Shown: positions 1 through 64,000 of the stretch, one piece after another | Position numbering within the stretch: position 1 is the first letter of the stretch | Layout of the letters: every line of letters begins with the position of its first letter | Assembly: GCA_965204375.1 (NCBI GenBank) | Contig: OZ241986.1 | Location: 1,696,001 to 1,760,000, forward strand | Direction: 5' to 3' | DNA: 64,000 nt | DNA from: Candidatus Latescibacterota bacterium | Lineage (GTDB): Bacteria; Latescibacterota; UBA2968 | Notes under the pieces: model-generated | Seen by the model: only the letters and a program-made list of their open reading frames with translations | The model's database searches: none | Told to the model about the DNA's origin: nothing | Made by a program: the position numbers and the translations under genes

Positions 1-1312
1 TCAGGACGAGTTTGTCGAGGTGGCGAATTTAGGTGAATACCCCATCGACATTGGCGGCTATTTCCTCGGTGATGACGATGTACCTGTGGAAAAATTTTTC
101 CGATTCCCCGATAGCACAGTGCTCGATACGCAAGCAGTTGTCGTGCTCTTTGGCGGTGGGGATATGCCCGTTAGCGAGCGAATATTTGCCGATGATGGTC
201 GCATTGGCGATGGCCTGTCCAATGGAGGTGATACCGTGCAATTACTGGCACCCGATGGAAGTACGGTGGTCTCCGGAATGACGTATGAGAACGCGCGTCA
301 GGGCATATCTTTTGCGAGAGATGATAATGGCAATTATCTATTACACAACCAGATATACGAGGGAGAATCTACCTCTGTCGGACGCTTGGGGCAGGGCGAT
401 GATTCGATTGAACCCGAGGAATTGACTGTTTCAGATGGCCTGATATTTTCCGAAATCCTGATGTTGCCCGAAAAGGTGGATGCCAATAACGATGGGATTG
501 TCGACCGGCATGCAGATGCTTTTGTCGAATTGACCAATATCGGTGCAGATACGCTCGACCTGAGCGGGTGGCTAATCGGAGATGACGATATCGTTGTCTC
601 TCGATTCTTTTCCTTTCCCGATGATGTCGTACTCGCGCCCAGCGGTTATATCACCATTTTTGGTGGGGGAACGCCCGTGGATATCCCCGGTACTGTCTTG
701 TCTGCTGAAGGTCAGATTGGCAATGGACTCAGTAGCGGGGGGGATGTCGTCCATCTGATCATGCCCGATAGCAAGACCGTAGCGCGGTCTGTGCGCGTAC
801 CAAAAGCTACCCCAGACGTTTCCTGGATATTTTCGCCCGATGAGCCTCCAGAGTTACATCCCAAAATTCCTGGCAAGCACGCAATATCGCCCGGCACATC
901 ACCTATTTCGGAGGTGAAATCAGACACTCTGACTGGTGTGGATGCCGTATCGGGAAAACCGATTGTTTTTGATGGTGAATACCAGACTATTAACAGTCCT
1001 ATCTCTGATAATTCCAAACTACGTGGGAAGGAAAAGGATTACAAAGAGGGTATTTACCCATCACCCAATCCCTTCAATTCTACAACTGTATTGGGTTTTT
1101 ACACTACAGGAGGCCCTGTTTATGTGACTATATATAATATTCTGGGACAACCTATCAGACGATTGGTTCAGCAGCATTTGCCAGCCGGATATTATCGGCG
1201 TATATGGGATGGTAAAAGTGACTCTGGTGTATCTGTGGGTTCTGGAATCTACATCGTCCTTCTAAAAGACAGCGAAGCGACATTTACCCAGCGCGTCGCG
1301 CTCTTGAAGTGA
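1..1312 (+). CDS. Secreted protein with tandem lamin-tail-like domains and a C-terminal FlgD-Ig/sorting-type domain (5' truncated by the window)
   Basis: Frame is open from base 2 (QDEFVEVANLG). It has two repeats of FVE.xN.G...D..G..xGDDD...FF.FPD...FGGG...IG.GLS.GGD and a C-terminal PSPNPFNSTT...IYNILGQ...WDG...GSGIY motif. Confidence 0.75.
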   Translation, partial: QDEFVEVANLGEYPIDIGGYFLGDDDVPVEKFFRFPDSTVLDTQAVVVLFGGGDMPVSERIFADDGRIGDGLSNGGDTVQLLAPDGSTVVSGMTYENARQGISFARDDNGNYLLHNQIYEGESTSVGRLGQGDDSIEPEELTVSDGLIFSEILMLPEKVDANNDGIVDRHADAFVELTNIGADTLDLSGWLIGDDDIVVSRFFSFPDDVVLAPSGYITIFGGGTPVDIPGTVLSAEGQIGNGLSSGGDVVHLIMPDSKTVARSVRVPKATPDVSWIFSPDEPPELHPKIPGKHAISPGTSPISEVKSDTLTGVDAVSGKPIVFDGEYQTINSPISDNSKLRGKEKDYKEGIYPSPNPFNSTTVLGFYTTGGPVYVTIYNILGQPIRRLVQQHLPAGYYRRIWDGKSDSGVSVGSGIYIVLLKDSEATFTQRVALLK

Positions 1313-1364
1313 GAAGCGGTATTATTTTTTTACCTTTTACCAAATAGAAGGGAGGTGAAACAGG

Positions 1365-1646
1365 ATGGCACAGCCCGAAATCACATTTCGTCATGGTCTG
1401 TGTAGTGCTTCGATTTTTGAAAATGAATACAAGCGCGGTGAAGAATCTTTCACTGTACGCACGGTTTCATTTCAGCGAAGTTATTTGGACAAAGAGGGGA
1501 ATTGGCAAACAACCAATAGCTTGAAAGTGAACGACATTCCCAAAGCCGTATTGGTGTTGAATAAAGCGTATGAGTTTTTGACATCAAACAGTCAGGTTGA
1601 AGCAGAAGCAGATGATGCGGCTACAATAGCAGATGAACAGGTTTGA
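1365..1646 (+). CDS. Small hypothetical protein, possibly ssDNA/nucleic-acid binding, with an acidic tail
   Basis: 93-aa ORF with a very strong SD (GGGAGGTGA). Beta-rich N-terminus with RSYLDKEGNWQTT, then a helix and an acidic C-terminus. Confidence 0.7.
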   Translation: MAQPEITFRHGLCSASIFENEYKRGEESFTVRTVSFQRSYLDKEGNWQTTNSLKVNDIPKAVLVLNKAYEFLTSNSQVEAEADDAATIADEQV

Positions 1647-1712
1647 GGAATTGGCGCACAACGGCATATTATACCTCATACCCTTTCAGTTATCAGTTCG
1701 ATAATTCAAATG

Positions 1713-1749
1713 AAAAAAGGTCCAGCTAATAAATAGTTGGACCTTTTTG
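1713..1749. terminator. Bidirectional intrinsic terminator
   Basis: AAAAAGGTCCAGCTA-loop-TAGTTGGACCTTTTT between convergent genes. Confidence 0.8.
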
Positions 1750-1796
1750 TGTTATGAACCGCTATTATATTTTTTACTATGACTTGCTTCGAGCAT

Positions 1797-2093
1797 CTAC
1801 TCGTCCAAAGGCTCGTGCAATGCTTTCTTGATCAGAACACCAGCTTTGAAATAGCTCTTTCGCCGCGCAGGAACATAGACAATCTCGCCTGTGCGGGGGT
1901 TGCGTGCAGCGGGTTTGGGTTTGGTCGGCTTGATACCCAGCACGCCAAATCCTCTGATTTCGATTCGATCACCAGCGATCAGGTTTTCGCGCATCGTGTT
2001 AAAAAGTGTATTTACAATCTCATAAGCGAGTTGTTTTTTGATTCCCAGACGATCGGAAATTTTTAACGCGATGTCTTTTTTTGTCATCGTCAT
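1797..2093 (-). CDS. Integration host factor/HU family DNA-binding protein
   Basis: MTKKDIA...RIEIRGFGV...ARNPRTGE.VYVPARR...FKAG signature. ATG at 2093 is preceded by GGAGG. Confidence 0.92.
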   Translation of the reverse strand: MTMTKKDIALKISDRLGIKKQLAYEIVNTLFNTMRENLIAGDRIEIRGFGVLGIKPTKPKPAARNPRTGEIVYVPARRKSYFKAGVLIKKALHEPLDE

Positions 2094-2250
2094 ACGGTCC
2101 TCCCATTTCACATATATTCTCAAGCCATTGGCTAATATAGCCTTAAACATCTAAGATGCAAGACAAAAATGTTTCAAAATTGTCACAAAATTGAAAAATT
2201 GCATTTGTTCTATATGTCGCTTATTTTATTATTGTTAATGAGGATAATAC

Positions 2251-3078
2251 ATGAGAGCAAAATCAGAAACCAGTGTAATACACCGCGTCACGCGATATGA
2301 TGGCTCTATTGGCAAATCCGCAGATGATGTGCTGGTCGTAGAGGAGCCGCTTGAAATTCGCGTTGCCGGAGAATCCGTTGCCGTGACCATGCGAACGCCG
2401 GGGGATGACCGCGCCCTTGCGCTGGGATTTTTGTATGGCGAGGGCATTATTCGTGAAATTGGCGATGTCGGACGTGCGGAACACTGCGGTCGCCCGGGGA
2501 CTCCTGAGTATGGAAATGTTATTGATGTTCTCCCTCATCCGGGCGAGATACTCGATCCCGAAAGGATTCGAGCGGGACGACGAGGCACACTGACTTCATC
2601 GGCGTGTGGGGTATGTGGGCGCGAGCAGATAGAAGATATGATGCAGCGATGTCAGCCCATCAATGATCATCGCGCTGTTCGGGCAGCGATGATTTTTTCC
2701 ACGCAAGAGCAAATGCGTCAAGCCCAGTACGTGTTTGCACAAACAGGGGGCGTTCATGCTGCTGCCGCATTTTCTGAAACAGGGGATATGTATTGCTGTT
2801 TTGAAGATATTGGCCGGCACAATGCAGTAGATAAGGTTGTAGGACATTTGATCGAAACGCATAACATAGTAGAAGGGGAGGGAGTACAGATACTTGCGGT
2901 GAGCAGCAGGGCGAGTTTTGAAATCGTGCAAAAGGCCGTTGTTGCGCGCATACCTGTCGTGGTTGCCGTATCTGCAGCGAGTTCATTGGCGGCAGATCTT
3001 GCACAGGCGATGGGAATAACTCTCATTGGTTTTGCACGCGATAAAAGGATGGTCGTTTATACGGGATCTGTGCAATAG
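2251..3078 (+). CDS. fdhD: Formate dehydrogenase accessory sulfurtransferase FdhD
   Basis: VVEEPLEI, TMRTPG, SSACGVCG, TGGVHAA and EDIGRHNAVDK motifs. Confidence 0.93.
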   Translation: MRAKSETSVIHRVTRYDGSIGKSADDVLVVEEPLEIRVAGESVAVTMRTPGDDRALALGFLYGEGIIREIGDVGRAEHCGRPGTPEYGNVIDVLPHPGEILDPERIRAGRRGTLTSSACGVCGREQIEDMMQRCQPINDHRAVRAAMIFSTQEQMRQAQYVFAQTGGVHAAAAFSETGDMYCCFEDIGRHNAVDKVVGHLIETHNIVEGEGVQILAVSSRASFEIVQKAVVARIPVVVAVSAASSLAADLAQAMGITLIGFARDKRMVVYTGSVQ

Positions 3079-3110
3079 GGTGAGGGAAGAGGTCTCGCAT
3101 CCCCCTATAG

Positions 3111-3143
3111 GCGGTTGGGCTGGTTGATCCAACCGCTAAATTT
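3111..3143 (+). terminator. Putative hairpin/terminator after fdhD
   Basis: GCGGTTGG-loop-CCAACCGC followed by a short T run. Confidence 0.45.
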
Positions 3144-3214
3144 TGCCGTATATGGGAACACTATTTGCAAATTTCAGGTCTAATCGTTGGCAAAGCACAA
3201 TGAGGGATGTATTG

Positions 3215-4108
3215 ATGGTCATTCGCATTTCAAATCTGACAAAAGTATATCGCCGTGGCGCGGTTCCCGCCTTAGACGATGTCACATTGACCATTCCGCA
3301 CGGAACATTTGGTCTGCTGGGCCCCAATGGTGCAGGCAAGACAACGCTGATTAAAATTTTATCGACTCAGATGGACGCATCGAGCGGCAGTGTGACCATG
3401 GATGAGTTCGACCTCGTAAAAGACCGCACTGAAATTCGCCGGCGCCTGGGATATTTACCCCAACATTTTGGGACGTATCCGCAACTGACTGCCTGGGAAT
3501 TTCTCGATTATATGGCTGTTTTAGGCGGCATGCATAATAGAAGTTCGCGTTTGAATCGCGTGGAACAAGCTCTAAACGAAGTCGGATTGTACGAAGCGCG
3601 CAATCGGCGCTCGGGCACGTTTTCAGGTGGCATGATGCGCCGCCTTGGCATTGCACAGACCATTTTGACCAATCCAGAATTTCTCATTGTCGATGAACCC
3701 ACCGTAGGACTTGACCCGGAAGAGCGCATACGGTTTCGGGGTATTTTGGGACGCTTGAGCAGCGATCGCGCAATTTTGATTTCCACGCATATTGTGGGCG
3801 ATATTTCGAGCACCTGCGAAGATCTCGCGGTCCTGGATACCGGACGGCTGATCTTTCGCGGTTCTCCCGGAGAACTCATTTCCAAAGCCGATGGCAAAAC
3901 GTGGGAAGTACAGGTCGATGACGCTGGCTTTGAAATGCTGTCGCGCGTGTTTCGCGTAGTCACAGTAAATGTTGAAGGCGATCTGATGCGTCTGCGTATG
4001 GTGGGCGATGGCGAGCCTCCCGCTGATGCCGAAGCAGTCGCGCCCAATCTCGAAGATGCCTATGTCTATTTTGTCGGAGGCGATACCACAGGCGAAATCG
4101 CCGCGTAA
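3215..4108 (+). CDS. ABC transporter ATP-binding protein (ABC-2/type V exporter class)
   Basis: Walker A GPNGAGKT, signature FSGGM, Walker B LIVDEPT, H-loop STH. Start placed at ATG 3215 after GAGGGA. Confidence 0.92.
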   Translation: MVIRISNLTKVYRRGAVPALDDVTLTIPHGTFGLLGPNGAGKTTLIKILSTQMDASSGSVTMDEFDLVKDRTEIRRRLGYLPQHFGTYPQLTAWEFLDYMAVLGGMHNRSSRLNRVEQALNEVGLYEARNRRSGTFSGGMMRRLGIAQTILTNPEFLIVDEPTVGLDPEERIRFRGILGRLSSDRAILISTHIVGDISSTCEDLAVLDTGRLIFRGSPGELISKADGKTWEVQVDDAGFEMLSRVFRVVTVNVEGDLMRLRMVGDGEPPADAEAVAPNLEDAYVYFVGGDTTGEIAA

Positions 4109-4120
4109 AGGATTAATGCC

Positions 4121-7100
4121 ATGTTATCTATTTGTTACAATGTATGGGGCGTTGCGCGTTATGAGCGCAAAATGCTCTTGAGAACCACAAAATTCCGTAT
4201 TTTGGGCGGCCTGGGGATGAGCATTCCCGTTTTGCTCGGTATCGGCTTTGCCATAGCAGAAGCCAACGGTGCTGAACTGCCCGTGGGAATTGATTCTTAT
4301 GTTCCATTTTTAGTGTACAGTTTCTTGCAGACCATTGTCATAGCATTTATTGTAGGGGATTTTAGAGCGGCGGATGAACAGGCGCATATTTACGAAGTCG
4401 TGGCCGGGCGGCCCATTTCCACTGCAGAACTGGTTGCGGGTAAGTATCTGGGCATTGTTAGTGCGCTTGTCTTTTTGAGCCTGGGCGTTCTGCTTTTAAC
4501 CCTGAGTATCCAGGCTGCAAAAATCAGCATGACGGGTAATCCATTTACAATAAAACCCTATATCAGCTACCTCGTGCTCATGAACCTGCCCGCCCTGATT
4601 TTTATGTCTTCTGTGACATTTTTTCTGGGGGCAGTGTTGCGACGGCAAGCTGCAGTTGCCCTGATTGTGATCGGGTACTTGTTGGCCGTCTTGTTATTCC
4701 TGGGCAGGCGATATGACGGCATCTACGACTTTGGTGCTTTTTTTACGCCTCTGTATTATTCCGATCTGATTGGTCTGGCAGATATTACGCAAGTGGGGCT
4801 AAAACGCCTGTTTTACATCTTGCTCGGCATTGGATTTTTTGGGTTTTCAATTGATTGGTATCCCCGCCTTGCGCATTCCATAGTCGCGCGGTGGTTTGGT
4901 CGCGGCTGCGCGTTGACCGGTTTTGGTCTGGCTGTGGGCCTTTACTTCTATATGGGTGCAGAGGCACAAGAAGGGAAAGCGTATCGCCAGTCTCTGCTCG
5001 AGCAACAGGAAGCGGTTGCGAATATTCCCGTCGCGGAAATAACCCATTACGATCTGGCATTGACGCTTTTGGGAGAGGAACCGCTTGCTGCCTCTGGCAC
5101 GATTAGATTGAAAAATTCCAACGAAGTCCCGCTCGATACGCTGATCCTTTCGCTCAATCCCGGATTAAAAATCCAGAGCCTGACGCGCGGCGATGGCGGC
5201 ACAATAGCGTGGGAGCGGATGGGAAGCGTGATCCGCGTTGTGCCTACTAACCCCCTGCAATCGGAGCGAGAACTCGATCTGACATTGGCTTATGCGGGTG
5301 ATATTAACACGGAAGGTTTTGACCTCAAACGGGAAAAAGCCAGACCGAAGTTACGCAAACGCGAAGGGCCATTTGGAATATTTAATAAAGGCTCTCTGAC
5401 GGCGTGGATTCGCGACAATTCCATCTTCTTGCCTCCGCGCAGCCGATGGTATCCGGTAACGGGCGTTGATTACGGCTATGAAGATACGCGCGCGGTTTCC
5501 TTTTCAACGGCAAATTTACAAATAACATACCCGCAAGGCATTGAAGTCATTACTCAGGGGCAGGTCGGCAAGACCGATACACTCGACACACAGATAACGC
5601 GCCAATGGACTGTTGAAAAACCCGTGCCTGTCCTATCGCTGAATGCGGGCGAATACCGCGTTTACCGCGCGATCATTCACGACGTCGAATGCGCCCTTTA
5701 CGCCCATCCATCACATCTGCGTCCAGTCCGATTTTTTGAAGGTGCCGAAGAAGAGATTTTGCGCGCACTCGGGCAAATTATGGACGCAATGGAACAGGAA
5801 TCGGGCATGAAATATCCCTATGCCAGTCTTTCTCTGGTGGAAATCCCCTTCCATGTTCAATGGTATTACGAAGGCTGGGAAGAAAAGGGCGGTTTGACGC
5901 AGCCCGGTGTGTTAATGATAGAAGAAGATGTGTTCATGAGGCAGCAATTCACCCGCGATTTCAAGCGCTATCAGGAGCGCTCGCGCGGCAACCGTGAACC
6001 CAAAGATATTAAAAAGGATCTTTTGGTACGCGCGGTTTTTTCGACCTTCTTTTCCAGAGAGGGAAATTCGGGCAGACAGGGACAACCAGGCGGATTGTTT
6101 CGCAGCCCAGTTGTTCAACTCTGGGCTTATGACAAGCAGTTTGTGGGCGACCACCATGCCTTGCTCAAAAAGGGCATGCCCCTGTATCTCCAGAATGATT
6201 TGAGCACCGATATGACCTCTGCGTTTTATTCGAGCCAACGACGCGGTGGCGGGCGTGGTGGACCCGGAGGGCGCGATGGTCCCGGAGGACGCGGTGGACC
6301 CGGAGGGCGCGGCAGGACAGCTGGTGGTGGGGCTGCCTGGGATACGTTGATCGCGAAAATGCAACGCAAGTCATTTGCCGATTTAAATCCCGAAACGCAA
6401 GCCGGCCTCTATCGCCAGGTTCTCGACGCCAAGGGACCCGCACTTTTTCAAATGATGGAATCTTTTTTGGGTGAGGAAACATTTCGCACGGTCTTAGACG
6501 ACATAGACCACAATCACAAATACGAAAACATCGATTTTTCCACCTTTGAACGCGCTGCTGTGGGCGATACCACAGAAAGTGACGAGAGCCAAAAATTGCA
6601 GCGCCTCGTCAACGACTGGATTTTCAGTACAGAAATCCCGGGCTATACCCTTACAAGGGTAAAAGCACTGAAGATGGACGACGGCTTTGGGATGGTGGTC
6701 TATCAATTGATTCTGCGGATAAAGAATAGCGAACCGGGCCGGGGATATGTGCAAATTACAGCTACGGGCCGGGGCGATGAAGCCCTAAAAGGCGTAGAGA
6801 TTGAAGGTGGACAGGAAATTGAAGTCTCGATGGTTTTGTGGGAGCAACCATTCAGGGTGATGGTCGAACCCTTTTTTGCGCGCAATCGGCGACCTCTTAT
6901 GTCCCCCGTGCGCGTCCCCGAAGATGTCACAGAGGGCTTTCCCGTTGCTTATGTCAAAGACGTGACGGGCGAAGAGTCCGGTCCTGTTGAGATTATTGTA
7001 GATAATGACGACGACGGATTCTCAATGCCCGTGCGACGCGCAACGCGCTACTTCCGCCCGGGACTCAAAGGCGGCAACTGGCGCGAGCAGGGCTCGCCAA

Positions 7101-7606
7101 TGGCCTTTGGGCGATTTGAGACAAATTTTCGAATGAAACATCCGGGCGATGGGGCACAGCCGGCTGTGTGGACAGCGCAAATCCCCAAAGACGGCGAGTA
7201 CGATGTGAGCTTCTTTTTTCCCGATCCCTCAATGGCCAGGCGCATGCGCGTCGGATCGAATTTTATACTCACTATTTTTCACAGCGGCAAAGCCGATACC
7301 CTCGAAATGGAGCGCGACCAGATGAAAGCGGGATGGAATTATCTGGGGCGATACAAATTTGCCGAGGGCGAAGAAGCCGTAGTCGAATTGTCCGACCGAG
7401 CAGAAGGGCGTGGGCGCCTGTATGCCGATGCTGTACGATGGCGCTTTTTTGACCCGGAAAACCCCGATGCCTACGAAGATGAAATGCCCACCTTTATGTT
7501 TCGCGGTCGAGGTGGACCAGGTGGCGGGCCTGGGGGGCGCGGCGGCGGGGATGGTAGGCGAGGTTCCGGTGGTGGCAGAGGTGGCGGCGGGTTGTTGGGC
7601 TTTTAA
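4121..7606 (+). CDS. ABC-2 permease fused to an M1-aminopeptidase-like ectodomain and a C-terminal Golvesin/xanthan-lyase-like beta domain
   Basis: N-terminal multi-TM region with RPISTAELVAGKYLG. M1-like ITHYDL..., YPY..LSLVE, KG..LFQM...LGEETF. C-terminal IIVDNDD...AVWT..IP..GEYDV...GWNYLG.Y.F...YADAVRW. Confidence 0.75.
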   Translation: MLSICYNVWGVARYERKMLLRTTKFRILGGLGMSIPVLLGIGFAIAEANGAELPVGIDSYVPFLVYSFLQTIVIAFIVGDFRAADEQAHIYEVVAGRPISTAELVAGKYLGIVSALVFLSLGVLLLTLSIQAAKISMTGNPFTIKPYISYLVLMNLPALIFMSSVTFFLGAVLRRQAAVALIVIGYLLAVLLFLGRRYDGIYDFGAFFTPLYYSDLIGLADITQVGLKRLFYILLGIGFFGFSIDWYPRLAHSIVARWFGRGCALTGFGLAVGLYFYMGAEAQEGKAYRQSLLEQQEAVANIPVAEITHYDLALTLLGEEPLAASGTIRLKNSNEVPLDTLILSLNPGLKIQSLTRGDGGTIAWERMGSVIRVVPTNPLQSERELDLTLAYAGDINTEGFDLKREKARPKLRKREGPFGIFNKGSLTAWIRDNSIFLPPRSRWYPVTGVDYGYEDTRAVSFSTANLQITYPQGIEVITQGQVGKTDTLDTQITRQWTVEKPVPVLSLNAGEYRVYRAIIHDVECALYAHPSHLRPVRFFEGAEEEILRALGQIMDAMEQESGMKYPYASLSLVEIPFHVQWYYEGWEEKGGLTQPGVLMIEEDVFMRQQFTRDFKRYQERSRGNREPKDIKKDLLVRAVFSTFFSREGNSGRQGQPGGLFRSPVVQLWAYDKQFVGDHHALLKKGMPLYLQNDLSTDMTSAFYSSQRRGGGRGGPGGRDGPGGRGGPGGRGRTAGGGAAWDTLIAKMQRKSFADLNPETQAGLYRQVLDAKGPALFQMMESFLGEETFRTVLDDIDHNHKYENIDFSTFERAAVGDTTESDESQKLQRLVNDWIFSTEIPGYTLTRVKALKMDDGFGMVVYQLILRIKNSEPGRGYVQITATGRGDEALKGVEIEGGQEIEVSMVLWEQPFRVMVEPFFARNRRPLMSPVRVPEDVTEGFPVAYVKDVTGEESGPVEIIVDNDDDGFSMPVRRATRYFRPGLKGGNWREQGSPMAFGRFETNFRMKHPGDGAQPAVWTAQIPKDGEYDVSFFFPDPSMARRMRVGSNFILTIFHSGKADTLEMERDQMKAGWNYLGRYKFAEGEEAVVELSDRAEGRGRLYADAVRWRFFDPENPDAYEDEMPTFMFRGRGGPGGGPGGRGGGDGRRGSGGGRGGGGLLGF
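6257..6310 (+). repeat. 3 x 18-bp in-frame tandem repeat encoding GGPGGR/DGPGGR
   Basis: GGTGGACCCGGAGGGCGC / GATGGTCCCGGAGGACGC / GGTGGACCCGGAGGGCGC. Confidence 0.85.
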
Positions 7607-7618
7607 TTTAACGGAGGA

Positions 7619-8692
7619 ATGGACGTGAAGTTTGATTTTTGCTCAAAATTTCTGTTGGTAATTGTCCTTTGTGGGATAGTCGCCTGTGATCAACAGGCGG
7701 AACAGCGCACCGTTGACCTGACGGTTCCCGTTACTGTTCAATCCGTAGAGACGGGAACAATCGAATCTATAGTGACAGCTACCGGAACACTCAGACCCGT
7801 GCGCGAAGCCCAGATCACGACGGAGATTCGGGGAAATCTGTACTGGAGCAAAGGGAGTAATAACCGCTTGCTCGCCAAGGGATCAGAGGTTAGAAGGAGG
7901 CAGACTATAGCCAGGCTCGACAGCGACGAATGGGTTGTTGGCGCACGGGTGGAAGCGCGCAAACTGGCGGTTGAAACAGCCAAGCGAACGCTAAAAGAGC
8001 AGGAAACTCTGTTTAGCCGACAACTGGCAACGGAAATGGACGTTGAAAGTGCGCGTAGAGCCTGGGCCGATGCAGAAGCCAATTATCAGGATGCCCTCAT
8101 CAAGATCGATAAAACCAAACTTTTAGCCCCCATTCAGGGCGTGCTATCGGAACTTGCGGATATTACGCAGGGAACGCTGGTGACTCCAAATACCGCAATC
8201 GCAAAAATTATGGATTATTCACAGGTATTTGTGGATCTGAAAATTCCCAATGCCCAGATTATTAACGTGAAATTGGGCCAAGGCATCCGCGTGAGTAATT
8301 ACGCTTTGCCCGAAGAAGTTTTTGAGGGCGAGATTGTCGAGATGGATCCCGCCATTGATCCGGTCACGCGCACGGTTCAGGTCGTCGGAATGGTCGATAA
8401 TCCCGACTTGTTGTTGCGGGCGGGCATGTTTGTAAAAACGGAAATCGTCACGGAATCGCGGCAAAATGTCGTACTTATTGCGCGCAATCTCGTTTTGCGG
8501 CGCAGAAATCAGAAGGTCGTTTTTATCGAAGAAGAAGGCCGCGCGCAACAACGCGAAGTCGAAACAGGTCTGGAAGACCGCGAGCGCGTGGAAATTGTGG
8601 TCGGCCTTGAACCGGGAGACCAATTGATCACGAGCAATTACGAAACACTGAGGCCGCGCACCCGGGTGCGGGTCACGGGAGATAGCCGATGA
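7619..8692 (+). CDS. RND efflux periplasmic adaptor (membrane fusion protein), probable lipoprotein
   Basis: Hydrophobic signal ending IVAC, then lipoyl/hairpin pattern (LLAPIQG), IDPVTRT, LRAGMF, VETGL...GLEPGD. Confidence 0.92.
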   Translation: MDVKFDFCSKFLLVIVLCGIVACDQQAEQRTVDLTVPVTVQSVETGTIESIVTATGTLRPVREAQITTEIRGNLYWSKGSNNRLLAKGSEVRRRQTIARLDSDEWVVGARVEARKLAVETAKRTLKEQETLFSRQLATEMDVESARRAWADAEANYQDALIKIDKTKLLAPIQGVLSELADITQGTLVTPNTAIAKIMDYSQVFVDLKIPNAQIINVKLGQGIRVSNYALPEEVFEGEIVEMDPAIDPVTRTVQVVGMVDNPDLLLRAGMFVKTEIVTESRQNVVLIARNLVLRRRNQKVVFIEEEGRAQQREVETGLEDRERVEIVVGLEPGDQLITSNYETLRPRTRVRVTGDSR

Positions 8693-11600
8693 ATTTGCCG
8701 GAATTTTCAACGCGATATCCCGTGACAATTGCCATGGCGACCCTCGCGGTGGTATTGCTTGGATGGATATCGCTAGACGGTCTGGGCACCGATCTCTTGC
8801 CCGATTTGCAGACGCCTGTCGTCACCATAGACCTGGCAGCACCGGGCAAATCGCCTGTCGAGATCGAAGAAAGCTATACGCGCCGCCTCGAGCGCGACGT
8901 GAGCACGATTAATGGTGTCAAGCGCGTGTATTCGATTACCCGCTCGGGACAAGCCGTAGTCATTGCGGAATTTGCCTGGGATGCGGACATGGATTACGGG
9001 TTGCTCGACGTACAAAAAAGAGTGGGTCGCTATGCGGCGAATGAAGATGTGTCGCAGTTGGATGTGACACGAGAAGACCCGCTCGCACTCGCAGTGATGC
9101 GCATTGCGATTACAGCAGACGAAAACACGGAACTCGACGCACTGATGGGCACGGTAGAATTGCTGATCAAGCCCAAATTGGAGGCCCTCGAAGGCGTGGC
9201 GTCTGCTGAAGTGGAAGGGGGAGCAGAAAAGGAAGTGCGCGTTTCGCTCGACCCCTATTTGCTCGAAGCGTTTGGGCTTTCACCCGATGCGGTCATCAAT
9301 CGCATCGCACAGGCAAATGCCGATGTATCCGGAGGTACGCTCAGAGAAAATCAGCAGTCGTATCTGGTCAAAGCCCTCGGTCGCTTAAATGACATAAACG
9401 ATGTGCGGGAAGTCATCGTGGGAGAAAAGCGCGGGGGAGGAGGCACGGTTTCTGGAGATCGCGTGCCGGTGCGCGTGCGCGACGTGGGCACGGTTGATCT
9501 GGAATATCAAGAGCGAGAAACCATTGTACGCCTCAATGGACGGGAATGCGTTGGCCTCGCCATTTACAAAGAAGCCGGCAGCAATACAGTCGCCGTGGTC
9601 AATACGGTATTGGATGCGATAGACGATATCGAAGCAGATCTGAGCGGCATGCGGTTTACAACCGTCGAAAATCAGGCGCGATTTGTCGAAGACGCCATAG
9701 GTGAAGTCGAAACATCTGCCATTCATGGGGCAATTTTGGCAATTTTCGTGCTTTTGATCGCGTTGCGAAGTTGGACGGTGACGCTGGTGATTGCGTTGGC
9801 GATTCCCATTTCCGTATTGGCGACGTTCTCGCTCATGTACTTTGAAGGGCTGTCCCTGAATATTATGACGCTGGGCGGATTGGCCCTGGGCGCGGGCATG
9901 CTCGTTGACAATGCCATTGTGGTCATTGAAAACATTTATCGCCATCTCGAAAGTGGCGAGGATGCGCGCACAGCATCGAGTCGCGGAGCCTCTGAAGTCG
10001 GCGTGGCAATTCTGGCCTCAACGCTGACGACCGTGGCTGTTTTTTTGCCCATTGTCTATTTGCAGGGGCTGGCGGGCAAACTCTTTGTGGATCAGGCGTG
10101 GACAGTAGCATTTTCGCTGCTGTCATCACTGGTTGTGGCAATGACGACGATTCCGATGCTGACGTCGCGTATTTTCAGGCGGCTGAATACCACGCGTCAC
10201 ACGACCATTCGGTCGGACAAATACTATCGGTTTCTCAATGGTGTTTTGAACCGCAAACTCATCATGCTCGGCGTCGTGCTGCTCATTCTGGGTGGGACGG
10301 GATATATCGCCCGCGAGTTGCAGACCGAATTTATCCCACGCGAAGATCAGGGGCTGTTTCAAATTGACCTCACATTGTCCGAAGGCTCGCGTGTGGAACT
10401 GAGCGATCAGGTCGCCCTGCACGCCAAGGAGATTGTCGAAAGCGTTGGCGGAAGCGATGTGGCACATGTGTACGCACTGGTCGGCCTCAATCCCGCTCTG
10501 GTATCGAGCGGAGGCGAACCAACGGGTCCCAATCGCGCGACCCTATCGGTGGCTTTGCACACACAGCGGTCGCGCAGCGTCAGCGAGTTGGTGCGCGATC
10601 TGGATCCCATTTTGAGTGCCATGCCCGATATCGAGGTGAAATACAAGTTACACGAAACCGCGCTCGAAGGCGTGATGGGAGGGCAAGAAGCGCCCATTCA
10701 GGTCGAAGTGTCTGGGGAAAATCTCGATATTTTGGCACGCATCACAAAAGAGCTTCAGACGAGGATCGAGGATCTGCCTTCGGTGTACAATGTGCGCACG
10801 AGTTTTCAAGGCGGACAGCCAGAAATCGATCTGGCGATTCGCGATGAAGTGGCATCGGCTTTTGGACTGACTACCCAGACCATCAGCCGCACATTGGAAA
10901 GACAACTGTCGGGTGAAGTTGCCGGCGAATTGTCAAAAGACCAGCGCACGAGGGATATCCGCGTGAAATATCGAGATATGGACCTGCGCGAACTCCACAC
11001 CATGCAAATCGAAGGATCAGATGGCGCGATCCTGACATTGGGGGATATTGCCGAACTCAATATTATTGAAGGTCCCCGCGAAATTTTGAGAGAAAATCAG
11101 CAGCGCGTGGGGCGCATTACGGGCTATCTCACAGAAGGGCGCATTTTAAGTGAAGCCATTGCCGACGTACGCGCCATCATGCAGGAAATGGTTGTGCCGT
11201 CCGGGTATCGCGTTGAAATTGGCGGGGAAGAGCGCGAACGCGCGGCGTCATTTGAAAGTCTCAAATTCGCACTCCTGCTTTCAATTGTTCTGGTCTATAT
11301 GGTTATGGCATCGCTGTTTGAATCCACGCTCCATCCGTTCACCGTCATGTTTTCCGTTCCCTTAGCTGGCGTCGGCGTAATATTTGGATTCTATCTTTTG
11401 GGCGAACCGCTCAGTGTAATGGCCTATATCGGCATTATTATGCTGGGTGGTATTGCGGTCAACGATGCGATTGTGCTCGTGGATCGCATCAACCAGCTCC
11501 GGCAAGCTGGCTTGACGCTGCGAGAAGCAATTCTCCAGGGTGGTCAAGACCGCTTGCGCCCCATTATGATGACGAGTGCGACGACCATTCTCGCTCTGCT

Positions 11601-11754
11601 GCCCATGGCACTCGGCTTTGGCGAGGGGGCAAAATTGCGCGCGCCTATGGCGATTGCCGTCATTGCCGGATTGGTGACATCGACATTGATGACCTTACTC
11701 GTGATACCCACCATGTATGAACTAATTGATCGACTTCGGGGGAAATCCGCGTGA
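8689..11754 (+). CDS. RND efflux permease, AcrB/AcrD/AcrF family
   Basis: 1021 aa. GMLVDNAIVVIENI in TM4, SLFES..HP, RLRPIMMT, PMAIAVIAGL. ATGA overlap with the MFP gene. Confidence 0.95.
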   Translation: MNLPEFSTRYPVTIAMATLAVVLLGWISLDGLGTDLLPDLQTPVVTIDLAAPGKSPVEIEESYTRRLERDVSTINGVKRVYSITRSGQAVVIAEFAWDADMDYGLLDVQKRVGRYAANEDVSQLDVTREDPLALAVMRIAITADENTELDALMGTVELLIKPKLEALEGVASAEVEGGAEKEVRVSLDPYLLEAFGLSPDAVINRIAQANADVSGGTLRENQQSYLVKALGRLNDINDVREVIVGEKRGGGGTVSGDRVPVRVRDVGTVDLEYQERETIVRLNGRECVGLAIYKEAGSNTVAVVNTVLDAIDDIEADLSGMRFTTVENQARFVEDAIGEVETSAIHGAILAIFVLLIALRSWTVTLVIALAIPISVLATFSLMYFEGLSLNIMTLGGLALGAGMLVDNAIVVIENIYRHLESGEDARTASSRGASEVGVAILASTLTTVAVFLPIVYLQGLAGKLFVDQAWTVAFSLLSSLVVAMTTIPMLTSRIFRRLNTTRHTTIRSDKYYRFLNGVLNRKLIMLGVVLLILGGTGYIARELQTEFIPREDQGLFQIDLTLSEGSRVELSDQVALHAKEIVESVGGSDVAHVYALVGLNPALVSSGGEPTGPNRATLSVALHTQRSRSVSELVRDLDPILSAMPDIEVKYKLHETALEGVMGGQEAPIQVEVSGENLDILARITKELQTRIEDLPSVYNVRTSFQGGQPEIDLAIRDEVASAFGLTTQTISRTLERQLSGEVAGELSKDQRTRDIRVKYRDMDLRELHTMQIEGSDGAILTLGDIAELNIIEGPREILRENQQRVGRITGYLTEGRILSEAIADVRAIMQEMVVPSGYRVEIGGEERERAASFESLKFALLLSIVLVYMVMASLFESTLHPFTVMFSVPLAGVGVIFGFYLLGEPLSVMAYIGIIMLGGIAVNDAIVLVDRINQLRQAGLTLREAILQGGQDRLRPIMMTSATTILALLPMALGFGEGAKLRAPMAIAVIAGLVTSTLMTLLVIPTMYELIDRLRGKSA

Positions 11755-14700
11755 CACTTGCTGGTATTGCCGTTCGGCGGCCCGTGACCACGGCCATGTT
11801 TTTTCTTGGTCTGGCTATTTTAGGCGCGATTTCACTGGATCGGTTGCCCGTTCAGATATTTCCCGAACTCGTTCGCCCGGAAGTCTTTATCACAGTTACT
11901 CAGCAGGGCTACTCGCCCGAGCAGGTCGAGCGGGAATTGGTGATGCCCGTCGAGGGAGAAGTAGGCAAACTTGAAGGCATTGAGGCGTATGAGTCCTTTT
12001 CTCGTCAGAACAATGGCCAGATACGCATTTCTTACGCGCCCAATACGGATATGAAATTCGCTCTGTTGCAGCTCGAGAGCCGCATCACGCGCCTGCAATC
12101 GCTTTTGCCCGAAAGAACGCGGGTCAACATACAGCGCTTTGATTCCTCTGATCTGAGTGCCTCGGTGATGCAAATCCACGTGCTGGGCGAAGGCGATATA
12201 AACTGGCTACGCGAATTTGCCGAGGAGAAAATCAGGCCAGAATTGGAAGCGGTCGATGGCGTTGTCAACGCGCAGGTCCTGGGCGGGCAAAGGACAGCTA
12301 TTGAAATTATTGTCGATCCATTGATGCTGCAGGCGCACCAGCTTGCGATGTCTGATGTTCGCAATCGCATCAATGCTTTTAATACGCGGCGGCAATATCT
12401 CGGGCGGGTGTACGACGGCGACCAGGCTTATGCGGTCAGCATTCAGGGGCAATTTACAGACCTCGTGCAAATCCGCAGAGTCGTTATCAAACCCGAATTG
12501 CCCCTGCATCTGGGCGACATTGCCCAAATTCGCTACGGCCTTCAGGAGCGTACAGATCTGCAGCGCATCAATGGCAAACCCGCCGTTGGCATTCGCATTC
12601 AAAAAGACGATGAAGCCAATCTCATCGAACTTGCAGGAGAACTCGAAGACACCATCGAACGCGTCAACCGCGATCTCGCCTATGAAAATATCCAGCTCGT
12701 GATCAGCCAGAATCTGGCAGAGATTATGAACGAAGCCCTCAATACCCTCAAACTGGCCGCTGTTGTCGGGGGATTGCTCGGGCTTTTTGTTTTGTTCTTG
12801 TTTTTGAGAAATCTGCGTTTTGTCGCTGTTTTGCTCCTCGCCATTCCGTGTTCTTTGCTGCTCACATTCAATCTGATGTATATGTGGGATCTCAGTTTGA
12901 ATGTGCTCTCGCTGTGTGGCCTCGCGCTTGCAATTGGTATGTTGATGGACAACAGCATCGTGGTCATGGAAAATATCTTCAAGCATTTTGAACAGGGTAA
13001 ATCCCCCAAAGAAGCCGCAAAAGCCGGAACCGATGAGGTTGCACGCGCCGTTGTTGCGGCTACAGCGACTACGATTACGGTTTTTTTGCCCGTTGTTTTT
13101 ATTCAAAGCGATTTTCAGGATATCCTGCGGGAACTCGCGTTGTCCATGGTATTTCCGCTGCTTGCCTCTCTCCTTGTCGCGCTCACACTCGTGCCTGCCC
13201 TCGCATCGAAAACCCTTTCTCTCACATCTCGACCACCGACGGAAACAGGCGTATTGATCGAGATGTACACCGTATGTCTCAAAGCGGGCTTGCGCCATAG
13301 AATCAGCGTGTCACTGGGCATTGCCGGCGCGCTTGTCGTCACGCTGATCATTTCTTTTTTCTTTATGCTACAACAGGATATCCGCCAGGAAGAAAGCCGT
13401 TTTACCGTCTATATCAGCATGCCTGAAGGCACGACTATTGAAGCCCTCGATGCTGTTGTTGGCGAAATTGAAAGTGCTGTGCGAGATCTCAAAGGTATAG
13501 ATCGCTTTACGACCAGTATCAGCGAAACCCAGGCGAGTATCAATGTGGAGCTTTTGCCCTTAGCCGAACGCCCCGACCAGATTTCTGTCGATCTCATCAA
13601 GGAGAATCTCGAAGAGTCATTCGGTGATGTCCAAAATGCAATTGTGAGTTATGAGGCCATCGCGCGTACGGGTAGGGGAGGTGGTGGTGGCCGAGGCGGT
13701 GGGGGAGGCGGCGGTATTCGAGGCACCCGCCAGGCATCTGGTGGATTCAATCTGGAAGGGGGCACCCCTTCGGAAATGGCTGTAATTCGCGGCTATGATT
13801 TCACGGTGCTTCAAATGCTTGCCGACGATCTGGTCTATCGCCTCGAAGAATTGGAGGAACTCGATCCCAATAGCGTGCAGGCCGATGCAGAACGCGGCGC
13901 ATCTGAAGTGCATGTTTTGCCCGATGAAGAAGTGATGTTTGATCGGCGATTGCAGGTTCGCCAGGTGCTCAATGCAGTATCCGACGCCAATCCGCGCGGT
14001 GCGCGGTCCAATATCGCATTTCTCACACCCGAAGGTGTGGAAATCCCGATTGATATTCGCAATGTTGAAGATCCCGAAGAAGAAGGGGAAGGCATTGCGG
14101 GCTTGAGACAGACGCCGATTCTGGGTACGGGGGGGACGTACATTCCCCTTGTGGAAGTTTCGCATGTGCGCCGGGATCAGGGCAGGAGCATGATTTTGCG
14201 CACCAATCAATCGCGGCGCGTAATTGTGTCCTATCGCTTCGCCGACGAAATTTTGCAATCTCAGCCTCTGCTGGAAGCCTCCCGCGATTATGTGCAAGCT
14301 GTGGTCTCTGAAATGGTACTTCCCGAAGGGTATAGTATCGAAATGATCGAGGCAGAGGAAGAGACGATTTATTACTGGATGCTCGGCATTGCTGCACTGC
14401 TCATTTTTATGATTTTGGCCTCTTTGTTTGAATCGCTTTCTGCGCCTTTGATTATTCTGTGTACGTTGCCCACGGCAATTATTGGATCGTGCTGGGCCCT
14501 GGTCTTATCGGGTACGGGATTGACCCAACAAGAAGGCCCAATGGCACTGTTGGGATTTATTGTTTTGCTCGGTATTGCCGTCAACAATGGGATCGTGCTG
14601 ATCGATGCGATTGGAACCCTTCGCAATCGCCGCGGATTCAGGCGAGAACGCGCGGTGCTCGCGGCGAGTCGGTCGCGTGTGCGCCCCATTTTAATGACTT

Positions 14701-16478
14701 CAGCGACCACCATTTTGGGCGTTTTGCCTCTGGCACTCACGTTTGGCGGCGATTACGAAATTTGGCCGCCCTTTGCGATTACGGTGCTGGGGGGAATGGC
14801 GGTTTCAATGGTATCTACCCTCGTATTTATACCCGTGATGTACATGGGAATTGACCAGATCAAAGCCTGGTTGGCGGATATTGGCTGGTTCGGGATCGTA
14901 TTGGGGACGGCAGCCGCTGCGGGATTGACGTATTGGGTTGACGATTATTACCAGAGTTTGTTCTGGACCTGTCTTTTGGCATTGCCGGCGTGGATGTTGT
15001 GTATGAGCGTGGTCTGGATTGTGCAACGCATTTATCGCGCGCGTATGGCTTCTCTTGCTGAGATCGGGAATATTGAATATCTCGAAATTCGCAATCTGAC
15101 AAAAATTTACGGCGCGCCGGGGCGGTTTAAGCACGAATGGGATCGCTTCAAGCGCCGCAATCAGCGCCTTTTAGAGCGCGGACAGGTATTGGTAGATAAA
15201 AAGGCGATTCGAGATAGTTTGTGGTGGAAGTTACCACTTGTGGTACTTTTGATCTATTTAGAAACCTATTTTGAACAGGGATCCTGGATCTTTTTGACGG
15301 GGCTTGCTATATGGGGTCTTATACATCACCTTGTGCTTTGCGCGGCAGCTTTGCGCGATTTTCAGATTGAGAACAGATGGATATCACAAATCGCCCAATT
15401 GATTTTGCCGCTGGTCTTTGTCGCCTTTATCCATTGGCGTTTGGAACTTATATCTTTGACTATAGCCACTTCTGCAATCTACTTTCTCTATCGCATCATC
15501 GGATTTTTGGCAAATCGCGTCGCACGAGGTCGCGTTGATCCCGAACATATACCGGGAAAGTTGGGCCCTGTAAAAGGCATTGTGTACCGCGGTGCTGCAG
15601 CCGTTCCCCTGATTGGCGTTCCCCGTCCGCAATTTCAGGCTCTCGGCGGTGTGAGTCTCGATATACCACGCGGCATGTTTGGCCTTCTGGGTCCCAATGG
15701 CGCGGGCAAGACCACGCTGATGCGAATTGTCTGTCGGGTTTTGTCGTCAAATTACGGATCTGTGCTCGCCAATGGCAAAATACCGCTTACACATCGGAAT
15801 ATGCAGGGGGTGATTGGATATTTGCCGCAGCACTTTGGCCTGTATCTTCACATGTCTGCGTATAATTATCTGGAATACCGCGCGCTTTTGGAGGGATTTA
15901 AGGACGGGGTGGCACGGCGCAATCGCGTACAGGAATGTCTGGAGCAGGTCAATCTGTGGGATAGGCGCGACGATCCGATCGGTTCATTCTCCGGCGGTAT
16001 GAAACAGCGTGTGGGTATTGCACAAACTCTGTTGCACTTGCCGCAAATTATTGTGGTGGATGAACCGACAGCGGGATTGGATCCACTCGAGCGAATCCGG
16101 TTCAGAAATTTGCTGGCGCGATTTAGCCAGGAAAAGATCATTATTTTTTCCACGCATATTGTGGAAGATATTTCGGGCAGTTGCAACCAATTGGCCGTGC
16201 TGAATCACGGTAAGCTGCTTTATACGGGAACCCCGATTGAGATGCGCGATTTGGCGCGCGATAAGGTGTGGGACGCCCTGCTACCAGATCAGCGCTTTGA
16301 AGCGTTAGAACGCGATCTGGATATGATTACGCATGTGCGCGTACCCGATGGGATTCGAGTGCGATTTCTCGCCACTGATCCCATCCCAGAAGCATGTCCA
16401 GTTACGCCCACCCTCGAAGATGCGTACCTCTACCTTTTGCGACATGGCGATGAATACAAACAGTCTAACATGGCGTGA
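11751..16478 (+). CDS. RND permease fused to an extra membrane domain and a C-terminal ABC ATPase
   Basis: About 1035 aa of AcrB-type sequence (MDNSIVVMENI, RVRPILMT), then hydrophobic helices, then GPNGAGKTT / FSGGMKQR / VVDEPT / STH in one 1575-aa frame. Confidence 0.88.
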   Translation: MTLAGIAVRRPVTTAMFFLGLAILGAISLDRLPVQIFPELVRPEVFITVTQQGYSPEQVERELVMPVEGEVGKLEGIEAYESFSRQNNGQIRISYAPNTDMKFALLQLESRITRLQSLLPERTRVNIQRFDSSDLSASVMQIHVLGEGDINWLREFAEEKIRPELEAVDGVVNAQVLGGQRTAIEIIVDPLMLQAHQLAMSDVRNRINAFNTRRQYLGRVYDGDQAYAVSIQGQFTDLVQIRRVVIKPELPLHLGDIAQIRYGLQERTDLQRINGKPAVGIRIQKDDEANLIELAGELEDTIERVNRDLAYENIQLVISQNLAEIMNEALNTLKLAAVVGGLLGLFVLFLFLRNLRFVAVLLLAIPCSLLLTFNLMYMWDLSLNVLSLCGLALAIGMLMDNSIVVMENIFKHFEQGKSPKEAAKAGTDEVARAVVAATATTITVFLPVVFIQSDFQDILRELALSMVFPLLASLLVALTLVPALASKTLSLTSRPPTETGVLIEMYTVCLKAGLRHRISVSLGIAGALVVTLIISFFFMLQQDIRQEESRFTVYISMPEGTTIEALDAVVGEIESAVRDLKGIDRFTTSISETQASINVELLPLAERPDQISVDLIKENLEESFGDVQNAIVSYEAIARTGRGGGGGRGGGGGGGIRGTRQASGGFNLEGGTPSEMAVIRGYDFTVLQMLADDLVYRLEELEELDPNSVQADAERGASEVHVLPDEEVMFDRRLQVRQVLNAVSDANPRGARSNIAFLTPEGVEIPIDIRNVEDPEEEGEGIAGLRQTPILGTGGTYIPLVEVSHVRRDQGRSMILRTNQSRRVIVSYRFADEILQSQPLLEASRDYVQAVVSEMVLPEGYSIEMIEAEEETIYYWMLGIAALLIFMILASLFESLSAPLIILCTLPTAIIGSCWALVLSGTGLTQQEGPMALLGFIVLLGIAVNNGIVLIDAIGTLRNRRGFRRERAVLAASRSRVRPILMTSATTILGVLPLALTFGGDYEIWPPFAITVLGGMAVSMVSTLVFIPVMYMGIDQIKAWLADIGWFGIVLGTAAAAGLTYWVDDYYQSLFWTCLLALPAWMLCMSVVWIVQRIYRARMASLAEIGNIEYLEIRNLTKIYGAPGRFKHEWDRFKRRNQRLLERGQVLVDKKAIRDSLWWKLPLVVLLIYLETYFEQGSWIFLTGLAIWGLIHHLVLCAAALRDFQIENRWISQIAQLILPLVFVAFIHWRLELISLTIATSAIYFLYRIIGFLANRVARGRVDPEHIPGKLGPVKGIVYRGAAAVPLIGVPRPQFQALGGVSLDIPRGMFGLLGPNGAGKTTLMRIVCRVLSSNYGSVLANGKIPLTHRNMQGVIGYLPQHFGLYLHMSAYNYLEYRALLEGFKDGVARRNRVQECLEQVNLWDRRDDPIGSFSGGMKQRVGIAQTLLHLPQIIVVDEPTAGLDPLERIRFRNLLARFSQEKIIIFSTHIVEDISGSCNQLAVLNHGKLLYTGTPIEMRDLARDKVWDALLPDQRFEALERDLDMITHVRVPDGIRVRFLATDPIPEACPVTPTLEDAYLYLLRHGDEYKQSNMA

Positions 16479-17178
16479 GTTGCTCTTTTTCGTCGGAAAG
16501 ATGCACAGCCTGAGCATGAGAATCGTTTTTCACCGCAAAATGATTTTTATGTTCGGCGGAATTGTGGCGTATTACGCAATTTTGTACGCAATTGCAATCT
16601 GGCGTCCAGGCGAGGGGTTTTCAGTTGAGCAAGCCCTCCATGTATTGGTCGAAGTGCCGGGGACAGTGCTTGCAATTTATATGACGATGGATCTGGTGTC
16701 GGGGGAGAGGGATAAGGATACGCTTGAGATTTTGTTCAGCACGGCGATCAGCCACTATGCGACGTGGTCTGTGAGAATTGTGTCGATCAGCGCTGCACTA
16801 TTTGCCACGCTGATGGCAATGAGCACGATTTCCTACTATTTTTTCGCGGAGTTCCCCTATGTCCTGGGGGGATTGAATGCCTGTATTCCCGCCTTTTTTA
16901 TGGTGGGAGCCACATTTTTGTTTTCTGTTTTGTGTCGCAGTGGGAATGCGGCAGGTATGCTCGCTGTTGGGCTTTTGATTGCGATTTTGCTTTCTACCGA
17001 GACGTTTGAAGATACATCGTATTACCTTTTTCTCAAGCCATTTGATCCGCCTTCAGATTTAGATACCAGCCTGTGGGTAAATCGCGTAGTCTTAAACCGC
17101 ACGGGCATTGCCATTCTCGGTATATTGTTCATTTTTCTGGCTCTGAGACGAATGATAGAGCGCGAAAAGCTACTGTGA
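16450..17178 (+). CDS. ABC-2 type permease subunit
   Basis: About 6 TM helices and the ERDKDTLEILFS motif. Start is ATG 16444 or 16450, overlapping the end of the RND-ABC gene. Confidence 0.8.
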   Translation: MNTNSLTWRELLFFVGKMHSLSMRIVFHRKMIFMFGGIVAYYAILYAIAIWRPGEGFSVEQALHVLVEVPGTVLAIYMTMDLVSGERDKDTLEILFSTAISHYATWSVRIVSISAALFATLMAMSTISYYFFAEFPYVLGGLNACIPAFFMVGATFLFSVLCRSGNAAGMLAVGLLIAILLSTETFEDTSYYLFLKPFDPPSDLDTSLWVNRVVLNRTGIAILGILFIFLALRRMIEREKLL

Positions 17179-17244
17179 TAGCGTCCAAAGCGTCCGCAGA
17201 TGACGCAGAAAGACGCAGATGAAAAGCAAAAGCAACATCCATAG

Positions 17245-17279
17245 AAAAGCCCCTCGTCAATATAGACCAAGGGCTTTTT
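17245..17279 (+). terminator. Intrinsic terminator ending the RND/ABC operon
   Basis: AAAAGCCC...GGGCTTTTT hairpin. Confidence 0.7.
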
Positions 17280-17314
17280 ATGTTGTTTGAACTACCATTT
17301 GCAGGGATTTTTAA

Positions 17315-17836
17315 ATGAATAAAAATGTCGCCTATTCCGAGACCTCATGGCCGTTCATCCTTCCTGCGATTTTACTGTATTTGGCTATTGCTATAATAGT
17401 CGTTTATTTTAAGGGACTGGAATTTAGAACTTATTTGGCTATCGCTATTATATTTGTAGGAAGTTGCTATATGTTTCTGCTTTACTGGCGTTACGCAATT
17501 CAGATAGACGATACAACAATCTCGTTTGGTTATCACTTTACCGGAAAAGAAAAAGTTTTATTGAATACAATTGAGTATGCTGAGATTCTCATCTTTGATC
17601 GAAAAAATCCTACCACACGCTTCGGCATTAATAGATTGGGAGGGCCTCCTGTTCGGTTGACGGGGAGGTTGATCAGGTTGAGATTGAATGAAGAATACCT
17701 TACCCGGTATAAACTCAAGCGAAAAAAGAAGGTGAAACAATTAGTACTTGTATCGAGAAAGCCCGAATCGGTTTTGTCCGTGCTATCAGAAAAAGGCGTT
17801 CCAGTGCAACGGATGCAACGGCAAAGAACTGAATAA
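17315..17836 (+). CDS. Hypothetical membrane protein (2 TM plus basic soluble domain), AT-rich
   Basis: 173-aa ORF with two N-terminal hydrophobic segments. Visibly lower GC than its neighbours. Confidence 0.6.
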   Translation: MNKNVAYSETSWPFILPAILLYLAIAIIVVYFKGLEFRTYLAIAIIFVGSCYMFLLYWRYAIQIDDTTISFGYHFTGKEKVLLNTIEYAEILIFDRKNPTTRFGINRLGGPPVRLTGRLIRLRLNEEYLTRYKLKRKKKVKQLVLVSRKPESVLSVLSEKGVPVQRMQRQRTE

Positions 17837-17924
17837 CATTTTTTTCTTTATCTTGCCCAAAATGTGCAATTTATATACCTTAGCACCTTAATATCTCATC
17901 ATAGGGTAGGGAAGGAGATCATTC

Positions 17925-18587
17925 ATGCAGTCACCACAGCCGCAACAAGAAGACATACTGGTCTGGTTCCTCAAGGTTTGGGGGCAGATTGAAGCAAATT
18001 ATATCAGAATCCTCACGGGATTTGGCATTGCCATTGTCGCTGCGCTGATAGTCCTCTTTTTTTATCGCACGCAAACACAACACGCAGAGGCGGCTCGCAT
18101 AGCTCTTGGAGACGTTTATATTGCGCTTTATGAAGGGCGCGTGGAGGATGCGCTTGCCGCATCTCAGGAAGTAATAGAAACCTATGCAGGTGAAGCCGAA
18201 GCGGGCGAAGCATTGATGGCGCTGGCCAATTTGCACTATGAAGAAGGACGTATCGCAGAGGCTCGCACATATTTTCAACAATATCTGAACGAATATCCAA
18301 CAGACGGACCATTGGGTTATGGTGCCTGGTCGGGTTTGGCATCATGTCTTGAAAGCGAAGAAAAATTCGCCGAAGCAGGCCAACAGTTCGCAGCCTTCGC
18401 CGAAGCACATCCCGGATCGCCTTTTGCGCCGATAGCTCTGAAGGAAGCCGGCAGATGTTACGAACTCGGAAAAATGCCTCAGCAGGCGAGCGATGCGTAT
18501 CAAAAGATCGTCAAAGAATACGATGAGTCATCCGTCACGAGATTTGCACGCGGGCAATTGAGCATGATGGGTATTGAGATAGATTAG
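17925..18587 (+). CDS. Membrane-anchored TPR protein (YfgM/CpoB-like)
   Basis: Single TM followed by TPR helices (ALMALANLHYEEG, YLNEYP, FAEAHPGSPFAP). SD AAGGAG and an upstream TTGCCC-17-TACCTT. Confidence 0.8.
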   Translation: MQSPQPQQEDILVWFLKVWGQIEANYIRILTGFGIAIVAALIVLFFYRTQTQHAEAARIALGDVYIALYEGRVEDALAASQEVIETYAGEAEAGEALMALANLHYEEGRIAEARTYFQQYLNEYPTDGPLGYGAWSGLASCLESEEKFAEAGQQFAAFAEAHPGSPFAPIALKEAGRCYELGKMPQQASDAYQKIVKEYDESSVTRFARGQLSMMGIEID

Positions 18588-18617
18588 CGCAAATCTTTGA
18601 ATTTGGCACAATACCAT

Positions 18618-18666
18618 AAATAAAACCCTGGGAAGCAGAAAAACGCTTCTCAGGGTTTTATTTTTT
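18618..18666. terminator. Bidirectional intrinsic terminator
   Basis: AAATAAAACCCTGGGAAGC-loop-GCTTCTCAGGGTTTTATTT. Confidence 0.8.
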
Positions 18667-18750
18667 AGGAAAAAGTCTTGAGGTTCCCAAATAGACCAAA
18701 ATTGGCCTGATTGGCAGATGATAGGACTCGTCAAAAAATAACAGCAAAAA

Positions 18751-18778
18751 TTGCGGTATAAGATACATTATGTAAACT
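18751..18778 (+). other. dif: dif site (XerCD chromosome dimer resolution site)
   Basis: TTGCGGTATAA-GATACA-TTATGTAAACT has the 11-6-11 layout, and the right arm matches the Bacillus-type XerD arm TTATGTAAACT. It is intergenic, between convergent genes, at the apparent skew switch. Confidence 0.85.
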
Positions 18779-18851
18779 TAATGTAAAAACCAACCTGAAA
18801 CTGCTGTGTAATGCCCATCCTTGTATCAAAACTTCGTTTATACCCATTATT

Positions 18852-19478
18852 TCATTTTACCGGTGTTTGTGGCTGTTGGTCTCCCACATCCGCGTGTGCA
18901 AGTCCAAGAGCGCGTTGATATAACAGATCTGACAGCCGTTTATTCTCTTCGCGGAGTTTCTGAATCGTTTCAGCGTTTCTCTGAGCGGTTATTTCCACTT
19001 CTTTTTGTTCTTTACGCAGCCAATTTGCGTCTTGTTCCGCTTGTTTTTCCCTTTCTTTTGCCATATTCAGCTCTTCTCGTGTCTTTTCGAGTTCTTCTTT
19101 TAGGGCACGTGCTTCCGTCCATCCAGAGGCTGATGACGCCTCTAATTGCGCATTGCGTTCGTTAACACTGCGAATTTCCGCTCTCAGCTCCCTTTCAACT
19201 GTTTCGATCGCTGCCAATTTTCCCAATTGCTGTTGTTGAGCTTCAAATTCAGATTTTTCGACGAGAATTTGATCGGGATTGTGGCTTATATCAATCTCAT
19301 TTTCTCTCATTTTTTTTCCATGTTTTTTCCTGAATAATTCCTCAATTTCATCTCTGGATATTCGCCAGGTCCCATTCCATTTTTCAGGCTTTAAAAAACC
19401 TCTATTTATGTAATTTCTTATTGTTTTATCGGTTACTTCGAGAATTTTCGCTGCTTCGCGGATTCCGTAACTTTCCAT
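18852..19478 (-). CDS. Helix-turn-helix (MerR/excisionase-like) DNA-binding protein with a long coiled coil
   Basis: YGIREAAKILEVTDKTIRNYINRGFLKPEKWNGTWRI followed by about 120 aa of E/K/Q/R-rich heptads. Confidence 0.8.
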   Translation of the reverse strand: MESYGIREAAKILEVTDKTIRNYINRGFLKPEKWNGTWRISRDEIEELFRKKHGKKMRENEIDISHNPDQILVEKSEFEAQQQQLGKLAAIETVERELRAEIRSVNERNAQLEASSASGWTEARALKEELEKTREELNMAKEREKQAEQDANWLRKEQKEVEITAQRNAETIQKLREENKRLSDLLYQRALGLAHADVGDQQPQTPVK

Positions 19479-19526
19479 CTTTTTCCCTTTTTTGAAGTTC
19501 CATTTTATTTACAATTATTTTCCATT

Positions 19527-19555
19527 AAATTAACACTATTTTTCCGTATTGTCAA
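19527..19555 (-). promoter_or_regulatory. Putative sigma70 promoter of the HTH/coiled-coil gene
   Basis: TTGACA-17 bp-TAATTT with an extended TG, on the minus strand. Confidence 0.55.
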
Positions 19556-19722
19556 GGAGCAAAATAACAAAAAAAGAGGCACAAATAATGAATTTTTGTT
19601 ATTTTTCGAGAAAAAGACGTATTTTACACGGATTTTCAAAAAATAAATGCGAAAAAACAACGAAAGGCTAAAATATGGCAAAAAACAAGACGATGTCTCA
19701 AAAAATGAATATTTCAATAAAT

Positions 19723-19773
19723 ATGGGACAAAAAACTAAGTATAAAAAATGGGACCGAAACTGAGTATAAAAA
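19723..19773 (+). repeat. Degenerate tandem direct repeat (26/25 bp) in the AT-rich divergent intergenic region
   Basis: ATGGGACAAAAAACTAAGTATAAAAA followed by ATGGGACCGAAACTGAGTATAAAAA. Confidence 0.65.
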
Positions 19774-19857
19774 AACAGGAGAGATAGCTAAATTCAAAAA
19801 AACAAGGACCAGAGAGGATAAAACTGAAATTTGAAACAAAAAGAGAGGAGAAAATAG

Positions 19858-20949
19858 TTGGAAAACTTAAAAAAAACCCCACTAAACGAAATACACCACA
19901 AAACCAACGCCCGAATGGTTCCATTTGGCGGCTGGGAAATGCCAGTCCAATACGAGGGGATAGTCGCGGAACATCAAGCGGTGCGATCACAAGCCGGACT
20001 TTTTGATGTCTCGCACATGGGAGAATTTGAATTTAGAGGCAAAGGAGCCAGGAAACTGGTCCAATATCTAACAGCGAATGACATAGACCTCATTGGTATT
20101 GGCCGCGGTCAGTATTCTTTATTCCTCAACAAAAATGGCGGCGCAATTGACGACATCATCGTTTACCGCCTCGGCGAGACAACCTACCTGATCGTCGTAA
20201 ACGCCTCAAATGTCGATAAAGACTGGAAACATGTCCAATCGATGGCAAAATCATTTCATAACGTTCAGATAACCAATCGCAGTGAAGAAATTGCCCTTCT
20301 CGCGCTTCAAGGACCAGGAGCAGAGGCTGTACTCTCCCCTATCGCGAGCCGGGACCTCTCTGAAATCGGTTTTTTCCGCATTCGCAAAGCAGAACTCGCG
20401 GGAATACCCGTTCATATTGCCCGCACGGGATATACTGGCGAAGGAATGAATGGATTTGAGATATTTACACGAACAGAAGACGCTGCGGCAATATGGAATG
20501 CCCTCATCGCATCACCCGATGTATCACCTGCAGGGTTGGGCGCACGGGATACACTCCGCATCGAAGCCTCCCTCCCCCTCTACGGTCAGGAACTCGACGA
20601 GGCAACAACACCATTAGAAGCCGGATTGCACAGATTCGTCTCACAGGCGGGCGGATTCTCGGGCGCCGAAGCCCTTGAGAAACAGCGCGCGAATGGCCCG
20701 ACAAAGACACTCGTGATGATCGAAATGATCGACCGCGGCATCCCCAGACATGGTTACGAAATCCTGGATTGTTCGGGAAATACAATTGGCCAAGTCACCA
20801 GTGGCACAACCGCGCCCTATCTAAAAAAGAATATCGCAATGGGTTATGTCCCTCCCAATTATTCAGAAATTGGGACAGAACTCGCCATTGCGATCCGAAA
20901 CCGCGCCCTCAAAGCGCGAATTGTTCCCAGACCTTTTTTTAAGCGGTAA
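19858..20949 (+). CDS. gcvT: Glycine cleavage system aminomethyltransferase T
   Basis: LKKTPL...MVPFGGWEMPVQY, GLFDVSHMGE, ARTGYTGE, GLGARDTLRIEA. TTG start after GAGGAG. Confidence 0.96.
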   Translation: MENLKKTPLNEIHHKTNARMVPFGGWEMPVQYEGIVAEHQAVRSQAGLFDVSHMGEFEFRGKGARKLVQYLTANDIDLIGIGRGQYSLFLNKNGGAIDDIIVYRLGETTYLIVVNASNVDKDWKHVQSMAKSFHNVQITNRSEEIALLALQGPGAEAVLSPIASRDLSEIGFFRIRKAELAGIPVHIARTGYTGEGMNGFEIFTRTEDAAAIWNALIASPDVSPAGLGARDTLRIEASLPLYGQELDEATTPLEAGLHRFVSQAGGFSGAEALEKQRANGPTKTLVMIEMIDRGIPRHGYEILDCSGNTIGQVTSGTTAPYLKKNIAMGYVPPNYSEIGTELAIAIRNRALKARIVPRPFFKR

Positions 20950-20956
20950 CTCTATA

Positions 20957-21151
20957 CAATACTTCGGACAGTTTTTGGCTGTAGAAGGTTCTTTGAAATC
21001 AACAAGTTATATGAGGCCAAATGTTTTATTTTTTACTTAGGTCTGCACCCTGAGTTTGATAAAAAAACATGTCCTTCTATAAACCATTGTTTTATGGAAA
21101 CTTAGAATTTTAGGCTGGTTAAAAATCTATCGAAAAGTGTCCGAACCATTG
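20957..21151. mobile_element. 195-bp MITE (non-autonomous IS derivative) with terminal inverted repeats and a 6-bp target duplication
   Basis: Left end CAATACTTCGGACAGTTTT; right end reverse complement CAATGGTTCGGACACTTTT (16/19). TCTATA flanks both sides (20951-20956 and 21152-21157). Confidence 0.78.
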
Positions 21152-21158
21152 TCTATAA

Positions 21159-21199
21159 AAAATAAAAAGAGACAGGTTTTCACCTGTCTCTTTTTATTT
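21159..21199. terminator. Bidirectional intrinsic terminator between gcvT and leuS
   Basis: AAATAAAAAGAGACAGGT-loop-ACCTGTCTCTTTTTATTT. Confidence 0.88.
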
Positions 21200-21218
21200 G
21201 TAACATTCCTTGTAACGG

Positions 21219-23657
21219 TTACACCACAATATTGACCAGCCGATTGGGAATGACGATTATCTTTTTGGGGTCTTGATCCTGGACATGCGCTTGTACATTC
21301 GGCTGGTCTAACGCCAAGCTTTCAATCTCCTCCTGCCCAGCATCAACCTCTACTTCCATGCGAGCACGGACTTTGCCATTGACCTGAACTGGCATCTCAA
21401 TTGTTGCTGGTCGAGCGAGCTCTTCGTTCCATTTCGGCCAATTCTGTTGATGAACGCTGTACTCTCCCCCAATGCGCGACCACAGCTCTTCGGAGAGATG
21501 TGGCGTTATCGGTGCCAGGAGCAAGATAAGCGTCTCAATGGCTTCTTTCCACACATCCGTATGCACAACAGGCGTATTGTGGGCTGCCGACAAACCATTG
21601 CTAAATGTCATGAGCGCAGCCAGCGCTGTATTAAACCCAAAGGTTTCAAAATCTTCAGACACCTTACGGATAGTCTGATGGGTTAAGCGCCGCAGATCCT
21701 CCTGGGCTTCTTGCGTAGCATCGCCCTTTGCTGGAGCACCATTTTCAACTACTATACGCCACACGCGGTTCAAAAATCTCGGAATACCTTCCACACTCGA
21801 TGAATTCCAGGGACCACCCTGTTCCCACCGACTCAGAAACATCAAATAAGCCCGAATGCAATCTGCTCCATACTGTACAATCAGATCGTCAGGATTGACA
21901 ACATTGCCTTGAGACTTGCTCATTTTTTCTTGATCTTCACCCAGAATAACGCCCTGATTAAACAAGCGAGTCATCGGCTCATCATCACTGACAAGGTCCA
22001 TATCGCGCATGGCTTTGGTGAAAAATCGCGTGTAAAGCAGATGCATAGTCGCGTGTTCTATACCCCCTGTATATTGATCGACGGGCAACCAGTATTCACC
22101 CTCATGAGGCTCGAAAGGTCCCGTATCGTAATGTGGGCTTAAATAGCGATATTGATACCAAGAAGAACACATAAAGGTATCCATTGTATCCGTCTCTCGC
22201 TGGGCTGGTGCGCCGCATTTGGGACAGGTCGTGTGCAGAAATCCTTCGTGGTATTTGAGAGGAGATTCACCCGTTGGCAAAAATTCTGCATCATCGGGTA
22301 GCACTACGGGTAGGTCATGCACTGGCACGGGAACAATGCCGCATGCATCACAGTAAATAATCGGTATGGGACATCCCCAATAACGCTGGCGGGAAATCAG
22401 CCAATCGTGAAGGCGGTAATTGACTTTTCGCTCACCAATATCTCGGGATTCCAGATCATTAGCCACTGCATCTTTTCCATCTTCAGAGGACAAACCATCG
22501 AATTGTCCCGAATTTACCATGCGTCCCGCATCGGTATATGGCTGGATGAGTGTTTCACCGTCCCAATCATCCGGGGCAATCACTACGGGAATGGACAACC
22601 CATACTTTTTTGCAAAATCAAAATCGCGTTCATCGTGTGCAGGCACAGCCATAATGGCTCCGGTGCCATATTGAAGCAATACATAGTCCGCAATGTAAAT
22701 AGGGACATCGGCATTGTTCATGGGATTAATCGCATAAGCACCGGTGAAAACGCCATCCTGTTCTTTATCTACAGAAAGCCGCTCGATTTCCGATTGCCGT
22801 TCGGCTTTGACACAATATGCTTTAACAGCTTCCCGTTGGTCGGGCACTGTTATCTCATCAACCAATGGATGTTCGGGGGCTAAAACCGCAAAAGACATGC
22901 CAAAAATGGTATCTGGGCGCGTTGTGAACGCGCGAAACGATGACTCTGAATTTTTGACGCGCATTTCAAATTCAACGCCCTCACTGCGTCCGATCCAATT
23001 TTCTTGCATGGCCTGTACGCGGTTGGGCCACTCAATTTTTGAAAAATCGAGTAATTCTTCAGCATATCTGGTAATCCGAAATAGCCATTGGTCCAGGTCT
23101 TTTTTAATCACGGGTGTATTACACCGCTCACAGTGCCTGTCCTCCCCCCAAACCTGCTCTCTGGCCAGAGTAGTATTGCACTGTGGGCACCAATCAACGG
23201 GGGCTTTCTCTCGATAAGCCAGACCATTGGCGTAAAATTTGAGGAATAACCACTGCGTCCATCTATAATATTCGGGCAAACAAGTGATCGCTTCGCGCGT
23301 CCAGTCAAACATTGCACCCATTGTTTTCAGTTGTTCGCGCATGCGTTCCACATTGTCCAATGTCCATTTAGCCGGGTGAATACCCCGTTGGATTGCAGCG
23401 TTTTCAGCGGGCAATCCAAAAGCATCAAAACCGATGGGAAACAGTACATTGTGTCCCTTCATTCGCATATATCGCGCCCGAACATCAGAGGGAACAATCG
23501 CATACCAGTGACCAATGTGGAGATCACCCGAAGTGTAAGGCAACATAGTCAAAGCATAGTGCTTGGGGCGGTCAGAATCGATTTGACTGCGGTACAGATC
23601 AGTATCTTCCCAGCGTTGACGCCATTTTTTTTCAATCTCAGAAAACTCGTAAGCCAT
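21219..23657 (-). CDS. leuS: Leucine--tRNA ligase
   Basis: LHIGH, GFDAFGLPAENAA, DWLISRQRYWG and KMSKS motifs. True start is MAYEFSEIEKKW at 23657, after AGGAG. Confidence 0.97.
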   Translation of the reverse strand: MAYEFSEIEKKWRQRWEDTDLYRSQIDSDRPKHYALTMLPYTSGDLHIGHWYAIVPSDVRARYMRMKGHNVLFPIGFDAFGLPAENAAIQRGIHPAKWTLDNVERMREQLKTMGAMFDWTREAITCLPEYYRWTQWLFLKFYANGLAYREKAPVDWCPQCNTTLAREQVWGEDRHCERCNTPVIKKDLDQWLFRITRYAEELLDFSKIEWPNRVQAMQENWIGRSEGVEFEMRVKNSESSFRAFTTRPDTIFGMSFAVLAPEHPLVDEITVPDQREAVKAYCVKAERQSEIERLSVDKEQDGVFTGAYAINPMNNADVPIYIADYVLLQYGTGAIMAVPAHDERDFDFAKKYGLSIPVVIAPDDWDGETLIQPYTDAGRMVNSGQFDGLSSEDGKDAVANDLESRDIGERKVNYRLHDWLISRQRYWGCPIPIIYCDACGIVPVPVHDLPVVLPDDAEFLPTGESPLKYHEGFLHTTCPKCGAPAQRETDTMDTFMCSSWYQYRYLSPHYDTGPFEPHEGEYWLPVDQYTGGIEHATMHLLYTRFFTKAMRDMDLVSDDEPMTRLFNQGVILGEDQEKMSKSQGNVVNPDDLIVQYGADCIRAYLMFLSRWEQGGPWNSSSVEGIPRFLNRVWRIVVENGAPAKGDATQEAQEDLRRLTHQTIRKVSEDFETFGFNTALAALMTFSNGLSAAHNTPVVHTDVWKEAIETLILLLAPITPHLSEELWSRIGGEYSVHQQNWPKWNEELARPATIEMPVQVNGKVRARMEVEVDAGQEEIESLALDQPNVQAHVQDQDPKKIIVIPNRLVNIVV

Positions 23658-23670
23658 TGAAATACAACTC

Positions 23671-24966
23671 CTAAGGATATAATCTTTGCAAAAGTCGAGG
23701 AAATGGAATCGTCTCGCGGACATGGGACAATCCGCATATCCACGCGACGGTACGCTCAATACCCAATCCAAAACCGGAATGCGGCACCGATCCATAGTGC
23801 CTGAGGTCCAGGTACCACTGGAACGGCACCTCGTCAAGACCGTGTTCGGCGAGCTTCCGCCGCAAGACCTCCAGATCGTCCTCGCGCTGTCCCCCACCGA
23901 CGATTTCGCCATATCCTTCGGGAGCCAACACATCCATACACAATGCCAGTTGGGAATCTTCTGGATCCCCCTTCATATAAAAAGCTTTACAAGCTGCCGG
24001 ATACCGATGCACAATCACGGGGCGATCGTGTGCATTGGCCAACACGGTTTCATCCTCAGCGCCAAAATCCTCCCCCCATGTGTGATCGCAACCCGCGTCT
24101 TTTAGCAACTCATGTGCATCCGAATAAGATATCCTGGGAAATGGTTTTTGCACCCGTTGTAGGGGCGCAAGATCGCGTTGCAAGGTTTCAAGTTCAGACC
24201 GACAGGTTTCTATCACACGCTGAACAACACAACAGATAAAGTCTTCAGCCAGGTCCATATTACCCGATAGATCCATATAGGCCACCTCTGGCTCGACCAT
24301 CCAAAATTCGGTCAAATGACGCCGCGTCTTGGATTTCTCAGCGCGAAAGGTCGGTCCAAAACAGTACACCTTTCCAAACGCCATAGCTGCTGCTTCCATA
24401 TATAGCTGACCACTCTGTGTCAGATATGCTCTCTCATCGAAATAATCGGTTTCAAAAAGCGTACTGGTGCCTTCACAGGACGACGGTGTAAAAATGGGCG
24501 CATCAACAAGTGTGAAGCCATTGTTGTCGTAATAATCGCGACAGGCTTTGACAATTTCAGCACGCACACTTAAAATGGCGTGTTGACGCGATGAGCGCAG
24601 CCACAAATGACGATGATCCATCAGAAATGCCGTGCCGTGTTCTTTGGGCGTAATCGGATAATCCTCCGCGCGATGCACAATTTCGATATCGCTGACGCCA
24701 ATTTCAAAGCCGATGGGCGAACGCGCATCGGCCCGAACCACCCCCGTCACGCGAAGGGCCGACTCTTGCCCCAGGTCTGAAGCCTTTTCAAAAACGTCTG
24801 GCGAGACATCGCCCTGAAACACCACGCACTGAATCGTACCAGCGCCATCTCTGATCTGAAGAAAGTGCAATTTTCCACTTGACCGTTTGTTGTACAGCCA
24901 TCCCTCAATCACAACTTCTTTATCTTCCCATGCACTTACGTCGTTTATCCTGATGATATCTGGCAT
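23671..24966 (-). CDS. asnS: Asparagine--tRNA ligase
   Basis: [48 protein letters not shown]. Start MPDII at 24966. Confidence 0.96.
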
Positions 24967-24985
24967 ATTATCGTTCCCTGAGAAT

Positions 24986-25044
24986 AAAAAAACGAAAGAC
25001 GACCGGGTACATCTGCTTGCCCACCGATCGCCTTGTGTTTTTTT
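24986..25044 (-). terminator. Intrinsic terminator after pnp
   Basis: Minus-strand stem AAGGCGATCGG...CCGGTCGTCTT (with G-U pairs) followed by a T run. Confidence 0.6.
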
Positions 25045-25060
25045 CGTGTATATACAAATC

Positions 25061-27178
25061 TCACGATCTTTGGGGGGGGCGTTGCCTACCCTGCGGATTT
25101 GAACCACCATTGGGTTTGTCGATAAGGACTTTGCGGCTCAGTCGAATTTTGCCCTGATCGTCGATAGCGATCACTTTGACCCGAACTTTTTCGCCTTCAC
25201 TAAGCACATCGTTTACCTTGCGCACCCGGTGATGTTCAAGCTCGGAAATATGGCAAAGCCCATCCTTGCCTGGCAATATCTCGACAAACGCACCAAAGTC
25301 CGTGATCCGGCGCACTGTGCCATCGTAGATTCGCCCAACTTCTGGCTCTTCGACGAGTGCTTCAACCATACCCATTGCGGTTTCACCGGCTTGCGCATCT
25401 AAAGAGGTGACCGTAACCAGCCCATCGTCCTCGACTGAAACCGTCGCGCCTGTCTCTTCAATGCTGCGAATGGTCTTCCCTCCCGGGCCAATAACCGCAC
25501 CGATTTTTGCCGGATCAATTCGGATGGACAAAATGCGTGGCGCGTATTCCGACAAGCTCGTTCTCGGCGCGGAAATAGCTTCTTCCATAAGACCGAGAAT
25601 GTGGTCTAAAGCGTCTCGGGCACGAGCAAATGCCGCACTGAGAATCTCAAAACTTATACCGCCGATCTTAATATCCATCTGAATCGCCGTCAGACCCGAT
25701 CGCGTTCCCGCTATTTTGAGATCCATATCACCCAAATGGTCTTCTTCGCCTAAAATATCTGTGAGAACCGCCCACTGATCCCCTTCCATGACCAGCCCTA
25801 CACCAGCCCCGGCAACATGGCTTTTAATGGGCACGCCCGCATCCATCAAAGCGAGAGAGCCGCCACACACCGTGGCCATTGAAGACGAGCTGTTGGATTC
25901 TAAGATCTCGGAAACCAGCCGGATCGTATATGGAAAATGCTCTTCACTGGGCACGACAGGCTCGAGTGCCTTTTCAGCTAAAGCTCCGTGACCGACTTCG
26001 CGACGGCCGGGCGCTGCGATCCGCCCCGTTTCCCCAACACTGTAGTTGGGAAAGTTGTAATCGAGCATAAAGCTCTTGAACGATTTGCCCTCGAGATCAT
26101 CTACCATTCGGGTATCCATCTTGCTTCCGAGCGTCGCCACACACAAAGCCTGCGTCTGCCCGCGCGTAAAAATACCGGACCCGTGTGCGCGAGGCAATAC
26201 GCTCAGGTCGATGTCAATGGGCCGAACCTGATTGAGATCGCGCCCATCAATACGCTGATTTTCCGCAAGGATCATCGCGCGCATATCCTTTTTGATCAAC
26301 CGATCTATTTCACCGCCAATTTCACTATCTTCAAAGTCTTCTGCGAGTGCTTCCCGCACCTCGGCGCGAATCGCGGACAATGTCTCTGCACGCGCCGCCT
26401 TATCCGGCATGCGATTGGCTGCGTGAATCTGCTCTGAAGCGCGTTCGGCAACAGCAGCGACAAGAGCCTCATTTTCTTCAGGCTCGTCGAAGGATCGTTT
26501 GGGTTTTCCAACACGGGCAATCAGGTCATCCTGTAATTCAATCAGTTGTACAATGCCTTGATGGGCGACGCGCAGTGCTTCTACGACATCACCATCGGCT
26601 ACTTCGTGAAAATCGCCTTCAACTGAAATAATGGACTCGCGATTGCCCGATACCATCAGGTGGACATCGCTTTCTTCGAGTTGAGAAAGTGTGGGGTTGA
26701 GTACAAATTCTCCATCGACTCGTCCAACGCACACAGCACCAATGGGACCGTCAAACGGAATATCAGAAATGCACAGTGCAGCCGAAGCACCTGTCATTGA
26801 GAGCACTGCAGGATCATTTTCCCCATCAAAAGACAACACAGTGACATAAACCTGCGTTTCAAAATCATAAGCCTCCGGAAATAGGGGCCTGATTTGATGG
26901 TCGATTAAACGCGCATGCAATTTTTCAGTTGTTGAAGGTGCGCCCTCTCGCTTAAAAAAATTGCCGGGAATGCGCCCACCAGCATACATCTTTTCGCGAT
27001 AATCGACTTGAAGGGGGAAAAAATCAAAATCCGAAGGTTTGTTATCGGAAACGGCAGCCACCAGCACAATAGTTTCACCGTACTGCATCCACACTGCCCC
27101 GTGCGACTGTTTGGCCACCCGACCCGTTTCAATGGACAGTGGACGACCAGCATATTCAAGCTCTACTTTTGTTATCAT
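25061..27178 (-). CDS. pnp: Polyribonucleotide nucleotidyltransferase (PNPase)
   Basis: [33 protein letters not shown], followed by KH and S1 domains. Confidence 0.97.
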
Positions 27179-27267
27179 TCTATCTCCTAATATTTACAAA
27201 ACACATCTATTCCAGCGCCCTGGCAAAAGGGCCAGAGATACGGCCAACTGCTGGAATACAAAAAAAC

Positions 27268-27537
27268 TCAACCGCGAATATCCAGTGCCGCAATCAAGCT
27301 ACGATAACCTTCTAAATCTACGCGTCGCAAATACCGCAACAGACGGCGACGACGCCCAACCAGTTTGAGCAGGCCTCGACGCGAGTGATGATCTTTCTTG
27401 TGGGTTTGAAAGTGTTCGATGAGTTGTACAATACGCTCTGTAAGTTGCGCAATCTGGACTTGTGGCGATCCCGTATCGCCTTCTTTGCGCCCGTATTGTG
27501 CGATCAACTCTGCCTTCTTTTCTTTTGTTAACGCCAA
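27268..27537 (-). CDS. rpsO: 30S ribosomal protein S15
   Basis: [13 protein letters not shown]...[28 protein letters not shown] start after GGAGG. Confidence 0.98.
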
Positions 27538-28481
27538 AATTTACCTCCATCGGTATGATGCCGCGAAAGCATATCTTCCGCGGTCTGTATATCTGCCTGG
27601 ATCTGTTCGATCAAAGCTTCTTTGCTACCAAATTCACGCTCTCCGCGAATGCGATACAAAATCTCAACGGGTAAAATTTTTCCATAGAGATTTTGTGAAA
27701 AATTGAGCAAATGCACTTCACAACGCGCTGAATCCCCCCCAAATGTAGGGCGTTTGCCGTAATTGACAACGGCGATGTAGGGCTGCTCCAGCCTGGCAAC
27801 ACCAGCATAAACCCCCGGCACCGGCAAGAGTTTTCCCGGTGTTTCAAACAGGAGATTGGCAGTGGGAAAACCAAGTGATCTACCCCGCTTTTCTCCCTCT
27901 ACCACACGCCCCCACAAGGGGTAAGGGTGTCCCATAAGCTGAACAACCGCATCCAGGTCTCCTTTCAGGAGTGCGTTGCGAATGCGGGTACTGCTCACAG
28001 GTTTTTCGGCGATGCACACAGCAGGCGGAGAAAAAACAGAGAAACCAAACTGTTTTCCCAAACTTTTCATCGTCTCAAACCCGCCCTGGCGCCCCCTTCC
28101 AAAACCGTGGTCATAACCTACAATCACAGACCTGGCGCTGAGTTTATCAACCAGAAAGCTTTTGACAAATACCTCGGGAGACAACTGCCGGAGTGCGTCA
28201 TCAAATCCAACAACAGCCAGAATATCCACCCCTAAAGAGGCGAGACAATGCTGTTTCTCTTCAAGCGATGTCAACACCCCGGGAGCATCGGCACCGTCGA
28301 TAAACTGGCGGGGATGTGGATCAAAAGTGACAACGACAGATGTACCTCTACACGCCCGTGCCATATCGGTCATAGCTTCAATGACAGAGACATGTCCGAT
28401 GTGTATGCCGTCAAATGTTCCAACAGTGACCACCGGGTGAGCAAGCGCAACCGGTTCTTCAAGCGTTATGGTGCGCATCAT
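27528..28481 (-). CDS. ribF: Bifunctional riboflavin kinase/FAD synthetase
   Basis: [34 protein letters not shown]. Start at 28481 or 28478, coupled to the truB stop. Confidence 0.95.
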
Positions 28482-29356
28482 CAATTCTGGATCACGCGAA
28501 TAGGCTTCAAAACGCCCTCGTCGATATGACCGAGACCGAGCAAAATACCCCGGGAATTTTGCACTGTTACAATATCCTGGACATCTGATAAAATATCGGT
28601 CACGGAATTGCCATTTGAAAAACGCCCCTGCTGCGCCTCTGTCAAACAAACCGATGACAGATCAGATAAAACAGCGTGGGGATTGAGCAACACGTCAGAA
28701 ATACTTTCTGCACGCTCGAGTTCATAAACCGCAACACATTGTCCCAATTCAATACCCCCCACCGCGGTTCTGCGAAGCGTTGATAGATGAGCACCACATC
28801 CAAGCCGTTTGCCAATGTCGTCTGCAAGCGACCGAATATAAGTACCTTTAGAACAATGTACGTTCAGGTGCAAGAGCGGTGGTGCATAAACCGCAATATC
28901 GAGCTTGTGTACGCACACATCACGCGCAGGACGTTCAACCTCGACACCTCTTCGAGCGAGGTCATAAAGCCTGCGCCCCCCCATGCGGATGGCTGAATAC
29001 ATAGGCGGAACCTGCGCAATCGCCCCCCTGAATTCGACAACAGCGGCCTCGACTTGTGCATAATCGGCAGGTATATCCCCCGATCTACTGGTAACCACAC
29101 CATCGGCATCGAGAGAATCGGTCGTCATTCCCAAACGCACAACCGCTCGATATTGTTTACTGCCGCCCGTAATATAGGAACTCAGGCGCGTATAGGCTCC
29201 CAGACAAAGTGGCAAAACGCCCGTTGCCATGGGATCAAGGGTACCTGTGTGCCCTACTTTTTTGATCCCAAAGTGCTTACGCACCCAACTGACAACATCT
29301 TGAGAAGTCCAGCCAGCGGGTTTGTCTATGGAAAGAAAGCCGTTTATGGGCACCAC
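28481..29356 (-). CDS. truB: tRNA pseudouridine(55) synthase
   Basis: KVGHTGTLDPMATGVL, QVPPMYSA, CSKGTYIRSL. Confidence 0.96.
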   Translation of the reverse strand: MVPINGFLSIDKPAGWTSQDVVSWVRKHFGIKKVGHTGTLDPMATGVLPLCLGAYTRLSSYITGGSKQYRAVVRLGMTTDSLDADGVVTSRSGDIPADYAQVEAAVVEFRGAIAQVPPMYSAIRMGGRRLYDLARRGVEVERPARDVCVHKLDIAVYAPPLLHLNVHCSKGTYIRSLADDIGKRLGCGAHLSTLRRTAVGGIELGQCVAVYELERAESISDVLLNPHAVLSDLSSVCLTEAQQGRFSNGNSVTDILSDVQDIVTVQNSRGILLGLGHIDEGVLKPIRVIQN

Positions 29357-29698
29357 CTATGTGTTGAGACTATTGAGCAATTGCTCAATTCTCGCTCCCT
29401 GTGTGATGGAATCATCCCAGGCGAAAACCAACTCGGGCACATGTCGCAATTGAACGCGCTGAGCGAGCGCACGGCGCAAGAAAGATATTGCTCCCATCAG
29501 GCGCTCGAGCACCTCTGTTTGCTCTGCGGAGCCACTCATCACACTGATGTAAACCCTGGCTGTGCGCAGGTCACGAGTCATGGTGACAGCCGTAATCGTG
29601 ATTTCGGACAGACCGGGGTCACGGGTTTCCGTGTGCAAAATTTCACTCAGGGCAACCTGAATGGCTTTTCCCACACTTTCTGGCCGATAAGATGGCAT
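29357..29698 (-). CDS. rbfA: Ribosome-binding factor A
   Basis: RDP...ITITAV.MTRDLRTARVY...LRHVPEL.F..D.S; position between infB and truB. Confidence 0.94.
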   Translation of the reverse strand: MPSYRPESVGKAIQVALSEILHTETRDPGLSEITITAVTMTRDLRTARVYISVMSGSAEQTEVLERLMGAISFLRRALAQRVQLRHVPELVFAWDDSITQGARIEQLLNSLNT

Positions 29699-29699
29699 A

Positions 29700-29981
29700 T
29701 CAGAGCAACTCCAACGAATAATCTACCACAATAAGGCGATCTTCTCGCTCGATGAAATCGACCACCTTTGACAATATCTGATTGGCATACCGCGAGTCGT
29801 TGGCAACTGTTGCAACACCTAATTGTGCTCTTTGCCAGCGGTCATTATCACCCAGTTCAGAAACAGATACATTGAATTTGTTGCGTGTGCGCGTCGTGAT
29901 GCTCTTGAGCACGCTGCGTTTCTGTTTCAGCGAGGCGCATTCGGGCAAATACAGATCGAGATGACAAAAACCAATGGTCAT
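29700..29981 (-). CDS. DUF503 (YlxP-like) protein
   Basis: SLKQKRSVLKS...KFNVSVSE...DRWQRA.LG; canonical position after infB. Confidence 0.88.
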   Translation of the reverse strand: MTIGFCHLDLYLPECASLKQKRSVLKSITTRTRNKFNVSVSELGDNDRWQRAQLGVATVANDSRYANQILSKVVDFIEREDRLIVVDYSLELL

Positions 29982-32422
29982 TAGATCGAGCGGGTCGTTT
30001 CAATGAGTTCGTAAGTTTCAATAACATCGCCGACTTTGACATCGTTAAAATTTTCGATACCAATGCCGCATTCAAAACCGTTTTGCACTTCGCGAACATC
30101 ATCCTTAAAACGCCGCAAAGATCCAATACGGCCTTCGTAAACAATGACGCCATCGCGCAAAACGCGCGCATTGGTCGTGCGGTGGATGAGTCCCTGAGAA
30201 ACAAGACATCCGGCAATCGTGCCAACACTTGCCACCTGGAATAGCTCGCGCACTTGCGCTTCGCCCTGTACATTTTCTTCAATTTTGGGTGCCAACAATC
30301 CAGAAAGGGCAGCGCGAATGTCTTCGACGACTTCGTAAATTACGCGATACAAACGAATATCAACGCGTTCTTGTGCCGCAACCTCTCTTGCATTTGCATC
30401 GGGACGCACGTTAAAACCGATGATAATGGCATCAGAGGCTGATGCGAGCAAAATGTCAGATTCGGAGATAGCACCTACAGCGCGGTGAATCACCGATAAA
30501 TGCACTTCTTCGTGTTCAATTTGCAATAGTGCGTCTTGCAGGGCCTCGACAGACCCATCGACATCGCCTTTAATAATCAGACGCAACTCCTCCATATTGC
30601 CCGTCTCAATCTGGTTGTGAATGTCGGACAATGATACCCGACGTACCCGATGATACTCTTGTTCGCGCCTGAGTTGCTGCCGTTTCTGGCTGATATCGCG
30701 GGCTTCGCGCTCATTTTCAACCACATGAAAAGTATCCCCTGCCTGGGGCAACCCAGCCAGACCGAGAACCTGAACCGGACGAGAAGGTCCTGCTGTTGTC
30801 ACGGATATACCACGCTCATCGAGCATTGCGCGGACGCGCCCACTAAACATGCCTGTAATAAACGGATCACCAACTTGTAGCCTGCCTTCTTGCACGAGCA
30901 CTGTTGCCACATTTCCTCGTCCTCGGTCGAGTTTTGACTCTACGATAGTGCCTTTGGCGCGCTTATCGGGATTGGCAACAAGTTCGAGCATTTCTGTTTC
31001 AAGAGCCAGTAACTCGAGCAAAGCATCGATATTTTGTCCCGTTTTGGCGGAAATTTCGCAGACTTGAACATTACCGCCATAATCCTCTACGACGACATTG
31101 TGCTCGGTCAACTCCCGTTTGATTTTGTCGGGATCGGAAGTTGGCAAGTCGATTTTGTTAATTGCCACGACGAGGGGCACGTTGGCCGCTTTGGCATGAT
31201 CAATGGCTTCTACTGTTTGTGGCATCACACTATCATCTGCCGCTACGACCAGAACCACGACATCGGTTACGCTGGCACCTCTGGCACGCATTGCCGTAAA
31301 AGCTTCGTGCCCAGGCGTATCGAGAAAACAGATTTCACGATCAGCACCGAGTTCAACGTGATACGCACCAATATGCTGCGTAATGCCGCCAGCTTCACCT
31401 TCCATCACATTGGTCTCTCGGATATAATCCAAAAGAGATGTTTTTCCGTGATCCACATGCCCCATAATTGTAACCACTGGGGGCCTTGGTTTTTGACTAT
31501 CTCCAGGCGCTTCTACCTCTGCTGCCAATACCTCTTCGCCGTATTCTTCGAGTTCTTCAACGCCGAAACCAAATTCATCGGCAACAAGCGTGATGGTGTC
31601 CATATCAAGGCGCTGGTTGATGGTCACCACCATGCCCAATTTGAGACATTGTGTGATGACTTCTGTAGGACGCACATCCATCTGAGAAGCGAGTTCGCCA
31701 ATGGTTGTAAACTCATTGACTTTGAGAACTTGGCCGCCTGTGGTTTCGTCTTCAGGCGTTTCACTGTCTTGACGACGGCGACGGCGCACCCGTGATGGTG
31801 CCGCACCACTCGACATTTGCGCCAGTGTTCGACGCACATTTTCTGATACTTCACGCTCATCAACGACAGGACGTTTGCGTCTGCGACGGCGTTTTCGCGG
31901 AGGTCGCGTGCGACTTCTCTTTTCCTGTACAGGTTTTGCTTTGGGCTTGGTCTCTTCTTTTACTACGGGTTTTTCTTGTTCGGTTTTTGGCACTTTTGTT
32001 TTGGGTTCCTGCTGCACTGGCGTCTGACTGACATCTTCTACGACAACAGTCGGATAATCAGTTCGGCGTCTTCTGCGACGAGGACGCTGCCTGCTTTCGC
32101 TACCGGTCTCGGTTTTTTTATCCGACTGAACCGAACGGGTCCGGCTCACGCGAGGTTTTTGCTCGCGAATCTCGCGTTCTTTTTTCTCATCATCTTTGCG
32201 TCTGAGTTTTCGTCGCGTCGCCTGACGTTCTGAATCAAACTTCTTTTGTACCGCCTCGACCATTTCAGTCGTACAGATCGCCATGTGATTTTTGACTTCA
32301 AAACCAAGGCTTCTAATCTGCTCAACCATGGCAACGCTCGACAAATTGAACTCGCGCGCAATCTCGTAAACTCGTTTTTTCTTAACTGTTGTTTTGCCTG
32401 TTGTCTTCGTCAATAGGCTCAC
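29981..32422 (-). CDS. infB: Translation initiation factor IF-2
   Basis: [48 protein letters not shown]. Confidence 0.98.
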
Positions 32423-32428
32423 CTCCGA

Positions 32429-33763
32429 TCATGCGTCATTTTCAGATGTGTCTTCAGTGGATTTTGCTGCCTCTGCTTGTAAAAGCGCTTGTTCTTCGCG
32501 GTAAGCAGATACTTTTGCATTGACCATTCCCTGCGCGGTCTCTCGCAATTTTTCAGCCGTCGTTTCGCCGATGCCAGGCACATTGAGCAACGTATTTAAG
32601 GATACGCGGACGAGGTCATTGGCAGACATAATACCCGCGGCCTCAAGGCGGTCGCGCGTCACTTGGCCAGTGCCGGCTACTTCGGCCAATGGCACTGTTG
32701 TAGCCTGGCGTTCGGCTTGTATTTCGTCATAGCGAGTTTCCGTCATGATATCGACATGCCAACCAGTCAACTGCGATGCCAAACGCGCATTCTGACCCTC
32801 TTTACCAATAGCCAGTGAAAGCTGATCATCATCGACTATAGCCGACATGCGTTTTTCACGCCGGTCAATCACCACGCGGCGAACTGTGGCAGGATTCAAA
32901 GCACGCGACAAAAAGATCGCTTCATCGTCACTCCAGGGCACAATATCTATGCGTTCGCTGCTCAATTCACGCACCACAGCCTGTACGCGCGAGCCTTTCA
33001 TACCCACGCAAGCCCCCACGGGATCAATACGCGCATCATTGGAGTAAACAGCTATTTTGGCCCGTACACCCGGTTCGCGAGAAACGGCTTTTATTTCAAT
33101 AACACCTTCATAAATTTCAGGAACTTCAAGTTGGAAGAGCCTTTCGAGAAATGCGGGATGTGTACGGCTCAATACCACCTGGGGACCTTTGGCTGTACGC
33201 AAAACATCGTGCAAGTAGGCGCGAATCGGATCCCCCTGCCGATAGCGTTCTTTTCTGATTTGCTCTTTAAGCGGAATAACAGCTTCTGTCCGCCCCAGGT
33301 TGACGAGAATATCCCCCCGACTGATCTGCTGCACGGTTCCCGAAATAATTTCTCCAATGCGCCCCTGATAATCTTCGTAGATTTTCTCGCGCTCGGCTTC
33401 TCTGACTCTTTGGACGAGTACCTGCCTTGTCGTTTGAATCGCATTGCGCCCAAAATCGGCAAAGTTGAGACGAAGTCTCATTTCCCCACCGACCTTTGCA
33501 CCGGTGTCTGCTTTGCGCGCTTGTGTCACGCCAATTTGGATTCCCGGATCTTCGACCGAATCATCGGCGACGATTTCTTTGACCGCCTCAACGATGATCT
33601 CTCCAGAGTTGTTGTCGAAGTTGACTTCGACATTATCCCCGGTTCCAAACCGCTTTTTTGCCGCAGAAATTAGCCCCATTTCAAGGGTTTCGACAACCAG
33701 ATCGCGGTTGACATTTTTTTCCTGGGCAATTTGCCTTAACGCTTCGAGAACTTCGTAATTCAA
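32429..33763 (-). CDS. nusA: Transcription termination/antitermination factor NusA
   Basis: LEVPEIYEG, DPVGACVGMKGSRV, LSLAIGKEGQNARLA, C-terminal HhH. Likely TTG start at 33763 after GAGGAGGAG. Confidence 0.96.
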   Translation of the reverse strand: MNYEVLEALRQIAQEKNVNRDLVVETLEMGLISAAKKRFGTGDNVEVNFDNNSGEIIVEAVKEIVADDSVEDPGIQIGVTQARKADTGAKVGGEMRLRLNFADFGRNAIQTTRQVLVQRVREAEREKIYEDYQGRIGEIISGTVQQISRGDILVNLGRTEAVIPLKEQIRKERYRQGDPIRAYLHDVLRTAKGPQVVLSRTHPAFLERLFQLEVPEIYEGVIEIKAVSREPGVRAKIAVYSNDARIDPVGACVGMKGSRVQAVVRELSSERIDIVPWSDDEAIFLSRALNPATVRRVVIDRREKRMSAIVDDDQLSLAIGKEGQNARLASQLTGWHVDIMTETRYDEIQAERQATTVPLAEVAGTGQVTRDRLEAAGIMSANDLVRVSLNTLLNVPGIGETTAEKLRETAQGMVNAKVSAYREEQALLQAEAAKSTEDTSENDA

Positions 33764-33784
33764 GTGAGGCTCCTCCTCGACCAA

Positions 33785-34237
33785 TTACAACTCAAAATGC
33801 ACAGTGGCTTTCTGAATTTTTGCGCGTTCAATAGTGGTTCGTTTACCATGTAACTCGACATCGAGGTGATCGGCTCTGACCTGCAAGAGCGTTCCAACCG
33901 AAACACCGAGGCCATCTACAACAAGCCGCAGAGCTTTGCCAACCACCCGTTCAAAATCGCGGTCCGTCTTTAAGGGGCGCGTCAAGCCCGGAGATGAAAC
34001 TTCGAGCAGGTATGTACCATCAATCGGATCTCGCGTATCCAATATATCTGCAATATCCCGACTGAGTGCAGCACATTCGCCAACTGTAATCCCATCGGGA
34101 CGATCGACGAAGATGCGTACGATTTTTCGTCTATGATCGCCAGAGACAGCCAACTCAACCAACTCGACATCCCGACGATTGAGAAACGGAAGAATCAGAT
34201 GGGCCAGGGTGTCTTCGATAAGCATTGAATAACTCAA
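33785..34237 (-). CDS. rimP: Ribosome maturation factor RimP
   Basis: YLLEVSSPGLTRPL motif; first gene of the nusA-infB operon. Confidence 0.95.
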   Translation of the reverse strand: MSYSMLIEDTLAHLILPFLNRRDVELVELAVSGDHRRKIVRIFVDRPDGITVGECAALSRDIADILDTRDPIDGTYLLEVSSPGLTRPLKTDRDFERVVGKALRLVVDGLGVSVGTLLQVRADHLDVELHGKRTTIERAKIQKATVHFEL

Positions 34238-34340
34238 AACTGCCGCTTTACCGCGCGTTGTGGAGTATCGCTAGATATGCTGCACATGTAGCTGTTGCCT
34301 TACATCGGGGCTGATAGTTCTAACTATACCCCATATACCC

Positions 34341-34365
34341 AAAAGAGTGGGCAGAAGCCCACTCT
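34341..34365 (-). promoter_or_regulatory. rimP-leader-like hairpin/attenuator
   Basis: AGAGTGGGC-TTCT-GCCCACTCT-TTT between the promoter and rimP, resembling the conserved rimP leader stem. Confidence 0.7.
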
Positions 34366-34379
34366 ATAATCAGAATTCA

Positions 34380-34408
34380 AATATAAGAAACTATATAGCA
34401 TAACGCAA
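34380..34408 (-). promoter_or_regulatory. Putative sigma70 promoter of the rimP-nusA-infB operon
   Basis: TTGCGT-17 bp-TATATT on the minus strand. Confidence 0.6.
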
Positions 34409-34411
34409 GTT

Positions 34412-34798
34412 TTATTTCCCGGCATCCGATGCCTCTCCCCCCTCTATAAGTTGCTTGAGTTCGAGCAACATGCGCCGTAATTCAACCAGTGGATTTTCAA
34501 CATTAGACGTCGCGTCTTCAATACGCTGATTTTCCCATAAACTGCGATCTATCTTCAGCCTTTCAACCGCCCCTTGAATCGTGTATTTCTGAGCGTAGAG
34601 CAAGTCCTTAATAGCCAAAATGACCTTGATATTTCGCTCTGTGTACGCGCGATTGCCCGACCGGCCACGTCTGGGATTTAGTTGAGAAAATTCTTTCTCC
34701 CAAAATCTTAGAACATGGGATTCTATGCCGGTGAGTTCCGAGACCTCGCGGATCGAATAATAGAGCTTTTTTATGCCACCTGGACGCATAGATATCAC
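34412..34798 (-). CDS. MerR-family transcriptional regulator
   Basis: KLYYSIREVSELTGIESHVLRFWEKEFSQLNP...GNRAY...YTIQGA. Confidence 0.9.
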   Translation of the reverse strand: MISMRPGGIKKLYYSIREVSELTGIESHVLRFWEKEFSQLNPRRGRSGNRAYTERNIKVILAIKDLLYAQKYTIQGAVERLKIDRSLWENQRIEDATSNVENPLVELRRMLLELKQLIEGGEASDAGK

Positions 34799-36099
34799 TT
34801 CTTTTTAAATAAGATGCGGATGGGGGTGCCGTAAAAATCAAATGCCTGCCTGAGCCTGCGCTCTAAAAACCGACGATAGTGTGTGGGAACATCCTTGGGC
34901 CGCCTGGTAAAAAAGAGAATGGTTGGCGGTGCACTGCGCGGCATAACACAAAAAGACATGCGAAAGACTCGTCCATTTTTTGTTGGCGGAGCCGTCGTTG
35001 CATTGAGATGCGTCAAAAAGTCGTTCAAATCGCCCGTTGAAATGCGAAGGCGACGTTTCAGCGCTACATCCAGAGCCAGATCAATAATACGCCACGCGCG
35101 TTGCCCCGTAAGTGCCGATAAAAAAACAATGGGATAGTTTTCGAGATGTACAAAGCGCGAGCGAATTTGCTGGGCTATTTTGTCGGCTGTATGGCCATCT
35201 TTTTCAATCAGATCCCATTTGTTGATGCCCACGATCAGCCCTTTGCCCAGTTCGACAGCGCGTTCTGAGATTTTGACATCCTGTACTGTACACCCTTCTA
35301 CAGCATCGACCAGCACAATCGCCACATCGCATCGCTCAAGGCTTTCCACGGTACGCAGCGAACTGTAAAAATCGACTTGCTCTTTAATGCGTGTCCGCCG
35401 TCTCAAACCTGCCGTGTCAACCAGTATAAATGGCTGTCCATTGCGCTCCATCGAAAGATCAATCGCGTCGCGCGTCGTACCTGGAATCTCGCTTACCACC
35501 ACCCGTTCCCGCCCCAGCAGGCGGTTCACAAAGGTAGATTTGCCCATATTTGGGCGGCCCAATACCGCAATTCGAGGGGGAAATTCATCTTCTGAATCGC
35601 CATCTTCTTCAGGAAGACCTGTAAGGATTTCATCCAGCAAGTCGCCCGATTGCCGACCATTGATAGCAGAAACGCATAGTGGATCGCCCAAGGCAAGACC
35701 GTAAAAGGCCGTGCCATCGGCCTCGTTCTCATCTCTATCGACTTTGTTGACAATCAACCGATAGGATGCACCCGAATCGCGGATCTTGCGCGCCATAATT
35801 GCGTCGTAATCTGTAGGTCCAGTCTGTGCATCAACCACAAAGAGCAACAGGTCCGCTTCCCCCAAAGCAAGCTCGACCTGTCGAGAAACCAGACCGGCGA
35901 TTATTTCGTCAGAATTGGGTACATATCCACCCGTATCGACCAGCGTGAAGGTTCTGCCATTCCAGGTACACTGTGCATAGTTGCGATCGCGCGTGACACC
36001 GGGAAAGTCATCCACTACAGCTTTGCGCTCGCCAATCAGCCGATTAAAGAGCGTTGACTTGCCGACATTTGGCCGCCCCACAATCGCCACGACGCCCAT
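34795..36099 (-). CDS. der: Ribosome biogenesis GTPase Der (EngA)
   Basis: Two G domains (GRPNVGKS and GRPNMGKS), PGVTRD, DTAGLRR, C-terminal GTPIR. Confidence 0.97.
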   Translation of the reverse strand: MGVVAIVGRPNVGKSTLFNRLIGERKAVVDDFPGVTRDRNYAQCTWNGRTFTLVDTGGYVPNSDEIIAGLVSRQVELALGEADLLLFVVDAQTGPTDYDAIMARKIRDSGASYRLIVNKVDRDENEADGTAFYGLALGDPLCVSAINGRQSGDLLDEILTGLPEEDGDSEDEFPPRIAVLGRPNMGKSTFVNRLLGRERVVVSEIPGTTRDAIDLSMERNGQPFILVDTAGLRRRTRIKEQVDFYSSLRTVESLERCDVAIVLVDAVEGCTVQDVKISERAVELGKGLIVGINKWDLIEKDGHTADKIAQQIRSRFVHLENYPIVFLSALTGQRAWRIIDLALDVALKRRLRISTGDLNDFLTHLNATTAPPTKNGRVFRMSFCVMPRSAPPTILFFTRRPKDVPTHYRRFLERRLRQAFDFYGTPIRILFKKK

Positions 36100-36102
36100 T
36101 GC

Positions 36103-37527
36103 CTAATTCTCCATCTGATGTGACGAAATATACGGGTGCGCCACAATCTCGCTGCCTGCACCCACAAAAGCAGACACACCCCCGACGGCATTTTGAATGG
36201 TCTCCACCAGATCGTAAGTGCCCACAACAGCCCGACCCCCCACCTCTTGCTCCAGGTCTTTGAGCAAGAGATCGTCTAAAAATACCCCATTGTGATTCAG
36301 GCAGTTGGGAGGCAAAAGAACAGTCTCATCGTTTCTGATACGAGCATCTATGAGTGCGCGACCAATATCGTTGCCCGACAGCAATCCAGAAACCGTTATC
36401 CCTTCGCCAAGAAAGTGATTGACCACAGGTACAACACGGGCATCAATCCACGAAATACGGTTCAGGCGTTTGACCATTGCATCCAAAAAATGCGTGCCCA
36501 ACATACCCGTTACGAGTACAAAACGCTGCGGCGGCAATGCCAAATTTTCGAGTTCCTCAATCCGATTCTCAAATCCGTCGATAAAACGACGAACCATGCC
36601 GATTCCGTTTTCGACAAGCGGAAACCCGTCGTATTCAGATCGTAGCGGCACAGATTGGCCCGTCATCAAATACATTTCATCGCCCAAATACACAAAGCGC
36701 GTGCCCAGGCGTTTCTCTAACATCCCCTGCCACGCTGTTATTTCGCGAATTGCCAGGACAGCGTCGGCACGCGTCACGGGGTTCAATCTGGGAAGATTTT
36801 TGCGAAATTTGGTCAATCCCAGCGGCACAACGCCCAGGGATTCAATGCGCGGATGACGCGCTGCAAGATCAAAAACCGTCTGTTTGAGTGCCTGACCATC
36901 ATTGATACCCGGGCACAAGACCACTTGCGCGTGCATCTGGATCCCATGTTTGGCTAAGATATCAATCCGATCCAAAACAGGTGTTGCCCGCCTGCGACCG
37001 AGCAACTCTGCTCGCAATTTGGGATCCGTGGCGTGAACCGAGATGTACATTGGACTCAATTTCTGGTCAATAATGCGCTGAAATTCATCCTCAGACAGAT
37101 TTGTCAGTGTGACATAAGCCCCGTGTAGAAAAGATAAGCGATAGTCGTCATCCTGGTAATACAGGGTCTTGCGCAGACCTTTGGGCATCTGATGCAAAAA
37201 GCAAAAAACACACTTGTTATCACATTTGAGAATGGGCATATCTTCAAAATCCACGCCCAAATCGTCTTCAATATCTTTTTCTATTTCAAATAAAAATCGA
37301 TCTTCGCCTCGCCGCACTAAGGCCGACACATCTTCTTCGCCCATGTAAAAACGGTAATCAATGGGATCGCGCACAGGGTGTCCATTGATGGTTTCTACGA
37401 CATCGCCGCGCTGCAACCCAATTGCATCTCCAATCCCATCGGGATGTACCAAACGAATTTGCAAACCGGTATCAACGCGTTCAACACTGCGCCGCCCCTC
37501 GACCTGTGCCCCTCTTATAACATCCAT
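36103..37527 (-). CDS. DUF512 family Fe-S (radical-SAM-like) protein with an N-terminal PDZ domain
   Basis: CDNKCVFC, DDDYRLSFLHG.YVTLTN, SPMYISVHATDP, ENGIGMVR; located directly upstream of der. Confidence 0.88.
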   Translation of the reverse strand: MDVIRGAQVEGRRSVERVDTGLQIRLVHPDGIGDAIGLQRGDVVETINGHPVRDPIDYRFYMGEEDVSALVRRGEDRFLFEIEKDIEDDLGVDFEDMPILKCDNKCVFCFLHQMPKGLRKTLYYQDDDYRLSFLHGAYVTLTNLSEDEFQRIIDQKLSPMYISVHATDPKLRAELLGRRRATPVLDRIDILAKHGIQMHAQVVLCPGINDGQALKQTVFDLAARHPRIESLGVVPLGLTKFRKNLPRLNPVTRADAVLAIREITAWQGMLEKRLGTRFVYLGDEMYLMTGQSVPLRSEYDGFPLVENGIGMVRRFIDGFENRIEELENLALPPQRFVLVTGMLGTHFLDAMVKRLNRISWIDARVVPVVNHFLGEGITVSGLLSGNDIGRALIDARIRNDETVLLPPNCLNHNGVFLDDLLLKDLEQEVGGRAVVGTYDLVETIQNAVGGVSAFVGAGSEIVAHPYISSHQMEN

Positions 37528-37742
37528 TTCGATTCCAGTAATTGATTGTTAGACAATGCAATATTTCAATAACTTATAAGTATTCCTAAACCATAAAAAC
37601 TTACGATAAAGCCAAAATAAGGTCAAGGAAAAAGCCGACTTCCCGCGATATTAATATCTGACAAGTTCAGAATATCTCTTTATCTTGGATACTGTCAAAA
37701 TACGAAAAAATATTCTCCAGTCAACATGGGAGGACACACCTT

Positions 37743-38435
37743 ATGCCCGCTCCCCCACGCATCTCGGTTATTATTCCGGTTTTTAACGAGCAAGATGCTA
37801 TAGAAAAAGTAATTGGTGACATTCCCAGTCATTTATCCACCGAAATCATCGTCGTCGATAATGGGTCAACCGACCAAACTGCAAAATTAGCCGCCGCAAT
37901 GGGCGCACGCATTGTTCGAGAAAATCGCCGTGGATACGGTTCTGCCTGCCTCGCTGGCATAGCAGCAACCAATAATCCGGACATCGTCGTCTTTCTCGAT
38001 GGCGACTACAGCGATCACCCCAACGAAATGCCAGACCTGATTGCGCCTATCCTGGAAAACCGTGCTGATCTCGTGATTGGCTCGCGCGTTTTAGGCAACA
38101 GTGAACCCGGTGCGCTGATGATTCAGGCGCGTTTTGGCAACCGTTTGGCCACCAGCCTCATCAAAATCCTCTTTGGTGTATCCTATACAGACCTGGGACC
38201 ATTTCGGGCGATTCGCTATCGGGCACTCAGGGACTTAAATATGCGGGATAAAACTTTTGGATGGACAGTAGAGATGCAGGTCAAAGCAGCAAAACAGGCG
38301 ATAAAAATACAAGAAGTGCCAGTAAGCTATAGAAAACGCATCGGCGTTTCCAAAATTACTGGCACACTAAAAGGCACCCTTAAGGCAGGGTGGAAAATTT
38401 TATTTACAATTTTTAAGTATTGGTTTAAGAGGTGA
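37743..38435 (+). CDS. Glycosyltransferase family 2
   Basis: ISVIIPVFNE, VVDNGSTD, RGYGSAC, FLDGDYSD, TDLGPFRAI. Confidence 0.92.
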   Translation: MPAPPRISVIIPVFNEQDAIEKVIGDIPSHLSTEIIVVDNGSTDQTAKLAAAMGARIVRENRRGYGSACLAGIAATNNPDIVVFLDGDYSDHPNEMPDLIAPILENRADLVIGSRVLGNSEPGALMIQARFGNRLATSLIKILFGVSYTDLGPFRAIRYRALRDLNMRDKTFGWTVEMQVKAAKQAIKIQEVPVSYRKRIGVSKITGTLKGTLKAGWKILFTIFKYWFKR

Positions 38436-38454
38436 GATATGAGAGGGGTCCCTC

Positions 38455-38751
38455 TCATTTTTTTGTGCTATCTATATGCTGCTCCAAACGCCTGAGAGCT
38501 TCATCTATGCGCCTGCGGTCTTCTCGGCGCAGAGTGCGTTGACGCACAATTTGATTGGCAATATCAAATGCAGCCATCAGTGCAATCCGAGCGGTATCAC
38601 CGGTATTTTCGACAGCGGCAATCAGGTTCATTTTTTGATCGACAAAATTTGAAATTTTAAAGGTATATTCCTCCGACTCCTCACTGCTGAGTACATATTC
38701 AGAGCCAAAGATCCTCACCTTGGTCTTATGTAAATCATCAGAATGGGACAT
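38455..38751 (-). CDS. zapA: Cell division protein ZapA
   Basis: KVRIFGSEYVL...FVDQKM...RIALMAAFDIA followed by a coiled coil. Confidence 0.8.
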   Translation of the reverse strand: MSHSDDLHKTKVRIFGSEYVLSSEESEEYTFKISNFVDQKMNLIAAVENTGDTARIALMAAFDIANQIVRQRTLRREDRRRIDEALRRLEQHIDSTKK

Positions 38752-38809
38752 AATATAATCAGCTTTCAGCAGTCAGCAAAACAAGCGGTTAGCTGATTGC
38801 TCATAATTA

Positions 38810-39076
38810 TCACGGCTTTGCCACAAGGTCCATGCGAACCACACCATCGGTAGCAGGCACCTCCAATTCCACGACCCACCCTTTGACGACCTCACCTCTT
38901 ACAACAATTTCTTTGGCTTCTTTTGATAGGATTTTGGCATCTTCTGATACACGCGCCAGCGCGTGACACTTGTCATCATCCACACAGAAATAACGCTGAA
39001 TCCGCGCTTCGGGCATTCCCCCAAGCCTGGGATATTCGGCTTCGTGTTTTTCGTTGTTCATGACAAAACCCGTCAA
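38810..39076 (-). CDS. Hypothetical protein
   Basis: 88-aa ORF filling the gap between nadD and zapA on the same strand. Start uncertain (39076 or 39061). Confidence 0.55.
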   Translation of the reverse strand: MTGFVMNNEKHEAEYPRLGGMPEARIQRYFCVDDDKCHALARVSEDAKILSKEAKEIVVRGEVVKGWVVELEVPATDGVVRMDLVAKP

Positions 39077-39097
39077 AAGTTGTGATTCCCTATTTCT

Positions 39098-39685
39098 CTA
39101 CTCCTGAAGATATAACCCGTGGGTTCTAATATAATCTGCAACAGCATCGGGAACATAAAAAGAAATCGGTCTTCCGGTGCGTACGCGTTCTCTAATCGTT
39201 GTTGACGATATATCCAGCTGAGGTGTTTCAACAAACTGCATCCTGGATTTGAAAGCGGGATCAACGCGCTCTCGCTCAAAACCCGGGCGTTCAGCCACGA
39301 GTACGTGCGCCATATCCAACACGCCTTCGGGATCAAACCAGTCGCCCATTTCAACGGCATTATCGGCACCAATAATCAAGAATATCTCTGTGTCTTCGTC
39401 CATATTCCTGCGCAAATGACGCAAGGTATCAATCGTATAAGATTTCCCTGAGCGCGACAACTCGAACCGACTCAGTACAAATCCCGGATAATCGCGCACG
39501 GCCAGACTGACCATCATGGCGCGATCTTCAGCCGAAGTCATAGTGTATTTGAGCGGCGGATCGCCCGAAGGCATAAACACAACCCGATCGAGCGCGCATT
39601 GGAGCATAATTTCCTGCCCGATAATTAAATGCCCGATGTGAATGGGATCAAATGTCCCTCCGAAAATGCCAACGCGCTTTGTCAT
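39098..39685 (-). CDS. nadD: Nicotinate-nucleotide adenylyltransferase
   Basis: GIFGGTFDPIHIGHL, SYTIDTL, IIGAD, ISSTTIR. Confidence 0.96.
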   Translation of the reverse strand: MTKRVGIFGGTFDPIHIGHLIIGQEIMLQCALDRVVFMPSGDPPLKYTMTSAEDRAMMVSLAVRDYPGFVLSRFELSRSGKSYTIDTLRHLRRNMDEDTEIFLIIGADNAVEMGDWFDPEGVLDMAHVLVAERPGFERERVDPAFKSRMQFVETPQLDISSTTIRERVRTGRPISFYVPDAVADYIRTHGLYLQE

Positions 39686-39686
39686 C

Positions 39687-40460
39687 CTAAGGTTTTTCAG
39701 CGCGCAATTTAGACTGCGCTTTTTTTACTTTTTCCATCTCTTCAATGACTTTTTCCTTCAACTTCTCGGGCAAATCCCGCCCTATCAACAATGTAAGCTC
39801 GTTGAGTGCCTCGTCGAGTGCCCCAGTCTTAAAATTGACCTGTGCAATGATAAAACGCGCCTCCAAAGCAGACTCTGTGTCGGGATATTCCTTCAACACG
39901 CCTTCAGCGTAGAGTTTGGCCGAGGAATAATATTTCCACAGGATATAATCGTATGCAATCATGACTTCCTTACGGGCCAGTTGATTGCGCAACGCGTTAA
40001 TTCTATTCTCTGCCTGAGAGACGAGATCGCTTTGTGGATAGTCTTCGATAAACCGCGCAAATTCTCGAATTGCCTTGTGCGTTTCATCCTGGTCGTGGTG
40101 AATATCGCGCGCATCCTGATAATAACACTCGCCAATCTGGAACCGGGCTTCGGCGGCATAAGGACTCACGGGATATTCGTTGAGCAGGCGTTCGTATTCA
40201 AAAATAGACGTCACATAATCTTTTTGACACTGAAAAGCTTTGCCCAACCCAAATTGCGCCTCATCTGATAAATGAGATCCTGGAAAATCCGATAGCATAT
40301 TTCTAAACAATAACTCGGCGTCGTAGCACTTCTTATTTTTCAGTGCATCTTGTGCGTCTTTGTAATAAACCTCTGGACTCAATCGCTTGTATTTTTTTTG
40401 TGCACACCCCACACTCAACGCGATCAAACACGCACAACAGATATGTAAAAATCGTCTCAT
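39687..40460 (-). CDS. bamD: Outer membrane protein assembly factor BamD
   Basis: Lipobox SVGC, TPRs, RDIHHDQDETHKAI.EF..FIEDYPQS, LARKE..IA..Y. Confidence 0.85.
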   Translation of the reverse strand: MRRFLHICCACLIALSVGCAQKKYKRLSPEVYYKDAQDALKNKKCYDAELLFRNMLSDFPGSHLSDEAQFGLGKAFQCQKDYVTSIFEYERLLNEYPVSPYAAEARFQIGECYYQDARDIHHDQDETHKAIREFARFIEDYPQSDLVSQAENRINALRNQLARKEVMIAYDYILWKYYSSAKLYAEGVLKEYPDTESALEARFIIAQVNFKTGALDEALNELTLLIGRDLPEKLKEKVIEEMEKVKKAQSKLRAEKP

Positions 40461-40738
40461 AATTCGCCAATCTGCATGACCCTAAAGAATTATTAACATA
40501 CCATCCTGTCTGATAAACGATGCAGATTCTGTAATGTTCCCCAGTTTCTAAAACAAAAAAGGGCGCGTTTTTTCCGCGCTTGATTTCAAACTCCCAAAAA
40601 GTAGTAAGACTTTCAGAAAATAAGCAAACCCACCTGTCAAGTCAAGAATACCAGCTTGGGAATCATGACCTCTTGACTTGCACAAGAGATTATCGCATGA
40701 ATATTTAAGTACGTAAACAAAAATCTGAGAGGTCCTCC

Positions 40739-41653
40739 ATGTCCCGCGTCATCGTCATCGGGAGTTCCAATACCGATCTGGTTATTCGCGCCAATAAATT
40801 GCCATCGCCAGGTGAAACAGTGCTCGGCGGCGCGTTTTTTACCGCTGCGGGTGGCAAAGGCGCCAACCAGGCCGTTGCTGCAGCCCGCGCAGGGGCACAG
40901 GTCACATTTATAGCGCGCATGGGTTGTGACGATTTTGGCGCGCAAGCTCTATCGGCCTTTCAACGCGAAGGGATCGACACACGATGGAATGTATCCGATC
41001 CCCATTTACCATCAGGTATTGCATTTATCCTCGTGGATGATCGTGGCGAAAACAGCATTGTAGTCGCTTCAGGCGCAAATGCAGCCCTATCCCCCGATCA
41101 AATCCAGGATCAGGTCTATGAAGACGCAGAAATATGCTTGCTTCAACTCGAAATCCCGATTGAAACCGTCGTCCATGCCGCAGATCTATCGACAAAAAAC
41201 AAGACCCGCGTCGTACTCAATCCAGCGCCAGCAGCAGACCTGCCAGAAGAAATCTGGCCTCACCTGTTTCTCATTACGCCCAATCAAACCGAAACCGAAC
41301 ACCTCACGGGCATTCCTCCCAACAGCCCCCAAAATATCGCAAAGGCAGCCGACAAACTCCTCCAAAAAGGCGCTCAAAACGCCATCATCACCCTGGGAGC
41401 ACAGGGCGCGTTTTTGGCGACACCAGATCAAACTTTACACATACCAGCTTTTAAAGCTACTTCAATAGATACCACCGGTGCCGGCGATGCCTTCAATGGC
41501 GCGCTGTCCTGTGCTTTAAGCGAAAACCAACCCCTTGAAACCGCCATTCGCTTTGCGTGCGCCGCAGGCGCTCTAACCGTTGGCAAAGCCGGTGCCCAAC
41601 CCGCGATTCCCACCAGAGATCAAATCGACGCGCTGTTGGCGAATCCCCCTTGA
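40739..41653 (+). CDS. rbsK: Ribokinase
   Basis: GSSNTDLV, GGKGANQAVAAAR, LNPAPA, DTTGAGDAFNG. Confidence 0.93.
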   Translation: MSRVIVIGSSNTDLVIRANKLPSPGETVLGGAFFTAAGGKGANQAVAAARAGAQVTFIARMGCDDFGAQALSAFQREGIDTRWNVSDPHLPSGIAFILVDDRGENSIVVASGANAALSPDQIQDQVYEDAEICLLQLEIPIETVVHAADLSTKNKTRVVLNPAPAADLPEEIWPHLFLITPNQTETEHLTGIPPNSPQNIAKAADKLLQKGAQNAIITLGAQGAFLATPDQTLHIPAFKATSIDTTGAGDAFNGALSCALSENQPLETAIRFACAAGALTVGKAGAQPAIPTRDQIDALLANPP

Positions 41654-41678
41654 CGACAGCCCCGGCTTGTCCTATATT
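41650..41678 (+). promoter_or_regulatory. Putative sigma70 promoter of a small ORF
   Basis: TTGACG-17 bp-TATATT. Confidence 0.6.
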
Positions 41679-41746
41679 CCTATTCCCTTTCCCAGACTCC
41701 CTCCCCCTCTCTCCCTGATGCCATCCCGTATCAGAAAGGAAATCTA

Positions 41747-41923
41747 ATGGGTTTGAGGAAGGCAAACGCAATCAGGCTCGATTTCGATGACCTCGTCAAA
41801 GAACTCGACGATTTCGAGCAAGACATTAAAACCCTTCAGGAACGCATAGACCAACTCATCACCAACGCGCGAGAAAAATCAGTCGAAGCCGTTGCAAGAG
41901 AAGGCGATATGGGCACAACCTGA
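41747..41923 (+). CDS. Small 58-aa coiled-coil protein (below the ORF-track cutoff)
   Basis: MGLRKANAIRLDFDDLVKELDDFEQDIKTLQERIDQLITNAREKSVEAVAREGDMGTT, with SD AAAGGA, its own promoter and a terminator. Confidence 0.75.
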   Translation: MGLRKANAIRLDFDDLVKELDDFEQDIKTLQERIDQLITNAREKSVEAVAREGDMGTT

Positions 41924-41934
41924 ACACACAACCA

Positions 41935-41970
41935 AACAGGCGGGTATTCTTCCCGCCTGTTGTTTTTTTT
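41935..41970 (+). terminator. Intrinsic terminator
   Basis: AACAGGCGGG-loop-CCCGCCTGTT followed by a T run. Confidence 0.88.
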
Positions 41971-42058
41971 AGTAGTCAGTTATCAGTTGTCAGTCCCAAC
42001 CTCCCAACCCCGGTGGGATGGTGCGGGGTAACTGACCACTGGCTACTGGCTACTGGCT
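41971..42058. repeat. Inverted pair of heptamer tandem arrays
   Basis: AGTAGTC-AGTTATC-AGTTGTC-AGT ... ACTGACC-ACTGGCT-ACTGGCT-ACTGGCT. Confidence 0.75.
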
Positions 42059-42062
42059 TCCC

Positions 42063-42263
42063 ATGTTCTACACCACCATATTTGCCATCGTCCTCATCAT
42101 TGTCATACTGGCCAAATATCTCTACAAACCCGTTGAACGCTGTCCTGAATGCAACACTCCGCGCGAGTCCGATCATCCGATATGCCCGTGCGGATATGTC
42201 TTTGAATTTCCCGATGATGACGATCCCCTCGAATACGGCGATCCAGAAGAAAAGCTCGAATAG
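42063..42263 (+). CDS. Small membrane-anchored zinc-ribbon protein
   Basis: N-terminal TM, CPEC...CPCG, acidic tail. Confidence 0.65.
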   Translation: MFYTTIFAIVLIIVILAKYLYKPVERCPECNTPRESDHPICPCGYVFEFPDDDDPLEYGDPEEKLE

Positions 42264-42369
42264 ACGAATAGACGAACCCCGCCCTACTACCCAACTACTA
42301 TCGCTGATGAACTGGACTGGAAGGCGGCCAGTTGTACCCCGCTCCGTTGATTCGCTGAAAGGAATCCCC

Positions 42370-43728
42370 ATGACCCTCACCGCACTCTCTCCCCTCGACA
42401 ATCGCTACACGAGCCGCTTGACAGATCTCGTTCCCTGTCTCTCGCATTTTGCGTTGATAGCCTACCGCGTACAGATCGAAATCGAATGGTTGCGTTTTCA
42501 ATCAGAGCATCCCGCACTCACACATGTCCGCACATTCACCGATGCAGAACATCAGATGTTGGAATCGTGGATAGACACGTTCGATGAACAACAGGCTCAG
42601 CGCATTGTTGCAATTGAAAGGGTCACCAATCACGATGTCAAATCCGTCGAATACTACGTCAGAGAACGCCTTGAGGAAACATCGCTTGCCGACGTATGTG
42701 AAGCTGTGCATTTTTGTTGCACCTCTGAGGACATCAGCAATCTCGCTCACGCGCTCATGCTCAAGTCCGCTATAAAAGATGTATTTCTTCCTCTGGCACA
42801 GGAAGTTACCCAAATTACTTCACAACTCGCCCAAGACACTAAAAACCTTCCTATACTCGCGCGCACGCACGGCCAACCCGCCACTCCTACCACAATGGGC
42901 AAAGAACTCGCCGTATTTGCCTATCGCTGGCAGCGGCAAATCAAACAGGCGACAAAACTCGAATATCTCGGCAAATTCAATGGCGCCACCGGCAATTACA
43001 ACGCGCATGTCGCGGCCTATCCCGAAGTGTGCTGGCACGACCTCGCCCGCGATTTCGTCCAGCGTCTCGGTCTCACATTCAATCCCCTCACCACGCAGAT
43101 TGAATCGCACGATTATATGGCCGAAATTTTTCACCTGATCATCCGCTTCAACACCATCTCGCTCGACTTTGCCCGCGACATGTGGACCTATATATCTCTG
43201 TCCTATTTTCGCCAAAAAACAGTTGATTCAGAAGTCGGATCTTCCACCATGCCCCACAAAGTCAATCCCATCGACTTTGAAAATGCCGAAGCCAATCTGG
43301 GCATCAGCACGGTCCTGCTCGAACACCTATCGACCAAATTACCCGTCTCGCGCCTTCAGCGCGACTTGTCTGACTCTTCAGCCAGTCGCAATATTGGTCC
43401 AGCTATCGGCCATGCGTGTCTCGCCCTGAAATCCATTCTGAATGGTATGGGCAAGGTCGCTATTGACAAACAGGCCATTGCCAGCGACCTCGAAAACGCT
43501 TGGGAAATCCTCGGCGAAGCCGTGCAAACCGTCATGCGAAAAACCGGATATGAAAATGCCTACGAACTCATGAAAGATCTCACCCGAGGTACAGACATTA
43601 CAAAGGATGATCTCGACAACTTTCTCAACTCTCTCGACCTCCCCCAGGCAGACCTCAAAAATCTGAAAAATCTAACGCCTCAATCCTATATAGGGCTTGC
43701 CCCGCAGCTTGTGGATGATATCTTTTAA
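42370..43728 (+). CDS. purB: Adenylosuccinate lyase
   Basis: LTALSPLDNRY, TNHDVK, ARTHGQPATPTTMGKE, GSSTMPHKVNPIDFEN. Start ATG 42370 after AAAGGA. Confidence 0.96.
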   Translation: MTLTALSPLDNRYTSRLTDLVPCLSHFALIAYRVQIEIEWLRFQSEHPALTHVRTFTDAEHQMLESWIDTFDEQQAQRIVAIERVTNHDVKSVEYYVRERLEETSLADVCEAVHFCCTSEDISNLAHALMLKSAIKDVFLPLAQEVTQITSQLAQDTKNLPILARTHGQPATPTTMGKELAVFAYRWQRQIKQATKLEYLGKFNGATGNYNAHVAAYPEVCWHDLARDFVQRLGLTFNPLTTQIESHDYMAEIFHLIIRFNTISLDFARDMWTYISLSYFRQKTVDSEVGSSTMPHKVNPIDFENAEANLGISTVLLEHLSTKLPVSRLQRDLSDSSASRNIGPAIGHACLALKSILNGMGKVAIDKQAIASDLENAWEILGEAVQTVMRKTGYENAYELMKDLTRGTDITKDDLDNFLNSLDLPQADLKNLKNLTPQSYIGLAPQLVDDIF

Positions 43729-43796
43729 AGACGAGGGGCTGGAGACAAGCCCTGGTGTTCATCGCAATCATCCTCTCATCCTCTCATCCTGATCCT

Positions 43797-44351
43797 ATGC
43801 CCTTTGAATTTGAGCACCTCGACATCCCCGGCGTCATCCTCGTTCGCGCAAAGCGATTTTCCGATGATCGCGGTTTTTTTGTTGAAACGTACAAACGAGA
43901 CGATTTTGAATCCAACGGCATTTCAGAAACGTTCGTTCAGGATAACCACTCTCGCTCTACCCGCGGCGTGCTACGCGGATTGCACTACCAAAAAGACCCG
44001 CGCGCACAGGGCAAACTCATCCAGGTGCTCAAAGGCGAAATATACGATGTTGCCGTCGATATTCGTCGGGGATCCCCCACTTATGGTCAGTGGACCGGCA
44101 TTCATCTTTCCGAAGCGCGATCCGAACTCCTGTATGTTCCCCCTGGCTTTGCACACGGATTCTGCGTTCTCAGCGAAGTGGCGGATTTCACATACAAATG
44201 CACGGATATTTATGCGCCAGAGACCTATCGCGGTATTTCCTGGAATGATCCTGACTTAGACATTTCCTGGCCCATTAAAAATCCAATCCTTTCCAGGCGC
44301 GATCAAAATCTCCCTCCGCTCAAAGACGCAGACAACAATTTTATTTACTGA
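43797..44351 (+). CDS. rfbC: dTDP-4-dehydrorhamnose 3,5-epimerase
   Basis: DDRGFF, FVQDNHSRS, GVLRGLHYQ, DVAVDIRRGSPTYG, PGFAHGF. Confidence 0.95.
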   Translation: MPFEFEHLDIPGVILVRAKRFSDDRGFFVETYKRDDFESNGISETFVQDNHSRSTRGVLRGLHYQKDPRAQGKLIQVLKGEIYDVAVDIRRGSPTYGQWTGIHLSEARSELLYVPPGFAHGFCVLSEVADFTYKCTDIYAPETYRGISWNDPDLDISWPIKNPILSRRDQNLPPLKDADNNFIY

Positions 44352-44358
44352 GGACCCC

Positions 44359-47300
44359 ATGAGCCTGAAGCATTTCTTCCGCACATCCCCCACGCAACAA
44401 CACCCCCTGCTCCAATTGTCACAGCAACGCGTCTCTGCACACATTCAAAATATTGAAACCGAATACTGTTTCAACGTACAAATGGACAGTCCGCTTTCCG
44501 CAGACGAGCAAAACCGGCTCACCTATCTTTTATCTGAAACCTTTGAGGCAAATCGGTTTTCAGAGCAGTCCTTTCTCACAGGACCTGGCACGATCCTCGA
44601 AGTGGGACCGCGCATGAATTTTTCCACAGCCTGGTCCACAAATGCCACGGCAATATGCCACGCCTGCGGGATCACGCAAATTTCGCGCATTGAACGATCG
44701 CGGCGTTACCTTATCAAACCCGCCCTGAGCCTGGATCAGCAAAATATCTTTTTGTCCCTCGTACACGACCGCATGACCGAATGCCTGTATCCCCACCCCC
44801 TCACCTCCTTTGACTCCGATGCCAAACCGGAACCCGTATCCGAGATTCCTCTCATAGAGGGAGGCCGCCGCGCCCTCGAAAAAATCAATCGCACCATGGG
44901 CCTGGCATTTGACGAATGGGACCTCAATTATTACACTGATTTATTTCTCGACCAGATCGGCCGTAACCCCACCAACGTCGAATGCTTTGACATTGCCCAA
45001 TCCAATAGCGAACATTGCAGACACTGGTTTTTCAAAGGTCGCCTTATCATCGACGGCGAAGAGATGCCCGATCACCTCATCGCCATGATCCAATCGACGC
45101 TAAAAGCCAACCCCAACAACAGTACCATCGCCTTCAAAGACAATTCCAGCGCCATCCGGGGGTATCCGATACGCACGATTGTGCCCACCACTATTGGTAG
45201 TCCCTCTCCATTTGCATTTTTAGACCGCACCTGCGACATCATCTTCACCGCGGAAACTCACAACTTCCCATCGGGTGTTGCCCCTTTTCCCGGCGCAGAA
45301 ACAGGTACCGGCGGACGCATCCGAGATGTACAGGCCACGGGTCGAGGCGCGCTCGTCATAGCGGGTACAGCGGCGTATTGCGTAGGCAATTTGTATATTC
45401 CCGGATACGATCTGCCCTGGGAAAATCCCGAATTTAAATATCCCGATAACCTCGCCACCCCCTTGCAAATCGCAATTGAAGCCAGCAATGGGGCCTCGGA
45501 TTACGGCAACAAATTCGGCGAACCTCTCATACAGGGCTACACGCGATCCTATGGTATGCGCCTGCCCAATGGAGAACGCAGAGAATGGATCAAACCCATT
45601 ATGTTCAGCGGCGGGATCGGTCAAATGGACGCGCGTCATACAAATAAAGAAAAGCCCGAACCCCAAATGCTCGTTACCAAAATCGGTGGGCCGGCTTATC
45701 GCATTGGCATGGGGGGCGGCGCCGCTTCGAGCATGGTGCAGGGCGAAAACGAAGCCGAACTCGATTTCAATGCCGTGCAGCGCGGCGACGCAGAAATGGA
45801 ACAAAAACTCAATCGCGTGATCCGCGCCTGTGTTGAACTCGGCGATCAAAACCCCGTTGTCAGCATCCACGACCAGGGCGCGGGTGGCAACTGTAATGTA
45901 CTCAAAGAAATCGTTGAGCCTGCGGGTGCCCGCATCGATATTCGCGCCGTGCCCGTTGGAGATGAAACCCTATCTGTACTCGAAATCTGGGGCGCTGAAT
46001 ATCAGGAAAACAATGCTCTGCTCATCCGTCCCGAACACGCCCATCTCTTTGACGCCCTCTGCAAACGCGAAAAGGTCATTTACGCTTTTGTCGGCGAAGT
46101 AACCGGCGATGGGAGGGTGATAGTCTTCGACAGCAAAGACAACACCACGCCCGTTGATCTCGATCTGGAAAAAGTCCTTGGCGATATGCCGCAAAAGCCC
46201 TTCAAACTCGACCGCTTTCCCACCCGCACAGAACCGCTCACCCTCCCCGAGAATCTGACCGTTAAAAAAGCGCTCAACCGCGTGCTTCGCCTCGTCTCCG
46301 TAGGTTCCAAACGATTTCTCACCAACAAAGTTGACCGCTGTGTAACTGGGCTTGTCGCACAACAGCAATGCGTGGGACCTCTCCAGCTAACCGCAGCAGA
46401 CGTCGCTGTCATTGCACAAAGCCATTTTGGCACGACTGGCGCCGCCACCGCCATTGGCGAACAACCCATCAAAGGTCTCATCGATCCTGCGGCGATGGGA
46501 CGCCTGTGCGTGGGCGAAATGCTCACCAATATCGCCTGGGCACGCCTGAGCACCATCGAAGACATCAAGTGCTCTGGCAACTGGATGTGGGCGGCCAAAT
46601 TGCCCGGAGAAGGCGCAGCACTTTACGATGCGGCCCGCGCCCTTACGGATATTCTGCTCGAATTGGGCATTGCTATAGACGGCGGCAAAGACAGCCTCTC
46701 GATGGCTGCAATCGCGCCGGGAGAGGATGGCGACGAAACCGTTAAAACACCCGGCACACTCGTAATATCGGGCTATGTCACCTGTCCCGACATCACGCAG
46801 ACCGTCACGCCCGACTTAAAACATCCCGATGAGGGCATCATACTTTACGTCGATCTCGGCGCAGACAAACATCGCCTCGGCGGGTCTTCTCTCGCCCATG
46901 TGTACGAGCAACTCGGCAACGAGTCACCAGATGTCGATGATCCCGCCCTGCTCAAACGCGCAATTGGCGCACTCCAATCTTGCATCGCAAAAAACTATAT
47001 TGCCTCGGGACACGACCGCAGTGATGGCGGTCTCATCACCGCGCTTTTGGAAATGGCTTTTGCAGGCAACTGTGGTATTCAGATCAATCTTCAAACCCGC
47101 GCCAATGCGATTCCCGCGCTCTTTTCCGAAGAACTCGGCCTCGTCTTTGAAGTGCATCCCAAAAATCTGGCGATCGTACGAGAAATTTTTAAAAAAGTAC
47201 CCATCCAAACCATTGGAAAAGTAACTTCCAATCCCGCTATCCAAATTTCTGTCAACAACCAGCGCGTTCTCAAAAGTTCCATGCCCGAATTGCGCGACTT

Positions 47301-48249
47301 ATGGGAATCTACGAGTTTCCAACTCGAACGCCGGCAAACCAATCCGTCCTGCGTCGCACAAGAAGAGACTTCCCTACACGCACGCACAGGTCCCAAATTT
47401 ATCGTACCCTTCGGGCCAACACCTACGCCACCCGCCATCCTCAATGCCAGTCGCAAGCCCGCGGTCGCCATCGTGCGCGAAGAGGGCAGCAATGGAGATC
47501 GCGAAATGACCTCTGCATTTTTTGCAGCGGGCTTTGAACCCTGGGATATAACCACCAGCGATCTCTTATCTGGCACCATCGCACTTGACCATCGGTTCAG
47601 AGGGGTCGTATTTGTCGGCGGATTCAGCTATGCCGATGTGCTCGACTCGGCCAAAGGCTGGGCTGGCGTGATTCGCTTCAACGACGGTCTTCGCGCTCAG
47701 TTCGATGCCTTCTACAACCGTCCCGATACTTTCAGCCTCGGCGTGTGCAATGGCTGTCAACTCATGGCCCTGCTCGGCTGGGTTCCGTTCCCCGGCCTTG
47801 CCAACGCGGCACAACCCCGATTTATTCGCAACGAATCCGCGCGTTTTGAATCCCGTTTTTCCACTGTGCAAATTCAAGACAGTCCAGCGATTATGTTTAA
47901 AAACATGGCCGGTGCATCCCTCGGTGTGTGGGTCGCGCACGGAGAAGGCCGCGCATTTTTTCCCCGCGCAGACATACTCGACCGCGTCATAGGCGAAAAT
48001 CTCTCCCCCGTGCGCTACGTCGATGATAACAATACCGCGACCGAAGCCTATCCCTTTAACCCAAATGGTTCCCCGCACGGTATTGCCGGTCTTTGCTCCC
48101 CCGATGGTCGCCACCTCGCCATGATGCCCCACCCCGAACGCACCTTTCTCAAGTGGCAATGGGGCTATATGCCAAACCACTGGAAACGCGATCTTCAAGC
48201 CTCTCCGTGGCTTCAAATATTCCAGAACGCCCGCGAGTGGTGTGAATAA
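44359..48249 (+). CDS. purL: Phosphoribosylformylglycinamidine synthase, large single-chain type
   Basis: QSNSEHCRHWFF, ETHNFP, SIHDQGAGG, GGKDSLSM; glutaminase domain GVCNGCQL and MMPHPER. Confidence 0.97.
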   Translation: MSLKHFFRTSPTQQHPLLQLSQQRVSAHIQNIETEYCFNVQMDSPLSADEQNRLTYLLSETFEANRFSEQSFLTGPGTILEVGPRMNFSTAWSTNATAICHACGITQISRIERSRRYLIKPALSLDQQNIFLSLVHDRMTECLYPHPLTSFDSDAKPEPVSEIPLIEGGRRALEKINRTMGLAFDEWDLNYYTDLFLDQIGRNPTNVECFDIAQSNSEHCRHWFFKGRLIIDGEEMPDHLIAMIQSTLKANPNNSTIAFKDNSSAIRGYPIRTIVPTTIGSPSPFAFLDRTCDIIFTAETHNFPSGVAPFPGAETGTGGRIRDVQATGRGALVIAGTAAYCVGNLYIPGYDLPWENPEFKYPDNLATPLQIAIEASNGASDYGNKFGEPLIQGYTRSYGMRLPNGERREWIKPIMFSGGIGQMDARHTNKEKPEPQMLVTKIGGPAYRIGMGGGAASSMVQGENEAELDFNAVQRGDAEMEQKLNRVIRACVELGDQNPVVSIHDQGAGGNCNVLKEIVEPAGARIDIRAVPVGDETLSVLEIWGAEYQENNALLIRPEHAHLFDALCKREKVIYAFVGEVTGDGRVIVFDSKDNTTPVDLDLEKVLGDMPQKPFKLDRFPTRTEPLTLPENLTVKKALNRVLRLVSVGSKRFLTNKVDRCVTGLVAQQQCVGPLQLTAADVAVIAQSHFGTTGAATAIGEQPIKGLIDPAAMGRLCVGEMLTNIAWARLSTIEDIKCSGNWMWAAKLPGEGAALYDAARALTDILLELGIAIDGGKDSLSMAAIAPGEDGDETVKTPGTLVISGYVTCPDITQTVTPDLKHPDEGIILYVDLGADKHRLGGSSLAHVYEQLGNESPDVDDPALLKRAIGALQSCIAKNYIASGHDRSDGGLITALLEMAFAGNCGIQINLQTRANAIPALFSEELGLVFEVHPKNLAIVREIFKKVPIQTIGKVTSNPAIQISVNNQRVLKSSMPELRDLWESTSFQLERRQTNPSCVAQEETSLHARTGPKFIVPFGPTPTPPAILNASRKPAVAIVREEGSNGDREMTSAFFAAGFEPWDITTSDLLSGTIALDHRFRGVVFVGGFSYADVLDSAKGWAGVIRFNDGLRAQFDAFYNRPDTFSLGVCNGCQLMALLGWVPFPGLANAAQPRFIRNESARFESRFSTVQIQDSPAIMFKNMAGASLGVWVAHGEGRAFFPRADILDRVIGENLSPVRYVDDNNTATEAYPFNPNGSPHGIAGLCSPDGRHLAMMPHPERTFLKWQWGYMPNHWKRDLQASPWLQIFQNAREWCE

Positions 48250-48276
48250 TCTCTATCTCTGCTGTTGGAGGTTTTT

Positions 48277-49953
48277 ATGCAGACCAACTACGACGTCAAC
48301 ATGCAATTAGACGTAAAAATGCCCATGCGAGACGGCATCAATCTCTCTGCCGATATCTACCTGCCTCGAGCACGCGGCAAATTCCCCACCGTGCTCATGC
48401 GAACGCCTTATGACAACAATGCTGACAACATGGTTGAAAAAGCTCGGCGGCTTGCCAACAACGGCTATGCTTGTATTATTCAGGACTGTCGCGGACGGTG
48501 GGACTCAGAAGGGGAATATTACGCCTTTCGGGAAGGCGAAGATGGGTATGACACTCAGGAATGGATTGGCAAACAAGAATGGTGCAATGGCAACATCGGC
48601 ATGGCCGGCAGTTCCTATGGCGGCACGGTCCAGTGGCGCAGCGCGCCGTATCGCAGCCAGTACCTCAAATGCATTACACCCCGCGTTATATGCACGGACT
48701 ATTACTCAGGCCTGGTCCACCCCGGCGGAGCTTTCCAGCTCAACGTCATGATGACCTGGGGCATGCGCACCAACGCCCGCACCGCACAAACCATTGAATT
48801 TCACAACTGGACCGAAGCCTTCCGCGCACTACCCCTCATAGAAATGGACGAACAGGCGGGCCGCAACCTGAATTTCTGGAAGGACTGGGTCGAACACGCC
48901 GCGTACGACGACTATTGGGAACAATTCAACGACGAAACCAAATGGGGTGAAATCGCTGTTCCCGCGTTCAACATGGGCGGTTGGTACGATCTGTACGCGG
49001 CACAGACCTTCACCAACTTCAACGGCCTGCGCCTGCACGGTCGCACCGAAGAAGCAAAAAAGAGCAAACTCATCATCGGCCCATGGCCACATTCTCTCAG
49101 CCTATCGCCCAAAACTGGCGATATTGACTTCGGCGCACCATCAATGGTCGATTTGGAAAGTCTTGAACAGCGCTGGTTCGACCACTGGCTCAAGGGTATC
49201 GACAACGGCATCGCGGATGAACCGCCTTTGCGCCTCTTCATCATGGGCATCAACCAGTGGCGCGACGAACGCGAATGGCCACTTGCGAGAACCCAATGGC
49301 AAAAATGGCACCTGCACTCGAGCGGCAGTGCCAACACACTACTCGGCAATGGCACGCTCGCCACAGCATCGCCGGAGGACGAATCACCCGACCACTACAC
49401 TTACGACCCGCGCTACCCCACCCCGACAATGGGCGGCAACAACTGTTGCTCACCGCACATCGTACCGTGGGGTCCCTATGACCAGCGTCCCGTAGAGATG
49501 CGAAGCGACGTACTCTGTTACACCAGCGATCCCCTCGAAACAGCTCTGGAAGTCACGGGTCCCATCAAAGCCGTCATCTACGCCGCTACTGACTGTACAG
49601 ACACGGACTGGACCGCCAAACTCGTCGATGTATCGCCCACCGGGTATGCGATGAACCTCTGTGACGGCATTTTGCGTGCGCGTTTTCGGGAAAGCCTCAC
49701 CACCCCCACCTTGCTCAAACCCGGTAGCGTCTATGCCTACGAAATTGACCTCGGCGTGACCGGAAACGTCTTCAAAAAGGGCCATCGCATTCTCCTCGAA
49801 ATATCTTCTTCCAATTTCCCCCGATTCGATCGCAATCTCAATACCGGTGGTTCGCTGGGACGTGAGACCGAGATGCGCCAGGCCCATCAAACCGTCTATC
49901 ATTCAAAAGCATACCCATCCCACATCACGCTACCCGTCATTCCCTCGGCATAG
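48277..49953 (+). CDS. CocE/NonD family serine hydrolase
   Basis: MRDG..LSADIYLP, RTPY, QDCRGR..SEG, GSSYGG nucleophile motif, IGPWPH, SSNFPRFDRN. Confidence 0.92.
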   Translation: MQTNYDVNMQLDVKMPMRDGINLSADIYLPRARGKFPTVLMRTPYDNNADNMVEKARRLANNGYACIIQDCRGRWDSEGEYYAFREGEDGYDTQEWIGKQEWCNGNIGMAGSSYGGTVQWRSAPYRSQYLKCITPRVICTDYYSGLVHPGGAFQLNVMMTWGMRTNARTAQTIEFHNWTEAFRALPLIEMDEQAGRNLNFWKDWVEHAAYDDYWEQFNDETKWGEIAVPAFNMGGWYDLYAAQTFTNFNGLRLHGRTEEAKKSKLIIGPWPHSLSLSPKTGDIDFGAPSMVDLESLEQRWFDHWLKGIDNGIADEPPLRLFIMGINQWRDEREWPLARTQWQKWHLHSSGSANTLLGNGTLATASPEDESPDHYTYDPRYPTPTMGGNNCCSPHIVPWGPYDQRPVEMRSDVLCYTSDPLETALEVTGPIKAVIYAATDCTDTDWTAKLVDVSPTGYAMNLCDGILRARFRESLTTPTLLKPGSVYAYEIDLGVTGNVFKKGHRILLEISSSNFPRFDRNLNTGGSLGRETEMRQAHQTVYHSKAYPSHITLPVIPSA

Positions 49954-49967
49954 CAGCGGAGAATAAT

Positions 49968-51407
49968 ATGTCAGATTATCGACCCAATATCCTGCTCATC
50001 ATGACCGACCAGCAACGCGGCGACTGCATAGGTCTCGACCCGTGTAGTCCATCGTGTCTGCAAACACCCAACCTGGACTGGATTGCCCGCACAGGTACGC
50101 ACTTTCACCGCGGATACTCCGAATGTCCCAGTTGCATACCCGCTCGCCGCTGCCTGATGACCGGCACAGCACCCGCAGCAAATGGCGTTGTCGGATTCAA
50201 AAGTGCTCAATGGAATCCGCCTCACACCCTCGCCGGCGAACTATCCCGGGCAGGGTACCAAACCGAGATGATCGGCAAACTCCACCTGAACCCCAAACGC
50301 AAGCGCTATGGTTTCGACCACATGCAACTCGCCGACGCCACACGGGGCGACCACAACGACTATGTCGAATGGCTACAGCAATACCACAAACGCAACGAAG
50401 AGCATCCCGGCATGGCCCACGGTATTTCATCCAATGGATGGATTGGTCGCCCACATCACTTGCCCGAAGAACAGATGCACACCTTCTGGTGTATCGACAG
50501 AGCAATGGACTTTCTCCAAAAACGCGATCCCACGGTCCCGTTTTTTCTCAACATATCCCTTATAGACCCCCATCCCCCGCTTACCCCCCCGGCTCTCTAT
50601 TACGACCGCTATATCCAGCGGAACTTGCCCGATCCCGTCATAGGAGACTGGGCGCCCGAATTTGACGGTCCTCAAAAAGGTCTCGACCCCAATGCCTGGC
50701 AAATTTGCCTTGACGAACACGACATGCAATGTTCTCGTGCGGCTTATTACGGCATGATCAACTTTATTGACGACCAGATCGGCCGCCTCATCCAATATAC
50801 CGGTGGTCTCAACAACTGTCTGACCATCTTCACTTCCGACCACGGCGAAATGCTGGGCGACCACAACCTCTTTCGCAAAACCTGGCCCTATGAAGCTTCT
50901 GCCCGAATTCCATTTCTCATACGCGCCCCTAAAAAATGGGGATATCCCGAAGAAATAACTTGCAAAAGCTCCGTCGGCATCCAGGACATCATGCCCACTA
51001 TCCTCGATGCAGCAGGCATCGATATCCCCGATACCTGCACGGGCAAAAGCCTCCTGCCCATCATGCAAGGCGATACCGATCGCGTCCGCGAATTTCTACA
51101 CGGAGAACACGCAGGCTGTTATGCCTACGACCACGGCAACCACTATGTCACGGATGGCCACCACAAATACATCTGGTATTCTCAAACGGGTGAAGAACAT
51201 CTTTTCAACCTGGACGAAGACCCCAATGAAATGCGCGACATTACGCGCTATCCCAACTCTGAAATACAACCCTGGCGAAATCGTCTCATCGAATTCCTCA
51301 AAAACCGCCCAGAAGGTTTTACCGATGGCACGCGTTTAATCCCTGGCCAGCCCCACGAAGAACTCCTGCCGGACTACGAACCGGAAGCGACCTACCCGTA
51401 TTTGTGA
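49968..51407 (+). CDS. Sulfatase (Cys-type, formylglycine-dependent)
   Basis: PNILLIMTDQQRGD, CIPAR (CxPxR), GKLH, PHPP, FTSDHGEMLGDH. Confidence 0.93.
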   Translation: MSDYRPNILLIMTDQQRGDCIGLDPCSPSCLQTPNLDWIARTGTHFHRGYSECPSCIPARRCLMTGTAPAANGVVGFKSAQWNPPHTLAGELSRAGYQTEMIGKLHLNPKRKRYGFDHMQLADATRGDHNDYVEWLQQYHKRNEEHPGMAHGISSNGWIGRPHHLPEEQMHTFWCIDRAMDFLQKRDPTVPFFLNISLIDPHPPLTPPALYYDRYIQRNLPDPVIGDWAPEFDGPQKGLDPNAWQICLDEHDMQCSRAAYYGMINFIDDQIGRLIQYTGGLNNCLTIFTSDHGEMLGDHNLFRKTWPYEASARIPFLIRAPKKWGYPEEITCKSSVGIQDIMPTILDAAGIDIPDTCTGKSLLPIMQGDTDRVREFLHGEHAGCYAYDHGNHYVTDGHHKYIWYSQTGEEHLFNLDEDPNEMRDITRYPNSEIQPWRNRLIEFLKNRPEGFTDGTRLIPGQPHEELLPDYEPEATYPYL

Positions 51408-51429
51408 GGAATCACCGACCTTTCATCCC

Positions 51430-51458
51430 AACCGCCCGACACAACGGGCGGTTTTTTT
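51430..51458 (+). terminator. Intrinsic terminator
   Basis: AACCGCCCG-loop-CGGGCGGTTTTTTT. Confidence 0.88.
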
Positions 51459-51500
51459 GTGTCTTTTAAAGCAACTTCTGTGCATCTTAACGGTTGAAAA

Positions 51501-51590
51501 AGAAGTAAGAAGTGAGAAGTCCACCCAACACTACCCCAAAGGCTGGTACTTCATCATACTTCATCCTTTACACTTCATCCTTCACACTTC
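51501..51590. repeat. Inverted pair of heptamer tandem arrays
   Basis: AGAAGTA-AGAAGTG-AGAAGT ... ACTTCAT-CCTTTAC-ACTTCAT-CCTTCAC-ACTTC. Confidence 0.7.
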
Positions 51591-51606
51591 CTACCGGAGA
51601 CGCCAA

Positions 51607-53700
51607 ATGATATTGCGAATGCTATTAATTCTCATAATCGTCTCACCAACAGATGTCGTATCGGCAAATATCGATTCTTTGCTCATTGCAGCCTCAGATA
51701 CGACGCGTGCATTTGATGAACGCGAGTCGCTGTTAAAAGAGGCTACAAAAAGCGACCCAGCGGGACGTGCTGCCCACGCGCTGGGTGAATTGTATATGTT
51801 GCAGGGCAAAAGTCATGTACACAGTGCCGAGCGATGGTTGAAAAGGGCGATGCAAAAACAACCCAACAATGGGAATATCTTGACCTCGCTGGCCGAGTAT
51901 TACTGGCGCATCGGGCGGCGAACAACCGCAATCGTATATGCCAAACGGGGGATTGAACGCGATCCCGACAATGTGGGGCCATTGTATTGGGCGGCGCGCT
52001 TTGAGATGTGGAACATGACCCGGTATCTCGATGGCGAGCGCAGAATTGTGAATTATGGTTCGGATTTCAATAGATACAGGAGAACCGTCAGAACATTGAG
52101 TTTGGAAAATTACGGCATTGAAGCGCGCGATGCGGCTATTGGATATTTAACGCTTGCAATTGACAAAGATCCCGACCACTGGCCCTCACACCACTTATTG
52201 GGGCTGGTCTATTACGAAGGTCGAATGGCTCGTGAATTGATTCCCCTATTTGAAAATTATGTGCAACGGCATCCCGACAATGCCCATGCACATTTTTTTG
52301 TTGGATTGGGTTATCAAGCTGAGGATCGATTGCAGGATGCGTATGCATCTTATACCACGGGACTTTCGCGCATGGCAGAAGAAGAACAACGCTTTATGAT
52401 GGGTGTGTTCGTACTCGCCGATCCCGACTCAACTACGCCAGATTACGCGGCCATTCGCAAATTCTGGACGGGACGCGATCCATTGTACTTGACCGAATAC
52501 AACGAGCGATTGCTCGAACACTGTCGGCGCGTGGCTTATGCCAATTTGCGATTTGGCGACCCCCTCAAAGGCATTCCCGGATGGACAACAGATAAAGGCC
52601 AGGTTTATATCCGCTATGGGCATCCAGTATCTCTGGTAGCGAGACCTGCGGAGTTTCACACAGGTGTGGATTTGCCAGGGTATATGCAGGATTATCTGGC
52701 CTGGCGGGCGCGATGGCAGATGATGTCACACAATTACGAGCATCGGAAGGAATTGTGGCGATACGAAGGCTTTACCATCATTTTTGAAAATACGGACACG
52801 CGCGATCACTGGAATTTCCGCCTGGGCTGGTTGGATTCTGAAATGAATCCCCTGGGCTTTAAGATGTTTGTCGAGCGCAACCCAGACCATTTTCGAGACC
52901 CGTACTGGCGCGAGCGGTACAACGCGCCACATCAGATCGCGCAGTTTCGCGGAGAAAACGACAAAGCGCGTATTGAGGTGTATTATGCCCTCGACGCCGA
53001 TGAGGTCGAAACAAAAGACCTCCGCCCCGGAATAAAAAGCGTCAACTTGCGCCAGGGCCTGTTCCTCTTTGATGCGCAATGGGATACGTTGCGTCGGGAT
53101 ATAGGTCGGGTGCAGCGCATGCCCATCGTGAAGTACGACGCACTCGGCCTGGGCTATTTGCTGGCGGGAGATCGGCTCAACTTGAAAGCTGGGCGTTATT
53201 ATCTATCGGCAGAAGTTGAGGATCGAGAAAAAAAATCTGTGGGCACATTTCGAGATACGCTCGATGTAAGACAATTTTCAAAAGAACAACTGGACGTCAG
53301 CGATTTGTTGATCGCACGGCGTATAGTTGAGCGCGAAGACCGCCCCTTTGGTCGCAATCGCTTTCTCATATTGTCAAATCCCTTGCGGCAATATGAGCAC
53401 AACGGTCAAGCCGTGGTGTATTTTGAAATTTACAACTTACAGCGCGATAATTTTGGCGCGACCCATTACAAGCTCACCTTTCAAGTGCGGGCGCTGAGCG
53501 ATGCCGGCGATGTAGAGCAGGCGGATTGGGTAACTGCCGTGTCTTATGAGCAACGCGGCAACAGAGACTGGGAGCCGTTGTTTTTAGCGCTGGCACTGGA
53601 CAAAACCATGCCTGGTCCCAAAGCACTGCGCGTGGTGGTCGAAGATTTTCAAACTCTGGAAACAGCGCGTTCTACAACGCAGTTTCGCGTGATGTGGTAG
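51607..53700 (+). CDS. Secreted GWxTD-domain protein with TPRs
   Basis: Signal peptide, TPRs, FW..RDP...TEYNERLLEH.RRVAYAN.RF...GWTTDKGQVYIRYG.P, C-terminal Ig-like strands. Confidence 0.88.
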   Translation: MILRMLLILIIVSPTDVVSANIDSLLIAASDTTRAFDERESLLKEATKSDPAGRAAHALGELYMLQGKSHVHSAERWLKRAMQKQPNNGNILTSLAEYYWRIGRRTTAIVYAKRGIERDPDNVGPLYWAARFEMWNMTRYLDGERRIVNYGSDFNRYRRTVRTLSLENYGIEARDAAIGYLTLAIDKDPDHWPSHHLLGLVYYEGRMARELIPLFENYVQRHPDNAHAHFFVGLGYQAEDRLQDAYASYTTGLSRMAEEEQRFMMGVFVLADPDSTTPDYAAIRKFWTGRDPLYLTEYNERLLEHCRRVAYANLRFGDPLKGIPGWTTDKGQVYIRYGHPVSLVARPAEFHTGVDLPGYMQDYLAWRARWQMMSHNYEHRKELWRYEGFTIIFENTDTRDHWNFRLGWLDSEMNPLGFKMFVERNPDHFRDPYWRERYNAPHQIAQFRGENDKARIEVYYALDADEVETKDLRPGIKSVNLRQGLFLFDAQWDTLRRDIGRVQRMPIVKYDALGLGYLLAGDRLNLKAGRYYLSAEVEDREKKSVGTFRDTLDVRQFSKEQLDVSDLLIARRIVEREDRPFGRNRFLILSNPLRQYEHNGQAVVYFEIYNLQRDNFGATHYKLTFQVRALSDAGDVEQADWVTAVSYEQRGNRDWEPLFLALALDKTMPGPKALRVVVEDFQTLETARSTTQFRVMW

Positions 53701-53720
53701 CCAAAACAAGGAGACACAAT

Positions 53721-54683
53721 ATGGGCAAAGCTACGGGTATTCTTTTGGCGTTAGTCGTTTCTGTTGGCGCGGCGGAAAAGCCACAGATGTTGCGTGCCTG
53801 GGCAGAGGATCATTGGGCTGTGGTGACGGTGCGAGAAGTGACCGGAACTATTGTGGTCATCAGCTCGGCCGTGGGGCGAGAAATTGATTTTGATGAGGGC
53901 AATCAATTGGGCGTTTTTCAGGGCGTGACAGAATATACAAAGCACCACAACATACCCACGCTGACACGGCTGGTACCGGGATTTCAGTCTGCTGTATTTC
54001 TCAAATTGGCAGATGATCAATACGGCATCTGTGTCACCTTTCGCGACGAGGCCGGCACGCGCTGTCGGTTGCTACACATCCGAGATACAGAGGAACTGAA
54101 TCGCATTCGAGATTATATCCATCGGATGGCCGTTGTGCATGACGCGCCAAATTATCCATTGGTGACAGATAAAAAAGTGACTTATGAAGTAATATCACCT
54201 GTTTATCGCGCCTATGAACGGTTACAAGTGAAAATGGCACTGGCAAATGGCGAGGAAATAAAAGGTGAACTCTTACCAATGGTGGAATATGGGCAAATGC
54301 TCATCAACACGCCCCTGGGATTTCGACGGATCAAAATAGATGCAATTAATCAGATTCGCATTGCACCGCGCGGAGGCAAAAGGGTCGTAACCAGAACAAT
54401 TCGGAACGGCCTGAAGTACGGCATTTTGGGGGGGCTTACGGGATTACTCGCGGGTTGGTCTTTCGAAGGCTTATCGGCCAAAGACGACATGATTTTTGGC
54501 GCTCTATTGGGCGGAACGGTTGGGGCTTCCGTCGGATTTTTAGATGGATTGCTGTCAATTGAACGCGCCCGAACATTTCGATTTGAACGTGGTGATATCA
54601 ATAACGAGCCGAAGATCCGACTTTTGCCGCAGCAATTAAAGATACCCAAGTCAATGTTTTTTATTCTTTCTTTTTCCATTTGA
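53721..54683 (+). CDS. Hypothetical secreted/membrane protein with a glycine-zipper-like segment
   Basis: ATG after AGGAG, signal peptide, GILGGLTGLLAG...GALLGGTVGASVG. Confidence 0.65.
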   Translation: MGKATGILLALVVSVGAAEKPQMLRAWAEDHWAVVTVREVTGTIVVISSAVGREIDFDEGNQLGVFQGVTEYTKHHNIPTLTRLVPGFQSAVFLKLADDQYGICVTFRDEAGTRCRLLHIRDTEELNRIRDYIHRMAVVHDAPNYPLVTDKKVTYEVISPVYRAYERLQVKMALANGEEIKGELLPMVEYGQMLINTPLGFRRIKIDAINQIRIAPRGGKRVVTRTIRNGLKYGILGGLTGLLAGWSFEGLSAKDDMIFGALLGGTVGASVGFLDGLLSIERARTFRFERGDINNEPKIRLLPQQLKIPKSMFFILSFSI

Positions 54684-54782
54684 TTGTAACCCAATCTTCA
54701 CTCGCGCTTAATACGGAAGAAACAATGATACCTTATTTTTTAGCATCATTATTCCGTGTCCCGTTCAGCAAGGAGTTGGGTT

Positions 54783-55631
54783 ATGGTCAACGCCTCATCT
54801 AAACAATCAGATACCAGCCTGGAACACTATCTCAAAGAACTCTCCCATTCTCACCCCATCTCTGCAGCAGAAGAATTTGAACTCGCCGTCAAAATGAAGC
54901 GAGGTGACCTCAAAGCGCGCAATCGCCTGATCAAAGCCAACTTGCGTTTTGTAGTCAATGTAGCCCTGAAATACCGCAATCAAGGCGTAGCCCTGGCCGA
55001 CCTGATCAGCGCCGGCAATATGGGTCTTATCACAGCCACCGAACGCTTTGATGAAACGCGCGGTTTCAAATTTATCTCTTATGCCGTCTGGTGGATTCGC
55101 CAATCTATTCTACAAACGCTCGCCGAACAGGGACGTATGATCCGTTTGCCCATCAACCGTTTGGATCTGCTGCGTCGGATTAAAAATTTCAGCGACCAGT
55201 ATCAATGCAATAAAGGCCACATGCCCACAGAGGCAGAAATCGCCAATGAATTTCAAATCACCGAAGATCAGGTCAGTGATATACTGTCTCACAGCCCGAT
55301 CGTATTTTCTCTGGACAAACCGATTCACGACGAAGATGTAACCCTTATTGATTTGATGCCCGACGAAGGCCAGGTCTCGCCAGATGACGCAATGTTTCAC
55401 AATGCCCTGCGAGATGAAGTCAACGATCTGCTCCATACCCTGGATAATCGCGAAGCCGACGTTATCCGTCTCTATTTCGGCCTCGAAGGCTCCAGTTGGA
55501 CACTTCAGGCCATAGCCAACAAATATAACCTCACGCGCGAGCGCGTGCGCCAAATCAAAGAAAAAGCCCTGCGCAAATTGCGTCACCCTTCTCGGGGGCG
55601 CAAACTCATCACGTATGCAGAAGCGGGATAA
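54783..55631 (+). CDS. RNA polymerase sigma70 factor, RpoD/SigA-like, lacking region 1.1
   Basis: LIKANLRFVV, ERFDETRGFKFISYAVWWIRQSI, LTRERVRQIKEKALRKLR. ATG 54783 after AGGAG. Confidence 0.92.
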   Translation: MVNASSKQSDTSLEHYLKELSHSHPISAAEEFELAVKMKRGDLKARNRLIKANLRFVVNVALKYRNQGVALADLISAGNMGLITATERFDETRGFKFISYAVWWIRQSILQTLAEQGRMIRLPINRLDLLRRIKNFSDQYQCNKGHMPTEAEIANEFQITEDQVSDILSHSPIVFSLDKPIHDEDVTLIDLMPDEGQVSPDDAMFHNALRDEVNDLLHTLDNREADVIRLYFGLEGSSWTLQAIANKYNLTRERVRQIKEKALRKLRHPSRGRKLITYAEAG

Positions 55632-55655
55632 TCCTGCTATATCCCATTAAAAATG

Positions 55656-55692
55656 AAAAGCCTCTGAAGACACGCGCTTCAGAGGCTTTTTT
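55656..55692 (+). terminator. Intrinsic terminator
   Basis: AAAAGCCTCTGAAG-loop-CTTCAGAGGCTTTTTT. Confidence 0.88.
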
Positions 55693-55707
55693 ATTTCACG
55701 CCAAAAC

Positions 55708-55736
55708 TTGATTTGTCTGAAGTTGTTATATACATT
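55708..55736 (+). promoter_or_regulatory. Putative sigma70 promoter of the nitroreductase-dsr-like operon
   Basis: TTGATT-17 bp-TACATT. Confidence 0.55.
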
Positions 55737-55782
55737 GATGTACGTAATCTAAAAGGCAAACCGACACCTCAGGAGGAAAGCA

Positions 55783-56352
55783 ATGGACGTTTTGGAAGCT
55801 ATTCACACACGGCGCACAATTTTTAAGTTTAAACCGGGCGGTGTACCCAAAGATGTGATTGAAAAAATTTATGAAGCCGGTCTTTGGGCGCCCAATCACC
55901 ATTTGACAGAACCGTGGCGATTTGTAGTTCTGGGAGAAGAAACCAAAGAAATACTGGCACAACGCTACAGCGAAATTCAGGAGGATAAAGCGGCTGAAGG
56001 TGCGAGTGATGAGGCCAGGCGAATCTTAAAAGAAGCCGGTTATGCCAAGTTCATGTCAAAGCCCACAATTATTGCAGTGGCGTGTTTGCAAGATGGCGAT
56101 GAAATCAAGAACCGAGAAGATTATGCAGCCGCGTGTTGCGCCATGCAAAATGTACAATTGGCTGCCTGGGCAGAAGGGGTCGGCATGCAGTGGAGCACAG
56201 GGCCGATTACACTGGAAGAAAACACCTATAAATTGTTGGGTGTAGATACCGACGGTGAATACATCATCGGATTTTTCTATACCGGATATCCCGATGAAAT
56301 TCCAGAACCAAGGCGAAAACCCCTCGAAGAAGTGCTGAGCTGGACGGATTGA
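55783..56352 (+). CDS. Nitroreductase family protein
   Basis: AIHTRRTI, WAPNHHLTEPWRFVV, AMQNVQLAAWAEGVG..WSTG. Confidence 0.9.
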   Translation: MDVLEAIHTRRTIFKFKPGGVPKDVIEKIYEAGLWAPNHHLTEPWRFVVLGEETKEILAQRYSEIQEDKAAEGASDEARRILKEAGYAKFMSKPTIIAVACLQDGDEIKNREDYAAACCAMQNVQLAAWAEGVGMQWSTGPITLEENTYKLLGVDTDGEYIIGFFYTGYPDEIPEPRRKPLEEVLSWTD

Positions 56353-57167
56353 TTCCACTAACCATGAATGGTTTTGAATTTTTTGTCCTGTATCGCCTCC
56401 CCTATCTCGCATTGCCTTTCTATTTCATCATGTTGGGCGTGCGAATATGGGTGTGGATGCGGTTTTACAATCCAGCACTCAAGCTATTGCCACGAGCCAG
56501 AGGATCTGTATATGGCGTGTGGAAGCAGCAGTACCGCCCAACCATTCATATTTTTCCCGGACCGCGCTCACAAAGTACAGAATGGAAGCGCGCGATCAAA
56601 GGCTTTGTTTTTTTTACCGGTCTCTATAAGCGCGATAAAGTGCTGTGGCTGGGGTCCTGGTCGCTCCATTTGGGGCTGCTCCTGATAATTGTTGCCCATG
56701 TTCGCGTGATTTTGCCGCTCGACCTGGGCCCAATCTGTTTGCACATCGCATTGATTGGCAGTGGATTGATGACTGTGTCGGGTACTTATTTGTTGCTGCG
56801 CAGGATAATCGTTCAGCGCGTGCGAGAGATTACGGACTTTCGGGACTATCTGGCGGAGTTCATCCTCCTGTCTTTTTCTGCGACAGCAATTCTCGTCGTG
56901 TTAGACGGTGGCGTGTCATCCGAAGCCTTGCGCCACTATGTGTCTGGCCTATTGACGGGCACAGCAGCAGTTATTGAAGTACCACACATTTTTGTGTGGC
57001 ACATGCTCGCTGTACAGCTCTTGTTGATTGTGATCCCATTTTCCCATCTATTGCATCTGGGCGGGATTTTTTTGAGCCGCGAATTTCTGGGCACATCCGA
57101 TACATTTGCGGGGGAATTTGGATCAGGATTTTCAGGATTAAAGGATGAACAGGATAAAAAACCATAG
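56349..57167 (+). CDS. DsrM/NarI-like di-heme cytochrome b membrane subunit
   Basis: About 5-6 TM. WLGSWSLH...VAHVR and WHMLAV...PFSHLLHLGGIFLS supply four candidate heme His. Start 56349 or 56364. Confidence 0.82.
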   Translation: MIPLTMNGFEFFVLYRLPYLALPFYFIMLGVRIWVWMRFYNPALKLLPRARGSVYGVWKQQYRPTIHIFPGPRSQSTEWKRAIKGFVFFTGLYKRDKVLWLGSWSLHLGLLLIIVAHVRVILPLDLGPICLHIALIGSGLMTVSGTYLLLRRIIVQRVREITDFRDYLAEFILLSFSATAILVVLDGGVSSEALRHYVSGLLTGTAAVIEVPHIFVWHMLAVQLLLIVIPFSHLLHLGGIFLSREFLGTSDTFAGEFGSGFSGLKDEQDKKP

Positions 57168-57225
57168 AACCAGGATGGAAGGATTAAAGGATGAACAGGA
57201 TAAAAACCACTAACCACTAACCGCT
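57123..57225 (+). repeat. Nonamer (AGGATnnnn) arrays with a duplicated 27-bp block, then a heptamer array
   Basis: AGGATTAAAGGATGAACAGGATAAAAA at 57134-57160 and 57180-57206, then ACCACTA-ACCACTA-ACCGCT. Confidence 0.85.
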
Positions 57226-58592
57226 TGAGAATCAGAAAATTGGAAAAGCCAGATAAAACAGAACGAGAAAAAAAATACATTCCATCGGGCCTGGCGGGCA
57301 CATATATGCGACGCATTGCCGAATCGGATCCGTTTGTTCGCGAGATCCAGGATGAACCGTCGGCATTGCGTTTGTACATGGATACGTGTACCAAATGCGG
57401 GGTATGCGCGCAGGAATGTCCGGTGTATTACGGGCAGCCCGATAAGCGTATGCATCCGGTGGAACGCTCTCGGCAAGTGATTCGTTTATACAAAAAGTAC
57501 ACGACATTTTGGGGACGATTTTGGAATGCCATTTTTCCAAAGCCCGATTTTGAAAATAACGATGCCGAGCTATTTGCCGAGCGTATGTACGAGTGTTTGA
57601 CGTGTCGGCGGTGTGCGGCATTTTGTCCTGTGGGAATCGATCATTCGGTGATCTCGCGCGTTGGACGTTCGCTTGTCGATTTAATGGGTTTGACGCCCCC
57701 ATCCCTTGCGCAGGGTACGCACAATTCATTTGAAACGGGCAATTTGGAAGGCGCGTCAGCCGAGGCATTTTTGGATGCGATTCAATTTATCGAAGAAGAA
57801 CTCAAAGAAGAAACAGGACGGGATATTTCAATTCCCTTAGACCGCGAAGGCGCGGAAATTTTCTTTTTACCACCATCGGGTGATGTGCTGGTATATGCTG
57901 AAAATTTAATGGGCATGGCGAAAATTTTTCACGCCATCGGCGCCGATTGGACGATGAGTTCGCGGGCATTTGACGGATCGAATTTCGGATTTACGACCGG
58001 CAATAATTTCTCAATGAAGTACGAGAACAAGCACTATATCGACGCATGCGAAAAATTGGGATGTAAACTCATGGTAATGGGTGAATGCGGGCATGCGTAT
58101 CGGGTGATGAAGTTTATGGCCAGCGAAGGACGCTGGTGGGGTGCATTGCCCTTTGAGATTACCAGTGGGTTTGAATATACGGCACAACTTATTCGCACGG
58201 GCAAACTAAAATTGGACCCCGGCAAAAACCCAGATGTCGTAACCTATCACGACGCCTGCCAATTTGCTGCCGGATGTGGGATTGTTGAAGAACCCAGAGA
58301 AATTTTGAAAGCGGCCTGTGCCGATTACCGCGAAATGCCCGATGGCGGGTACACGCAGTGGTGTTGCGGTGGTGGCGGCGGGTTGTCGGCACTGCGCTCG
58401 GTGCGCGCGTTTCGGATGGAGGTCTCGGGCAAAAAGAAAGCAGAGCAAATGCGCGAGACCGATGCGAAGATCGTATCAACTTCGTGTTTGCAGTGCCGCA
58501 CACAACTCAAAGAAATTGCGCGCCATCACAAAATGCCACTAAAAATTACCGGTGTACACGAAATGATAAACAATGCGATTATACTGGAATAA
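57225..58592 (+). CDS. DsrK/HdrD-like Fe-S oxidoreductase with CCG domains
   Basis: CTKCGVCAQECP and CLTCRRCAAFCPVGID ferredoxin motifs, GECGHAYR, YHDAC, CCGGGGG, CLQC. Start uncertain. Confidence 0.85.
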   Translation: MRIRKLEKPDKTEREKKYIPSGLAGTYMRRIAESDPFVREIQDEPSALRLYMDTCTKCGVCAQECPVYYGQPDKRMHPVERSRQVIRLYKKYTTFWGRFWNAIFPKPDFENNDAELFAERMYECLTCRRCAAFCPVGIDHSVISRVGRSLVDLMGLTPPSLAQGTHNSFETGNLEGASAEAFLDAIQFIEEELKEETGRDISIPLDREGAEIFFLPPSGDVLVYAENLMGMAKIFHAIGADWTMSSRAFDGSNFGFTTGNNFSMKYENKHYIDACEKLGCKLMVMGECGHAYRVMKFMASEGRWWGALPFEITSGFEYTAQLIRTGKLKLDPGKNPDVVTYHDACQFAAGCGIVEEPREILKAACADYREMPDGGYTQWCCGGGGGLSALRSVRAFRMEVSGKKKAEQMRETDAKIVSTSCLQCRTQLKEIARHHKMPLKITGVHEMINNAIILE

Positions 58593-58648
58593 AGGAGAGA
58601 CGTGTAAGGGCCATCCAATCCCCAGCCCCAGTCTCCAGCCCCTTTTTT

Positions 58649-59827
58649 ATGTCTGATTTAATTTATATGGACAACGCGGCGACTACGTTTCCAAAGCCCC
58701 CTGATGTGCTGGAAGACGCGCTGGCATTTTATCGCAAATACGGGGTAAATCCCGGGCGCAGTGGCACAGATCTGGCGCAAGAAGCTGAAGCCATGGTAGC
58801 AGAGACGCGTGCATCGCTCGCGTCGTTTTTTGGTGCTATGGGCACTCCCGACCAGCTTGTGTTTACACACAATGCCTCGGATGCATTGAATATTGCGATT
58901 CAGGGCACGTTGAAATCCGGCGATCACGTAATTACAACGCTTCTGGATCACAATTCGGTTTTGCGCCCGATTTACCATCTCTCAAAATATGAAGGAATTG
59001 AAGCGACTTATGTGAGCTTTGGAACAGATGGCTTTATCGCCCCCGAGGATATTGATAGGGCGATCAGACCAAACACAAAACTTGTCGTGATGACCCATGC
59101 ATCCAATGTACTGGGCACTGTGCAACCCGTAGCAGCGGTGGGCGCAATTTGCCGCGCACGCGGTGTAATTTTCTGTGTTGATGTGGCGCAAACAGCGGGC
59201 ATGTTGCCTATTGATATGGAGGCGATGCGAGCCGATATTCTGTGTTTTACTGGACACAAGTCACTCATGGGACCAACGGGTACTGGTGGGATGTACGTGC
59301 GCGAAGGCGTGACAATTGCACCGTTGCGATACGGTGGGACGGGTGTGCGGTCAGAGTATCCCGATCACCTGAGCGAGTATCCCTGGCGGTTGGAGTGTGG
59401 CACGGGCAATCTGATGGGCATTGCAGGCCTGTTGTACGCGCAGAAATGGATGCAACGCGAAGGCGTGGAAAATATTCATGCACGCGAGATGGCGTTGTTC
59501 AAACAACTCGTCAATGGCCTGCGCGAAGTCGATGGGACCATTTTGTACTGCGCTGAAAATCACGATCAACACGTACCGGTATTGTCGGTTAATATCAAAG
59601 GGATGACGGCAAACAATGTGGGTACATTGCTGGATGTGAAGTTCAATGTGGCAACGCGCACGGGATTGCAATGCGCGCCAAAGGTACATGAAACCCTGGG
59701 CACGAAAGCGATGAAGGGCACTGTGCGACTTTCGCTGGGTCCCTTCAATACCGAAGCGCATATTGAAACTGTGATCGAAGGCCTGAGCGATATATCCAAA
59801 CGACATGGGCGAAGCGGTGATTGCTAA
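58649..59827 (+). CDS. Cysteine desulfurase-family PLP enzyme (class V aminotransferase)
   Basis: IYMDNAATTFPKP, NPGRSG, HASNVLG, DVAQTAG, TGHKSL (PLP Lys), RTGLQCAP (catalytic Cys). Confidence 0.9.
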   Translation: MSDLIYMDNAATTFPKPPDVLEDALAFYRKYGVNPGRSGTDLAQEAEAMVAETRASLASFFGAMGTPDQLVFTHNASDALNIAIQGTLKSGDHVITTLLDHNSVLRPIYHLSKYEGIEATYVSFGTDGFIAPEDIDRAIRPNTKLVVMTHASNVLGTVQPVAAVGAICRARGVIFCVDVAQTAGMLPIDMEAMRADILCFTGHKSLMGPTGTGGMYVREGVTIAPLRYGGTGVRSEYPDHLSEYPWRLECGTGNLMGIAGLLYAQKWMQREGVENIHAREMALFKQLVNGLREVDGTILYCAENHDQHVPVLSVNIKGMTANNVGTLLDVKFNVATRTGLQCAPKVHETLGTKAMKGTVRLSLGPFNTEAHIETVIEGLSDISKRHGRSGDC

Positions 59828-59842
59828 AAGGTCAGGTGCGGA

Positions 59843-60166
59843 ATGGCGTATGAGATTGTGACGCTGGGTGGCAAAGAAATTGAGGTGGATGAAGATGGAT
59901 TTATCCAGCAACCCGAGCTTTGGGACGAAGATGTAGCGCGCGATCTGGCCCAACAAGATGGCATTGAGGAGATGACCGCAGATCACTGGCAGGTAGTATA
60001 TTACATCCGCAATTACTGGTTGAAATTTGAAATCGCCCCATTGATCCGTCGTTTATGCAAAGAGACAGAGAAAGATATCGATACAATTTACGATCTGTTT
60101 ACGGCAGGTCCCGCAGATGGCGCGTGTAAAATCGCGGGCTTGCCAACGCCTACGGGGTGTACGTGA
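59843..60166 (+). CDS. dsrC: DsrC-type sulfur carrier (TusE/DsrC/DsvC family) with both C-terminal cysteines
   Basis: VDEDGF...W.EDVA..LA...MTADHW.VV.YIR...LF..GP..GACKIAGLPTPTGC (C-X10-C). Confidence 0.85.
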   Translation: MAYEIVTLGGKEIEVDEDGFIQQPELWDEDVARDLAQQDGIEEMTADHWQVVYYIRNYWLKFEIAPLIRRLCKETEKDIDTIYDLFTAGPADGACKIAGLPTPTGCT

Positions 60167-60172
60167 CCAACT

Positions 60173-61069
60173 CTACCCCGTACGCGCTTGAATATTCGAC
60201 ATATCTTCGATAACCGTGAGCAAACCCGAATGGTCAAGCTCTCCGCGGCCTTTGACCATTGCGGTCTTGAAAAGCTCAAAGACCTCGCTGGTAACGGGCA
60301 ATGGCACACCAAAATCATTGCTCGTTTTCTGGATAATATTGAGATCTTTGTAGTGCAGGCGAATGCGAAAGCCGGGATCAAAATCGCCGTTGACCATGCG
60401 CTCGCCCCTGTTCTCAAGAACCCCACAGCGGGCGAGGCCCCCGCTGAGCACCTGAACGATTTTGATTGGATCAACGCCCGCTTTGGTGCCCATTGTGAGG
60501 GCTTCTGATACGCCGGCAATGGTGACAGCAACGAGAATCTGGTTGCACGCTTTCACGGTTTGCCCCGCACCGAGAGGTCCACACAAAATCGCACTTTGGC
60601 CCATAACGTCAAAGAGCGGTTTGACCGTGTTGAACGTATCTTCATCGCCGCCAACCATAATGGAAAGAGTGGCGTTTTGAGCACCTATGTCACCGCCGCT
60701 GACAGGTGCATCCAGGCTTTTAACGCCTTTTTCCGCAAGCACCTCCCCCACCTGCGTGGTGACACTGGGCGCAATCGTACTCATATCGACGAATGTCAGC
60801 CCCTCATGCGCACCTTCAATAATGCCGCCCTCGCCCAAAGCAACACTTTCAACATCGGGCGAATCGGGCAACATAGTGATAACAATATCGCTTTGTTCCG
60901 CCACCTCTTTGCCAGAGTACGCTTCTATAGCCCCTTTGCCCACGAGTTCATCAACCGCATCTCGATTGCGATTGTGTACGACGAGTTCATATCCAGCATC
61001 TATCAAATGACCGGCCATCGGCTTGCCCATGATCCCGAGACCGATAAACCCAATTTTTGGCTTCGACAT
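60173..61069 (-). CDS. garR: 2-hydroxy-3-oxopropionate (tartronate semialdehyde) reductase
   Basis: IGFIGLGIMGKPMA, ITMLPDSPDV, LDAPVSGG, GAGQTVKACNQI, PGFRIRLHYKDL. Confidence 0.85.
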   Translation of the reverse strand: MSKPKIGFIGLGIMGKPMAGHLIDAGYELVVHNRNRDAVDELVGKGAIEAYSGKEVAEQSDIVITMLPDSPDVESVALGEGGIIEGAHEGLTFVDMSTIAPSVTTQVGEVLAEKGVKSLDAPVSGGDIGAQNATLSIMVGGDEDTFNTVKPLFDVMGQSAILCGPLGAGQTVKACNQILVAVTIAGVSEALTMGTKAGVDPIKIVQVLSGGLARCGVLENRGERMVNGDFDPGFRIRLHYKDLNIIQKTSNDFGVPLPVTSEVFELFKTAMVKGRGELDHSGLLTVIEDMSNIQARTG

Positions 61070-61145
61070 ATATTAAATCCCTTTCAATAGATAGTTTGCT
61101 CTTATCCTGCGGTCTGCGATAAATATAATCGCTTTTAAAGATATT

Positions 61146-62069
61146 CTACAACTTCCTCAACTCTGCAAGTGATGGAAAGGCATGGCGCTCCCACACCCGC
61201 ACGATCACCCCATCCACGATATAAGCCAGTCGCGGATAGCCATGCCCCCGGGTCAACCGCTTGAAATCGGCAATAGAAATGGCGGCGATGGCAAAGCGCG
61301 GTTGGAACTGAATTTTGAACTGCATAGTATCGGGATGGTCTTTGGGATATTGGCTCAAAGCAATCAATTTGGGCACCTCTGGATCGGCAGCCCATGCATT
61401 GAGCTTGGGCACGGCGACCTGGCAATAGTGGCAACCTGGACTGAACAACTCAATCAGATAGTCTCCCCGCGTCAAATCGATATCCGCATCCAACAGAGAG
61501 ACACCTTTCAGATAATCACCCACCTGCAGGTCTGAATCGGCTATGCGATCACGCTCGGGCAAATAGCGAAAACCCAGCACCGTTAGAGAAACCAATCCAC
61601 CGACCAGAACCACCCATCGCCCCCATGCCCATAGCGCAACAGACCGCCGGCGCAGACCCCAATAAGAAAAGACCAGCAACCCCAGCATGAGAAAATTTTC
61701 CGCCATCGCCTCACCCGGCGAGCGTTCGACCAGCGTGCCAAAACACCCGCAACTCTCCCCCATCCCCTGTTTCCATGCCTGAGCGGTAATCACAAGAAAA
61801 AAAACCATCATTACCGCACCGATGGGCAAAAAGAGACGCGGCTTCCAATCGACCAGAAGCGCGAGACCCACCAGGCATTCCAGCGGCCCGAGCAACAGAG
61901 CGAACCTGGCGACCGTTTCCACTGTCTCGCGCCCGACAAAAATTTGGGCGGGCGTCACAGCCTCCCAAAAAAAGAGCACGGGATCCCATATCTTAGTTAG
62001 ACCAGCCACCAGAAAAACCACACCCATAATCCGCTGGCTTACCCACAGGCTCTTTTCTAATCCACTCAT
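61146..62069 (-). CDS. MauE/DoxX-family membrane protein fused to a thioredoxin-like domain
   Basis: GVVFLVAGLTKIWDP, SCGCFG, C-terminal FSPGCHYC and YP motifs. Confidence 0.78.
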   Translation of the reverse strand: MSGLEKSLWVSQRIMGVVFLVAGLTKIWDPVLFFWEAVTPAQIFVGRETVETVARFALLLGPLECLVGLALLVDWKPRLFLPIGAVMMVFFLVITAQAWKQGMGESCGCFGTLVERSPGEAMAENFLMLGLLVFSYWGLRRRSVALWAWGRWVVLVGGLVSLTVLGFRYLPERDRIADSDLQVGDYLKGVSLLDADIDLTRGDYLIELFSPGCHYCQVAVPKLNAWAADPEVPKLIALSQYPKDHPDTMQFKIQFQPRFAIAAISIADFKRLTRGHGYPRLAYIVDGVIVRVWERHAFPSLAELRKL

Positions 62070-62083
62070 AGATGTTTCCTCTT

Positions 62084-62914
62084 TCAGTTAATAAATAACG
62101 GCTGATCGGATCGCGGTACAATACCCGCTTCTTCCGCACGCGCAAAAAGATCGACCAGTGCAGCCTCACCATCTGCGCCATAATCCAACGTGTAGTCATT
62201 GACGTAGAGATCGATGTGTTGCTGTATCACGGCTTCGTCTATCTCCTGTGCGTGCTGGCGAATGTAATTTTTAACTGCACCAAGATTAGAATGTGCATAC
62301 TCCACACTGGCGCAAAGAGATACATCAATCTGTTGAATTTTTTCTACACCGAGATCGCGTCGGGCGAGAATACCGCCGAGCGGAATGGGATGTCCCGTAG
62401 ATCCCTCCCACCATTCGCCCAGGTCAATGACTTTGTGCAGACCATAATCGGGATAGGTAAATCGCGATTCGTGGATAATCACGCCGGCATCAATATCACC
62501 TTTTTGCGTGGCCTCCATAATCTCGTGAAAAGGCATTGCGACGAGGTTGTCAAGCGCGGGATTAAAGAGACGCAGCAAGAGCGCAGCCGTGGTGAGCTCG
62601 CCTGGAATAGCGATGCGTTTTCCCAACAAATCGCGTGGATCAAGGGAGTCGGACGCGATAACGAGCGGGCCACACCCGCGCCCCAATGCCCCCCCTGAAT
62701 GCAACAGGCAATACCGGTCTCGCATAAATGCAAGCGCGTGGAATGATATTTTGGTCATATCCAATTTACCTGCCATAGCCATGCGATTCAAGGTCTCAAT
62801 ATCTTCGAGAATCTCGCGGCATCTGGGCGCGCCGTCAATTTTCCCGTGAACCAGACCGTAAAAAATATACGTGTCATTGGGACAAGGAGAATAACCGAGA
62901 GAAATGCGAGACAT
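62084..62914 (-). CDS. mqnD: 1,4-dihydroxy-6-naphthoate synthase (futalosine pathway)
   Basis: LGYSPCPNDT, GGALGRGCGP, IIHESRFTY, DLGEWW, PIPLGGI, HIDLYVN. Start MSRIS at 62914. Confidence 0.93.
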   Translation of the reverse strand: MSRISLGYSPCPNDTYIFYGLVHGKIDGAPRCREILEDIETLNRMAMAGKLDMTKISFHALAFMRDRYCLLHSGGALGRGCGPLVIASDSLDPRDLLGKRIAIPGELTTAALLLRLFNPALDNLVAMPFHEIMEATQKGDIDAGVIIHESRFTYPDYGLHKVIDLGEWWEGSTGHPIPLGGILARRDLGVEKIQQIDVSLCASVEYAHSNLGAVKNYIRQHAQEIDEAVIQQHIDLYVNDYTLDYGADGEAALVDLFARAEEAGIVPRSDQPLFIN

Positions 62915-62927
62915 GGTGAACCTCGTG

Positions 62928-63647
62928 TCATAGGGCCTCAATGAATTTTCGCGCTGCGATTTGCACCCTCTGGACAGCGCGAGGAATATCCCAGGCGTCA
63001 TTGTTGCGATCTTCTACAAGATTACTAATAGCGCGCAATTCGAGAAATGGAACGGCATAAAGCGTGCAGACATGCGCTGCAGCCGCGCCCTCCATGTTTT
63101 CACATATCGCATTGAAACGCGCTGCCAGTTCATTGCCAATATCCACGCGCCCCGTACATTGTTGCACCGAAACAAAAGGACCCTGCACAACGCGTTCACC
63201 CGATTGTTCGAGTATGTGTTGCGCTCTGGCGACAAGCGCGGGATCAATAGGATACACATTGTAATAATCGCGGTTGGTCGATAGGACGGGAATGCCGATC
63301 TCATCGGCAGGCAACCAGCCAGCAGGTGTGATAACACCTAAATCGCCATAATTTTCCTCGGTTGCAAGTGCGAGATCGCCCTTGTCCAGGCCACTGCCGA
63401 GATAAGCACCACCAATGCCGATTTGCAAGACGAGTTCAGGATCGATTTTTTGCAGTGCAACAGTCAGAGCCTGCGCCGTATTGACCGCGCCAATACCCGT
63501 TTCAACCAAAACAACGGGCCTGATGCCAATCATACCGCGAACCCAGGCGCGATGTCCCCTGCGCTGTGTTGTCACCTCTTGAAGGCTATCGCGCAAACGC
63601 TGTTGCTCATAAGCCGTCGCTGTCAGGATGAGCAGAGGATCGGGCAT
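62928..63647 (-). CDS. mqnB: Futalosine hydrolase
   Basis: GIGAVNTA, GIGGAY, ENMEGAAAAH, ELRAISNLVEDR...WDIP; adjacent to mqnD. Confidence 0.9.
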   Translation of the reverse strand: MPDPLLILTATAYEQQRLRDSLQEVTTQRRGHRAWVRGMIGIRPVVLVETGIGAVNTAQALTVALQKIDPELVLQIGIGGAYLGSGLDKGDLALATEENYGDLGVITPAGWLPADEIGIPVLSTNRDYYNVYPIDPALVARAQHILEQSGERVVQGPFVSVQQCTGRVDIGNELAARFNAICENMEGAAAAHVCTLYAVPFLELRAISNLVEDRNNDAWDIPRAVQRVQIAARKFIEAL

Positions 63648-63657
63648 GGTCGAGCAC

Positions 63658-64000
63658 CTAAAAAGAAAAGGGCATCTTCAGAGGCACGGTTCGCCGTGCA
63701 GATTCATACCATCCCTGAGGTGCGAAATGGTCGGAATGCAAATAGCATTTTACATCTACCTGATCACACCCCTCGGTAAAGGTCAAAACGCGACTCATCG
63801 GCACGTTCTTTTGCCCGTGAAATTTTGAAATCGCAGCGACGTTAATAAATGTCGCGCCCCACTTCTGTTCCACATGCGAACGTCCGCCGGTCGTATCTTC
63901 GGGATTTGTATGCGTGTGTCCACCCAGCCAGATATCACAAACACCGGGATTATCCGCCAGAACGCCTTCAAATTGTCCGCTATCTGGTTTGCCACCCACC
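63658..64000 (-). CDS. Probable metallophosphoesterase, C-terminal part (5' end beyond the window)
   Basis: Open frame to the window edge with a WLGGHTH motif. Confidence 0.6.
   Translation of the reverse strand, partial: VGGKPDSGQFEGVLADNPGVCDIWLGGHTHTNPEDTTGGRSHVEQKWGATFINVAAISKFHGQKNVPMSRVLTFTEGCDQVDVKCYLHSDHFAPQGWYESARRTVPLKMPFSF

Follow-up and report, generated by a model that had tools for sequence, protein, structure and literature searches.

The 64-kb stretch of DNA analysed here (the window) carries a cassette of six tightly packed genes, all on the + strand (3143/3215–17178), in which the second subunit of an RND pair runs into an ABC ATPase as one polypeptide. One reading, to which we give a probability of about 0.45, is that ATP hydrolysis and the proton-motive force drive one covalently coupled exporter of a previously undescribed class, in which substrate taken out of the inner membrane passes directly to export across the envelope; a membrane-embedded ABC-2 ATPase grown from an RND subunit would anchor a type V module to a tripartite RND pump of hetero-oligomeric build. 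By textbook accounts, RND pumps are proton antiporters and have no nucleotide-binding part. To our knowledge, ABC and RND efflux are held to be separate classes whose cooperation is functional at most; if this reading is true, the cassette would be the first physical coupling of the two.

An RND subunit and an ABC ATPase share a single reading frame

The inventory proposed in the initial annotation (two ATPases, two permeases, two RND proteins and a membrane fusion protein, MFP) is present in full. NBD1, a soluble ABC-2-type ATPase, is encoded at 3215–4108; a TTG at 3143 and an ATG at 3200 are other possible starts, and distant orthologues align from residues 23–25 on. Permease 1 (4121–7606; 1161 aa), an ABC-2-like membrane part with a large, predicted periplasmic domain, is followed by the MFP (7619–8692), a periplasmic adaptor. 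Its TIGR01730 (RND_mfp) score of 182 bits, with the cut-off set at 94.9, identifies it as RND-type, and HlyD_D23 also matches (Pfam, E = 2.1e-24). RND-A (8689–11754; 1021 aa) and the RND-B::NBD2 fusion gene (11751–16478) come next, with 4-nt overlaps between the MFP and RND-A genes and between the RND-A and fusion genes. Permease 2 (244 aa) overlaps the end of the fusion gene; its longest open reading frame covers 16333–17178, with ATG 16444 as the likely start (16444–17178).

RND-A and RND-B are RND permeases by their ACR_tran matches, at E = 2e-233 over profile positions 3–1020 of 1021 for RND-A and at E = 4.7e-181 for RND-B. The two are paralogous, with 315 identical columns in a 1092-column alignment, and RND-A lies directly upstream of RND-B at every locus examined. 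In phmmer searches RND-B matches the structures of AdeB, MdtB, MexB and AcrB. The fusion gene is a single open frame of 1575 aa; a Pfam search confirmed the earlier expectation that ACR_tran and ABC_tran lie in one chain, the latter at residues 1300–1441 (E = 1.3e-25).

Both domains occur together in all 120 of the database clusters listed. Of the order's 41 genomes, 38 carry the fusion, as do 82 of the phylum's 168 genomes (spread over 27 of its 49 genera), with homologues at ~35% identity in Bacteroidota and Calditrichaceae. Carriers comprise Latescibacterota, Gemmatimonadota-labelled MAGs, Acidobacteriota, KSB1, Calditrichota and many Bacteroidota, gut Bacteroidales included; cultured carriers of a ~1570-aa frame include Marivirga, Draconibacterium, Maribellus and Parabacteroides, and a Bacteroides isolate also has the fusion. 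A frame of at least 1560 aa is open at 45 of the 55 loci with an NBD2 match, and a contig end or frameshift interrupts the other ten. This distribution across clusters, order, phylum and other phyla rules out that the fusion is an artefact of this genome through a lost stop codon, a frameshift or misassembly, a chance we consider negligible. Nothing speaks for it, the only irregularity being a single TAA within the C-terminal match in G002 and G005 (same genus), and against it the same ~1570-aa frame recurs in independent assemblies from several phyla, cultured isolates included, with a conserved linker confined to these proteins. To judge from its occurrence, the fusion is real and ancient.

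NBD2 is predicted to be embedded in the membrane

The description of RND-B as fused to a second ATPase stands, but NBD2 is not simply appended. In an AF2 model of the C-terminal part of the fusion (550 residues, model residue 1 being protein residue 1026), two extra TM helices precede the ATPase and four more are inserted between its beta strands 1 and 2. The RND-B portion (residues 1–1039; 11751–14867) leads into a hairpin (approximately residues 1040–1102; 14868–15056) made up of the continued last RND helix and one extra TM helix (model helices 2–42 and 45–77), and a hydrophobic segment spans residues 1073–1091 in this region. The hairpin would bring the chain back into the cytoplasm, where the predicted topology places NBD2. 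The first beta strand (15078–15110; model residues 85–95) contains K1118 and Y1120, which are invariant in 18 family members and likewise in 38; the opening strand '..NLTK.Y' is common to NBD1 and NBD2. The insert (15123–15599) is modelled as an amphipathic helix, four TM helices (approximately residues 1150–1258) and a return helix, corresponding to model helices 100–117, 125–148, 152–176, 184–206, 209–233 and 247–258. It matched no Pfam family. A phmmer search against 1.84 billion representatives returned 41 matches at E ≤ 0.001; the long ones lie at ~1030–1290 of ~1570-aa proteins and the others are short proteins or fragments. The NBD2 core and C-terminal domain (residues 1295–1575; 15633–16478, stop codon included) complete the chain. 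By Foldseek, NBD2 is nearest to type V ATPases, its relatives being TM_1403, NosF of NosDFY, ABCA7/ABCA4 and LptB.

The proposed paralogy of the two ATPases is borne out: NBD1 (ABC_tran, Pfam E = 3.3e-31) and NBD2 share 45% identity across 274 residues (BLASTP E = 2e-77), and every motif named in the initial annotation sits in both copies. Each retains the full catalytic set: a Walker A, a Q-loop, an LSGGQ-type signature, a Walker B with its catalytic Glu, and an H-loop. The NCBIfam models nearest to NBD1 are DrrA and GldA, both far under cut-off. GldA/DrrA scores are 178.6/191 bits for NBD1 and 167.6/152 bits for NBD2 against cut-offs of 402.6/312.45, which places both ATPases outside these families.

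The cassette is maintained across phyla

Among 80 loci fetched, 50 contain the fusion. The order NBD1–permease 1–OMF–MFP–RND-A–RND-B::NBD2–permease 2 is found at 31 of them, and two Latescibacterota loci have that order minus the OMF; 14 end at a contig or flank edge and are collinear as far as covered. Permease 2 comes after the fusion gene at all loci with sequence available on that side; two loci have no permease-2 tblastn match, yet a 236–241-aa frame with 5–6 hydrophobic segments occupies the same place. The last locus (L068), a distant one, has all seven parts in shuffled order: NBD1 adjoins the small permease, which scores 39.6 bits to an ABC-2 family, over its cut-off, and the big permease adjoins the fusion gene. 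ABC and RND genes co-occur elsewhere in one cassette that spans phyla, contrary to an outcome that the initial annotation had named as refuting its reading. Since flanking genes vary from lineage to lineage, the cassette is the conserved unit, and its distribution shows that all of its parts are deeply co-inherited. Unfused MFP–RND–RND relatives were also among the fetched loci (e.g. L069, L070, L074 and L101).

The earlier remark that the operon has no TolC-like gene holds for this genome: an OEP/TolC gene is absent from the window, and seven OEP genes lie at other sites of the genome. In Bacteroidota and Calditrichaceae relatives the OMF gene is inside the cassette, and one is present in the operon in the 31 complete cassettes of relatives and in L068; the Marivirga OMF matches OEP at E = 2e-40. 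Because of this position, the machine is probably a tripartite trans-envelope system.

Permease 1 carries a peptidase-like ectodomain

The ABC-2 Pfam matches of both permeases fall under the curated cut-offs. Permease 2, with six hydrophobic (TM) segments and no ectodomain, scores 20.8 bits with ABC2_membrane_2 (cut-off 27.2); relatives of permease 1 score 20.4–25.7 bits with ABC-2 families (cut-offs 27–31.6), and permease 1 itself weakly matches the NCBIfam model for the GldF permease. In an AF2 model (pLDDT 80.6, pTM 0.75), permease 1 runs from an N-terminal amphipathic helix through seven TM helices to an M1-aminopeptidase fold; a beta-sandwich, Golvesin_C and a tail rich in Gly and Arg come after it. 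The large ectodomain assigned to it earlier is present (~870 aa), and its description can be amended, since seven TM helices would place this C-terminal domain outside the cytoplasm. Golvesin_C matches at E = 5.7e-18, and Peptidase_M1 weakly (20.2 bits, cut-off 27.7; Pfam). The top Foldseek matches of the ectodomain are IRAP, ERAP1, tricorn F3 and PepN (E = 1.9e-18 to 1e-15), aligned over ~650–700 columns at 11–13% identity.

M1 aminopeptidases are marked by a catalytic HExxH(+E) zinc site and a GxMEN exopeptidase motif. Neither HExxH nor GxMEN occurs in any of 43 permease-1 orthologues (this one and 42 aligned), and the ectodomain is thus predicted to be an M1-fold pseudo-enzyme. Uncharacterised proteins named 'ABC transporter permease/M1 family aminopeptidase' share this layout, in which an M1-fold ectodomain comes after an ABC-2-like membrane part; permease 1 and its orthologues differ from them in bearing Golvesin_C and may also differ in lacking both motifs. 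In the ESM Atlas permease 1 lies beside Bacteroidota Golvesin_C/ABC2 clusters (0.99), with Peptidase_M1/ABC2 clusters farther away (0.87–0.88).

A complete M1 fold of this size without motifs in all 43 orthologues suits binding over an enzymatic role, and it fits a somewhat unlikely alternative in which the ABC-2 module is an ATP-driven mechanical or chaperone device in the periplasm (cf. MacB, LolCDE, FtsEX and NosDFY) and not the substrate's transporter. ATP would move the M1-like/Golvesin ectodomain, which would capture, unfold or load into the RND pump a periplasmic or outer-leaflet substrate, be it a peptide or a molecule bearing a glycan; alternatively, it would gate the pump. NosF, among the closest solved relatives of NBD2, belongs to an ABC-2 system that acts for a partner in the periplasm. 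RND pumps normally load from the periplasm or outer leaflet unaided; this agrees with a periplasmic device and also counts against a coupled exporter, because a dedicated feeder is then not a known requirement of RND pumps. Permease 2, however, has no ectodomain, and substrates are indeed translocated by Wzm-Wzt, TarGH and other type V ABC-2 exporters; the present data are equally compatible with mechanotransmission and transport.

One ABC unit or two

This genome and G008 each have a second NBD1'–permease 1' pair that is found by itself, lacking any neighbouring RND, NBD2 or small-permease gene, and permease 1 presumably works without an RND pump there. Numbers of NBD1-type ATPases and of intact permease-1-type genes are equal in all five genomes checked; the second permease-1-type copy of G019 bears a TAG. 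At 49 of 50 fusion loci, as far as covered, NBD1 adjoins permease 1 and NBD2 adjoins permease 2. Bacterial ABC-2 exporters are usually homodimers. Given the stand-alone pairs, two homodimeric ABC-2 units are as possible as one heterodimer of two ATPases and two permeases.

The same observations favor two or three separate transporters in one operon (an NBD1/permease 1 homodimer, an NBD2/permease 2 homodimer and the RND pump) that handle related substrates with no direct hand-off, the fusion only co-localizing, stabilizing or setting the ratio of NBD2 to pump. We consider this unlikely: the complete set is kept together from Latescibacterota to Bacteroidota at ~35% identity or less and persists through the L068 reshuffle, and mere co-expression would hardly be expected to preserve a covalent tether, with its six dedicated TM helices, for so long. 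The stand-alone pair, three operons without NBD1 (G011, G017 and G019) and the sub-cut-off permease matches also weigh against a coupled exporter.

A candidate two-step exporter

We see an even chance that the cassette is a physically coupled two-step exporter, a single envelope-spanning machine with two energy sources. The RND half of this exporter would be an RND-A/RND-B hetero-oligomer with its adaptor, partnered by an OMF encoded elsewhere in this genome and inside the operon in Bacteroidota. NBD1, NBD2, permease 1 and permease 2 would form the ABC-2 (type V) half, tied covalently to the pump where RND-B continues by way of the helical hairpin into NBD2; the four helices between the first two beta strands of NBD2 would fix this ATPase in the membrane. 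In the most likely cycle, the ATP-driven ABC-2 part would bring an amphipathic substrate to the periplasmic face, extracting or flipping it from the cytoplasm or the inner leaflet, the M1-like/Golvesin ectodomain, catalytically dead, would hold or guide it, and the RND part would expel it via adaptor and OMF. We infer the physical hand-off from ABC to RND, the stoichiometry and the use of the proton-motive force by the RND half. Wide conservation, the self-contained cassette and an ectodomain with a peptidase fold but no catalytic motifs suggest that the role goes beyond drug efflux; the exported molecule may be a native one of the envelope or a secreted one, for instance a lipid, a glycolipid or a peptide conjugate.

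In known two-step efflux, a single-component inner-membrane exporter delivers the substrate to the periplasmic side, from which an RND pump clears it across the outer membrane. The partners in the known cases are separate, unlinked proteins, whereas those of the cassette are co-inherited and covalently tethered; the abstract of PMC4338810 also bears on functional cooperation of this kind. In MacAB-TolC, too, an inner-membrane component with an ATPase spans the envelope together with an MFP and an OMF; MacB, however, belongs to the type VII ABC proteins and carries FtsX/MacB_PCD domains, which Pfam found in none of the six proteins, and the cassette has an RND-type MFP, two full RND proteins and combined ATP- and proton-driven modules. 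The type V systems NosDFY, Wzm-Wzt and TarGH resemble the cassette in the structural proximity of NBD2 to TM_1403 and NosF and in a C-terminal extra domain of NBD2. The permeases, which have 6–7 TM helices and weak ABC-2 matches below the curated cut-offs, may be a further resemblance. None of the three systems is known to be tied to an RND protein or to have an ATPase split by a membrane insert. In line with the initial annotation, which knew of no characterised system with this layout, the literature searched, including the available part of the review PMC8277102, yielded no description of it.

The conserved weld of an RND subunit to an ABC ATPase, inherited with ABC-2 parts and an adaptor, and in many lineages also with an OMF, would open three questions to direct tests: the coordination of inner-membrane with trans-envelope steps, the fit of a dimeric ABC engine on a trimeric RND scaffold, and the task of a dead M1 peptidase on a transporter. 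Such experiments are feasible because carriers include cultivable Bacteroidota.

The RND pair

An adaptor gene followed by two paralogous RND genes is also the arrangement of E. coli MdtABC-TolC, in which MdtBC has a B2C stoichiometry; in the cassette, the second RND is extended by six further TM helices plus an ABC ATPase, and a second ATPase and two ABC-2 permeases are added. MdtC (401.9 bits) and MdtB (373.4 bits) are among the better NCBIfam matches of RND-A. Identity with the MdtB/MdtC equivalogs was rejected, as the scores of 373–402 bits for RND-A and 271–317 bits for RND-B are far under the cut-offs of 1584 and 1774. The best NCBIfam model is NF033617 (RND_permease_2), with 624.8 bits for RND-A and 487.6 bits for RND-B, both below its cut-off of 1250. 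We take the AcrB-type proton relay to consist of Asp-Asp in TM4 and Lys in TM10; this relay is absent from RND-A and RND-B. Alignments to AdeB place Asp-Asn/Asn-Asp at the TM4/TM10 sites of RND-A and Asp-Asn/Asn-Asn at those of RND-B. The latter type is no marker of fusion, because five unfused RNDs among the 15 RNDs of the genome share it.

The RND-ABC fusion is real and old

The 1575-aa product of the fifth cassette gene (+ strand) joins an RND subunit, RND-B (ACR_tran, E 4.7e-181), to an ABC ATPase, NBD2 (ABC_tran at residues 1300-1441, E 1.3e-25). The initial annotation had read it as a true fusion, and its relatives bear this out: in a search of 5.8 billion proteins, all 120 clusters among the matches listed carry ACR_tran and ABC_tran in one chain. 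They are mostly 1550-1620 aa long, with Gemmatimonadota, Latescibacterota, Acidobacteriota, KSB1, and Calditrichota among their source labels. The fusion is present in 38 of 41 genomes of the order, in 82 of 168 genomes of the phylum (27 of 49 genera), and in 34 of the 52 high-quality genomes of the phylum; in both surveys, each carrier genome has a single copy. A scan of species-representative genomes by search patterns returned 80 loci. Fifty hold the fusion, at ~33-37% identity, in Calditrichaceae and in Bacteroidota (Draconibacterium, Mangrovibacterium, Marivirga, Maribellus, Parabacteroides, Bacteroides sp. 224, Odoribacter, Rikenellaceae, and others); the remaining 30, also picked up by these patterns, are ordinary unfused RNDs or an ABC ATPase. 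Of 55 loci with an NBD2 match, 45 keep the fused frame open over at least 1560 aa; the others run into a contig end or carry a frameshift. We conclude that the fusion is genuine and ancient and exclude an assembly artefact as its origin. An apparent triple fusion of RND-B, NBD2, and permease 2 at one locus (L066) was rejected because a stop separates the two genes.

The cassette is inherited as a unit

In the window, the cassette runs from 3143 or 3215 to 17178 as six head-to-tail genes, in agreement with the operon proposed initially. The fusion gene is accompanied by genes for a separate ABC ATPase, NBD1 (ABC_tran, E 3.3e-31); the 1161-aa membrane protein permease 1, which matches Golvesin_C and, weakly, Peptidase_M1; the RND-type adaptor MFP (TIGR01730, 182 bits; cut-off 94.9); RND-A (ACR_tran, E 2e-233); and permease 2, which is small and weakly matches ABC2_membrane_2, all on the + strand. 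MFP and RND-A, and likewise RND-A and RND-B, overlap by 4 nt, and permease 2 overlaps the 3' end of the fusion gene by ~35 nt if it starts at the ATG at 16444. NBD1 and NBD2 are 45% identical over 274 residues and share every motif from which they had been called paralogous.

The same gene order is found within the order. Among the 50 fusion loci, 31 have the arrangement NBD1, permease 1, OMF, MFP, RND-A, RND-B::NBD2, permease 2, so that the ABC and RND genes co-occur well beyond the window. The absence of a TolC-like gene noted initially thus holds for the window, which contains none of the seven OMF genes of the source genome, but not for these 31 relatives, where an OMF gene lies inside the cassette; in Marivirga sericea the extra gene encodes a 500-aa OEP protein (E 2e-40). 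The six-gene form without OMF occurs at two of the 50 loci, both in Latescibacterota. Fourteen are cut by the contig or flank end and are collinear as far as they reach, and two lack a tblastn match to permease 2 and have in its place an open frame of 236-241 aa with 5-6 hydrophobic segments. The last, distant locus (L068, 5639-20950, from an unclassified 'bacterium' MAG) contains the seven parts rearranged as MFP, NBD1, small permease, RND-A, big M1-like permease, RND-B::NBD2, OMF. Its fusion is shorter (1438 aa, with a ~100-aa linker), and Golvesin_C is missing from its big permease.

The flanking genes vary by lineage. Those at ten relatives' loci and in the window, either housekeeping or variable, are unrelated and hold no clue to a substrate. 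Since the whole set is co-inherited while its flanks differ, the cassette is a conserved unit.

NBD2 is interrupted by a membrane insert

We modelled the last 550 residues of the fusion with AlphaFold2 using 38 orthologues (mean pLDDT 78.2, pTM 0.58). The RND part stops near residue 1040. In the model, its last helix runs on into a helical hairpin (residues ~1027-1102), followed by a beta strand (1110-1120) bearing the motif '..NLTK.Y', which also opens NBD1; the Lys and Tyr of this strand do not vary in either set of family members compared (18 and 38). The chain then runs through an amphipathic helix, four TM helices (~1150-1258), and a return helix, and the remainder of the ATPase starts only at ~1295. 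Because the strand precedes the membrane insert and the ATPase core follows it, NBD2 is not merely appended to RND-B. The model describes NBD2 as an ABC ATPase whose first hairpin is replaced by a four-helix membrane insert, with one more extra TM helix predicted to tether it to RND-B. As the extra helices are even in number, NBD2 would stay cytoplasmic. The regulatory insertion of CFTR NBD1 presumably occupies the same position, so this site probably tolerates insertions.

No relative of the six extra helices was recognised. The ~250-residue linker matches no Pfam family, residues 1036-1295 have no usable look-alike in the ESM Atlas, and Foldseek with the C-terminal model matched the NBD alone and nothing to the linker. 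A phmmer search of 1.84 billion representatives with the linker gave only 41 matches at E<=0.001; the long ones cover ~1030-1290 of ~1570-aa proteins, and the others are short proteins or fragments. NBD2 itself is closest to type V ATPases in Foldseek (TM_1403, NosF of NosDFY, ABCA7/ABCA4, LptB).

Most matches to shorter forms lacking the RND part are fragments on short contigs. Four proteins of ~483-531 aa (P0201, P0203, P0204, P0207), on contigs of ~4-21 kb, cover insert plus NBD (~85% of the query); the ~483-aa forms (P0201, P0203, P0204-like) lie on contigs of ~19-21 kb. These four may be unfused, membrane-anchored versions of NBD2. A Gly/Arg-rich low-complexity tract is located in a periplasmic loop of RND-B (window ~13662-13751).

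The relay pattern of RND-B is shared by unfused RNDs

Where the AcrB-type relay has Asp-Asp and Lys, RND-B carries Asp-Asn (TM4) and Asn-Asn (TM10), and RND-A carries Asp-Asn (TM4) and Asn-Asp (TM10). Among the 15 RND proteins of the source genome, five unfused ones share the Asp-Asn/Asn-Asn of RND-B and none has the TM10 Lys; searching with the TM10 pattern also brought up many unfused RNDs from other phyla. Being common to unfused RNDs, the pattern is no mark of the fusion, and we dropped the idea that the RND-B relay is dead and the pump driven by ATP instead. The TM4/TM10 comparison of these 15 proteins gave no sign of lost proton coupling in the RND half.

Permease 1 carries a pseudo-peptidase domain

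The AlphaFold2 model of permease 1 (43 orthologues, pLDDT 80.6, pTM 0.75) comprises an N-terminal amphipathic helix, seven membrane helices, and a domain of ~870 residues, which the seven preceding helices would place outside the cytoplasm. In Foldseek, ~650-700 columns of this domain match the M1 aminopeptidases IRAP, ERAP1, ERAP2, tricorn F3, and PepN, with E down to 1.9e-18 at 11-13% identity. Neither HExxH nor GxMEN occurs in any of the 43 orthologues. The M1-fold domain, a conserved pseudo-peptidase, precedes a beta-sandwich and Golvesin_C. In the ESM Atlas, permease 1 groups with Bacteroidota Golvesin_C/ABC-2 clusters, with clusters labelled 'ABC transporter permease/M1 family aminopeptidase' as more distant neighbours. 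Given this ectodomain, the cassette could be a mechanotransmission or loading device that acts in the periplasm and is centred on the pseudo-peptidase, which we regard as rather unlikely.

Permease 1 also has Gly/Arg-rich low-complexity tracts, one internal (window 6233-6331) and one in the C-terminal tail (7475-7603), with pLDDT below 50. The tail is found in the operon copies of the order and is absent from the paralogue at L020, a second locus of the source genome, and from the Bacteroidota orthologues among those listed.

One ABC unit or two

The four ABC parts may form one heterodimeric unit. They always occur together, NBD1 and NBD2 are mutually closest paralogues in the source genome (45% identity versus at most 39% to other ABC ATPases), and the adjacency of the parts is swapped in L068. 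Two homodimeric units are equally possible. The source genome and a related one (G008) each have an extra pair, NBD1' and permease 1' (81-83% and 67-70% identity), whose surroundings lack any RND, NBD2, or small permease. In the source genome this pair lies in L020 (G000:C1:4428000-4447999) at ~8630-15551 (81% and 67% identity), between a radical-SAM protein and an 864-aa GT4/GT28-type glycosyltransferase; the pair of G008 is at L023. In three genomes of one genus (G011, G017, G019; loci L016-L019, L021, L022), the operon lacks NBD1 and the sole NBD1-type gene lies elsewhere, in G011 and G017 directly after an 805-846-aa MacB-like (MacB_PCD/FtsX) permease. A second permease-1-type gene is absent from G011 and G017 and interrupted by an internal TAG in G019, a pattern that looks like reciprocal loss between two paralogous pairs. 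In the five genomes checked, NBD1-type ATPases equal intact permease-1-type genes in number. The matched counts, the stand-alone pairs, and the displaced NBD1 genes therefore suggest that NBD1 serves permease 1 and can seemingly do so in trans.

Arguments from stoichiometry cut both ways: an RND trimer with RND-A:RND-B at 2:1 would offer one NBD2 and need NBD1 as its partner, and one at 1:2 would make two NBD2 available for permease 2. Complex prediction for permease 1 (residues 1-290) with permease 2 scored 0.16 against a mark of 0.32, giving no verdict either way. It is unlikely, and slightly more so than a periplasmic device, that the cassette encodes independent transporters that are merely co-expressed, with the fusion serving localisation or dosage only.

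A candidate trans-envelope exporter

We favour, at a probability of about 0.5, a single trans-envelope exporter in which a hetero-oligomeric tripartite RND pump has an ABC-2 module attached to it. The tether in RND-B::NBD2 would hold the module on the pump, the module would carry out the inner-membrane step, and RND, MFP, and OMF would perform the outward step. Around the observed parts, fusion, modelled topology, and cross-phylum co-inheritance, we infer assembly beyond the covalent link, substrate hand-off, stoichiometry, and the energy coupling of the RND half. As to substrate, the only hints are the peptidase fold without catalytic motifs, Golvesin_C, and the glycosyltransferase beside the paralogous pair; they are weak and suggest, loosely, a peptide- or glycan-bearing amphiphile.

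The cassette is built from known kinds, a tripartite RND pump and a type V ABC module; if their coupling is functional, the architecture would be unprecedented. Full-text searches of openly available articles found no description of the fusion or the cassette, and term look-ups in part of a tripartite-pump review (PMC8277102) gave none either. The fusion cassette is real, widespread, and, as far as this literature goes, undescribed. Public annotations are generic ('efflux RND transporter permease subunit', 'ATP-binding cassette domain-containing protein', or a JGI double label).

Surroundings of the cassette

The neighbours in the window are housekeeping genes, with FdhD upstream and a TPR protein, GcvT, LeuRS, PNPase, IF-2, and NusA downstream. 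A promoter and terminator scan gave counts not above those of shuffles. A 173-aa ORF with two hydrophobic segments lies at 17315-17836 in a stretch of low G+C (0.41). It has no Pfam or NCBIfam match. Tblastn also found no match in two near-identical genomes (L024, L025), in which only ~100-130 nt separate permease 2 from the TPR gene; the ORF may be a small insertion. A MerR/HTH_17-type regulator gene is located downstream of the cassette (18855-19478, - strand). The protein encoded at 20-1312, at the start of the window, combines a Lamin Tail Domain with a FlgD Ig-like domain and appears unrelated to the cassette.

Follow-up and report, generated by a model that had tools for sequence, protein, structure and literature searches.

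An RND permease fused to an ABC ATPase that is probably interrupted by a four-helix membrane domain

The window (the whole 64,000-nucleotide stretch of Candidatus Latescibacterota DNA analysed here) carries an ORF at positions 11751-16478 (+ strand, as for all features below) that runs for 1575 aa in a single unbroken reading frame. Its product is an AcrB-type RND permease followed by two extra membrane helices and an ABC ATPase. An earlier note had claimed that this ATPase is interrupted by a membrane insertion of ~170 aa after its first strand; our analysis bore this out, with 174 aa between strands 1 and 2. We consider the resulting order (RND domain, TM13-14, strand 1, 174-aa insert, remaining ATPase) very probably correct. 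RND pumps (proton gradient) and ABC pumps (ATP) are treated as separate energy classes; here both occur in one conserved polypeptide, and the ATPase fold itself appears to pass through the membrane at the loop that senses nucleotide. A search of the freely accessible literature found no description of an RND-ABC fusion or of membrane helices within an ABC ATPase.

The RND domain (11751..14855, aa 1-1035) matched Pfam ACR_tran with 604.4 bits (E 4.7e-181; cut-off 28), showed 12 membrane helices by hydropathy and aligned over its full length with E. coli AcrB. Its score for NCBIfam RND_permease_2 (487.6) was under the cut-off of 1250. The nearest solved structures to this domain were RND efflux pumps, including MdtB, MexB and AcrB. 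TM12 is followed by two extra helices, TM13 and TM14 (14886..15023, aa 1046-1091), which gave hydropathy peaks and were modelled as long helices with pLDDT 90-96; the short loop between them has no Lys or Arg.

Homologues of the fusion came from several phyla. All 120 listed contained both PF00873 and PF00005, and 111 of them had 1455-1646 aa. By their source names they came from MAGs of Gemmatimonadota, Latescibacterota, Acidobacteriota, KSB1, Calditrichota, Bacteroidales and Pseudomonadales, and these sources named the proteins only "efflux RND transporter permease subunit" or "ATP-binding cassette domain-containing protein". The many shorter matches in a search near the query length could mean that assembly or frameshift errors had joined separate genes. 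However, most short matches lay on short contigs and many were named partial; the window ORF is uninterrupted, the same ORF was present in three independent genome loci, and several of the homologues lay on contigs of 4-8 Mb. Such an artefact is next to impossible. The same search near query length for an ATPase with the insert and no RND domain returned mostly partial ORFs. Of fourteen proteins picked out, the two inspected were poor candidates for a stand-alone form: P0376 begins inside RND TM12, and P0377 resembles a rearranged fragment. P0144 and P0219 have a Met start just ahead of the two extra helices and may be stand-alone forms.

The ATPase core from strand 2 onward (15633..16259) matched Pfam PF00005 ABC_tran (91.1 bits, cut-off 25) over aa 1300-1441. 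It contains Walker A (15690-15716), the Q-loop (15819-15833), a signature that reads SGGM like that of the paralogue described below (15987-16010), Walker B with the catalytic Glu and the D-loop (16047-16082), and the H-switch (16146-16169); all of these motifs were invariant in 88 sequences. A C-terminal beta-rich domain extends to the stop codon (16260..16478). It was modelled as strands with a terminal helix and aligned with the C-terminal parts of the paralogue and of TM_1403.

A soluble paralogous ABC ATPase is encoded in the same window (3143..4108). Its strands 1 and 2 are contiguous: IRISNLTKVYR is followed after 6 residues by ALDDVTLTI, in agreement with the earlier statement that the two elements lie a few residues apart in ordinary ATPases. 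BLASTP gave 45% identity between the two ATPases over 274 columns (E 2e-77), and this pairwise alignment began just before strand 2 and left the insert outside. Full-length ATPase profiles likewise matched the fused ATPase from a later point than the paralogue, by ~15 positions (GldA, 16 vs 1; LptB, 17 vs 2). The fused ATPase did not reach the cut-offs of GldA (TIGR03522; 167.6 vs 402.6) or DrrA (TIGR01188; 152 vs 312.45). Its relatives in the PDB by phmmer were ABCA7 (3.7e-44), TM_1403 (2.9e-34) and NosF (6.9e-28); Foldseek gave target TM-scores of 0.76-0.78 for 4yer and 0.64-0.69 for NosF. TM_1403 aligned by its residues 17-258 with query residues 261-501, and among the 60 PDB matches listed none covered strand 1 or the insert, all beginning at query residue 255 or later. 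Because profile matches begin at strand 2, strand 1 and the insert escape annotators. The closest relatives of the core in sequence and fold are thus the ABCA, NosF, TM_1403, GldA and DrrA-type ATPases of ABC-2 (type V) exporters, and the gene next to the fusion likewise encodes a NosY-like partner candidate; only the fused ATPase is joined to an RND permease.

The displaced strand 1, with its A-loop Tyr, spans 15078..15113 (aa 1110-1121) and was located by matrix match, conservation, DSSP assignment and alignment. LEIRNLTKIYG starts at nt 15081 (aa 1111 of the ORF) and is separated by 174 residues from QALGGVSLDI, which starts at nt 15636 (aa 1296), close to the position of ~15630 given earlier for the continuation. 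The contiguous strand 1-strand 2 hairpin typical of ABC ATPases is therefore absent. A registered strand-1 matrix, derived from a MAFFT alignment of 41 soluble relatives, gave 23.3 bits at aa 1110, the top-scoring site in the 1575 aa (runner-up, 6.5), and none of 2000 shuffles reached this score. The paralogue's own strand 1 scored 20.0 bits under the same matrix. The displaced strand was also the best strand-1 site in 120/120 fused homologues among the matches listed; homologues thus retain it. Its distance to Walker A was 185-300 aa in these homologues, vs 31-33 aa in soluble relatives. Among 88 sequences, L1116 and K1118 were invariant and T1117, Y1120 and G1121 at least 90% conserved; Y1120 is the aromatic A-loop residue at the end of the strand, 174 aa away from strand 2 in the sequence. 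Mean conservation was 0.69 for the strand and 0.74 for the ATPase core, vs 0.31 for the linker before the strand. In a MAFFT E-INS-i alignment with 16 soluble ATPases, the displaced strand shared their strand-1 columns, and the insert formed one unaligned block.

The strand-1 motif could in principle be a relic or a chance match, with the ATPase working without strand 1 or with a local substitute. The BLASTP and Pfam ABC_tran alignments that start only at strand 2 are consistent with this reading. So is the first, unregistered matrix, which was borderline (11.5 bits vs a 95% shuffle level of 11.0), misplaced the site in 33/120 homologues and was superseded. The shuffle result for the registered matrix argues against it, as does conservation of the strand at the level of the catalytic core in sequences from several phyla. 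A search for a local substitute within 70 aa of Walker A yielded a best candidate of only -7.1 with the registered matrix, in a stretch modelled as helix. A relic or chance match is highly improbable. The evidence strongly supports a strand 1 that is genuine, cytoplasmic and conserved; in the models it is a strand with no possible partners but the ATPase strands. With a genuine strand 1, the ATPase is therefore complete, with all catalytic motifs present.

AlphaFold2 models were compared for two proteins, the window protein and a Bacteroidales homologue 40% identical to it. They had pLDDT of 91.6 and 92.5 and pTM of 0.80 and 0.86, and the order of elements was identical in both: a strand of 10-11 residues, a basic helix, four membrane helices, a short helix and strand 2. 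The strand was assigned by DSSP in both models (block pLDDT 88-98), and all other strands belonged to the ATPase. Because no other strand precedes the core (before aa 1295) in the models, strand 1 must pair with the ATPase core there; the pairing, with its presumed register, is deduced from the DSSP state of strand 1 and from this lack of other partners, and agrees with the proposal that the strand lies within the ATPase sheet rather than elsewhere. AlphaFold2 may have positioned so canonical a strand-1 motif in this way because it had learned ordinary ATPases. Lys and Arg number 26 in the segments assigned to the cytoplasm and 0 in the three short loops outside; this distribution places strand 1 and the ATPase core in the cytoplasm and not in the periplasm. 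The proposal of a membrane domain inserted in the ATPase fold beside the adenine-binding loop is thus supported: none of the three outcomes set beforehand as refuting it (a strand outside the ATPase sheet, a periplasmic strand, homologues lacking the strand) was seen. Strand 1 might instead be swapped in trans into the ATPase of an adjacent protomer and so help to hold an oligomer together. The long insert would let the strand reach a neighbour, and RND proteins oligomerise. However, the single-chain models put the strand in cis with high confidence, and we regard the swap as improbable.

The insert starts with an N-terminal flank (15114..15197, aa 1122-1149) that contains a PGRF..EW motif and a basic amphipathic helix, modelled at aa 1125-1142. 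W1130 and R1135 in this flank were at least 90% conserved, and its mean majority-residue fraction was 0.56. Four membrane helices in two hairpins follow (15198..15524, aa 1150-1258; block pLDDT 78-96), modelled at aa 1150-1173, 1177-1201, 1205-1231 and 1234-1258 and thus predicted to be 24-27 residues each. The C-terminal flank (15525..15632, aa 1259-1294) was modelled with a short helix at aa 1272-1283; G1269 and Y1279 were near-invariant and P1286 invariant. The insert has 7 Trp in 174 aa (4.0%), vs 0.93% across the remaining protein; the about four Trp-rich hydrophobic helices noticed earlier were confirmed. W1159 was invariant and W1179 near-invariant in the inserted helices (88 sequences). 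Length differences among homologues fell in the loop between inserted helices 2 and 3. Related RND::ATPase fusions of ~1390-1450 aa had inserts at the same site without hydrophobic helices, indicating that the membrane helices are not required in every fused form.

Interrupted ABC-type folds have precedents. In Rad50 and SMC proteins a huge soluble coiled coil separates the Walker A lobe of the fold from the Walker B lobe, and the halves reassemble into one head. The fused ATPase is similar in being interrupted; it differs in that its insert is a membrane domain and lies in the strand 1-strand 2 hairpin. The regulatory insertion of CFTR NBD1 (residues 404-435), ~30 aa long, is at the same site as in the fused ATPase, joining strands 1 and 2 in the antiparallel sheet; the fold tolerates a break at this point, as channels split there (414+433) still work (PMC2217481). 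The CFTR insertion is soluble and largely disordered, with a PKA site. In contrast, the 174-aa insert is confidently folded with four membrane helices, and is a membrane domain rather than a regulatory loop.

The fusion gene is embedded in a tightly packed gene cluster. A periplasmic adaptor gene (7619-8692) overlaps by 4 nt with an unfused RND permease gene (8689-11754), which in turn overlaps by 4 nt with the fusion gene; both products were identified by Pfam and NCBIfam. Downstream, an ABC-2-type (NosY-like) permease of 244 aa (16444..17178, start set by homologue alignment) overlaps the fusion gene by 35 nt. This permease has about six hydrophobic segments and gave weak matches below cut-offs to Pfam ABC2_membrane_2 and _3. 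The gene order adaptor, RND, RND::ATPase and small permease was found in the window and in 3/3 long-fusion loci (L001, L002 and L005), which came from a contig scan with generic ATPase patterns; the window's closest relatives lie outside this comparison. In that scan, 77 of the 80 loci listed were ordinary ATPases that matched only from query residue 241. The permeases next to the fusion in the three loci had 231-239 aa; their genes overlapped the fusion gene by 4 nt in L001 and L005 and were separated from it by an 11-nt gap in L002. An outer-membrane factor was associated in L001 and L002. From gene order and overlap we infer that the downstream permease is the partner of the fused ATPase. 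In addition, 12 permease homologues matched a fusion homologue in the length of the longest contig, an indirect hint at linkage.

Taken as a whole, the split-ATPase architecture combined with a staple that joins an ABC-2 exporter to a tripartite RND pump is probably the best explanation of these data. A folded four-helix membrane domain is very probably grafted into the strand 1-strand 2 hairpin, immediately behind the Tyr that stacks on adenine. With TM13-14 this graft could make up a six-helix membrane module, which would act as a staple between the membrane, at the foot of the RND domain, and the antiparallel beta-subdomain of the ATPase. The fused ATPase would power the NosY-like permease of the overlapping downstream gene, so that an ABC-2 exporter would be physically joined to a tripartite RND pump, with substrate hand-over as a possibility. 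As the graft adjoins the A-loop with both of its ends, the membrane helices could respond to nucleotide occupancy and influence it in turn. The functional part of this explanation (the staple, powering of the permease, joining of exporter and RND pump, and possible coupling) is tentative, with nearly as much to be said for it as against it. TM14, ~18 residues ahead of strand 1, already ties the ATPase to the membrane; anchoring alone would thus need no four further helices. The subunit numbers of an RND trimer and an ATPase dimer are mismatched, which counts against the proposed joint machine.

TM13-14 and the four inserted helices may themselves be a transport domain, the C-terminal 540 aa then being an ABC half-transporter threaded around strand 1 that acts with the small permease or replaces it. 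Their number equals the six helices per membrane domain of ABCA, ABCG and NosY-type exporters, and the first of the inserted helices comes after a basic amphipathic one. The inserted helices were moderately conserved (0.41-0.49) and contain the invariant W1159, and the high pTM of both models suggests that helices and ATPase may form one rigid body. However, the best-conserved residues of the insert were in the cytoplasmic flanks and not in the helices. No Pfam family matched within aa 1036-1295, and querying the Atlas with the insert yielded scores no better than chance (0.76). The short-insert relatives do without these helices, and a dedicated six-segment permease gene adjoins the fusion in the window and in L001, L002 and L005. 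A transport role of these six helices is therefore unlikely.

The residues at the proton-relay positions bear on a further possibility, that the ATPase drives or gates the RND pump itself through the inserted helices, the RND domain lacking part of its relay. We take the relay residues to be D407, D408, K940, R971 and T978 (AcrB numbering). Asn occupies the D408 and K940 positions of the fused RND in the window, L001 and L005, and fused homologues had D-N in 86/87 and Asn at the K940 position in 87/87; the full set of five residues is therefore not present. The covalent, conserved fusion and a graft at the nucleotide-sensing A-loop also fit an ATP-driven RND. However, the unfused RND partners (window, L001 and L005) shared the D-N and Asn pattern in 3/3 cases, indicating that the pattern belongs to the subfamily rather than to the fusion. 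The equivalents of D407, R971 and T978 were retained, the cognate permease is conserved beside the ATPase, and we know of no ATP-driven RND. Control of the RND pump by the fused ATPase, beyond its service to the small permease, is quite unlikely; if true, it would mean an RND transporter controlled or energised by ATP.

The preferred reading, a staple between an ABC-2 exporter and a tripartite RND pump, has partial parallels in known efflux systems. As in MdtB/MdtC, tandem RND genes stand behind one adaptor gene, and both window RNDs matched the MdtB and MdtC profiles partially. However, their scores were far under the equivalog cut-offs, one of them carries an ATPase, and their D408/K940 equivalents are Asn. 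MdtBC has a subunit ratio of 2:1; any bearing of this ratio on the window RND pair would be speculation by analogy. The association of an ABC ATPase with a periplasmic adaptor, and with an outer-membrane factor in L001 and L002, resembles MacAB-TolC. MacB, however, carries its contiguous ATPase at the N terminus and is the inner-membrane transporter in its own right; the fusion locus has an RND permease and a split ATPase fold. If the graft transmits the nucleotide state, it would be a natural membrane domain inserted in an ATPase and a new coupling route. If it only staples, an ABC-2 exporter and a tripartite RND pump could still be one machine, and such a build would make the long-discussed hand-over of substrate from inner-membrane exporter to RND pump directly testable.

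A FastTree phylogeny of ATPase cores (153 rows, midpoint rooted) was built from every fourth sequence of P0003-P0122 and from those members of P0123-P0267 that matched Walker A exactly once and had a core of 240 aa or more. Fused ATPases with long and with short inserts shared one clade among soluble relatives, with a few rows labelled soluble/other inside it. Three "LONG" labels outside the fused clade proved to be regex artefacts of tandem ATPase proteins.

ORF 11751..16478 on the forward strand is a single uninterrupted reading frame encoding a 1575-aa fusion, in which Pfam recognises an AcrB-type RND permease (ACR_tran, 604.4 bits) followed by an ABC ATPase at aa 1300-1441 (ABC_tran, 91.1 bits). 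The split in the ATPase is confined to the final 1.4 kb. On the forward strand, LEIRNLTKIYG (strand 1; from nt 15081, aa 1111) and QALGGVSLDI (strand 2; from nt 15636, aa 1296) are separated by 174 residues. In the soluble paralogue (3143..4108), the equivalent strand is followed by six residues and then strand 2, confirming the claim of the earlier note that the sequence at 15081 is the counterpart of this strand; the late restart of the ATPase that it placed near 15630 is strand 2. BLASTP alignment of the two ATPases (45% identity, 274 columns) began only just upstream of strand 2. Hydropathy analysis revealed two extra hydrophobic segments past RND TM12 and 3-4 more within the insert, which contains 7 Trp (4.0%, vs. 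0.93% in the remainder of the protein); the Trp-rich helices noticed in the gap were thus recovered, four of them in the model described below. These findings indicate that the original observation was factually correct throughout.

A 12-column log-odds matrix covering strand 1 and the A-loop was built from aligned N-termini of 41 soluble relatives (285-314 aa); an earlier matrix without registration had given a weak signal. The best site in the fusion was aa 1110, with 23.3 bits; the runner-up scored 6.5 bits, the paralogue's own strand scored 20.0 bits, and none of 2000 shuffles reached 23.3 bits. Within 70 aa of Walker A, no substitute strand scored above -7.1. Full-length ATPase profiles started ~15 positions later for the fused ATPase than for the paralogue (GldA, position 16 vs. 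1; LptB, 17 vs. 2). When 13 unspliced fused C-termini were aligned with 16 soluble ATPases (MAFFT E-INS-i), the fused strand fell in the strand-1 columns and the insert formed one unaligned block.

A word-index search using aa 1036-1575 alone as the query listed 120 proteins, all containing both PF00873 and PF00005, and 111 of them 1455-1646 aa long. Named sources were MAGs of Latescibacterota, Gemmatimonadota, Acidobacteriota, KSB1 and Calditrichota. P0003 is 95% identical, and its cluster bears both Gemmatimonadota and Latescibacterota names. A simple pattern recovered strand 1 in 113 of the 120, and the remaining 7 had an L-V-K-I-Y variant (five of them shown). In all 120, the top matrix site preceded Walker A by 185-300 aa, whereas this distance is 31-33 aa in typical soluble relatives; the strand is therefore displaced in every listed homologue and missing from none. 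In an 88-sequence alignment, L1116 and K1118 were invariant, and T1117, Y1120 and G1121 were at least 90% conserved. Mean conservation was 0.69 for strand 1, 0.74 for the catalytic core, 0.31 for the linker preceding the strand and 0.41-0.49 for the inserted helices. The best-conserved insert residues (W1130, R1135, W1159, W1179, G1269, Y1279, P1286) belong for the most part to the cytoplasmic flanks and the helix ends, and insert length varies in the loop joining inserted helices 2 and 3.

An exhaustive representative search also revealed shorter RND::ATPase fusions, mostly of 1389-1458 aa (P0162, P0164, P0165, P0187, P0188, P0203, P0217, P0239, P0240, and P0266 of 1226 aa). Their inserts likewise separate strand 1 from strand 2 and lack hydrophobic helices, indicating that the strand 1-2 hairpin is a variable site in this clade. 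Wherever the pattern detects the strand, it lies 55-77 aa upstream of Walker A, and strand 2 is preceded by a proline-rich stretch similar to the C-terminal flank of the long insert. Two further representatives, P0144 with 526 aa and P0219 with 539 aa, have a Met start just upstream of the extra helix pair, followed by the strand, four helices and ATPase; they may be stand-alone forms lacking the RND part, or else miscalled fragments.

An AlphaFold2 model of aa 1034-1575 (88-sequence alignment) had mean pLDDT 91.6 and pTM 0.80; that of a 40% identical Bacteroidales homologue (106 sequences) had pLDDT 92.5 and pTM 0.86, with an identical order of elements. In the numbering of the fusion, two long helices (TM13-14) are followed by strand 1 (aa 1110-1120, DSSP), a basic helix (1125-1142), four inserted helices (1150-1173, 1177-1201, 1205-1231, 1234-1258), a short helix (1272-1283), strand 2 (1295-1306), strand 3 and the Walker A helix. 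A DSSP strand of 11 residues must have partners and, since all other strands in both models belong to the ATPase, strand 1 is predicted to pair with the ATPase sheet. A candidate local substitute directly upstream of strand 2 was modelled as a helix and rejected. Lys and Arg total 26 across the four cytoplasmic segments and 0 across the three short outer loops, a charge pattern that fits a cytoplasmic location of strand 1 and the ATPase core. The modelled strand, the charges and the conservation bear out the proposal that a membrane domain lies inside the ATPase fold.

The nearest solved proteins by sequence were the ATPase domains of ABCA7, ABCA4, ABCA1 and ABCA3, followed by TM_1403, TM0544 and NosF; all 60 listed alignments had a query start of at least 255. 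Foldseek agreed (target TM-score 0.76-0.78 for the structure 4yer, 0.64-0.69 for NosF). The fused ATPase scored below the GldA and DrrA cut-offs. The insert matched no Pfam family, and its Atlas search scores were at chance level.

Every catalytic motif is present in the fused ATPase. The data strongly support a complete ATPase whose first strand comes from 174 aa upstream, and hence the grafting of a folded four-helix membrane domain into the strand 1-2 hairpin, immediately past the adenine-stacking Tyr. Rad50 and SMC have large insertions in their ABC-type heads, but at another site and outside the membrane. The insert occupies the same site as the regulatory insertion of CFTR, where ~30 aa separate the two strands and channels split there still function (PMC2217481). 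The CFTR insertion is soluble and disordered; in contrast, the insert of the fusion is 174 aa and contains a folded membrane domain. Source annotations of fusion homologues were generic, and the literature searched for an RND-ABC fusion or membrane helices within an ABC ATPase yielded no earlier description of the split ATPase, which we confirm as a real, conserved feature.

The gene order is soluble ATPase (3143-4108), 1161-aa protein (4121-7606), adaptor (7619-8692), unfused RND permease (8689-11754), fusion and small permease. The 1161-aa protein begins with ~6 hydrophobic segments, which give a weak GldF-like match, and ends in a Golvesin_C domain; it also matches M1 peptidases weakly. Alignment with homologues shifted the small-permease start to ATG 16444, giving 244 aa and a 35-nt overlap with the fusion gene (16444-16478). 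This overlap and those of 4 nt at adaptor/RND (8689-8692) and RND/fusion (11751-11754) suggest translational coupling along the operon. The small permease has ~6 hydrophobic segments and weak ABC-2 membrane matches under cut-offs; JGI names its relatives NosY-type permeases of a multi-copper-enzyme maturation ABC system. For 12 permease homologues, the longest contig was the same size as that of a fusion homologue, an indirect hint that the two genes are linked. The long fusion occurred in only 3 of the 80 genome loci retrieved (L001, L002 and L005, from two Bacteroidales MAGs and one Pseudomonadales MAG), all with the order adaptor, RND, RND::ATPase and 231-239 aa permease; two had an outer-membrane factor in front, and two (L002, L005) a Golvesin_C protein upstream of the pump genes. 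The small permease is directly followed by a 173-aa ORF (17315-17836) that is hydrophobic in its N-terminal part and matched nothing in Pfam or NCBIfam.

The graft and TM13-14 may form a six-helix module that would fix the ATPase beta-subdomain to the membrane next to the RND domain. Plain anchoring looks redundant because TM14 already tethers the chain, so a role in coupling or transport is conceivable. The fused ATPase would serve the overlapping NosY-like permease, thereby uniting an ABC-2 exporter with a tripartite RND pump in one machine. The subunit numbers of an RND trimer and of an ATPase dimer do not match; speculatively, a 2:1 fused:unfused assembly, the ratio found in MdtBC, would yield two ATPases.

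Alternatively, ATP may act on the RND part of the fusion. The regions with the equivalents of AcrB D408 and K940 lie at 12936-12974 and 14571-14606 in the fused RND and at 9895-9933 and 11449-11484 in the unfused RND. D407, D408, K940, R971 and T978 are the AcrB proton-relay residues. All six RNDs compared, the fused and unfused ones of the window, L001 and L005, have Asn at the D408 and K940 equivalents, as do 86/87 and 87/87 fused homologues, respectively; D407, R971 and T978 equivalents were kept in the compared RNDs. The Asn substitutions therefore keep this improbable alternative alive beside the preferred reading, service to the small permease. A glycine-rich low-complexity insert (13662-13745, aa 638-665) also lies in the periplasmic portion of the fused RND; AcrB and the unfused RNDs lack it, and the family consensus and the fused RNDs of L001 and L005 share it.

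Follow-up and report, generated by a model that had tools for sequence, protein, structure and literature searches.

[quoted passage not shown] The signature of DsrK comprises two CX2CX2CX3CP motifs, one CCG domain, the conserved Cys and His of the T/GECGH motif and an Asp (D500 in A. fulgidus) (PMC10861901; preprint 10.64898/2026.08.25.746951). Where only DsrM and DsrK are present, DsrM is predicted to have a NarI-like quinol site, and DsrK is reported to handle a persulfide-like intermediate (preprint 10.64898/2026.08.25.746951). Paralogues named dsrM2 and dsrK2 have been noted in sulfate reducers and Acidobacteria (PMC6018796; PMC6372793). Sulfur can be loaded onto DsrC in vitro, as E. coli IscS with cysteine persulfurates A. 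vinosum DsrC at its penultimate Cys (PMC3397948). DsrC and DsrMK are treated as markers of DsrAB-dependent sulfur metabolism. The second DsrC Cys is said to be nearly exclusive to organisms that carry DsrAB (PMC3397948), and DiSCo counts the DsrC of genomes lacking DsrAB as a false positive (PMC8477390).

The locus described here lies in a window of 64,000 nt (the whole stretch of DNA that was analysed) from a closed 6.34-Mb Latescibacterota chromosome. It combines a two-cysteine DsrC and a DsrMK-type reductase, both under purifying selection in a genome without DsrAB, with a plausible alternative sulfur donor in the same operon. Its features are the following.

55656 to 55690, no strand assigned: terminator-like perfect hairpin of 14 pairs, from a pattern scan only
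55783 to 56352, plus strand: nitroreductase-family gene (PF00881, 2.1e-27)
56349 to 57167, plus strand: DsrM-like (NarI-type) di-haem cytochrome b membrane subunit (PF02665 Nitrate_red_gam, 2.9e-11)
57225 to 58592, plus strand: DsrK-like catalytic Fe-S subunit of the dsrK2 paralogue type (NF045796, Fer4_8, one CCG domain)
58652 to 59827, plus strand: accessory class-V (SufS-like, type II) cysteine desulfurase of the TIGR01977 family (Aminotran_5, 6.4e-89)
59843 to 60166, plus strand: DsrC with two cysteines, C95 and C106 (PF04358, 3.9e-33)

The five genes that a first-pass annotation had placed at 55783 to 60166 proved to be real and exactly positioned when compared with the ORF list, Pfam and NCBIfam. 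Four of the co-oriented ORFs have the limits given above and encode proteins of 189 (nitroreductase), 272 (DsrM-like), 455 (DsrK-like) and 107 aa (DsrC). The desulfurase ORF runs from 58358 to 59827, and its Aminotran_5 match starts at the ATG at 58652, giving a protein of 391 aa. The dsrM-like ORF has a TTG start and a 4-nt overlap with the preceding stop, and the successive spacings are -4, 57, 59 and 15 nt. The functional unit consists of four of these genes, dsrM-like, dsrK-like, desulfurase and dsrC (hereafter the cassette). The closed genome holds a single DsrC and a single DsrK-like gene, and the window outside the cassette contains housekeeping genes. The hairpin is located between a sigma-factor gene (54756-55631) and the nitroreductase gene and, judged from the sequence pattern, probably bounds the transcription unit on its upstream side. 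A promoter scan was uninformative (2 sites versus 8.1 expected by chance). Contigs from RNA libraries (four runs, two studies), which are 90-99% alike, cover all five genes and bridge the nitroreductase/dsrM and dsrK/desulfurase junctions. They were set aside as evidence of transcription because DNA may contaminate such libraries and two contigs of 12-13 kb cross convergent genes. The near-empty bin at 55571-55741 in these contigs was likewise not counted as evidence of a transcript start.

The nitroreductase gene had been taken for a member of the operon, but it is a resident neighbour outside the cassette. Orthologues with 65-71% identity are retained in all five module-less relatives tested, and in a module-less sister genus a PhyH-like gene, not the cassette, stands between the nitroreductase gene and garR. 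The gene is 2-4 kb from dsrM at three loci (L023-L025) and was not found at two others (L022 and L041). Given this variable adjacency and the orthologues in module-less relatives, a role as an electron-input subunit was rejected. In the genus of the source organism, the gene is possibly co-transcribed with the cassette. Two menaquinone genes occupy 62084-63647, namely mqnB (TIGR03664, 221.8 bits, cut-off 124.7) and a member of the MqnA/MqnD family (PF02621, 2.9e-80). The first-pass annotation allowed that this neighbourhood may be coincidence, and we read it so, as the proximity is retained only among close kin and was not seen in the most distant members (L041).

The cassette DsrC is of the canonical two-cysteine type. 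It scores 110 bits against the TusE/DsrC/DsvC model (TIGR03342, cut-off 53.5) and 76.5 bits against the TusE equivalog NF008562, which is under the cut-off of 191. Its tail, ...GACKIAGLPTPTGCT, has the C-X10-C arrangement with the second Cys in the penultimate position. Both cysteines are there as had been claimed, are shared by all 41 aligned sequences, and occur in the DsrC of all 24 clade loci that reach dsrC. The protein is 58-68% identical to canonical 105-aa DsrCs. Its tail is clade-specific, with LPTPTGCT in place of the canonical LPKPTGCV, and has lost two Lys residues that canonical DsrC conserves. DiSCo looks for AGLPKPTG(not N)CA in the tail, tolerating a single mismatch, and accepts two cysteines as an alternative (PMC8477390); AGLPTPTGCT has two mismatches and thus falls outside this motif.

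The two reductase subunits had been called DsrM-like and DsrK-like, which stands in so far as DsrM and DsrK are their best-matching models, although both proteins score under the equivalog cut-offs. For the membrane subunit the best NCBIfam model is NF038037 (55.3 bits, cut-off 300), and its four putative haem-ligand His (H107, H117, H218 and H236) do not vary among 11 aligned sequences, K2-type and canonical DsrM included. For the catalytic subunit the best model is NF045796 (313.3 bits, cut-off 400), followed by TmcB (220.6) and HmcF (201.7). This protein carries three predicted Fe-S clusters and contains two CX2CX2CX3CP motifs, ECGH (E287-C288-G289-H290), HDxC (D343, C345), CC (C380/381) and CxxC (C421/424). 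These motifs are invariant or nearly so in the alignment, in which D331 and D343 are invariant. A PDB search with the DsrK-like protein found no relative beyond a CCG-domain match to 9ojn_A. In a quick tree with a midpoint root and without HdrD, TmcB or HmcF outgroups, it groups with dsrM2K2-type paralogues (85-row clade, SH-aLRT 99), apart from the four canonical rows. Its nearest relatives are of the K2 type (47-54% identity), and the canonical DsrKs sampled are 31-34% identical. The phylogeny that had been suggested as a check, here without an HdrD outgroup, therefore places the protein with dsrM2K2 and not with the DsrK that serves DsrAB.

The desulfurase exceeds the cut-off of TIGR01977 (422.9 bits versus 377), and its second-best model is that of the selenocysteine lyase SclA (NF040779, 332.6 bits, cut-off 525). 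Among 45 sequences H202-K203 and C341 are invariant, where K203 is the PLP Lys and C341 the catalytic Cys, and the protein aligns gap-free with the RSGHHCA region of the solved chain 5b7s_A. Elsewhere in the genome are a SufS encoded with SufBD and an IscS encoded beside MoeB- and ApbC-like genes. The cassette desulfurase is an accessory third enzyme besides these two, not a housekeeping one.

Profile searches of the closed genome found neither dsrA nor dsrB over the cut-off (best scores 32.2 and 37.1 bits) and no aprA (27.5 bits versus a cut-off of 641.75). These results confirm and extend the earlier remark that dsrAB, dsrJOP and dsrEFH are missing from the window, in the rest of which no such genes were found, and they leave no canonical dsrAB locus that the cassette could serve. 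For sat, there is only a sat-like gene under the cut-off (259.5 bits versus 322.95). The sole NIR_SIR protein is NirA-like, and in place of a TusBCD set, which was not found in the genome, there is one DsrE-like gene only. The genome does not qualify as having a pathway for dissimilatory sulfate or sulfite reduction. None of 21 relatives carrying the cluster has dsrA over the cut-off, and in the phylum sample 1 of 168 genomes does. Incompleteness cannot explain the absence of DsrAB because the genomes are closed.

The DsrK-like gene is present in 28 of the 30 other genomes of the family (f1) and in none of the 137 sampled from the rest of the phylum, and DsrC is present in 27 of the same 30. 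No desulfurase homologue was found at E<=1e-60 in the seven module-less relatives tested. In one genus (g5) the desulfurase lies beside dsrK in both genomes examined, and the sister genus g6 is without the cassette. Desulfurase, DsrK and DsrC are acquired or lost as a set. Of 30 clade loci, 27 have the desulfurase after dsrK and three end at or inside dsrK; dsrC comes next in 24, with the remaining six interrupted by contig ends. In all four cassette genes dN/dS is 0.03-0.21, with dS ranging from 0.7 to saturation. Outside the family, a desulfurase is near K2-family loci in 2 of 45 informative loci. Two candidates for an independent linkage were rejected, one at L049 (42% identity, about 6 kb off) and one at L082 (55% identity, divergent strand), because such cases are too few; that at L082 is, moreover, missing in its close kin L100 and L057. 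The first-pass annotation had made its reading depend on a conserved desulfurase linkage. This linkage is conserved within one family-level clade and nearly absent in the next relatives. It has one origin and, because that origin lies in a single family, its conservation among kin is weak evidence.

The cassette points to an undescribed passage of cysteine sulfur to the quinone pool. We tentatively propose that it supports a DsrC redox cycle with no need of DsrAB, in which the desulfurase persulfurates DsrC, DsrMK re-reduces DsrC with menaquinol, and sulfide is freed. The catalytic residues of all four proteins are retained, as such a cycle would require. The SufS-like enzyme would take up the sulfane sulfur of L-cysteine as a persulfide and, as other type II desulfurases, would need a dedicated acceptor. 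Gene order, co-inheritance and the in vitro precedent suggest Cys106 for this role, the penultimate residue of the DsrC whose gene begins 15 nt after that of the desulfurase. Cys95 could then resolve the persulfide to give a Cys95-Cys106 disulfide and sulfide. Alternatively, DsrK may directly reduce the persulfide at its non-cubane [4Fe-4S] site. By homology with DsrMK(JOP), the di-haem DsrM would oxidise menaquinol and pass the electrons to DsrK, and reduced DsrC would be regenerated. The net reaction would convert cysteine and menaquinol to alanine, sulfide and menaquinone, and the cell could thereby process sulfur from cysteine and dispose of quinol electrons. Against this proposal, the nearest DsrK relatives pair with a different DsrC-like protein in which Tyr replaces the first Cys. 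Reduction driven by quinol may also not run downhill, given potentials of about -70 mV for menaquinol and -346 mV for organic trisulfides (PMC10861901). The DsrM and DsrK scores under the equivalog cut-offs, the two Lys missing from the DsrC tail and the existence of sister genus g6 without the cassette likewise count against it. It is rather unlikely that the cassette is a respiratory menaquinol:DsrC-persulfide reductase, which would use the sulfane sulfur of cysteine as terminal electron acceptor in an energy-conserving redox loop. DsrM would then oxidise quinol at its outer face while DsrK uses up protons, and the DsrC cycle would have arisen, or survived, without any sulfite reductase. The widespread dsrM2K2 paralogues would thereby receive their first function.

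Other functions can be envisaged for the same four genes. The desulfurase might load DsrC as a TusE-like carrier that delivers sulfur to a thiolation enzyme (for tRNA, a cofactor or a natural product), with DsrMK repairing oxidised carrier. The relay from IscS through Tus proteins to TusE is established (PMC3397948), and with no TusBCD set and one DsrE-like gene a shortened relay from the desulfurase is conceivable. However, the TusE-type proteins of organisms lacking DsrAB are described as nearly always without the first Cys (PMC3397948), which is invariant here. The cassette DsrC also scores only 76.5 against the TusE cut-off of 191, the cassette includes no thiolation enzyme, and module-less relatives do without it. 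No biosynthetic relay is known to employ a membrane quinol-linked reductase, and such a role for the cassette is doubtful. If selenium were the element handled, the enzyme would be a selenocysteine lyase, DsrC would bear Se(0) as a selenopersulfide, and DsrMK would reduce this to selenide for SelD. SclA is the second-best desulfurase model (332.6 bits), and the organism makes selenoproteins, having a SelD with an in-frame TGA, an adjoining tRNA-SeC and a WAxxUGC-type gene nearby. We nevertheless consider a selenium pathway improbable, as the SclA score is under the cut-off of 525 and selD is 3.5 Mb away. Sec-type SelD is also present in five of five module-less relatives, so that selenoprotein synthesis is independent of the cassette.

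Specialised desulfurases dedicated to single enzymes are known, and DsrK, with three predicted Fe-S clusters, could be the client of one. The desulfurase would then only supply cluster sulfur to DsrK, as NifS does for nitrogenase, and DsrC would be oxidised by another reaction. Several observations make this distinctly unlikely: the cassette has no scaffold gene of the NifU/IscU/SufU type, SUF and ISC systems are encoded elsewhere in the genome, a desulfurase is missing near 43 of 45 informative loci of the K2 family, and the desulfurase gene is placed between dsrK and dsrC, 15 nt from the latter. The earlier suggestion that DsrMK might act in the oxidising direction fares no better. DsrC persulfide would be oxidised to the trisulfide with transfer of electrons to menaquinone, a step that has been proposed for Dsr-type sulfur oxidisers (PMC6018796; PMC8477390) and that would be energetically favourable should the trisulfide have a low potential (PMC10861901). 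The trisulfide would be left with no known outlet because DsrAB, DsrEFH and AprA are absent, and we regard this direction as highly improbable. That the genes are mere neighbours, co-inherited with no functional link, is extremely improbable. Although the loci that keep the order all come from one family, the order is kept at saturated dS with dN/dS of 0.03-0.21, the genes are tightly spaced, and three components share their presence and absence.

If the proposed DsrC cycle is correct, DsrMK-type complexes can reduce DsrC species that are not made by DsrAB, the uncharacterised dsrM2K2 family gains a testable function, and sulfur from an organic source, cysteine, can be turned into sulfide via the quinone pool. 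The four proteins are of a size suited to heterologous expression and the question is therefore directly testable. Searches of open-access main texts yielded no description of a desulfurase-dsrC-dsrMK unit and, within the same scope, no report of Dsr genes for the Latescibacterota family that bears the cassette. Assemblies with DsrMK but lacking DsrAB have been tabulated elsewhere (PMC10504309) and may include relatives.

Like the DsrC-DsrMK(JOP) systems of sulfate and sulfite reducers, the cassette combines a two-cysteine DsrC with a NarI-type di-haem subunit and with a DsrK that has two ferredoxin clusters, one CCG domain and ECGH. Like the complexes of DsrMK only, it has no JOP subunits. 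Unlike all of these, it lacks the trisulfide-making DsrAB and has a desulfurase in the place of the sulfur donor. Its DsrK, 31-34% identical to the canonical proteins, belongs to another clade, and its DsrC ends differently (LPTPTGCT). The cassette matches dsrM2/dsrK2 in subunit sizes (about 445 aa and about 235 aa) and in the pairing with a DsrC-family gene. In dsrM2/dsrK2 loci, however, the order is MerR-type regulator, DsrC-like, M and K, no desulfurase is included, and in the DsrC-like protein Tyr stands where the first Cys would be, with one more Cys further upstream. A fused double-DsrC, a Macro-domain gene and an HdrD-receiver fusion are frequent at these loci, 8 of 73 of which adjoin dsrAB/L/N genes.

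Type II desulfurases form pairs with their acceptors, such as SufS-SufE/SufU and CsdA-CsdE. The cassette is similar in that a SufS-like gene adjoins that of a small Cys-bearing candidate acceptor, and it differs from these pairs in that this acceptor has the DsrC fold and no Fe-S scaffold is next to it. In the E. coli IscS-TusA-TusBCD-TusE-MnmA relay, as predicted here, a desulfurase feeds a DsrC-family carrier via its penultimate Cys. The cassette, unlike this relay, has no TusA or TusBCD, adds a second Cys and a membrane reductase, and encodes a carrier that scores below the TusE cut-off. Finally, the HdrED complex of methanogens likewise couples a b-type cytochrome to a CCG-domain subunit and uses a membrane electron carrier to reduce a disulfide (PMC10861901). 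The cassette reductase, unlike HdrED, would act on a Cys pair or persulfide within a protein, and its single CCG domain suggests one non-cubane cluster, not two.

The five-gene cluster proposed by the first-pass annotation was confirmed as five co-oriented open reading frames on the + strand.

Features of the cluster and its upstream boundary (window coordinates)
55656-55690: hairpin of 14 pairs, which parts the cluster from the upstream sigma-factor gene
55783-56352, + strand: nitroreductase gene (Pfam/NCBIfam)
56349-57167, + strand: NarI/DsrM-type cytochrome b (PF02665), with a TTG start and a 4-nt overlap with the preceding stop
57225-58592, + strand: DsrK-type Fe-S/CCG protein (NCBIfam DsrK 313.3 versus a cut-off of 400)
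58652-59827, + strand: cysteine desulfurase, TIGR01977 family; the Aminotran_5 match starts at ATG 58652 within a longer ORF
59843-60166, + strand: DsrC-family gene (Pfam/NCBIfam); the protein ends in GACKIAGLPTPTGCT

The best NCBIfam model for the cytochrome b is DsrM, yet its score (55.3 bits) falls below the cut-off of 300. Lower-scoring NCBIfam models for the DsrK-like protein are TmcB (220.6 bits) and HmcF (201.7 bits). The desulfurase scores 422.9 bits with TIGR01977 (cut-off 377), 332.6 with SclA (cut-off 525) and 253 with SufS. Immediately downstream, and convergent with dsrC, lies a homologue of 2-hydroxy-3-oxopropionate reductase (garR). Four RNA libraries (two studies; coral and sponge metagenomes by label) yielded contigs that represent all five genes, in the forms carried by relatives, and run across two of the gene junctions; this establishes presence in the libraries and not transcription. 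The 3′ end of dsrM holds two tandem copies (57134-57160 and 57180-57206) of a 27-base motif that looks like a short dispersed repeat, with 3 exact copies genome-wide, 13 at up to 2 mismatches and 37 at up to 4. About 40 bases of this region are common to many otherwise unrelated RNA-library contigs, which gives a spike in depth and numerous loose ends there.

The absence of dsrAB, noted at first for the window, holds across the genome, a single contig of 6.34 Mb. In a whole-genome family search no dsrA or dsrB exceeded the cut-off (best 32.2 and 37.1 bits, both within one NirA-like ORF of 744 aa), nor did any aprA (best 27.5 bits), and a sat-like gene is present with a score under the cut-off. 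DsrC, the DsrK-like gene and a DsrE-like gene each occur once. As SufS is encoded within a suf operon and IscS beside MoeB- and ApbC-like genes, both elsewhere in the genome, the desulfurase of the cluster is a third, accessory enzyme. The window also carries an FdhD-type sulfurtransferase gene (2251-3078; NF001943, 276.6 bits versus a cut-off of 269), 53 kb from the dsr-like genes, and no link between the two was seen. The open frame at 11751-16478 (1575 aa) matches an RND efflux permease in residues 6-1035 and an ABC-transporter ATPase in residues 1294-1507; it is either an unusual fusion or a pair of genes that ORF picking joined.

Four of the five genes form a conserved cassette. A search of genome contigs gave 23 loci with 82-99% DsrK identity, and the order dsrM-dsrK-desulfurase-dsrC is found in 21; the remaining two end inside dsrK. 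Seven further loci (73-89% identity) came from metagenome contigs scanned with a profile; six have the desulfurase after dsrK and one ends at dsrK. In this pool, in which many loci are close kin and some perhaps represent one population, the desulfurase follows dsrK in 27 of 30 and dsrC comes next in 24, every other case being a contig cut off; the 30 loci include no counter-example to the order. Among 168 genomes sampled from the phylum, a DsrK-like gene occurs in 29, all within the family of the window's genome: 28 of its 30 other members, in five of six genera, as against 0 of 137 genomes elsewhere. DsrC is present in 27 of those 30. No desulfurase homologue (E ≤ 1e-60) was detected in any of the seven cassette-less relatives examined (two of a sister genus and five of a second family; six assembled in one or two contigs), and in both genomes examined from another genus, g5, the homologue adjoins dsrK. 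From this pattern of presence and absence, three of the four components have been gained or lost jointly. All four genes have dN/dS values of 0.03-0.21, with dS from 0.7 to saturation.

The dsrA gene exceeded the cut-off in one of the 168 genomes (G024, from a different family) and in none of the 21 relatives reached via the loci, so canonical Dsr is very rare in the phylum. The G024 gene (L140, G024:C258:1-2093; 466.9 bits) has a dsrB-like neighbour. G024 and four genomes of family f10, the latter devoid of dsrA, carry another DsrC-containing cluster and no DsrK-like gene at E ≤ 1e-40. This cluster (L141:8398-11218, L142:6910-9649, L143:6952-9718, L144:5109-6909) comprises genes for a Pyr_redox_2 flavoprotein (409 aa), a protein with no family match (224-250 aa) and a DsrC-like protein. 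A DrsE_2 gene comes next in all three scanned f10 loci, and a FadL-type porin lies near the L141 and L142 clusters.

The nitroreductase, originally counted as part of the unit, does not belong to it, as orthologues with 65-71% identity occur in all five cassette-less relatives searched for it. In the sister genus (L145 and L146, from G091 and G092) nitroreductase and garR are convergent with one PhyH-family dioxygenase gene between them, the slot that the cassette occupies in the window's genus. In loci L023-L025 a distance of 2-4 kb separates the nitroreductase from dsrM, and in L022 and L041 no nitroreductase was found. The mqn genes reported near the cluster are real, but their proximity is retained only among close kin.

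The DsrK-like protein retains two CX2CX2CX3CP motifs, ECGH (C288, H290), HDxC, CC and CxxC, and the DsrM-like protein has four invariant His residues. The next relatives of DsrK (47-54% identity; here the K2 family) form a large family annotated merely as Fe-S proteins, of which the metagenome scan retrieved 73 loci (L042-L114; e.g. L053:4264-9335 and L082:1268-5324). A quick maximum-likelihood tree (LG+G4, SH-aLRT support only, midpoint root, no HdrD/TmcB/HmcF outgroup) was built from 106 sequences out of the 121 extracted, the 15 omitted being near-identical Latescibacterota rows. There the Latescibacterota clade (15 rows, support 100, stem 0.91) nests with the K2 family in a clade of 85 rows (support 99), apart from the four canonical rows and from receiver fusions. 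DsrC-like and DsrM-like genes lie immediately upstream of the DsrK-like gene in 39 of 48 K2-family loci with at least 1.5 kb of upstream sequence, usually preceded by a MerR/HTH_17 regulator. In many loci these genes are accompanied by a fused double DsrC without its terminal Cys, by a Macro-domain gene and by an HdrD-receiver fusion. Genes dsrA/B/L/N adjoin eight of the 73, and others sit amid unrelated genes on long contigs. Conservation of the desulfurase linkage holds inside one family but not outside, a desulfurase being near 2 of the 45 K2-family modules whose flank reaches 3 kb or more. The K2-family module probably corresponds to the 'dsrM2, dsrK2' paralogues, which two papers (PMC6018796, PMC6372793) name but assign no function.

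The assignment of DsrC as a two-Cys protein was upheld: it is a canonical-type carrier, 58-68% identical to ordinary 105-aa DsrCs with an LPKPTGCV end, and its second Cys is invariant, with two clade-specific Lys losses. Identity to the K2-family DsrC-like proteins, whose tail is LFPCG...GAYRLAGLPRPxGC and has Tyr in the place of the first Cys, is only 25-41%. Because the affinities of DsrK and DsrC differ, the cassette is a mosaic, combining a K2-type reductase with a two-Cys carrier of canonical type and a SufS-like desulfurase.

Type II desulfurases have a dedicated persulfide acceptor, usually encoded alongside. The cassette enzyme retains K203 and C341, and its alignment with a solved desulfurase has no gaps in the short-loop RSGHHCA region; dsrC lies 15 nt downstream of its gene. 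Gene content, residues, linkage, co-inheritance and DsrAB absence are observed directly; beyond these we infer, tentatively, a three-step relay from desulfurase through DsrC to DsrMK and menaquinol. The desulfurase would persulfurate DsrC at Cys106; Cys95 would resolve the persulfide, or DsrK would reduce it directly, releasing sulfide; and DsrMK would re-reduce DsrC with menaquinol. [quoted passage not shown] The proposal is weakest in that the linkage arose only once, that the thermodynamics of quinol-driven reduction are uncertain (PMC10861901) and that nearly all K2-family loci lack a desulfurase.

A biosynthetic relay is unlikely, given the invariant second Cys of DsrC and the membrane reductase. 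Selenium handling would accord with SclA as second-best desulfurase model and with an organism that uses selenocysteine: selD has an in-frame TGA (L118:6183-7807; G000:C1:5302183-5303906) and a tRNA-SeC directly downstream, from which we conclude that selenoproteins are made, and upstream of it is a ResA-like gene of the WAxxUGC type. However, Sec-type SelD also occurs in all five cassette-less relatives tested and selD is unlinked to the cassette, making this role quite improbable. Similarly low odds attach to a desulfurase dedicated to Fe-S maturation of DsrK, since the cassette has no scaffold gene and the genome already has SUF and ISC. DsrMK working in the oxidative direction would have no outlet without DsrAB, and we consider it very improbable; that the genes are mere neighbours with no functional link is scarcely credible.

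The cassette is real and cleanly DsrAB-free in closed genomes; it is confined to one uncultivated family, its mechanism is one that we infer, and its proposed function is open to direct testing. The main text of openly searchable articles yielded no description of a desulfurase-dsrC-dsrMK unit. In published work, DsrMK-only clades include a few assemblies lacking DsrAB (7 of 74; PMC10504309), DsrC matches in DsrAB-less genomes were counted as false positives (PMC8477390), and two-Cys DsrC/TusE homologues without DsrAB are rare, being cited for Methylococcaceae, Marinobacter and Lawsonia (PMC3397948). At the level of residues, the ECGH of the cassette DsrK corresponds to the conserved T/GECGH Cys (PMC10861901) and, in the 2026 preprint, to the pair C329/H331.
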